Source: a virus (Duplodnaviria > Caudoviricetes). From it: a stretch of DNA of 25,979 nt. The notes under the pieces were generated by a model that saw only the letters and a program-made list of their open reading frames with translations, made no database searches and was not told the origin of the DNA. The stretch spans positions 1 through 25,979 of IMG/VR virus record IMGVR_UViG_3300027751_000058; one strand, given 5' to 3'. Made by a program: the position numbers and the translations under genes. Positions 1 through 25,979 of this stretch are shown here, piece by piece (positions within the stretch are counted from its first letter, which is position 1; each line of letters opens with the position of its first letter).

Positions 1-619
1 ACTTAGACAAGATACCGTACCGTGCATCTGACGTAATTGTTGCCAAGTTAACGGTCTCTGCTGAAGACATAAATGAAAATCCTGAACGACGGTTCTTAAG
101 GTAGCACATTCCATAAGCTCGTGAGTCGGCCTTACAAGCCTCCCAGAATATGAAGAATAATCTGTTTGCTTCTCTAAAATCTGGTTTCCCAACATCAATC
201 TTGGACCACTGCAGGTACATAAAGTGAGTGCCAGTAATGTAAGTAGCCATGCCCTTATTATTGAACCAATGGCCTTCGTCTCTTCGTTTGAATTGTTCAT
301 CTATATATGGTTCCCATTTTTCTTTAAAGTCGTCCGGGTAATCTCGCCAGTCAAAAACACTTTGTATACCTTTGAGCTCTTTAGGGTAATCACTTGCAAC
401 CCATTTACTTTCCGACTTATCAATTTTAGAGGGAGCTTTGGGTAAAGCTATCTTAAAATTTTGTATGTTATATATTTCACCGATCATTCCGGTCTTACTA
501 ATCACTACAATGTCATGCTCTTTATTGTAGCCATACTTCCAACTCTTAGATTTGTTTAACCTAGTTATTGTATTTTGCTTAATAGGCGTTTCTACCCTAT
601 ATAAATTCTGCTCGTACAT
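1..619 (-). CDS. terL: Terminase large subunit, N-terminal part (runs off the window)
   Basis: Not in the ORF track. Manual translation from ATG at 619 gives MYEQNLYRVETPIK...YITGTHFMYLQWSKIDVGKPDFREANRLFFIFWEACKADSRAYGMCYLKNRRSGFSFMSSAE..., open to the window edge. LKNRRSGFS is a terminase-type Walker A motif. Confidence 0.85.
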   Translation of the reverse strand, partial: MYEQNLYRVETPIKQNTITRLNKSKSWKYGYNKEHDIVVISKTGMIGEIYNIQNFKIALPKAPSKIDKSESKWVASDYPKELKGIQSVFDWRDYPDDFKEKWEPYIDEQFKRRDEGHWFNNKGMATYITGTHFMYLQWSKIDVGKPDFREANRLFFIFWEACKADSRAYGMCYLKNRRSGFSFMSSAETVNLATITSDARYGILSK

Positions 620-894
620 TATCTAGATCTTTTTTCAGCAAATCCACTAAAAGCCTTTTTTTCTATTTCCTCTTTTGGTTTATTCTCTAAAAGATTCTCC
701 TCGTCTTGAATTCTATTTAATATCTCAAAAGCATCGAATATTGCTAGCTTTTTTGTTGCTGCTGCGTTTTTTAATCTGTCTGCAGATATATCGTCATCTG
801 AATCGACAATAGCTTCTTTTGCTACTTTAATTAATTCTTCAACTGCTTTGTGCCCAGCTAGGATTATATTCTTCTTCGTTTCCTTGATATTCAT
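619..894 (-). CDS. Probable terminase small subunit (helical, 91 aa)
   Basis: Small helical protein whose stop overlaps the terL start (TAATG). Function inferred from position. Confidence 0.5.
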   Translation of the reverse strand: MNIKETKKNIILAGHKAVEELIKVAKEAIVDSDDDISADRLKNAAATKKLAIFDAFEILNRIQDEENLLENKPKEEIEKKAFSGFAEKRSR

Positions 895-1438
895 ATTTGA
901 TTGTAATTAAATTTGTAGGAACACGATATAATTTTTCTTCATCTATTAAAAATTCATATTCAGCTCCTGGCTTAAAGCCTACTAAGTCTCCTTTGGTCAT
1001 AACTTTTAGACTAGCATCTTTATATTTAAGTATGCCCATTAGCGGCCTTTCAAAATCTATAGAAAACATTCTACTCTCCTTTATAGGTTTAATAAAGTTA
1101 AAACCTTTTAAAGGCACCCATTCTCCGTCTTCTTTATAAGCGAAAATCTGATCAACAGCAACAAAGAACATATCATCTTTATAATAACTCTTGCTGTTTT
1201 TTTCAACCCCACGTATGTCTCTGAATCTTCTAAAAACATTATGGTGCAATATTACCTCATCACCAACCTTAACACTAGTATCATTTACGCTGGGGACAGC
1301 TAAGACTATGCCAATACGAGATACAAAATTGTGGTTTTGCATTTCTGTATTTAATATAAGTTCGCTATCGCCTAAGGTCTTTGTATTGTTATATCTTTCG
1401 CTTTTTGGTTTTACAACAAACTCAAAAATCCCTTTCAT
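839..1438 (-). CDS. GroES-like (co-chaperonin fold) phage protein, 199 aa
   Basis: GroES-like segments GIVLAVP...VKVGDEVIL and KGDLVGF...EYEFLIDEEKLY; about twice GroES length. Confidence 0.55.
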   Translation of the reverse strand: MKGIFEFVVKPKSERYNNTKTLGDSELILNTEMQNHNFVSRIGIVLAVPSVNDTSVKVGDEVILHHNVFRRFRDIRGVEKNSKSYYKDDMFFVAVDQIFAYKEDGEWVPLKGFNFIKPIKESRMFSIDFERPLMGILKYKDASLKVMTKGDLVGFKPGAEYEFLIDEEKLYRVPTNLITIKYEYQGNEEEYNPSWAQSS

Positions 1439-1656
1439 TAATAGTCTATATTATATTCTATAGCTATTGCCATATTCTTATTAAAATCTTTCCACGGTAT
1501 AATGTCGTTACCCTTTTGTATATAGATAGAGTACTTTTCTTCTTCCTCTATAATGTTAACTATAGTATGACCACCATACACTCCCTGTCCAACAGCGTAG
1601 TGCATGGCGTCATTTTTATAGTCCCTTCCAATACTAATCTTCCGTAGTAGACTCAT
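1438..1656 (-). CDS. Conserved phage hypothetical protein, 72 aa
   Basis: ORF tightly coupled to both neighbours in the late operon. Confidence 0.75.
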   Translation of the reverse strand: MSLLRKISIGRDYKNDAMHYAVGQGVYGGHTIVNIIEEEEKYSIYIQKGNDIIPWKDFNKNMAIAIEYNIDY

Positions 1657-1894
1657 TGGATTTTATTTCCCCTGTTTGAATGTCTACAGATACATTACCG
1701 TATTTATCCTCCAGGGTCTTTTGGAATTCATTTAATTTGTTTTTGATGTTTACTAGCTCATGCAAATAGTCGTGCTTTTGAGCCTCTAATCCACCAATTT
1801 GTAATTGTGTTTGGTTCATAACTTTAACAAGCTCTTGCAAGTTAGATAATTCACCACTTTCAACCTTCGATACTAATTCTTTTACTTTACTCAT
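1634..1894 (-). CDS. Coiled-coil hypothetical protein, 86 aa
   Basis: Heptad-rich helix ending LEDKYGNVSVDIQTGEI; AT-rich leader (AATTAAATTAAATCAAATG). Confidence 0.75.
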   Translation of the reverse strand: MSKVKELVSKVESGELSNLQELVKVMNQTQLQIGGLEAQKHDYLHELVNIKNKLNEFQKTLEDKYGNVSVDIQTGEIKSNESTTED

Positions 1895-1904
1895 TTGATT
1901 TAAT

Positions 1905-2309
1905 TTAATTGTTTTTATTGTTTATTATCGATTTTCCTTTTTCCCACGTCCTACCGACAAAGTACGCTCCGTAAACTGTAACAAGAAGAGTTTGGAATAT
2001 TGGGATATACTCTTCTGCTATTTTAAATTCTCCAACGTTTCCATCAAAGAACGCACAAACAGTAAATATAAACGTTAAGTATATAAGTACCATTGGGCGT
2101 ATATTTTTCGATAAAAAAGAATCGGATTGCATATCTGCATTCCACCTGGCAGTAACCTGCTCCTGAGCTTCTTTATCTGCTTTTTCTAATATTTCAGTAA
2201 TTAATCTTTGTGCCTCAAGCTTTTCTTCCTTGGTTGTTGTTAAGTTATCTAAGATACCGCCAATTTCTTTTATGACAGAACCTGTAAGCCATGACCAAAT
2301 TTTTTTCAT
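1905..2309 (-). CDS. Putative holin (3TM-holin-like)
   Basis: RWNADMQSDSFLSKNIRP followed by two hydrophobic helices and AYFVGRTWEK, a pattern typical of this family. Confidence 0.7.
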   Translation of the reverse strand: MKKIWSWLTGSVIKEIGGILDNLTTTKEEKLEAQRLITEILEKADKEAQEQVTARWNADMQSDSFLSKNIRPMVLIYLTFIFTVCAFFDGNVGEFKIAEEYIPIFQTLLVTVYGAYFVGRTWEKGKSIINNKNN

Positions 2310-2449
2310 TACTTATAAGGAAATAATTTATTTAACTTCTCTTTTCTTTTATTGCAACCGCAGCCGCCAGGGATTTTATCGGCTAACTTTTTTATTCCAG
2401 TTGCTGTTGTAAATTTCTCTATAGTATCCCCTAATCCTTTTATCTCCAT
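2309..2449 (-). CDS. Small phage protein, 46 aa (GLGDTIEK...CGC..RK..LN)
   Basis: Not in the track. MEIKGLGDTIEKFTTATGIKKLADKIPGGCGCNKRKEKLNKLFPYK fills the gap exactly, with TAATG overlaps on both sides. Confidence 0.8.
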   Translation of the reverse strand: MEIKGLGDTIEKFTTATGIKKLADKIPGGCGCNKRKEKLNKLFPYK

Positions 2450-2745
2450 TAGCAATTCCATTTTCTTAACGCTAAAGCCTTTCTTGTTGGCTCTCCGTTT
2501 GGTTTCTTCATTGGACCCTTCACTCCGCTCATTCTAGCGCAAAATGATTTTCTACGATTAGCAGCTTTACTGCCCTTCTTTAATTTAGAAGGATCAGTTG
2601 TAACGGCTGTCTTTAATTTAGAACCTGGATTTTCTCTCCTGTAAGCATCAACGCCTTTTTGGTTGAGCCCGCCTGTTTCCGACTGACCTTCTTTTCTGGC
2701 CCAGGCCCCGCTTTTTTTAAACGGGGAGTTTTGAACATAAGCCAT
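2449..2745 (-). CDS. Basic conserved phage protein (AW.RKEG...GGLN.KG...RRKSFCARM type)
   Basis: Recognisable motif set common in aquatic phages; function unknown. Confidence 0.75.
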   Translation of the reverse strand: MAYVQNSPFKKSGAWARKEGQSETGGLNQKGVDAYRRENPGSKLKTAVTTDPSKLKKGSKAANRRKSFCARMSGVKGPMKKPNGEPTRKALALRKWNC

Positions 2746-2748
2746 AGT

Positions 2749-3666
2749 TTACTTTTTAAATGATTTCATAATTGGACTCTTAGGCATCATCTTGTACGGG
2801 CTACGCTTCATTTTAGCGTTGCTTAAAATTTCCGTTTGTTTGTCGCCTCCAGCTGGTCCGATATCACTTAAACGAGCATCTCTTTCTCCTAAGTTTATTT
2901 TATTACCATATCGAACAGATTGCTCTTGCTGTTTTACAGACGCGTTTTGGCTCCCTTGTGCTCCTTTTAATTGTCCTCCATAAGCTTTTATTCTGTTTTC
3001 TGTTCTGGATAGTGATCTAGCGTCGTTACCAATACCTAAGAAGCCTTTTGATTTAACTTTAGATTTTTCCTTATTATCTAATTCACCATTCTTATCAGTG
3101 TCATACTTTGCTACCAGTTTGTTCTTTTTTCTATTGAGCTTATCAATTTTATCTTGGGTTTTTATAACACCTCTTGTAGACAACTTAGTGCTTCGCATAT
3201 CCTGGCGTCTGTGCCAAGGCTTCTTAGCATCCCCTGAAAGTGCCGTTTTGTATTCACCAAAACTAGATACTGTTGATGTTTTTCCAGGAGTATAAGTATC
3301 AGGCGCAAACGTTCCTGTCCCAACCTGCTTAGTGTTTTTCTCTAAATATGCTTTTCCTTTAGGCGTTTTTAAGAACGCATTCCAATCTTTGTCAGAAGCG
3401 TATCCGCCAGAACCGTCATAAGTATCTGTGTTAACGGTTTTCATTATTTCTTTACCCTTTACAAGTTTATCCGGCTCTACTCTAGTTGAAGTGTTTCTCA
3501 CTCCGACTTTGCCATCTTCCATTCCTCTAACAGACTCGTTTACTTCTTTGGCTTTGTTTTCTAGTTTAACTTTCTGCTTAACAGGTGAGCCCATGTTTAA
3601 TAATGGCTGGCGTACCATACCTTTATCAGTGGCGTGTTGTACTCTTGATGTGATTGGTTTATTCAT
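2749..3666 (-). CDS. Lys-rich hypothetical protein, probable virion/internal protein, 305 aa
   Basis: Long ORF in the late operon; low-complexity basic sequence with several SPxK-like motifs. Confidence 0.7.
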   Translation of the reverse strand: MNKPITSRVQHATDKGMVRQPLLNMGSPVKQKVKLENKAKEVNESVRGMEDGKVGVRNTSTRVEPDKLVKGKEIMKTVNTDTYDGSGGYASDKDWNAFLKTPKGKAYLEKNTKQVGTGTFAPDTYTPGKTSTVSSFGEYKTALSGDAKKPWHRRQDMRSTKLSTRGVIKTQDKIDKLNRKKNKLVAKYDTDKNGELDNKEKSKVKSKGFLGIGNDARSLSRTENRIKAYGGQLKGAQGSQNASVKQQEQSVRYGNKINLGERDARLSDIGPAGGDKQTEILSNAKMKRSPYKMMPKSPIMKSFKK

Positions 3667-3681
3667 TTTGTTAGTTTTTTT

Positions 3682-3990
3682 TTAAAATCCGGATAGGTTT
3701 TTTATTCCTGTTGACATGTCAGGAACACTTATGCTAAAATCTTTTGTAGCTAAATCTTCCCTCATTTTTTTAAATTCTTTTTTATAGTCCACTTTTGTAG
3801 GCTCTGGAGTTGCTTTTTTTTCTGGGGCAACTTCTTGCTGCTTAGCTTTATCTTTGTCTAATGCACTACTAACCATTCCTCCAATTGAATCTTCGAATTT
3901 ATCGTGAACAACAGAATTGCCTTCTATTAAAGCCATATTCATCTTCATAGGAGAGCTTTTGCATTTTTGTGTAATAGGCGTTGCTTTCAT
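3682..3990 (-). CDS. Hypothetical protein, 102 aa
   Basis: In-operon ORF; N-terminus (PITQK...SPMKM) resembles that of 2749..3666. Confidence 0.7.
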   Translation of the reverse strand: MKATPITQKCKSSPMKMNMALIEGNSVVHDKFEDSIGGMVSSALDKDKAKQQEVAPEKKATPEPTKVDYKKEFKKMREDLATKDFSISVPDMSTGIKNLSGF

Positions 3991-3994
3991 TTAT

Positions 3995-4369
3995 TTATTT
4001 TTTATAAGCTTCTTTTTCCCACTCAAAATCAGAATGGCCTTCTTCTAGTTTTTGCCCAGCGCTAAACAACGCTCCGCCGACTCTTTCATATTTTCTCGCT
4101 GGCGATCTCGTGTCTCTTTTCCAAATAACCTCTTCGTTATTGTATTGCAGCCTGTTTTGCATCATTTGATCGTGATGTACGTTCTCATGCTCGATAGCGT
4201 CTTTCTTTTCTTTTACCGATGCGTTTTTATCTACGAAAGTAGTCCCATCTCTGTTTGCTTCAGCTATGACATCTTTGCCTAGGTTTTTTTCAAACACCGG
4301 TCTACCAAACTCAGATAGCTCTTCGTTGATGCCAAATACTTCTCCTTTAGACTTTAGTTTAAATGCCAT
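3995..4369 (-). CDS. Putative HExxH zinc metallopeptidase-like protein
   Basis: AIEHENVHHDQM and a downstream WEKEAY glutamate. Confidence 0.55.
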   Translation of the reverse strand: MAFKLKSKGEVFGINEELSEFGRPVFEKNLGKDVIAEANRDGTTFVDKNASVKEKKDAIEHENVHHDQMMQNRLQYNNEEVIWKRDTRSPARKYERVGGALFSAGQKLEEGHSDFEWEKEAYKK

Positions 4370-4521
4370 TATTCTTTTTTGCCGCCCATTAACTTTCCAG
4401 CTAATGCTCCTGCAGCGCCTTTAATTAATGCCGGTGCCACTGCTCCAGCTATTGCTCCTAATATTTTAGCTGGTGTTTTTACTGCGCCAAGTTTGTTTGG
4501 CCCTATTCCTTTTGGTCCCAT
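4369..4521 (-). CDS. Small Gly/Ala-rich protein, 50 aa
   Basis: Not in the track. MGPKGIGPNKLGAVKTPAKILGAIAGAVAPALIKGAAGALAGKLMGGKKE fills the gap; its stop overlaps the next start. Confidence 0.75.
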   Translation of the reverse strand: MGPKGIGPNKLGAVKTPAKILGAIAGAVAPALIKGAAGALAGKLMGGKKE

Positions 4522-4522
4522 A

Positions 4523-4963
4523 TTATCTTTCTTTATCGTTTATCATATCGTCAATAGCTTTGTTAAAAACTTTATCAGTATATGTTTTGTTTTTATAAAA
4601 CGCACTTCTTTCAGATGTTGGTAAATCTTCTTCTGCCAACATTATTCTGTATATTCTTTTAATAAGTAGTTTACACTTGCTTGACGTTTTATATGCAGCG
4701 TATTTTGAAGTTGTTCTATTACGTTCTTTAAATACATCAATCCAACCTTCTCTACGCAACCGCTCCCATCTGTTTTTATCCCAGCTATATGTGTACACGC
4801 CATTAATAAAATCATTACGTGTAAAAAGCTTTTTGCAATCTAAGTATATCAACAACTCAAGATCAGCGTCTTTCAAATTATAAGTCTTACAGGCCCACCT
4901 TCTGATAAGCCTGTAATACTTTAATAGGTTCATGGTTTGGAGGTCTTTGGGACTTAGTCTCAT
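4523..4963 (-). CDS. Conserved phage hypothetical protein, possibly winged-helix DNA-binding
   Basis: Basic 146-aa ORF; ADLELLIYL...WERLRREGWI pattern is compatible with a wHTH fold (inference). Confidence 0.65.
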   Translation of the reverse strand: MRLSPKDLQTMNLLKYYRLIRRWACKTYNLKDADLELLIYLDCKKLFTRNDFINGVYTYSWDKNRWERLRREGWIDVFKERNRTTSKYAAYKTSSKCKLLIKRIYRIMLAEEDLPTSERSAFYKNKTYTDKVFNKAIDDMINDKER

Positions 4964-5220
4964 TCTATAAGTACTATATCTGTTATTTTTAGTACATAAT
5001 ATAAATTATCGTTCCATTCGATCCCGTGTCCTGCATGCTTGTCGTACCTAATTATATCATCTTTTGATACAAGCTCACTAACTTGATCCCCAACACTAAT
5101 TACTTTACCTTTTATGTAACGTACGTCTTTATTTTGCTTTTCAGTAAGTTCAAGGCCGCCTACTTTCTTCGGTGCCTCTTTTATTTTATCAACTATAACG
5201 AAATGATTTATTGCTTTCAT
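4960..5220 (-). CDS. groES: Co-chaperonin GroES
   Basis: Mobile-loop-like KKVGGLEL, GKVISVG, terminal DIVLI; adjacent to groEL. Confidence 0.85.
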   Translation of the reverse strand: MKAINHFVIVDKIKEAPKKVGGLELTEKQNKDVRYIKGKVISVGDQVSELVSKDDIIRYDKHAGHGIEWNDNLYYVLKITDIVLIE

Positions 5221-6773
5221 TATGCTAATCTTTTATTACTAATTACACAATCAGCTGAAATTATTGTTGTAACAACACTAACAGCGTTTTTTAACGCAGA
5301 CTTTGTAACTAATACCGGGTCTATTATTCCTGCTGAAATCATATTAACCTCTTTTCCAGTGTTAACATCAATACCTCTATTTTTAGCTTTAGCATACGTG
5401 ATAGGTATGCCTGCGTTATCTAAGATAGTATGGTATGGAGCTTTTATTGCTTCTAGTAAAGCTTCTTCCCCTTTGTTAGCAGGTTTTATTTTGTTTGCAG
5501 CATTTAATAGCGTTACACCGCCTCCTGCTACAATACCTTCTTTATAAGCTGCTTTTGTCGCATATATGGCATCTTCAACTCTGTCTTTCTTTTCTTTAAG
5601 CTCTACCTTTGAATCTGCTCCTACATAAACTATTCCGACTTGACCGGTTAGCATCGACAATCTTTGCTCTAGTTTCTTTTTAAAGAATGGATTAGTTTCT
5701 TCGTTTATTTGCTTTTCAACTTCCATTATTCTTAAAGCAACATCTTCTGTGGCTTCTTGTACTTGCAGAACAGTGTTTTTATCGTCTGTAACAGCTTTAA
5801 ACGCCTTCCCTAATACATTAGGGTCTATTAAGTCTAAATCGTCCCCTAACTCCTCGTTTATGATCTTTGCTCCTGTTAGCATTGCTAGATCTTCTAACGT
5901 TTGCTGTTTGGTTGGGCCAAATCCGGGTAGGTCAACAATGTTGACTTTAATATTACCTTTTACTTTATTAGCTAATAACGTAGCATAAGGCTGTTGTTCA
6001 ACATCGGCTACTATCAGTAAGCTACTCTTATTTTTAATAACAAATTCAAGAATGTTCTGTATTCTTCTTATATTTGGTATTGGTGAAGAAACAATAAGTA
6101 CATAAGGATCTTCTAAAACAGCTGTTCCTTTGTTTTTATCTGTTGCTAAGTGAGCGGATTTTAAACCGCTGTCAAATTGTACGCCATCAACAAACTCCAC
6201 GTAAGTTTCATTTGTATCAGACTCCTCCATTAATACGACGCCATTTTTTCCAACTTTTTCGTAAGCTTGTCCAATTTTGGTTCCAAGCTCTTCGTCGTTG
6301 TTGCAGCTAATAATAGCAACATTTTTAAGCATTTCGCCCTCAACCGGAGTACTGGACTTATCAAGATATATTTTAACTTTGTCAGCGCCACTAATAATGC
6401 CTGCTTTAAGTTCTCTAACTTTTTCTTCATCTAAGTATTTGTTTGCAATTTTTAATAATGAATCGGCTAATACGGTAGATGTTGTTGTTCCATCTCCTGC
6501 TTCTTTAACTGTGTTGCTAGCAGCTTCTTTTATTAAGGTTGCTCCTATGTTTTCAACCGGATGTAATAAGACTACGCTTTCCGCAACGGTTACTCCGTCT
6601 TTTGTTATCACCGGTCTACCTAGGGCATCTTCGTATATTACGCATTTACCTGAAGCACCTAATGTGCTTTTAACTGCGCTTGCTAATTTTTCAACACCCT
6701 GTATTATTTGTTTTTTAGCGTCATCGCCAAATGTGAGCGTTTTTACTATTTCGCTCGGATTATTAAATTCCAT
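5220..6773 (-). CDS. groEL: Chaperonin GroEL
   Basis: ITKDGVTVA, AGDGTTT, PGFG, EKKDRVEDA, GIVAGGG and GIIDP motifs; no GGM tail. Confidence 0.97.
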   Translation of the reverse strand: MEFNNPSEIVKTLTFGDDAKKQIIQGVEKLASAVKSTLGASGKCVIYEDALGRPVITKDGVTVAESVVLLHPVENIGATLIKEAASNTVKEAGDGTTTSTVLADSLLKIANKYLDEEKVRELKAGIISGADKVKIYLDKSSTPVEGEMLKNVAIISCNNDEELGTKIGQAYEKVGKNGVVLMEESDTNETYVEFVDGVQFDSGLKSAHLATDKNKGTAVLEDPYVLIVSSPIPNIRRIQNILEFVIKNKSSLLIVADVEQQPYATLLANKVKGNIKVNIVDLPGFGPTKQQTLEDLAMLTGAKIINEELGDDLDLIDPNVLGKAFKAVTDDKNTVLQVQEATEDVALRIMEVEKQINEETNPFFKKKLEQRLSMLTGQVGIVYVGADSKVELKEKKDRVEDAIYATKAAYKEGIVAGGGVTLLNAANKIKPANKGEEALLEAIKAPYHTILDNAGIPITYAKAKNRGIDVNTGKEVNMISAGIIDPVLVTKSALKNAVSVVTTIISADCVISNKRLA

Positions 6774-6795
6774 TTAATTAAATTTTAAAAATAAA

Positions 6796-7089
6796 TTATT
6801 TATCAAAAGTTTTTACTACTTTTGGTCCGTTTACAAAGTCAATCTTTTTTAGATAGTGTTCTATTGTTTTATCAATTGATGTTTCTGCCGCTTCTATTGT
6901 TTCGCGCCTTGTTACATCACACCACTCGCCGTCTTTGCGCAAATCGCTGTGCTCTGTTTGGTAATATCCGTTTTGTAGTTGGACAATCCGCCAATTTTTC
7001 TTATCGGCAATGTGGTCCCATAGTTTTAAACGGTTCTGATCTGGTTGTGGCTGACTACCCCACGTATTAGTCGAATAATAAACTGTCAT
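6796..7089 (-). CDS. Conserved phage hypothetical protein, 97 aa
   Basis: ORF preceded by three AAACCAA-like leader repeats and a putative late promoter. Confidence 0.75.
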   Translation of the reverse strand: MTVYYSTNTWGSQPQPDQNRLKLWDHIADKKNWRIVQLQNGYYQTEHSDLRKDGEWCDVTRRETIEAAETSIDKTIEHYLKKIDFVNGPKVVKTFDK

Positions 7090-7134
7090 TGGTTTTGGTT
7101 TTATGTTATTACTTGGTTTTCCACTTAATGTGGT

Positions 7135-7151
7135 ATACTTTATATATTACG
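7135..7151 (-). promoter_or_regulatory. Putative late promoter (CGTAAT-N4-AAAGTAT)
   Basis: Sits in the largest intergenic gap of the late arm; near-identical to 16034-16051 at the head of the arm. Confidence 0.4.
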
Positions 7152-7166
7152 TATTTACGTATTACT

Positions 7167-7493
7167 TTAATCTTCTATTGTCATAGTTACTGAAGATGGG
7201 TTTACTTGATCTTCAATACTAGCTGCGATCGTAGCCTCTATTTGAATCACTTGCTCTTCACCCATTGCTGCTTTGCACCAAGCGACAGCATCTTCATTTG
7301 TTAATTCATTAAAAGGTTTAAAATCTGTTATGTCACTAACATTTAGTATTTGAGTACCAATAATGTTGCTTTGATATGCGGTTTCACTGTCTTCTCCGAG
7401 TACATAGTAATGCACGTTGTATACCACGTTGGTATATTCTCCATCTTGTGGGTAAACATCAACTGTTTTGCAGTTCCATTCGTAATTTATCAT
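7167..7493 (-). CDS. Acidic tail-fibre-associated protein, 108 aa
   Basis: VVYNVHY...F.PF.ELT....V.W pattern often seen downstream of phage tail fibre genes. Confidence 0.6.
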   Translation of the reverse strand: MINYEWNCKTVDVYPQDGEYTNVVYNVHYYVLGEDSETAYQSNIIGTQILNVSDITDFKPFNELTNEDAVAWCKAAMGEEQVIQIEATIAASIEDQVNPSSVTMTIED

Positions 7494-7505
7494 ATTTATT
7501 TATTT

Positions 7506-7937
7506 TTAAGCTAATTCTTTTAATTGTATCCCTACGTTCATATATCTCCAAAAACCATTTGCTTGAAATTGCAGTTGAACCCTGTCGTTAGCATTGAACT
7601 CAACGTCTTCGTCAAAATCAAAGCTAATTACTTCTCCAGCTGTACCAGCTGTGTAAGACACCGTTATCGCATCCTCCACGCTCCCGTTTACAAGAACAGC
7701 TATAGTAGCAGAACTACCTGTAGGGCCTGAAGTGTAACTACTGTATGGATTATTTGTTACATTTATTTTATTAACACAGCCTTTAAATGTCGGTATAATG
7801 GTAGCGTACGGATATGTTAAATTAGTACTCCATCCACTGTCATACAAAACACCGTTACTTGTGCTACTGTGATATCCTCTCCAGTTTAAAAACATTGTCT
7901 GACCGTGAAACGTGTCAGCTTGCATCATTTTTCCCAT
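7506..7937 (-). CDS. Beta-rich tail/appendage-associated protein, 143 aa
   Basis: In the fibre cluster; beta-sandwich-like C-terminus (FNANDRVQLQF). Confidence 0.6.
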   Translation of the reverse strand: MGKMMQADTFHGQTMFLNWRGYHSSTSNGVLYDSGWSTNLTYPYATIIPTFKGCVNKINVTNNPYSSYTSGPTGSSATIAVLVNGSVEDAITVSYTAGTAGEVISFDFDEDVEFNANDRVQLQFQANGFWRYMNVGIQLKELA

Positions 7938-7938
7938 G

Positions 7939-9837
7939 TTACCAGCTATTTGTTATTATGTTAACCCACGCGTATGTAGATGTACCTGTTTGCATGCACA
8001 TATCTACGTAGCTATTATTTCCTGATGTTCTATACCTTAACCCTCCGACATACGCGCCGGTTGGGGTCACGTTTAGGTCTTTTACAATAACAGCTCCGTT
8101 TACCTTGAGATTAGCGTTAGTTTCTAGGGTGTTATAGTTGCTACTAATTTTACCCCCATATGTTCCAATCTCTAATGCGGCAGCAGAACCGCTACCTACA
8201 ACTCGAACCGCTCCGGCATTGTCAATAGTTAGTCTATCACTGGAGTTTGTTTTTACAGTTAGAATGCTATTATAATCGTTCCATTGTATTCCAGCTTTTG
8301 CAGTTGCAGCGGTAGAACCATCTCCAAGAGCTATCAGAGAGTTTCCATAAACTCCTGTTTTCAACCATAGATTTGATTGCCCACCATAACCACCTGATGG
8401 GTATGAGGTAACCCTAGTTTCAGCCAGGGTTGTGTCGCTTATTTCAAGATTAGAGCTTGGGCTAGGCGTTCCAATCCCAACATTACCTGTTGAGGTTTGG
8501 ATTGTAAAAACATCTGAACCATTAAGATTTACAAACATTCCGCCGGAACTAGCATCACCAATTAGCCTTATTCTAGCCTGCGTATAAGGGGATGATTGTT
8601 TGTAATGACTCCATTCGGATCCAACAAACCCGGGATTTTGATGCCACGATAGGTTGCCCATTGGTGGACTTGACGAGCCATTCCAAGTTGCGAGGATGCT
8701 ATTTGTTGAAGGATATCCTGAAGTGCTATTTAGTTTTATAGATCCATCTTGAACTTCAAGTTTAGTAGTTGGGTTAGTCGTTCCAATACCGACGTTACCA
8801 TTTGAAAAATAAGAATCATTAGAACCGGCTACTTGCAAAACACCGTCTGTTTTTAAAGTGGCTCCGCCTGTAACATTTGATGAAAAATCAGCCTGACCAT
8901 ATTTTAATTTTAAATAAGTACTCTGGCCTGAACCAATTGAGTAATACTGAAGTTGCATCGCTTCCTCCGCAGGATTAGAAATATATTCTAATGCAGCGCC
9001 TTTCGCAGACCCAAAAAACTCTATTTTAGGGTTATAGTAGTCGCTGGCTACATCGTCTTCTAATTTTATTGTTGGTGAATTGCCTGATAAATGCAAAAGA
9101 GTATCAGGGTTTTCTTCTCCGATCCCGACGTTGCCGTTAAAGTAACTATCACCAGTTATAGATACAGCGTTCCCTGATCCGCTAGTTTTATTTACAATTA
9201 AACCCTCGTCATTGCCACCTTTTTCTATATTTAAAGCTACTCCGCTCCCTGAGGTATGAAATAGATCGAAGGTATTAGCGCTCCCGTTAGTAGATAAAGT
9301 AACAGTTGACCCGTTATCAGTCATCAGCGCGTCAGCAAGACCTCCCGTAGTGTTACTCCACTTAGTCATGTTATTAGTAGTACCAGTGCCTGAAACATTA
9401 CCAGAAGATGGCGTAATCCAAGATGTACCTGTAACCGTAGATGACAACACTTGACCACTTGTACCTGGTGAGTTGCCTGTATCCCTAAAAGCACCTACAA
9501 CTCTAGCATCACCGCTAACATCTAGCCGCCCAGTAATACTTATACCAGTATTTCCTGTTTGTAGCTTTTTATCACCGTTAAAGTTTAAGGTAACATAGCC
9601 ACCCATTGTCCCTGCAATAGCATGATTTTGGCTAGAAGTGTTGCTCATTAGCTCAAAAACGCCATCTTGAGCGTCGATATTCATCGCTTGAAACGAGCCT
9701 ACTTCAATCTCACCTGTATCAAAGCCAGACGTATCGAAGACTAGTTTTGAAAAAGTGGAAGCGGTTCCAAGGGTTAGGTCTCCATTAAATAGACCTTCCC
9801 CTTGTACCTCTATGTCTGTTAAAAGCTTATGAGCCAT
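7939..9837 (-). CDS. Tail fibre protein, 632 aa
   Basis: Three GNVGIG-xx-P repeats; Gly/Ser/Thr-rich; GTSGQVLSST motif. Confidence 0.8.
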   Translation of the reverse strand: MAHKLLTDIEVQGEGLFNGDLTLGTASTFSKLVFDTSGFDTGEIEVGSFQAMNIDAQDGVFELMSNTSSQNHAIAGTMGGYVTLNFNGDKKLQTGNTGISITGRLDVSGDARVVGAFRDTGNSPGTSGQVLSSTVTGTSWITPSSGNVSGTGTTNNMTKWSNTTGGLADALMTDNGSTVTLSTNGSANTFDLFHTSGSGVALNIEKGGNDEGLIVNKTSGSGNAVSITGDSYFNGNVGIGEENPDTLLHLSGNSPTIKLEDDVASDYYNPKIEFFGSAKGAALEYISNPAEEAMQLQYYSIGSGQSTYLKLKYGQADFSSNVTGGATLKTDGVLQVAGSNDSYFSNGNVGIGTTNPTTKLEVQDGSIKLNSTSGYPSTNSILATWNGSSSPPMGNLSWHQNPGFVGSEWSHYKQSSPYTQARIRLIGDASSGGMFVNLNGSDVFTIQTSTGNVGIGTPSPSSNLEISDTTLAETRVTSYPSGGYGGQSNLWLKTGVYGNSLIALGDGSTAATAKAGIQWNDYNSILTVKTNSSDRLTIDNAGAVRVVGSGSAAALEIGTYGGKISSNYNTLETNANLKVNGAVIVKDLNVTPTGAYVGGLRYRTSGNNSYVDMCMQTGTSTYAWVNIITNSW

Positions 9838-9862
9838 GTATTAAATTTTATTATATTTTAAC

Positions 9863-11494
9863 TTATGCGTTCATATCGTTAATCAATACTCTTATCGAGT
9901 TAGTCGCTGGAGCAGTGTTAAACGTTATGTCAACCACACCGCCAGAGCCTCTATCCACGTCAGCTATAACTGTTTTTCCCGTAGAAGCGTCAATTAGCTG
10001 CACCATAAAAGCAATGGAAGAAGTTCCAAGGCCATGATTTTTATTTGCTCCTGTTGCACCTGAGTTTTGTAATGTTATAGTAGTAGCCGATCCGTTACCT
10101 ATAAGTGTATTGAATCTACCTGCTCTCAAAACCTCGGATAACTCTATATGTCTGTTTGCGCTCGCTACATCTCCATCATATACAGGAATCATTACACTAG
10201 CTGTGTCTAAGCCTGCAATACTTGTGTAAGTTAAGCTTTGGATGTCAAGACCAACCTCTACTGATCCAGTAGCTGCACTTAAATTAATTCCAAGTAGATC
10301 ACCTGTTGTGGATGCCGATATAGATACAACTCCTTCATCAGACTGTACAATTGACCAATCAGCTGCGTTTGAAGAGTCAGCAGCCGCAGCATCTACAGCT
10401 ATAATTGAATCTCCAATATCTAAGGTGCTTCCAGAACAGTAAAAAGAACCTCCAGCTGTAGCAACCAAGTAGTAATCACCAGTAGCAACTGCAACTCTAG
10501 TTCCAGCACCTCCTGGGCAATTATATAAGAAAGAACCTGAATTGCTTCCTGAAAGTATAGCTCCTGTATCAGCTCTAAAAGTACCTTTGAATGTTAAGCC
10601 GCCTGAAACTAGACCATCAACATAAGCTTTAGTAGCAGCGTCTTGTGCATTAGTTGGATCAGCTACATCCGTGATGAGTTGGTCGTTCATATCAAGAGTT
10701 CCCTCAATAGAAGCCGCGCCTCCGATGGTTACATCGTCACTAAATGTTCTAGACCCATCAATAGTACCACTTAAATCTATTGTTATTGTGCTAGTCCCTG
10801 TATTTTCTGCAATGTCAATAGCGTTTGTAGTTCCAGATATGATTACACTGTCGGCACCCGCGTTAGAATCTGTTAGCACTACTGTCGCGCTGTTGGCGCC
10901 ACCTGCTCCAACCGATAGGTCGTAAGTTGTGTCGTCGTTATTATCTGACCACGGTACGTTAACCACAAGGTGATCAGTATCATCAGTCTCAACTTGATAC
11001 AGTCTGTTTGTAGTAGTAGTTATACTTTGAGGTGCTTGTGTTGCTTGGCTATCTGCTACATTTACTGAGAACGCAGTACCTGTCAACGTTAGTCCAACGT
11101 CAGCTGAATACGTAGTGTCATCATTCGGGAATGTGAAGGTAACCAAATATGGATCAGCAGTTGACCCGCTTCCTGTTAACGCGGTTCCAGCTGTTCCAGG
11201 GGTTGAGTTAGCAGCAAACTTAACAACCTGATCAGTTGTTACATCATCTGTTTGACTTCCGTCAGTGATTTGCCATTGACTGTAGTTCGTGTCTGCCCCT
11301 ACGGAAATCCAAACGGATCCGTTATATACCCTTAGTTCGTCGTTAGCGGTATTCCAATAGGTTTGACCAATTGAAGGCGCTGGTGCTGATGGGTTATTCG
11401 CTAATGGGTGTATAGAAGCGAATTGTAATTCGTTTGTGTTAAGATTAATGTTTCCATCTACATCTAATCCAACTAGGTATTTAATATCTGCCAT
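9863..11494 (-). CDS. Tail fibre/appendage structural protein, 543 aa
   Basis: Fibre motif VADPTNAQDAATKAYVD; acidic Ala/Gly/Thr-rich; C-terminal NHGLG...ITF domain. Confidence 0.75.
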   Translation of the reverse strand: MADIKYLVGLDVDGNINLNTNELQFASIHPLANNPSAPAPSIGQTYWNTANDELRVYNGSVWISVGADTNYSQWQITDGSQTDDVTTDQVVKFAANSTPGTAGTALTGSGSTADPYLVTFTFPNDDTTYSADVGLTLTGTAFSVNVADSQATQAPQSITTTTNRLYQVETDDTDHLVVNVPWSDNNDDTTYDLSVGAGGANSATVVLTDSNAGADSVIISGTTNAIDIAENTGTSTITIDLSGTIDGSRTFSDDVTIGGAASIEGTLDMNDQLITDVADPTNAQDAATKAYVDGLVSGGLTFKGTFRADTGAILSGSNSGSFLYNCPGGAGTRVAVATGDYYLVATAGGSFYCSGSTLDIGDSIIAVDAAAADSSNAADWSIVQSDEGVVSISASTTGDLLGINLSAATGSVEVGLDIQSLTYTSIAGLDTASVMIPVYDGDVASANRHIELSEVLRAGRFNTLIGNGSATTITLQNSGATGANKNHGLGTSSIAFMVQLIDASTGKTVIADVDRGSGGVVDITFNTAPATNSIRVLINDMNA

Positions 11495-11499
11495 GGTTG

Positions 11500-12210
11500 T
11501 TAGTTTAAGTAAGCTTTGCCGGAAAATGCGGCGTTAAAAGTTATTGTTAAGTTATTATTATCTATATATGTTACTTTGCCGACTACCTCTTCATCTGAAA
11601 AAGGAGCCGAAACCGTAACCGAAGGTTTTTTGTCTAAATCGTGTTTTATTTCCCAAAATGCGCTTGCATTTGACTGAGGGTGTTCAAAGAACTTATCCCC
11701 ACCTTTTGCGTATTCACTTATTATATAATGTTTTTCAGCATTTATATTACCATTGCTTTCTCGTACGAAAAAAGAAAACTTAAAAAATCCAGTTTCAAAG
11801 TCCTCCTCAATGCCAACAAGCTTGCATGTAACAAAGTTGTTTATGTTACCCATCTCAGCTAAGATAATATCTCTATTTAAAAATGTTTTTATATAATCTG
11901 AAATGAGTATATTCCCGCTGTTCTTATAGCTAACTATTATATCCGAAACATTAGACATAGGCGTTCCATCACCACCACCAGCCTCAAAGCTAATAGTACC
12001 AATTTCTCGCCCTTCTATTATGTCTTCTTGAAATTTGAATATAACTTGATCAGCTACAGCAACTAGGTTACGCTCATTAAACAGAGCCATTATTTCCCGC
12101 AAGGAATAATTTTTCGTTTTCTGAGCTTCCCCGATTCCGTTGTCTGTACCTATAACCTTATCACTAATCTCAGGCTTTGCATCTAGTGCATAGGTGCTTA
12201 TTCTTGCCAT
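11500..12210 (-). CDS. Structural protein (putative fibre adaptor), 236 aa
   Basis: N-terminus resembles that of 12214..15768; C-terminal W.IKHDL.K.PSVTV...LTITF domain resembles the C-terminus of 9863..11494. Confidence 0.7.
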   Translation of the reverse strand: MARISTYALDAKPEISDKVIGTDNGIGEAQKTKNYSLREIMALFNERNLVAVADQVIFKFQEDIIEGREIGTISFEAGGGDGTPMSNVSDIIVSYKNSGNILISDYIKTFLNRDIILAEMGNINNFVTCKLVGIEEDFETGFFKFSFFVRESNGNINAEKHYIISEYAKGGDKFFEHPQSNASAFWEIKHDLDKKPSVTVSAPFSDEEVVGKVTYIDNNNLTITFNAAFSGKAYLN

Positions 12211-12213
12211 ATA

Positions 12214-15200
12214 TTAAAATGTGCCTACTGTTGCGTTTGAACCAGGAGTTGCATATACATCTAGTTCGACGTATTGACCATCCCCAGCTCTGAAACTGTT
12301 CACTCCACTTTTAACTTCTATTTGGTTTGTTCCTGCTGCATTTTCTGTAAATATTCTCATTTGGCACGCATCTCCGTGTACATGCGCTTGATATATTAAA
12401 CCAGCTGCGTCTCCACAGGCATTACCCGCTGGGCTTTCAAAACCAAGACCAACAACCATAAAGTTTATTTTACCGCTTGTTATGGTAGATGCTATGGTTG
12501 CAGCCGTAGCGGTGTCCATTCTGTATATACCAGCTGTTGAGTTGTCTGTTATGTCATAATTAGCGAGTTGACCTGCAGGAATATAGGAATAATTATTTTG
12601 CCCTGAACCTGATTGACCAGGTAAATTAGCGAGATTGTTTGCTTTGTCCCATATTGCCCCAGCGTTAGTTTCATCTATATTGCTAGGCGCAATGTGCCAT
12701 CCTAGATTAGCGCTTCTATCCCACCAGGTGGAGGTAGGGGTGGTACATTGGCCAGTAACTGGTGCCGGCGTTGATATGTACGCGAACGGCGGAGACCATG
12801 ACCTAGAAGAAAAGAATTGATTTGCACGTGTTCCTTGATGTAGATAAGGCAAGCCGCCGGCGTTCGCAACGTCGTATCTTCTTAATAAAAAAGAGTGATA
12901 TACGAGGGCAGTGTCGTAACCCCAAGCTATTAGCGCAAAACCACCATCGTTGCAATCGTGATTTGATGGTGTTATAGTTGGCGATACACCAGTAATATTG
13001 CCAGTTGCAAGAGGAGCCCTTAATATATCTTCCACCTCTAGTGTCCATATAAGACTACCAGTTCCTGTCTTTGAAAAAGCTGTATTTAGAGTAGCCGCAT
13101 CAAACTCTATAGTTAGGCCAGGGTCTATATTATTAGTTGTAGTAGTTAATGGACCGTTATCTAATTCTAAAGTATAATAGAACTCTAAAGGATTAGTAGA
13201 CCCAGCAGTTATTTTTCTTATTGTATAAGTAGCTGAAGGATATAGCGCTGTTAAGGTTCCACCGCTAGGCAATACACTAATAGCTATAGCTGTCGCTGAG
13301 ATTGTGTGACCATTATAAGTATCTGTGCTTAAGTTTTCAAATTTCTTACCGTCCCATATATTATCGTATGTAACACCGGGATATATCCAGTCACCTCCGG
13401 TCGTATTAGTTGCGGACCCAGAATAATCTAATAATATTTCTGTTTTTGTTAAAGTATCAAAAGCAGCTCCGACTTCTAATATATAAGGAGTACCAACATT
13501 TCCGCCGGCATCTTCTATTTCTAACTTGATCCTCGTTAAGCCGGAAGCAACATTTGAAGACTTTAATGTAAACCTATAATCTACTGCTACGCCGCTTACG
13601 TCGTCTTTGGTAAAAGTCCAATTAGCCGGTAAATTTGCAACCCAAGAACCTCCTACATCATGGAAGGTAGTGATGGTTACATCAGCAGCCGCATGATCTG
13701 GATCGCAATAATGACCTAGCCAAGTATATGGATCGCCTGCTATTCCTTGAAATAAAGGAGCAGCATCATCTGCGCCACAGTTATTACCTAATCCATTAGA
13801 TATTTTAAATGCAGGGAATTCTACAACTTCATTTATTGTAAAGCTTACGCTTCCAATCGCTGAATAACACCCTCCATCAAACACTTGCCACGTGAAAGTA
13901 TCGCCACCAAAATAATTAGCGTTAGGCGTATAAGTATAGTCACCTGTAGCAGTGTTTAAAGAAACGGATCCGTTATCTGGCTGACTCACTATACTCCAAA
14001 CTAAAGCTAATGGGCCGTCCCCGTCAGTCGCAGGCAATCCCCCTGAAAACGTTTGATCTTCATTTATTGTTTGCGAAACATTCGGGTTTAATATAACTGG
14101 ACAATCGTTTAAAGCTTGAATTTCACAACAAGCGTCCCAGAATATAGTAGTGCTGCTACCTTCTTCTCTGACAATGTAGTGAAACTTAACAACTGTACCT
14201 GTAACCCACTTACCCGCATTTTGATTGTTGGGTATGTATGTTCTTGTTCCGCTCCCAGACCATGTGGTTCTTACTTTATTTATATTACCACTATTTACCG
14301 ATGTAAAATCTAAGAAGTCTGCTGGAATGTCCGCAGAGTTTGCTACAAACACAAAATAACCTTCTTCTCCTGTTGTTAAGTTAGAAGGCCGTATTTCTCT
14401 TTTTGCTGGAGGTATAACACCAAAGGGAATTTCCATGTATCCATTATACTTGTCTACAATCCAGTTTGTGTTGCCACCAATATAATCAACCGTGTCCCAC
14501 CCTAATTCAGGCGAGATCGTAAGCGCGCTTCTGTATTTTACGATGCTTGTATTCGCATCTATTACCAACACTTTGTCTTGTGTGTCGTCTTGAGTGGTGC
14601 CGTCTAGCTTAACTGTACTAGAAGCACTACCAATAGCAATTTGGTTAACCGCATCGGCATTTGCTTTTCTTCCAATAGCAACACTACCTGTTCCTTTAGA
14701 CACCGCACCGAACCCTAAAGCGATAGCTCCTAACTCATTGCCTCTGTCTGGGATAGCTTCCTCTATAGCTACTGATGCGTCCGCATTAACAGTTATTGAT
14801 TGAGCTATTGTTATCGTATAGTCTTGTGCTCCAAGCCCTGGTGTTGCTGTAAGTATTTCGTGTTTTATAGAAGTATCTGCTTCTACATTCGCTACAATAA
14901 AGTCTCCTGCATTAATTGAACCACTTACAAGCTCTAACTCAAGAGTTGTACCTGTAGCATCAGCTGTCCAGAAACCAAAACCGTAGTTTCCAGCGCCCGC
15001 GTCGTAACCAGCAGCTAATGAACCGTGTCCACCCGCGATACTACGATGCCCAGAAGCAAAAGAGTCATTACCCAATGCTGATGTCCTAAAGTTAAATGCT
15101 GCAGAGCCCTCGCCACCGGCGAAATTTTTATTACCAAGTGCGATATCCGTAATATTAGCCACTTTTGAGCCTTCACTTGCTAAACCACCTTTAAAATATA

Positions 15201-15768
15201 CCTCTGTAGCTGGCGTAGCGTTGTCGCCAATCTGATAAACTAGAGAATCTCCTAACGTTCCACCATCTGGCGTCCATAATGGTAAGTAATATGTAGTACC
15301 TTGTCCTAATATATAACCATTCCCGCATTCTGGTCCCCATTGTACGTAACCATCCGCATCTGACATTAATATTTGGTTCGCAACACCTAGATTATCGTTT
15401 TTATCCGACATTTTACCTCTCACCCTAAGAGTAGAAGGCACAATAGTTGTGTTATTTACGGTAGTACCAAGCACTGTATTGCCTACAACGCTGAAATTAC
15501 CATCTACCGTGATGATTGTACCAGGAACACCATTAGAAGGCGAGCTATCTTGGTGCATTATCGAGTCTGTTATCCTAGTTCCGTTGCTATTAAACACCGG
15601 AATATGGAAATCAGTAGCATCTGGATTAACAAATACGTCAATAACGTACTCTGCAATACCCAAAAGAGTGAAATTCTTTGTTATGTTATAATCGTTACCG
15701 TCTGATCCTATCAGCCTGTCTAAGTCCGATATATTAGGATCGTCTTCGTAAGTTATTATTCTTGCCAT
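12214..15768 (-). CDS. Large tail fibre/adhesin with YadA-head-like repeats and an Ig/cadherin-like domain, 1184 aa
   Basis: AIALGFGA...SVAIGRKA...QIAIG repeats; NEDQ...DGDG...NGSVSL...YTYTPNANYFGGDTFTW is a tandem-95/Big_9-like signature. Confidence 0.8.
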   Translation of the reverse strand: MARIITYEDDPNISDLDRLIGSDGNDYNITKNFTLLGIAEYVIDVFVNPDATDFHIPVFNSNGTRITDSIMHQDSSPSNGVPGTIITVDGNFSVVGNTVLGTTVNNTTIVPSTLRVRGKMSDKNDNLGVANQILMSDADGYVQWGPECGNGYILGQGTTYYLPLWTPDGGTLGDSLVYQIGDNATPATEVYFKGGLASEGSKVANITDIALGNKNFAGGEGSAAFNFRTSALGNDSFASGHRSIAGGHGSLAAGYDAGAGNYGFGFWTADATGTTLELELVSGSINAGDFIVANVEADTSIKHEILTATPGLGAQDYTITIAQSITVNADASVAIEEAIPDRGNELGAIALGFGAVSKGTGSVAIGRKANADAVNQIAIGSASSTVKLDGTTQDDTQDKVLVIDANTSIVKYRSALTISPELGWDTVDYIGGNTNWIVDKYNGYMEIPFGVIPPAKREIRPSNLTTGEEGYFVFVANSADIPADFLDFTSVNSGNINKVRTTWSGSGTRTYIPNNQNAGKWVTGTVVKFHYIVREEGSSTTIFWDACCEIQALNDCPVILNPNVSQTINEDQTFSGGLPATDGDGPLALVWSIVSQPDNGSVSLNTATGDYTYTPNANYFGGDTFTWQVFDGGCYSAIGSVSFTINEVVEFPAFKISNGLGNNCGADDAAPLFQGIAGDPYTWLGHYCDPDHAAADVTITTFHDVGGSWVANLPANWTFTKDDVSGVAVDYRFTLKSSNVASGLTRIKLEIEDAGGNVGTPYILEVGAAFDTLTKTEILLDYSGSATNTTGGDWIYPGVTYDNIWDGKKFENLSTDTYNGHTISATAIAISVLPSGGTLTALYPSATYTIRKITAGSTNPLEFYYTLELDNGPLTTTTNNIDPGLTIEFDAATLNTAFSKTGTGSLIWTLEVEDILRAPLATGNITGVSPTITPSNHDCNDGGFALIAWGYDTALVYHSFLLRRYDVANAGGLPYLHQGTRANQFFSSRSWSPPFAYISTPAPVTGQCTTPTSTWWDRSANLGWHIAPSNIDETNAGAIWDKANNLANLPGQSGSGQNNYSYIPAGQLANYDITDNSTAGIYRMDTATAATIASTITSGKINFMVVGLGFESPAGNACGDAAGLIYQAHVHGDACQMRIFTENAAGTNQIEVKSGVNSFRAGDGQYVELDVYATPGSNATVGTF

Positions 15769-15792
15769 TTGGTTAGTTTTTTGTTGCGTTAG

Positions 15793-16035
15793 CTATATTC
15801 TGTAGTTTTTACCTGATTCTTTCTTTGTTCCTTCACCATCATTGCCTCGGTTTTGACTAGGTGCTTCCCAGCGTTTATCCTTGTGATCCCAATCCTTGCC
15901 TTTTGCTCCAGACGGGTCAGCTCTACGCTGTCTTTGTGAATGTGCTTTTTTCTTTCTCCTCGCCGGGGTCATCGCATATGCCTTGTCCCTAGCTGCTTTA
16001 GCTCTTCGGGCTGTAGGAGATAAATTTTGTGCCAT
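15793..16035 (-). CDS. Small basic protein with a minimal HNH-like motif
   Basis: GKDWDHKD...SQNRG; first gene of the late arm. Confidence 0.55.
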   Translation of the reverse strand: MAQNLSPTARRAKAARDKAYAMTPARRKKKAHSQRQRRADPSGAKGKDWDHKDKRWEAPSQNRGNDGEGTKKESGKNYRI

Positions 16036-16051
16036 ACTTTGTATGATTACG
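16034..16051 (-). promoter_or_regulatory. Putative late promoter (CGTAAT-N5-AAAGTAT)
   Basis: Immediately upstream of the first late gene; matches 7135-7151. Confidence 0.4.
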
Positions 16052-16072
16052 CTGTTTTCTGGTTTATTAAAA

Positions 16073-16116
16073 GTGACGTTAGCCTCTTACTATTATATAT
16101 AACTACCTAATGTCAT
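16073..16116. promoter_or_regulatory. Dyad site A: TGACGTTAG-N24(AT-rich)-CTAATGTCA
   Basis: Imperfect inverted repeat; a related copy lies at 17712-17758. Confidence 0.55.
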
Positions 16117-16334
16117 AAAAAAATATTGTAAAAAATTTTTTGTTAGATATATAGAGGTTGGATGTAACGTTACCAGATACACAGCACACCCCTGATTCAC
16201 AAACTCGTTTCTTTTAGCCAGCCCCCATACGTTTCCACGTTTTACGATCGAGGATACGAGATCACGCGTATAGCATTATTACTACACCAGGACACAGCTG
16301 CTGGATCCCGTGCAAACATTCAGGCTTTTATGCT

Positions 16335-16431
16335 GGACCAGGACCAGAGCCGCAGCACAGGACCAGGATCATGACCAGACCAGGACCAGGATCATGACTG
16401 ACTGGCGCGACAGACCAGACATCAGGACCAG
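16335..16431 (+). repeat. GACCAG repeat cluster (8 copies) including two exact 18-mers CAGGACCAGGATCATGAC
   Basis: GACCAG starts at 16336, 16342, 16361, 16373, 16378, 16384, 16413 and 16426; the 18-mers are at 16358-16375 and 16381-16398. Confidence 0.85.
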
Positions 16432-16448
16432 TACAGATGCACAGTACT

Positions 16449-16482
16449 TACATACCTACTACGATACGTACACGATAATATA
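16449..16482 (+). promoter_or_regulatory. Conserved 34-bp motif copy 1 (putative early promoter)
   Basis: TACATACCTACTACGATACGTACACGATAATATA. Confidence 0.75.
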
Positions 16483-16506
16483 TATGTAACAAATAATAAC
16501 AATAAT

Positions 16507-16662
16507 ATGAAATACAAATTCAACCATCAAGTAATCTTAAAGTATGCTGGTCAAGCACTCGTAGCTGGCATCACAACCTTCATAGTGGTAGCATGTGTCA
16601 TGCTGTTCGTAGACGTGATCCAGAACGGCGCGCCGAACATCCCATGCGATATCTGCTACTAA
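16507..16662 (+). CDS. Small membrane protein, 51 aa, C-terminal CxxC
   Basis: Not in the track. MKYKFNHQVILKYAGQALVAGITTFIVVACVMLFVDVIQNGAPNIPCDICY, directly after motif copy 1. Confidence 0.7.
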   Translation: MKYKFNHQVILKYAGQALVAGITTFIVVACVMLFVDVIQNGAPNIPCDICY

Positions 16663-16687
16663 TCATTAACCTTTAAACCTTTTAACT

Positions 16688-16807
16688 ATGTCAACACAAT
16701 CTTATGACCTCTTAAAAATATCATGGAATCTGTTCAATGAAAACTACTGGAAGCTGACTGATCAACAGAAAGCTAAAGTCTGGGACATCTATTACGATTT
16801 CTATTAG
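16688..16807 (+). CDS. Small aromatic-rich protein, 39 aa
   Basis: MSTQSYDLLKISWNLFNENYWKLTDQQKAKVWDIYYDFY; AACTATG start context shared with other early genes. Confidence 0.65.
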   Translation: MSTQSYDLLKISWNLFNENYWKLTDQQKAKVWDIYYDFY

Positions 16808-16920
16808 CAGTCTGGTTCTGCATTGCATTTAGACTGCGTGAGCTTTACTCGTAAGTCGGAACCATACAGCTTCATGGCCTGATCCTGTGATACGATCGGA
16901 AGAGTAGACTCCGTCATACC
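16807..16920 (+). ncRNA. Candidate structured intergenic RNA/hairpin series
   Basis: GCAGTCTGG(16807-15) pairs with TTAGACTGC(16829-37); TGGTTCTG(16813-20) can pair with CGGAACCA(16857-64); further small hairpins follow. Confidence 0.3.
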
Positions 16921-16951
16921 GCGTATAGCATGTATAGCACTCAGTATACTC

Positions 16952-16985
16952 TACAAACTTAATACGATCAATAAACGATAATATA
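16952..16985 (+). promoter_or_regulatory. Conserved 34-bp motif copy 2
   Basis: TACAAACTTAATACGATCAATAAACGATAATATA. Confidence 0.8.
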
Positions 16986-17012
16986 AGTGTAACAAACAAA
17001 AACAAATATCAA

Positions 17013-17180
17013 ATGCCAAATACAATCTTTAAAAACAAAACTTTCTTTCAAATCTATTATTGCTCTAATCACAAAATGTATGATTTTACAATATTCAATT
17101 CAAACACAAAAGAAGTTATCTATCATTACCACTTTTCAAATCTAAATGATATAAACAAATTAATACAACAATATAAATAA
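17013..17180 (+). CDS. Small hypothetical protein, 55 aa
   Basis: MPNTIFKNKTFFQIYYCSNHKMYDFTIFNSNTKEVIYHYHFSNLNDINKLIQQYK exactly fills the space between motif copies 2 and 3. Confidence 0.7.
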   Translation: MPNTIFKNKTFFQIYYCSNHKMYDFTIFNSNTKEVIYHYHFSNLNDINKLIQQYK

Positions 17181-17185
17181 AAACT

Positions 17186-17219
17186 TACAAACTCTATACG
17201 ACTAGTATTCGATAATATA
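17186..17219 (+). promoter_or_regulatory. Conserved 34-bp motif copy 3
   Basis: TACAAACTCTATACGACTAGTATTCGATAATATA. Confidence 0.8.
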
Positions 17220-17258
17220 AATGTAACAAACAAATAATAATAATTAAATAAATATCTT

Positions 17259-17573
17259 ATGAACAATTCTAAATTACAACAATCAATTTCAAAACTATCT
17301 ACGTCTGAACTATCTGAAATCTTTCCACCAATTGAAAGAAAGAACTTTGTAGTCCGTAAAAGTTGGATGGGTAGAAATCAAATCATTACCTTTACAAATA
17401 ACAAAAATCAAAAGATTACTTACAATCATGATGAAGTACTTAAAGTAATGTTACCTAAACTAAACATCATGCCTTGTTGGATCAAAAGAGGTTATTGGTC
17501 TCAATCTACCGATATGCCTTCAACTGTTAGAAATACAGTAATTGAAAGAATAGACTTAGAGGAAGTAAAGTAA
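17259..17573 (+). CDS. Hypothetical early protein, 104 aa
   Basis: ORF after motif copy 3; a GACTTAGA/TCTAAGTC hairpin (17553-17581) spans its stop codon. Confidence 0.8.
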   Translation: MNNSKLQQSISKLSTSELSEIFPPIERKNFVVRKSWMGRNQIITFTNNKNQKITYNHDEVLKVMLPKLNIMPCWIKRGYWSQSTDMPSTVRNTVIERIDLEEVK

Positions 17574-17583
17574 TCTAAGTCCA

Positions 17584-17668
17584 ACCTCAACGGGTGACTG
17601 TCCGAACCTATGGCTTTGAAGCAGGCTTAACTGGGCAGGGTAAATACACTGAGGTGTATAGCAACCTC
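17584..17668 (+). ncRNA. Candidate structured intergenic RNA
   Basis: Nested pairings ACCTCA/TGAGGT, GTG/CAC, CTGTCC/GGGCAG, CCT/AGG and GCT-TTGA-AGC in a GC-richer non-coding patch. Confidence 0.4.
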
Positions 17669-17711
17669 CTATAACATTGTTAAAAATTAGGTAAATGAGA
17701 TCAAATCGGTA

Positions 17712-17758
17712 TGCGACGATAGCTTCTTATTATATTTAATTAACACCCTATTGTCACA
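17712..17758. promoter_or_regulatory. Dyad site B: TGCGACGATAG-N25(AT-rich)-CTATTGTCACA
   Basis: Related to 16073-16116 in both arms and spacer (CyTCTTA...TAAC..CCTA). Confidence 0.55.
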
Positions 17759-17847
17759 CTCTTTGGGTAAATAAATATTTAGGTACTTAGAGACTTAGTA
17801 CAATACCTGTACTACTATTTTTACTCACAAACAAAGTGTATACTTTT

Positions 17848-17881
17848 TACAAACAAAATACGAATATATTTCGATAATATA
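17848..17881 (+). promoter_or_regulatory. Conserved 34-bp motif copy 4
   Basis: TACAAACAAAATACGAATATATTTCGATAATATA. Confidence 0.8.
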
Positions 17882-17904
17882 TATGAATCAAATAAATACT
17901 AACT

Positions 17905-18042
17905 ATGAATTTTATATTAACTTGTGAAAACGGAAAACAAATAGATATGTCCACCGATATACTACAACAAATGTCAGGTGAAATAACTAGAGAAGAAGTT
18001 GAAGAGAGAATTAAATTTTATCAAACCACTAATACTATATAA
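17905..18042 (+). CDS. Small hypothetical protein, 45 aa
   Basis: MNFILTCENGKQIDMSTDILQQMSGEITREEVEERIKFYQTTNTI; follows motif copy 4. Confidence 0.7.
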   Translation: MNFILTCENGKQIDMSTDILQQMSGEITREEVEERIKFYQTTNTI

Positions 18043-18043
18043 T

Positions 18044-18178
18044 ATGAGAAATATTGAACTCACCGAAAACGATTGTACCTTTGTACACTATGTATTAAGA
18101 ATGTACGCTACCCAAACTCCCGGGTTAGATAGCGAAGACAAATCAGAAATTCGCGAAGTCGCGGCAAAATTTAAATAA
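18044..18178 (+). CDS. Small hypothetical protein, 44 aa
   Basis: MRNIELTENDCTFVHYVLRMYATQTPGLDSEDKSEIREVAAKFK; tiles between its neighbours. Confidence 0.7.
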   Translation: MRNIELTENDCTFVHYVLRMYATQTPGLDSEDKSEIREVAAKFK

Positions 18179-18180
18179 CT

Positions 18181-18372
18181 ATGAAAGAGTTTTACTGGAA
18201 TGACGAAACAATCAACTACTATGTTGACTTATATGACCTAAATGGCTTCGCTCACGTTGCTATACGAGTTTTGGACTTTGTAACTAACGAATGTTCATTA
18301 GAAGATGGAGAATCAGTGGAAGACTTATTTGCCTCTTTGATCACTCAAGTTGAAGATAAAATACAATTTTAA
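18181..18372 (+). CDS. Small acidic protein, 63 aa
   Basis: ORF track; its stop lies within motif copy 5. Confidence 0.75.
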   Translation: MKEFYWNDETINYYVDLYDLNGFAHVAIRVLDFVTNECSLEDGESVEDLFASLITQVEDKIQF

Positions 18373-18395
18373 TACGAACACCTAACGATAATATA
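18362..18395 (+). promoter_or_regulatory. Conserved 34-bp motif copy 5
   Basis: TACAATTTTAATACGAACACCTAACGATAATATA. Confidence 0.8.
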
Positions 18396-18400
18396 ATAGT

Positions 18401-18490
18401 ATGAAACAATATCAAGAATTTAACTCTGATCAAGAGTATGAAGAGTATGCACAGCTAATGTGGTTAATAAATAATGAATATAATAATTAA
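18401..18490 (+). CDS. Very small acidic peptide, 29 aa (possibly leaderless)
   Basis: MKQYQEFNSDQEYEEYAQLMWLINNEYNN; ATG lies 5 nt after motif copy 5. Confidence 0.5.
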   Translation: MKQYQEFNSDQEYEEYAQLMWLINNEYNN

Positions 18491-18495
18491 GAATT

Positions 18496-18696
18496 ATGAG
18501 TAGAAATGTGGAGTTCATAGATAAACTATGCGAATTAATGGGAGACGGATTCTTCCTGTGTGATCAGTATTGTCAAGACGATTTATTCGAAATGCAAGAT
18601 GGTATCGCTAAACACATTGCTGACAGTGCTAATGAAGGATTAGGTCTAGCGAAGTTTATGGTAACAAAATTTCCAAACACTTTTAAAACAGAGTAA
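18496..18696 (+). CDS. Small hypothetical protein, 66 aa
   Basis: ORF track; tiling with neighbours. Confidence 0.75.
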   Translation: MSRNVEFIDKLCELMGDGFFLCDQYCQDDLFEMQDGIAKHIADSANEGLGLAKFMVTKFPNTFKTE

Positions 18697-18698
18697 CT

Positions 18699-18941
18699 AT
18701 GGAATTATGTGAAACTATAACCGTAAACGGTTGGGACTTTGAATTAGTAGAGAATGACGTAGATGATGTGTTCTACCAGTGTAGAGGCGAAGTAATGTAC
18801 GACGACGAGCACGATGAAATGCCGGAACCAAGTCTTTGGCGAGCAGCGAATAAATTAGAAGAAATCTTAACTAAAGACGGATTAAATGTATACGCCGGTC
18901 ACAGTGAAAAAGGCTGGGTTGAAGTAACTATAAATACATAA
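18699..18941 (+). CDS. Small highly acidic protein, 80 aa
   Basis: ORF track; D/E-rich. Confidence 0.8.
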   Translation: MELCETITVNGWDFELVENDVDDVFYQCRGEVMYDDEHDEMPEPSLWRAANKLEEILTKDGLNVYAGHSEKGWVEVTINT

Positions 18942-18943
18942 TT

Positions 18944-19120
18944 ATGAAGCTAACTTGGGAAGAGACGAAAGAGATCGCTAATCGCCTAGATGAAATAATA
19001 GGTAATAATTTTCACGACGCTATGTATGATGTTATATGGGAACGTGAGAGTGACGAAGAAGTAGAAGTTAGCGATGAAGATATAATAGCAATTAAAGAAC
19101 AATTAAAACGAATACTATGA
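18944..19120 (+). CDS. Small acidic protein, 58 aa
   Basis: Not in the track. MKLTWEETKEIANRLDEIIGNNFHDAMYDVIWERESDEEVEVSDEDIIAIKEQLKRIL; ATGA overlap with the next gene. Confidence 0.75.
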   Translation: MKLTWEETKEIANRLDEIIGNNFHDAMYDVIWERESDEEVEVSDEDIIAIKEQLKRIL

Positions 19121-19371
19121 TGACAATGAAAGAAGCGTGTGAGTACGTTAAAACCTCCCGAATAGCGAATGCTAGAAAACATAGAATAGAAGTAACACAA
19201 GGTGATCTATGTAGCGGTTTAACGGAGAAAGAATATTTCCGTCTTAGAGTTAGAGCTAAGGGAGCTGGAAGTAAAGGTAGAAAGTATTCTCACACCAAAC
19301 TATGGAGTGACCAAAACTTATCTAATCGCATTCACACCTTCTATCATGGTAAATGGGATTTACAAAAGTAA
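19117..19371 (+). CDS. Small basic protein, 84 aa
   Basis: ORF track; its stop lies within motif copy 6. Confidence 0.75.
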   Translation: MMTMKEACEYVKTSRIANARKHRIEVTQGDLCSGLTEKEYFRLRVRAKGAGSKGRKYSHTKLWSDQNLSNRIHTFYHGKWDLQK

Positions 19372-19394
19372 TACGACCTAATAACGATAATATA
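19361..19394 (+). promoter_or_regulatory. Conserved 34-bp motif copy 6
   Basis: TACAAAAGTAATACGACCTAATAACGATAATATA. Confidence 0.8.
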
Positions 19395-19416
19395 ATTGAA
19401 TATAAAATAAATAACA

Positions 19417-19593
19417 ATGAAGAAAATAAAATTCTTAAAGTCAAAAGAAATAAGACTAGACGGTGTAAAATATAAACCGTATTTAATCGGCAACTTACCT
19501 AACACGTTTGCCTTCACTTACAACGAAGACAAAGATCAAGACGGTATAACAGAATGGTTTAACCTAAAAGGCCTTACCTATGTCAGACTTTAA
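19417..19593 (+). CDS. Small hypothetical protein, 58 aa
   Basis: MKKIKFLKSKEIRLDGVKYKPYLIGNLPNTFAFTYNEDKDQDGITEWFNLKGLTYVRL; follows motif copy 6. Confidence 0.75.
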   Translation: MKKIKFLKSKEIRLDGVKYKPYLIGNLPNTFAFTYNEDKDQDGITEWFNLKGLTYVRL

Positions 19594-19807
19594 AGATTAC
19601 CCAGCTGATCAAATAGCAGCGAAACTCAAGCAAGTTGAGGAGTTTGAAAATAAGTATAAACCTAATGCAACAACGAAAAGTTGGCGTAAGTGGTGTACCG
19701 ATCCAGCGTACCGTAAACGTGAGTGGCAATCACGTCAAGCCTTAGCTAACTACGCTAAACACAATGCTCATAAAGCATTTTCAACTAATGATAAATCAGT
19801 ATTATGA
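19580..19807 (+). CDS. Hypothetical protein, 75 aa
   Basis: ORF track; overlapping tiling. Confidence 0.75.
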   Translation: MSDFKDYPADQIAAKLKQVEEFENKYKPNATTKSWRKWCTDPAYRKREWQSRQALANYAKHNAHKAFSTNDKSVL

Positions 19808-20079
19808 AATTAATTAAAGTAACTAAAGATGGAGCTCTACATTTTAAATTGAGTGATGGAAGAATTGGCGCTACTTATCCTAGCGGTTATGTAAGAGTAT
19901 CTACCAAAGGTATCAACTACAATAACGGTAAGATATTAATGTACCAAATAAATAGGCAAAGAAAGCACTGGTATAAACCAAAGAGTAAATATGGTTATAA
20001 CTATGTGAGAGATTTAATACCTAATCATTCCGATCGAGTAAGAAGATTAATGGATTTTAACGAAGAAAATTGTAAGTAA
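19804..20079 (+). CDS. Basic hypothetical protein, 91 aa
   Basis: ORF track; ATGA overlap. Confidence 0.75.
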   Translation: MKLIKVTKDGALHFKLSDGRIGATYPSGYVRVSTKGINYNNGKILMYQINRQRKHWYKPKSKYGYNYVRDLIPNHSDRVRRLMDFNEENCK

Positions 20080-20080
20080 T

Positions 20081-20188
20081 ATGAAAAAAGTAAGAAAGTT
20101 TAGCCACCTTGTGATAGCTAAGATAACAAAATATCACAAAGCATTTTATGAATTTGTAGGCCCTATGCCTAAAGAAACTAAATGGTAA
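20081..20188 (+). CDS. Small basic peptide, 35 aa
   Basis: MKKVRKFSHLVIAKITKYHKAFYEFVGPMPKETKW; TAATG overlap with the next gene. Confidence 0.6.
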   Translation: MKKVRKFSHLVIAKITKYHKAFYEFVGPMPKETKW

Positions 20189-20415
20189 TGAGTGATTCAG
20201 TAAAAAAATGGTATGAAATGCAAGAAGAGAAAAACAAAATTGCCACGCTTCAAAGTAGAATCTATCGCGATGCTGTTAATTCCTTTGCGCCAGTAGTGTC
20301 GATTGAAAAAAAAGAAGTATACGATGCCTTCATCTATAACCTAAATTGCTATGATGCAAAAATTATAGACCGTGAAGACTTCATTAATGCAATGGAAGAT
20401 TATATATATGGGTAG
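20188..20415 (+). CDS. Hypothetical protein, 75 aa
   Basis: Track ORF 20182..20415 with the start moved to the coupled ATG (MSDSVKK). Confidence 0.7.
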   Translation: MSDSVKKWYEMQEEKNKIATLQSRIYRDAVNSFAPVVSIEKKEVYDAFIYNLNCYDAKIIDREDFINAMEDYIYG

Positions 20416-20608
20416 AATGAAAGAACTTGACGAGATCGCAGATGGAATTGCGGACGTCTCAATGGAATTAATGTACGACAGTATTGACTGGCAGCTTGAG
20501 GACTTCGAGCAAGACGGTGACGATTATAATGCTATACACGGTGAAGTAATGTTCCGTGCAATCGAGAAAATGTACATGAGAATTAAAAAAGATTATTATG
20601 AAGAATAG
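20408..20608 (+). CDS. Small acidic protein, 66 aa
   Basis: Track ORF 20372..20608 with the start moved to the ATG of MGRMKELDEI. Confidence 0.7.
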   Translation: MGRMKELDEIADGIADVSMELMYDSIDWQLEDFEQDGDDYNAIHGEVMFRAIEKMYMRIKKDYYEE

Positions 20609-21017
20609 AGTAGTATATGTAGATATGGACGGCGTGTTAGTTGACCTACAAACCGAAATCGAAAGATGTGGTGGGTGGCATCAGGATATATTCAAAAACC
20701 CTGAACCTATAGAAGATGCAATTGAAGCGTTTAAAGAGCTTTGTCAAAAAGACGAGCTTGACGTCTATATCTTATCTACTGCTCCGTGGAATATGCCGCG
20801 ATCATGGTCACATAAACGATTATGGGTAAGCAAACACCTAGGTCCCTGTGCACATAAGCGGTTGATATTGTCTAACCATAAAAACTTACTACGTGGCGAT
20901 ATATTGATCGACGATAGAACAGCTAACGGTGCAGGTGAGTTTGACGGTGAGTTAATACAGTTCGGTACAGATAAATTTCCTAACTGGAAAGTGGTATTAA
21001 AACATTTACAAATATAA
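20598..21017 (+). CDS. 5'(3')-deoxyribonucleotidase (NT5C-type HAD hydrolase)
   Basis: YVDMDGVLVD, ILSTAPW, K..W...HLG and GDILIDD motifs. Confidence 0.9.
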   Translation: MKNRVVYVDMDGVLVDLQTEIERCGGWHQDIFKNPEPIEDAIEAFKELCQKDELDVYILSTAPWNMPRSWSHKRLWVSKHLGPCAHKRLILSNHKNLLRGDILIDDRTANGAGEFDGELIQFGTDKFPNWKVVLKHLQI

Positions 21018-21040
21018 TACGATCAACTTTCGATAATATA
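21007..21040 (+). promoter_or_regulatory. Conserved 34-bp motif copy 7
   Basis: TACAAATATAATACGATCAACTTTCGATAATATA. Confidence 0.8.
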
Positions 21041-21067
21041 TATGTAACAAATAAAAAATAAAAGATT

Positions 21068-21256
21068 ATGTATTGTAGATGCGGAGATGAAGTTCATCCA
21101 ATTAGGATAGGGTATGGGTATAAAACGTGTGTTCCATGTAGCACCGTTCAAGATTACAGTTATGTACCAATAATAGAGCATAAAACCGGCAATACAATAC
21201 AAATAGTTAGTCAAGAACTAAGTGCTTTAGTGCACAAATCTTGGCGAAGACGCTAG
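21068..21256 (+). CDS. C4 zinc-finger protein, TraR/DksA-finger-like, 62 aa
   Basis: CRCG.EV...R...GYKTCVPC resembles the DksA/TraR finger; the coiled-coil DxxD tip is absent. Confidence 0.65.
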   Translation: MYCRCGDEVHPIRIGYGYKTCVPCSTVQDYSYVPIIEHKTGNTIQIVSQELSALVHKSWRRR

Positions 21257-21353
21257 ACGAGTAGCTTAATTAGGTTCATTGAAGGTTTGGGATAGACGTT
21301 TCACGAAATCTCCTATAGAATAAAACTATGAACACATAAGTGAATTGCTAGCG
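21251..21353 (+). ncRNA. Array RNA 1: long irregular hairpin
   Basis: CGCTAG/CTAGCG (or TAGC/GCTA), AATT/AATT, GTTCAT/ATGAAC, GTTT/AAAC, GGGAT/ATCTC, apex CGT-TTC-ACG. Confidence 0.55.
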
Positions 21354-21455
21354 GCGACTAGGTATGGTGTAGTACTGAAATATGTAAACGTTTTCACGAG
21401 CATATAATGACTACGACTACTGACGAGTATGAGGTTCGATTCCTCACTAGTTACA
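21354..21455 (+). ncRNA. Array RNA 2: tRNA-like RNA (acceptor stem and T-arm) with one long arm replacing the D and anticodon arms
   Basis: T-arm TGAGG-TTCGATT-CCTCA (21430-46); GCGACTAG/CTAGTTAC acceptor-like stem with one mismatch; inner GTAGT/ACTAC, ATATGT/GCATAT, CGT-TTTC-ACG. Confidence 0.7.
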
Positions 21456-21457
21456 AA

Positions 21458-21544
21458 TGTGCAGCGAATAAATAACAAACCTGCGAATCGGTTAGAGTGT
21501 AACTAATTTAGGTTACCGAAAAGCGGTTAGGAAATGACTGCACA
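21458..21544 (+). ncRNA. Array RNA 3: rod with a central A-rich bubble
   Basis: Perfect TGTGCAG/CTGCACA closing stem; unpaired CGAATAAATAACA opposite AGGAAATGA; AACC(T)GC/GCGGTT, TCGG/CCGA, TAAC/GTTA. Confidence 0.55.
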
Positions 21545-21547
21545 CAC

Positions 21548-21628
21548 GGGGGTGACCTGGTATTGACGTGATAGAAAGCCTATATGGAACTATTACGGAA
21601 GAGAGTTCGAATCTCTCCACCTCCACTA
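21548..21628 (+). ncRNA. Array RNA 4: mini-tmRNA (tRNA-like domain only)
   Basis: GGGGGTG/CACCTCC acceptor with G3:U70 and discriminator A (21625); stemless D-loop ACCTGGTATTGAC; helix GTGATAG/CTATTAC; T-arm GAGAG-TTCGAAT-CTCTC; no tag ORF. Confidence 0.85.
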
Positions 21629-21629
21629 A

Positions 21630-21696
21630 TTAACAGTAGGTACCAAGCCTGGAAAAGAAGGGTGCAGCGTTACCGAGTCGCAATGCCTGCTGTTAA
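21630..21696 (+). ncRNA. Array RNA 5: 13-bp closing stem with a branched interior
   Basis: TTAACAGTAGGTA/TGCCTGCTGTTAA (2 G:U pairs); inner CCT/AGG and GCG/CGC hairpins. Confidence 0.55.
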
Positions 21697-21702
21697 AAAA
21701 TT

Positions 21703-21736
21703 TACAAATTGAATACGAACAAAAATCGATAATATA
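21703..21736 (+). promoter_or_regulatory. Conserved 34-bp motif copy 8
   Basis: TACAAATTGAATACGAACAAAAATCGATAATATA. Confidence 0.8.
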
Positions 21737-21752
21737 ATAAACAATAACAATT

Positions 21753-22004
21753 ATGAGTAGACTAACAATTTATGAAAGGCTAAAGCCAGAAATCAAAGAG
21801 GCATTGCATTCGCCTCAAAACGACAAATACCAAGCAAGTGTTGACTCTATAGTCAAAGCGCTTTCAAGCACTACATTTTATAGTGACTTAAAAATTAGCG
21901 ACGTTAGCTCGTTATATACATTTTCTAATCTTGAAATTGTTAGAGTTTCAGCTTGGGATTTTAAATACGGCGATAACATTTTAATATCTAAAGACTATGA
22001 GTAA
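21753..22004 (+). CDS. Hypothetical protein, 83 aa
   Basis: ORF track; follows motif copy 8. Confidence 0.8.
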   Translation: MSRLTIYERLKPEIKEALHSPQNDKYQASVDSIVKALSSTTFYSDLKISDVSSLYTFSNLEIVRVSAWDFKYGDNILISKDYE

Positions 22005-22458
22005 AATACTAACTGACGAATTGATTGAAAAAAGACTACGTAAAATTAACGTGCTTGAAAGAGAAGACTTAGACCACGACTATATGCTTAAAACTATAAC
22101 TAATCACTTTGATTTTAAGATAACTAGCGACTGGCCATATCAACCTGATATGATGTTTTATACCGAAACAACTGCTGATGGCTATGAAGTATGGATTGCA
22201 ACCAACAATGATCGCAACCCAAGTGTTAATGAAGACATATACTATTACGATAACGACTGGCTAGAAAAAATGCCTGACGCTATGATTGATGGCGCTAGTA
22301 TATACTACGATCAACTTGACGATGAAGACTATAATTTTCAAGAGGTTGTTGAAGAAGTATACGATCACTATTACAATGATAAGAAAAAAGAAATTGAAAA
22401 CGAACTAATTGAAGAAGGTTATGAGTACGAAACAGAAGACGAAACAGTCGGTGCCTAA
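21997..22458 (+). CDS. Highly acidic, Tyr-rich protein, 153 aa
   Basis: ORF track; extremely D/E-rich C-terminal half. Confidence 0.8.
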   Translation: MSKILTDELIEKRLRKINVLEREDLDHDYMLKTITNHFDFKITSDWPYQPDMMFYTETTADGYEVWIATNNDRNPSVNEDIYYYDNDWLEKMPDAMIDGASIYYDQLDDEDYNFQEVVEEVYDHYYNDKKKEIENELIEEGYEYETEDETVGA

Positions 22459-22693
22459 ATGGTTCCAAGGTATGATATACGATAAAGGCGAAATAGTAAC
22501 AAATCCGTTTAGCGGCGAAACATACGAACTAAACGGTATTGAGTTATCTATTTACGATTTTATTATGGGTAGCCAATACGTAATGGAAGTTGCACCAAAG
22601 ACAGTAACGAATAAACAAATAAATGAATTTCACAAAGCACTACGTTGGTTTCAGAAAAACAATATTGAAGCCTATATGGTATTGCTAGATTAA
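22421..22693 (+). CDS. Conserved phage hypothetical protein, 90 aa
   Basis: Track ORF 22409..22693 with the start moved to ATG; VTNPFSGE...WF...N.EAYMVLLD pattern. Confidence 0.8.
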   Translation: MSTKQKTKQSVPKWFQGMIYDKGEIVTNPFSGETYELNGIELSIYDFIMGSQYVMEVAPKTVTNKQINEFHKALRWFQKNNIEAYMVLLD

Positions 22694-22703
22694 TACTAAA
22701 ATT

Positions 22704-22913
22704 ATGCCAAATATGAGTTATTGCCGCTTCGAAAACACGGCAAAAGATATGCAAGACTGCGTGTACGCAATCGAAGAGCGTGACGTATATGAATTTAGTG
22801 CCTACGAATTACGTGGTTTCAAAGAAGTTTACGAGCTAGCGCAAGAAATTGTAGATATGGAAAATGATATTGAAAAAATAATTGACTACTATGAATCTTC
22901 TAACACAAAATAG
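22704..22913 (+). CDS. Small acidic phage protein (NMSYCRFENT type)
   Basis: Recognisable N-terminal motif of a widespread phage hypothetical family. Confidence 0.8.
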   Translation: MPNMSYCRFENTAKDMQDCVYAIEERDVYEFSAYELRGFKEVYELAQEIVDMENDIEKIIDYYESSNTK

Positions 22914-23496
22914 TAAATTAAAAAAGACAAGTAAAGAACTCGGGCTCCGTGTGTTTAACTTCGGTATACCTGCATATAAATCTGCAAGTGGTAAGTTGAC
23001 ATGCCCGATGGCTGACGAATGCGTTAAATTCTGTTATGCCAAGAAAGGAGCCTACATCTGGTCTAATGTAAAACCGGCGTTTGAAAAGCGTTATCAACTA
23101 ACAAAGACTGACAACTTTGTTGAAGCTATGAACGCTGAAATACGTAAGAAGAAACCTGATTACGTCAGAGTCCATGATAGCGGAGATTACTACTCACCCG
23201 CATATCTAAAAAAGTGGATCGAAGTTGCTATACACAACCCAAGCGTACGGTTTTACAGTTATACCAATATGGTAGATATGATGTTAAAGACCTCATTACC
23301 AAGTAACTACGATATAATATTTAGTGACTCAGGTAAGCAGAAGCATTTAATAAATGAAAGAAAACATAGACATACAAAAATCTTTTCTAGTAATAGCGAT
23401 CTCATATCTAACGGTTATGTTGATGCTTCTAGTATCGATCTAATGGCTACAAGGTGGTTTAGTAAAAATCACAAAGTGGGTTTAGTATTTCATTAA
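22891..23496 (+). CDS. Gp88-like protein (Cys cluster, radical-SAM-related)
   Basis: NSKLKK, TCP.A..C..FCYA and RVHDSGDYYS motifs; start moved to ATG 22891. Confidence 0.75.
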   Translation: MNLLTQNSKLKKTSKELGLRVFNFGIPAYKSASGKLTCPMADECVKFCYAKKGAYIWSNVKPAFEKRYQLTKTDNFVEAMNAEIRKKKPDYVRVHDSGDYYSPAYLKKWIEVAIHNPSVRFYSYTNMVDMMLKTSLPSNYDIIFSDSGKQKHLINERKHRHTKIFSSNSDLISNGYVDASSIDLMATRWFSKNHKVGLVFH

Positions 23497-23562
23497 AGCA
23501 ATGACTATAAAAGCAATCATTAATGACAATAACACGGGCTAACGCCTATAAAAACACACGAA

Positions 23563-23712
23563 ATGCCAGATATATCAATGTGCGAAGGCGAAGGATGCGA
23601 GGCAAAGCATACTTGCTATCGTTTCACAGCAAAGCCGTCTGAATACCAATCATACTTTAAGCCCACGCCTATAAAAGATAATGGCTGTGAGTATTACTGG
23701 AATACAAACTAA
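23563..23712 (+). CDS. Small Cys-rich protein, 49 aa
   Basis: Not in the track. MPDISMCEGEGCEAKHTCYRFTAKPSEYQSYFKPTPIKDNGCEYYWNTN; its stop lies within motif copy 9. Confidence 0.8.
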   Translation: MPDISMCEGEGCEAKHTCYRFTAKPSEYQSYFKPTPIKDNGCEYYWNTN

Positions 23713-23736
23713 ATACGAATACAAATCGATAATATA
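23703..23736 (+). promoter_or_regulatory. Conserved 34-bp motif copy 9
   Basis: TACAAACTAAATACGAATACAAATCGATAATATA. Confidence 0.8.
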
Positions 23737-23749
23737 ATAAATTAAAACT

Positions 23750-23974
23750 ATGAGCAATATAATTGAAAAAGTCCTAGTGGACTCTGAGTGCATCCATCGT
23801 GCAAAGTACAACAACGTGACTAAAAGACTAACGTTATTTTATAAAAGTGGTGGTGTGTACGACTATGAAAGAATACCTAGATTTTACTGGGCTGGTTTAT
23901 TTAATGCCAATTCTAAAGGTGAATTTATTAACGCCAACATAATTGGTAAATGGCAATATAATAAAGTAGGTTAA
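23750..23974 (+). CDS. KTSC domain protein
   Basis: V.S..I....Y......L...Y.SG.VY.Y..IP......L..A.SKG.FIN..I signature. Confidence 0.85.
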   Translation: MSNIIEKVLVDSECIHRAKYNNVTKRLTLFYKSGGVYDYERIPRFYWAGLFNANSKGEFINANIIGKWQYNKVG

Positions 23975-24258
23975 TGACTGAAGATGAAATTGAACAGTTA
24001 GCGGTAAGAGTTGCTGACCTCGTTATGATCGGCTTAATTGAAAAGCAGAAAGAATGGGATCAGCAGTTCACCACTGACGTAAACCAAATGTTTGCAGGTA
24101 CTAATGCTGAACTTGTTAATGAGGAAGAATTGTTACTCGCTGAGTTAGCTAGGCTAATGACGTTATTAACGGCTTATGAAGAAAACGAGCAGTATGAAAA
24201 AGCTGCAATAGTAAATAATAAAATACAAAAAATACAAAATAAATTAAGTAAATTATGA
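23974..24258 (+). CDS. Helical protein with a C-terminal UVR (UvrB/C)-like motif
   Basis: YEENEQYEKAAIVNNKI. Confidence 0.6.
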   Translation: MTEDEIEQLAVRVADLVMIGLIEKQKEWDQQFTTDVNQMFAGTNAELVNEEELLLAELARLMTLLTAYEENEQYEKAAIVNNKIQKIQNKLSKL

Positions 24259-25082
24259 TAAAACCAATGCTCGCATACAAAGTAGACAAAAAACCTGTCG
24301 ACTGGTCCGAGAAAATATTCATGCAGCCTAAGCTTGACGGCGTACGTTGTGTAATTTCTAAAGACGGTGCATTCTCGCGTACAGGTAAACCATGGCTAAA
24401 CATTGATCACATACTTGAAAACTTAAAACCAGTATTCGAAAAATACCCTGAACTTATACTTGACGGCGAATTATACAATCACGAATTAAAAAATGATTTC
24501 GAAAAAATTATCTCATTAGTTCGTAAGACTAAGCCACAAGCTAGCGATAGAGTTGAATCAGCAGCTTACGTACAATTTCATTGCTATGACTTTGTAGATA
24601 CTAATCTTACATTTGAAAAGCGATGGAACTTTTTATCCCTTGCACCATTGTATTCTTATTGTGTTAAGTATGTATCAACACATATTGTTGAAAGCGCTTT
24701 AAACACACATATATTACACGATGCAAACTTAACTAAAGGCTACGAAGGCTCGATCTTGCGTCTTAACGGTGTTTACGAATGTAAACGTTCTTATAACTTA
24801 CAAAAGTTTAAAGACTTTCACGATACCGAAGCGACAATAGTAGGCTATGTACCCGGTAAAGGTAAGTTTACTGGCTTAATCGGTAAGTTTCTAATGCGCG
24901 ACGACGACGGCATTGAGTTCGGCTGCCCTATCGGCAAAGGCTATAACTTCCAAGATCGCCGTAACATTCTAGACAATGTACATGACTACATCGGCAAGCG
25001 TGCTACGTTCACATATTTTGAGCGTACAAAAGCTAATAGCTATCGTCATCCTTTGTATAAAACACTACGTAACTATGAGTAA
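24255..25082 (+). CDS. lig: Minimal ATP-dependent DNA ligase
   Basis: PKLDGVRC, LDGELY, FHCYD, YEGSILR and LQKFK motifs plus an OB-fold C-terminus. Confidence 0.93.
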   Translation: MIKPMLAYKVDKKPVDWSEKIFMQPKLDGVRCVISKDGAFSRTGKPWLNIDHILENLKPVFEKYPELILDGELYNHELKNDFEKIISLVRKTKPQASDRVESAAYVQFHCYDFVDTNLTFEKRWNFLSLAPLYSYCVKYVSTHIVESALNTHILHDANLTKGYEGSILRLNGVYECKRSYNLQKFKDFHDTEATIVGYVPGKGKFTGLIGKFLMRDDDGIEFGCPIGKGYNFQDRRNILDNVHDYIGKRATFTYFERTKANSYRHPLYKTLRNYE

Positions 25083-25218
25083 ACCAACCATTAAGTGCAG
25101 CAGGTGTGGGGAAACATTCAATGGTGGATTTGAATATAGAATGCATTTTGATAAGCACTTAGATGAATGGTATGAATCGGAAGACAAAGATGAATATATA
25201 AAACGGACAACAATATGA
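25075..25218 (+). CDS. Small C2H2 zinc-finger protein, 47 aa
   Basis: CSRCGETF......RMHFDKH (C-x2-C-x12-H-x3-H); start moved to ATG 25075. Confidence 0.7.
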   Translation: MSKPTIKCSRCGETFNGGFEYRMHFDKHLDEWYESEDKDEYIKRTTI

Positions 25219-25322
25219 GTAAGCTAATATGGAAACTATACAACGAAAATATGATAAGCGAAGAAGTCGCTCACCTGTTATTAGACAAACATTATAATAG
25301 AGTTAACAACAAAAGATTTTAA
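25215..25322 (+). CDS. Small hypothetical peptide, 35 aa
   Basis: MSKLIWKLYNENMISEEVAHLLLDKHYNRVNNKRF; ATGA and TAATG overlaps. Confidence 0.65.
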   Translation: MSKLIWKLYNENMISEEVAHLLLDKHYNRVNNKRF

Positions 25323-25813
25323 TGAATATATTTTATTTACACCCAGACCCAGCTAAAGCGGCTAGTTTCTTTTACGACAAGCACAAAGTCAAAATGATTT
25401 TGGAATCAGCGCAAATGCTATGCACGGCTCACCACGTATACAACAACGGTGATAATGTTCCATACAAAAAAGCGCACCTTAATCATCCGAGTACCATATG
25501 GGTACGCGATAGCATACACCACTACAATTGGCTGTATGATCACATGCTTGCATTAGGCAAAGAGTATACGTCTAGATACAATAAGCACCATCTAAGTATT
25601 GCAAAGTGCCGTGATGTCTTATTGTGGCCACCGGATGGCATGCCTGATAACGGATTCGTCGAGCCTCCTCAATGTATGCCTGACGAATATAAAGAAGCTA
25701 GTAGCTTAGCTGCATACTGGAATTATTATGAACAAGATAAACATAAAGTAAAAAATAAAAATGAGCAAAAAATTGTACGACCACATTATATCAACGAATT
25801 ATGCGAACATTAA
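25322..25813 (+). CDS. Pyrimidine-dimer DNA glycosylase (DenV)-related phage protein
   Basis: MNIFYL.....DKH.VKM.LESAQML.TAH...HP.T.W...PPQCMPDEYK family pattern. Confidence 0.7.
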   Translation: MNIFYLHPDPAKAASFFYDKHKVKMILESAQMLCTAHHVYNNGDNVPYKKAHLNHPSTIWVRDSIHHYNWLYDHMLALGKEYTSRYNKHHLSIAKCRDVLLWPPDGMPDNGFVEPPQCMPDEYKEASSLAAYWNYYEQDKHKVKNKNEQKIVRPHYINELCEH

Positions 25814-25979
25814 TACAAAAATTAAAAAAGCAACGAAGAAAAGCGGAGCACATAAAATTTCTGGAAAGCAGAATAGCGTTTCTACACAACGAAATAGTTA
25901 AAGCAGCTTTTCAAAGCGAATATAGTTTTAATAAAAACATAACTATTTTTGGTGGCAATATAGAAAATAAAGCAAAGCT
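25801..25979 (+). CDS. Partial hypothetical protein (runs off the window)
   Basis: MRTLIQKLKKQRRKAEHIKFLESRIAFLHNEIV... stays open to the edge. Confidence 0.55.
   Translation, partial: MRTLIQKLKKQRRKAEHIKFLESRIAFLHNEIVKAAFQSEYSFNKNITIFGGNIENKAK

Follow-up and report, generated by a model that had tools for sequence, protein, structure and literature searches.

What a phage gains from a 446-nt gene-free stretch packed with RNA-like folds is the question raised by the locus at 21251-21696 of the window, by which we mean the whole 25,979-nt stretch of DNA analysed here, taken from a viral record that is 41% complete. We approached it by folding the stretch unit by unit, by comparing each unit with known RNA families and with related phage loci, and by weighing what the resulting array of RNAs may do. 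The features are collected in Table 1.

Table 1. Coordinates of the array, its units and the neighbouring elements in the window
Feature	Position	Strand	Description
Promoter-like 37-nt repeat	21004-21040	+	Upstream of ORF62; holds AATACGA ... CGATAATATA
ORF62, 62-aa Cys-rich (CxC...CxxC) protein	21068-21256	+	Conserved; precedes the array in relatives
Five-unit RNA array	21251-21696	+	Back-to-back stem-closed folds in a gene-free stretch
Unit 1, stem-closed carrier S1	21251-21353	+	Frame 21252-21273 and 21334-21352
Unit 1, exchangeable inner hairpin	21274-21333	+	
Unit 2, tRNA-like carrier S2	21354-21455	+	No anticodon arm; GG-containing linker
Unit 2, acceptor-type stem	21356-21361 with 21447-21452	+	
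Unit 2, inner hairpin	about 21367-21415	+	
Unit 2, small hairpin	21418-21429	+	UACU-GACG-AGUA
Unit 2, T-arm	21430-21446	+	UGAGG-UUCGAUU-CCUCA
Unit 3, stem-closed carrier S3	21458-21544	+	Closing stem 21458-21464 with 21538-21544
Unit 4, tag-less mini-tmRNA, tRNA-like domain only	21548-21628	+	81 nt; Rfam and covariation
Unit 4, acceptor	21548-21554 with 21618-21624	+	GGGGGUG/CACCUCC, includes G3:U70
Unit 4, helix P2	21567-21574 with 21590-21597	+	Capped by 15 nt
Unit 4, T-arm	21601-21617	+	GAGAG-UUCGAAU-CUCUC
Unit 4, A73	21625	+	
Unit 5, 12-bp stem-closed hairpin module	21630-21696	+	Last in array; rare
Promoter-like repeat, next copy	21700-21736	+	Heads ORF83 (21753-22004)

Five folds behind a small Cys-rich gene

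Folding of the window units gave each of the five its own closing stem, with spacers of 0-3 nt between the folds. Measured against 200 shuffles each, the folding z values were −2.42, −0.45, −1.80, −2.77 and −2.18 for units 1 to 5, so that the stability of unit 2 taken alone is not above chance. The + strand folded better than the − strand in all five units and in 34 of 36 members of the family of unit 1 (S1), a preference that arises via G.U pairs. The view that the stretch encodes structured RNAs rather than proteins agrees with its coding content, as the sole + strand ORF in 21257-21752 is 42 aa long and no ORFs lie between units.

The unit borders are independently supported, because deletion and replacement variants that occur naturally in DNA metagenomes have their breakpoints there. 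A variant that joins 21352 to 21546, and so lacks units 2 and 3, co-exists in three of the DNA runs; in two runs, 21631 is joined to 21700, with exactly 21632-21699 missing and unit 5 absent; and a joint from 21275 to 21332 marks replacement of the inner hairpin of unit 1. Contigs from RNA libraries branch at 21252, 21260, 21273-6, 21332, 21348/52, 21540 and 21548, and the variant joints of unit 1 from DNA and RNA together fall at 21252, 21275/21332 and 21352. Folding and DNA variant joints thus agree with the initial annotation, which had five self-closed folds tiling 21251-21696. Covariation, a check it had proposed, was seen in unit 4, in unit 2 and in the closing stems of units 1 and 3, whereas unit 5 shows one G.U to A-U change only, among near-identical copies.

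The proposed Rfam and ARAGORN searches set one unit apart. Against 4227 Rfam covariance models with E up to 10, units 1, 2, 3 and 5 match no family and return only T-loop fragments of 9.9-16.7 bits (9.9 bits for unit 2), unit 4 is matched as a tmRNA, and neither unit 2 nor unit 4 matches the canonical tRNA model RF00005; over the window, ARAGORN calls neither tRNA nor tmRNA and finds no tag peptide. The suggestion that the units are mimics of host RNAs is consequently unsupported beyond unit 4. The array is nevertheless not a mere collection of known families or decayed pseudogenes, since one unit in five can be assigned to a known family, and conservation is seen in the remaining four.

The gene that precedes the array, ORF62, has its stop codon inside the closing stem of unit 1. 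Its 39 distinct versions are all 62 aa long, with 460, 363 and 1108 substitutions at the three codon positions, and its 187 homologous clusters include none that is named. No Pfam, PHROG or PDB fold match was obtained for it (PDB at E <= 0.001), and its structure model has a pLDDT of 77.8. Among named Atlas clusters, zf-dskA_traR comes closest at 0.88, which is no more than a lead. The 37-nt repeat that lies upstream of the gene occurs three times in the window (19358, 21004 and 21700) against 0 expected from 100 shuffles, and its motif also stands downstream of relatives' arrays. It would act as a promoter, and the copy at 21700 would close the transcription unit of ORF62 and the array.

Unit 4, a tmRNA reduced to its tRNA-like domain

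Unit 4 aligns with the Rfam tmRNA model RF00023 end to end (model positions 1-374) at 64.9 bits and an E value of 2e-23, above the gathering cut-off of 47 bits, with 304 model positions replaced by 11 nt and the whole mRNA-like part missing. By Rfam alignment and ARAGORN, the resume codon, tag reading frame and stop of an mRNA-like domain are absent, as are pseudoknots PK1-PK4, and a 15-nt loop that contains a 2-bp mini-hairpin caps helix 2. What the RF00023 alignment shows to be kept is the T-arm, the D-loop GG without a D-stem and the GAC...GGA at the base of helix 2; the 3' end reads CUA in place of CCA. The sequence bears out the earlier description of units 2 and 4, both of which have a T-arm and an acceptor-type stem but lack an anticodon arm.

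These features are shared by a family of 42 viral loci and 30 distinct sequences, in which 96.5% of positions are paired and both partners vary in 12 of 20 pairs, a level that none of 500 shuffles reached. G3:U70 and A73 occur in all 30 distinct members, CGGA is conserved and G50 G51 A52 is invariant in the family alignment A1, none of which had been demanded by the search pattern. Unit 4 scores 92.9 bits with the family's own model R1, 19 of 20 related loci exceed the RF00023 cut-off, and an Rfam scan of 20 + 5 related loci found only tRNA and tmRNA. The tag-less tmRNA thus forms a family that shows covariation and is spread over dozens of uncultured marine phages, and unit 4 is not new in kind: it is a tmRNA consisting of the tRNA-like domain only (TLD only), a kind known from Mycobacterium phage DS6A. 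The initial annotation did not recognise the arrangement as a described system; it is not wholly undescribed, given this unit, and the other four have no Rfam family.

Outside these phages, a TLD-only pattern run over genomes of 185,579 species gave 22 matches, of which five were true; the other 17 cellular matches were rejected as chance occurrences in GC-rich DNA. Maribacter phage Panino gave the only match in the GenBank phage collection, 51 nt within a tmRNA that is of the permuted two-piece type and whose annotation runs over two tRNAs. Five related records, four of them at least 90% complete, yielded no phage smpB, so any SmpB partner would be the host's.

Carriers and exchangeable hairpins in related phages

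Units 1 and 3 both combine a conserved frame with a variable interior. The 21-nt 5' frame of unit 1 recurs exactly in 47 viral loci, and in the 23-36 distinct members of S1 the frame is near-invariant, the inner hairpins are unrelated and the outer pair covaries (G-C, A-U, U-A). In unit 3 the frame CAGCGAAUAAAUAAC ... AUGACUG is conserved around an exchangeable interior; its family (S3) has 15 distinct members with a covarying closing stem (GUGCAG/CUGCAC, CCCAG/CUGGG, UCCAG/CUGGA), and the unit itself is 99% identical in L039/L125 and 86-87% identical in five loci.

Unit 2 has all the elements that define the S2 family, namely the AACUAG/CUAGUU stem, GG linker, UACN-GACG-N'GUA hairpin, T-arm of 5-6 bp and UUCGAUU loop (row 1 of alignment A2). 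Its 3' pattern was found in 89 viral loci, and an alignment of 75 distinct members has 92.5% of its cells paired and 7 of 18 pairs changing on both sides, which 0 of 500 shuffles equalled. The small hairpin and the T-arm covary (pair 96-106 is CG in 35 members and UA in 31); the search pattern itself dictated the 3' stem strand, whose invariance is therefore no evidence. An insert of 0-67 nt occupies the place of the anticodon arm. The outer two acceptor positions are mostly unpaired in the family (55/75 and 29/75), so the S2 acceptor is not a standard 7-bp one. A hammerhead ribozyme, considered on account of the CUGACGA in unit 2, was discarded, as there is no GAAA core after the hairpin and no Rfam match; about half of the family members have C at U4 of that motif. 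A reading of units 2 and 4 as attP fragments was likewise dropped, both acceptor strands being present and covarying.

Unit 5 is found in copies of 97% identity in four other contigs (L053/L182, L098/L193, L195 and L202), always directly after a tmRNA-like unit. It is not a classical terminator, because no U-tract lies 3' of it. A pattern scan for it gave 23 loci with 19 distinct sequences, of which the true homologue is one distinct variant, that of the four contigs; the remaining matches were rejected as chance occurrences in coding DNA.

Across the relatives, 118 distinct inner hairpins on seven carrier types fall into 56 clusters, seven of which occur on two or three carrier types. Particular hairpins are 88-100% identical on different carriers in diverged phages, with covarying stems, and the array frames are more conserved than the adjacent protein genes. 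Modules are gained, lost and reordered independently, and the 28 anchored arrays have 28 architectures, a count that overstates the diversity of complete arrays, since the patterns were hand-made (one missed the window's own unit 2) and 600-nt flanks cut loci short. The array frames act as carriers for exchangeable hairpins, an arrangement that is new here. Selfish dispersed palindromes were ruled out, as the modules are confined to one locus per genome in four complete relatives.

The same comparison bears on how the modules might be separated. Alternation of tRNA-like punctuation with other units, as first described, holds in this phage and does not extend to relatives, in which several non-tRNA-like modules often adjoin one another, so that RNase P/Z alone cannot separate all modules. 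In L012 and L007, true tRNAs that end in the same A-CUA stand 0-3 nt 3' of the mini-tmRNA, and tRNA-type cutting is required there. The phages concerned are marine and GroEL-bearing, with their best protein matches among Cellulophaga and Flavobacterium phages; no cultured close relative was found in the GenBank phage collection.

Expression, function and comparison with known systems

The depth of RNA-library contigs is 800-5700 across 21088-21575, compared with 2-15 in the flanking gene, and contigs running from ORF62 to unit 3 have 100-400 times the depth of the neighbouring gene, although contig depth is one figure per assembled contig and a poor measure of expression. The high depth was seen in three of the four RNA runs first examined (X19, X20 and X22, from three studies), the fourth, X21, giving 0.5-5.6 throughout. 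DNA runs show 13-37 over 21088-21392 against 13-21 in the flanks, with no excess of the RNA type; the conserved frames are 6-20 times over-represented in DNA runs too. Some RNA contigs bridge unit borders (one record spans units 2-3), and a single adapter-marked fragment end lies at 21450, 4-5 nt short of the predicted 3' end of unit 2. RNA-contig cover is absent over 21576-21697 in five RNA runs, which says nothing either way.

We give an even chance to a reading in which the locus holds five stem-closed modules, likely excised by tRNA enzymes, with a mini-tmRNA that is predicted to be an alanine-charged competitor for SmpB. The promoter-like repeat at 21004 would drive one early transcript with ORF62 and the array. 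As two units are tRNA-like, RNase P and 3' tRNA trimming form the natural excision route, and the host enzymes would cut at 21353/54, about 21455, 21547/48 and about 21625, presumably followed by CCA addition. Unit 4 would be alanylated and bound by SmpB, and would compete with host tmRNA for it, blunting the tagging of stalled proteins. On this analysis unit 4 likely interferes with host rescue and tagging of stalled proteins, and for an RNA of the DS6A type, inhibition of the endogenous tmRNA has been reported in E. coli, with SmpB titration as a possible mechanism (PMC4131195, PMC11915505). The exchangeable hairpins would do the actual work, most probably by binding host or phage proteins or serving as decoys for them, and the tRNA-like and stem-closed carriers may supply them with processing and stability. 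Large inserts are found in the tmRNA-like carriers (56-134 nt) of relatives, 2 of 15 of which have A3-U70; this fits a carrier role better than that of a pure SmpB decoy.

The same unit could instead be a working tag-less rescuer that, with host SmpB, enters stalled ribosomes, accepts the nascent chain, frees the ribosome and leaves the protein unmarked for degradation, which would sustain translation when phage or defence nucleases cut mRNAs. We consider this fairly unlikely. The ribosome-entry features G3:U70, A73, T-arm, D-loop GG and GAC...GGA are all retained; however, in trans-translation it is the resume codon that provides the template on which to continue or terminate, and a ribosome entered by unit 4 would have none. 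By the account in PMC11915505, jakobid mitochondria have CDS-less tmRNAs that presumably still help with incomplete mRNAs, since SmpB co-occurs, whereas the only cited experiment on such an RNA reports tmRNA inhibition (PMC4131195, PMC11915505). The modules might also act in cis on the ORF62 mRNA and the early operon, with tRNA-like marks directing the cutting, 3' stems giving protection and the variable hairpins as neutral filler. ORF62 precedes the array in 39 of 39 distinct versions and has its stop within or beside the first closing stem, RNA contig depth over its 3' two-thirds equals that over the array, and L036/L038 carry ORF62 followed by the mini-tmRNA alone. Closely similar hairpins with covarying stems on different carriers are unlike neutral filler, though, and the strong conservation of the frames relative to neighbouring protein genes also argues against a cis role, which we therefore hold to be unlikely.

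It is very unlikely that the units are DNA recombination sites (attC-like) or decaying remnants of a tRNA cluster with no RNA function. Conserved ends, a variable middle and gain or loss of whole modules do resemble cassette sites, and true tRNAs are kept at the same place in relatives, but the units are not separated by ORF cassettes, contigs from RNA libraries have very high depth and the + strand is favoured through G.U pairs. Pseudogenes would moreover lose the tRNA and tmRNA identity features that covary in 30 and 75 distinct sequences, and Pfam finds no recombinase among 20 ORFs scanned in the window, which is only 41% of the genome. A single large ornate RNA of the GOLLD or ROOL kind, made up of all 446 nt, is extremely unlikely: the folds are contiguous and some RNA contigs bridge them, yet each unit is self-closing, modules come and go independently and no Rfam large-RNA family is matched.

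Free recombination of carriers and hairpins, together with high conservation, points to the hairpins as selected, transferable working parts, and the partners of these phage small RNAs are thus testable by pull-downs with a few 40-60-nt hairpins. We tentatively extend this to a natural "RNA display" in a widespread group of marine phages, a possible though doubtful scheme in which a few carrier folds, two of them tmRNA- or tRNA-like and excised by host tRNA enzymes and several others stem-closed, would present shuffled short hairpins, very highly expressed early in infection, that would bind or decoy host proteins and be swapped among carriers and phages under an arms race. If the mini-tmRNA blocks or rewires ribosome rescue, trans-translation would join the host processes targeted by phage RNA alone. 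Phage non-coding RNAs are poorly known, and the tag-less tmRNA is noted in print for a single phage.

That phage is DS6A, whose CDS-less "TLD only" tmRNA appears in Hudson, Lau and Williams 2014 (PMC4131195) and in the 2025 tmRNA database paper (PMC11915505). Unit 4 and the DS6A RNA both come from phage genes for little more than a tRNA-like domain, and that of DS6A is proposed there to inhibit host tmRNA, perhaps via SmpB titration (PMC4131195, PMC11915505). The present gene, compared with it by description, belongs to another phage group, forms a 42-contig family and ends a variable RNA array. The CDS-less tmRNAs of jakobid mitochondria and Mallomonadaceae plastids, described as about 65 nt long, lacking a tag frame and presumably working together with SmpB (PMC11915505), are similar. 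They differ in being organellar, vertically inherited and outside phages and RNA arrays.

RNAC and RNAD of phage T4 are released by tRNA processing enzymes. Like the present units, and likened to them by description, they are phage small non-tRNA RNAs beside tRNA-type genes, and their "biological roles are unknown" in the account of these small RNAs from the tRNA region (PMC3014915). T4, however, has eight true tRNAs and two fixed RNAs, whereas the window has no true tRNAs and no anticodons, and its carriers and hairpins are shuffled. Some Y RNAs are phage-encoded. In the bacterial Y RNA YrlA, a tRNA-like domain that includes a T-arm is described as attached to a closing stem (PMC4201824), but the units give no Rfam Y-RNA match at E up to 10 and no Ro60 gene was seen in the window. 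The array is not described among the five lead examples given for the csRNA catalogue of IMG/VR (PMC10690425), although one of that catalogue's 10,006 candidates may include its modules.

The closest parallel in design is man-made, and literature searches found no natural counterpart with exchangeable inserts. In engineered tRNA scaffolds, a foreign hairpin takes the place of the anticodon arm, and the tRNA body gives it processing and stability; the unit-2 and T2 families resemble this design. Such scaffolds serve recombinant RNA expression (PMC3753655). If true, RNA display would be their natural counterpart and would parallel, at the RNA level, the gene islands of anti-defence.

Folding, borders and library depth of the array

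All five units that the initial annotation had described as self-closed folds do fold with a closing stem of their own, with z-scores against shuffles of -2.42, -0.45, -1.80, -2.77 and -2.18 for units 1 to 5, and folding of the + strand was better than that of the - strand in every unit (5/5). The borders proposed there were backed by variant joints in DNA metagenome runs and RNA-library contigs. Specifically, units 2 and 3 were dropped by a variant joining 21352 to 21546 (three DNA metagenome runs) and unit 5 by one joining 21631 to 21700 (two DNA metagenome runs), the unit-1 interior was swapped between 21275 and 21332 in DNA metagenome variants, and branch points of the RNA-library contigs coincided with the DNA-variant joints.

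Contig depth, a crude measure from contigs that carry no information on RNA ends or strand, reached about 800-5700 over 21088-21575 in the marine RNA libraries X19, X20 and X22 (three studies), against 2-15 over the flanking nucleotidase gene. Library X21 gave 0.5-5.6 throughout, and cover in the fifth RNA run, X24, was confined to 22064-22368. In three DNA runs, flank depth was 13-21 and the stretch 21088-21392 had 13-37, with a 6-20 fold increase only over frames common to many strains.

RNA-library depth over the 3' two-thirds of ORF62 (from about 21104) was as high as over the array. ORF62 is a real gene, with 39 distinct 62-aa versions and substitutions mostly at the third codon position; family and fold searches gave no match for it, and no plausible genes were found between it and ORF83 (21753-22004). 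A variant without ORF62, in which the promoter region joins unit 1 directly (window 21047-21253), occurred in DNA and RNA contigs. The 37-nt repeat, whose AATACGA core we take to resemble T7-type promoters, has three copies in the window against 0 expected: two bracket the ORF62-array unit and the third lies at 19358. Successive small early genes are each headed by this repeat, which is also present after relatives' arrays.

Features of the array, its surroundings and a related carrier family
Feature	Position	Strand	Description
Unit 1	21251-21353	+	RNA fold
Unit 2	21354-21455	+	RNA fold
Unit 3	21458-21544	+	RNA fold
Unit 4	21548-21628	+	RNA fold, mini-tmRNA
Unit 5	21630-21696	+	RNA fold
ORF62	21068-21256		62-aa protein, conserved, with a CxC...CxxC pattern; directly precedes the RNA array in every case
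37-nt promoter-like repeat	19358-19394, 21004-21040, 21700-21736		ATTTACAAA..AATACGA....CGATAATATA
Second tmRNA/tRNA-Ala-like family	L053 351-479, L098 221-327, 13 more loci	- (L053, L098)	56-134 nt
GroEL-type chaperonin, phage-encoded	5220-6773	-	Cpn60_TCP1 match (E 3e-49)
Leftward arm			structural and lysis genes, GroEL-type chaperonin
Rightward arm			small early genes, among them 5'-nucleotidase, GP88, DNA ligase, pyrimidine-dimer glycosylase

Unit 4, a tmRNA reduced to its tRNA-like domain

Units 2 and 4 had both been presented as tRNA-like parts of an unrecognized arrangement. For unit 4 this novelty did not hold: on the + strand it matches Rfam tmRNA (64.9 bits, cut-off 47, aligned from first to last model position), the sole family above threshold in the window, while unit 2 matched neither an Rfam family nor R1, our own model of the tmRNA domain. 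In unit 4, an 11-nt stretch replaces 304 tmRNA model positions (mRNA-like domain and pseudoknots). Its retained features are an acceptor stem of 7 bp that includes G3:U70, the A73 residue, the GG of the D-loop, the T-arm and the GAC...GGA base of helix 2; the 3' end is CUA, not CCA. Unit 4 is a further example of the already known tmRNA with a tRNA-like domain only (TLD-only).

In an alignment of 30 distinct sequences, including the window's, 96.5% of cells were paired and 12 of 20 pairs changed on both sides, a result reached by 0/500 shuffles, and sliding the partners lowered pairing to 44-52%. The G:U at acceptor pair 3 was conserved in 30/30 sequences, and 19 of 20 related loci scored above the Rfam tmRNA cut-off. 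The short TLD-only pattern matched 42 viral contigs; its 22 matches in cellular genomes included just 5 true ones, mostly on small MAG contigs. A search of five related phage records, with completeness of 90% or more in four, found no smpB. Separately, the annotated tmRNA of Maribacter phage Panino (L044, record 27557-27889) overlaps two annotated tRNAs and, with its 3' acceptor/T-arm half preceding the 5' half, is a permuted two-piece tmRNA within a tRNA cluster.

Carrier frames and exchangeable hairpins

The 3' end of unit 2 (T-arm and CUAGUUAC) was present in 89 viral contigs. Alignment of 75 distinct members (L084, L090 and L120 were left out for want of a recognizable 5' strand, and L129, which looked unrelated, was dropped) gave a frame of NNNAACUAG, a GG-containing linker and a 0-67 nt insert, followed by a hairpin UACN-GACG-N'GUA, a 5-6 bp T-arm with a UUCGAUU loop and CUAGUUAC; the minimal form, without insert, is 57 nt. 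The hairpin and T-arm covary (7/18 pairs change on both sides, equalled by 0/500 shuffles; one pair is CG in 35 and UA in 31), and the stem has six invariant pairs, their 3' strand preset by the search pattern, with two outer positions mostly unpaired. The array of L067 holds two unit-2-type carriers with different inserts (601-621 and 784-805, - strand). ACGUUU(U)CACGA is common to two inner hairpins of the window, lying at 21392-21400 in that of unit 2 and at 21296-21306 in that of unit 1, and a longer form, GUAAACGUUUUCACGAGC, caps the insert in many unit-2 relatives; neither was recognized as a known motif.

The 21-nt 5' frame of unit 1 has exact copies in 47 viral contigs; in this family the frame is near-invariant, the outermost pair covaries and the interior hairpin differs each time, and AGUA/GAA within the frame may be read as a loop-E-like motif. 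Unit 3 likewise has a conserved frame, with a covarying closing stem in three forms. Unit 5, the least supported of the five, has 97% identical copies in four other contigs, each directly after a tmRNA-like unit, with G.U to A-U as the sole stem change.

Searching 74 unit-2 loci with R1 revealed 21 further tmRNA-domain-like units of 56-134 nt. They make up a second carrier family, GGGCGUG...CACGUCC-ACUA, which bears large inserts at the helix-2 position and G3:U70 in 13 of 15 members examined (A3-U70 in the other two); one member scored 36.2 bits against Rfam tmRNA, under the cut-off. Across seven carrier types, 118 distinct inner hairpins formed 56 clusters, 7 of which span two or three types. 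A 43-nt hairpin is common to unit-3-type and unit-2-type carriers (91-95% identity), and the window's unit-1 hairpin recurs on a different carrier in both L091 and L109 (96% over 48 nt). Inner hairpins were self-closing in 28/32 unit-1-type and 39/48 unit-2-type carriers. Relatives' arrays contain additional module types, and ORF62 followed by the mini-tmRNA alone was also found; module order differed in 28/28 ORF62-anchored arrays, a count from hand-made patterns and some loci cut short that overstates the diversity of complete arrays. Dispersed selfish repeats were ruled out because all module matches in four complete relatives were confined to one locus.

Host, proposed processing and known phage RNAs

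The window, an entire IMG/VR virus record of 25,979 bases, is an estimated 41% complete. Its host is likely to be among marine Flavobacteriia, since Cellulophaga phages (phi38:1, phi40:1 and Calle), Flavobacterium phages and other phages have chaperonins that share about 40% identity with its own; no cultured phage was found sharing the RNA-array locus.

We propose that a single early transcript would start from the repeat at 21004 and be cut at both tRNA-like units by RNase P together with an enzyme that trims tRNA 3' ends, which would release unit 3 exactly. Such cutting is required in those relatives in which a true tRNA abuts the mini-tmRNA. Of two unlikely rival readings, one takes the array as one large RNA, against which speak the self-closed folds and the separate loss of units at the variant joints. 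The other takes the units as decayed tRNA genes or as sites of DNA recombination; gain and loss of whole units would fit recombination sites, and the paired changes in units 2 and 4 speak against this reading.

The mini-tmRNA, CCA-added and alanylated, would vie for host SmpB, a competition suggested by the precedent of mycobacteriophage DS6A, and the remaining modules would display conserved hairpins to putative partners. Less probably, the mini-tmRNA may be a tag-less rescuer, or the modules may be purely cis-acting processing and stability signals; the hairpins shared across carriers speak against the latter.

Literature searches yielded no account of phage carriers, whether tRNA-like or stem-closed, on which hairpins are exchanged, and the csRNA catalogue, available in part, may hold such motifs unnamed (PMC10690425). 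DS6A bears a "TLD only" tmRNA, of the same kind as unit 4 in lacking the mRNA-like domain; in E. coli, tmRNA is reported to be inhibited by a molecule of this type, perhaps via SmpB titration (PMC4131195), an account restated in a 2025 database paper, which lists CDS-less tmRNA forms for jakobid mitochondria and two plastids (PMC11915505). RNAC and RNAD, of unknown role according to PMC3014915, lie in the tRNA region of phage T4, which the array resembles.
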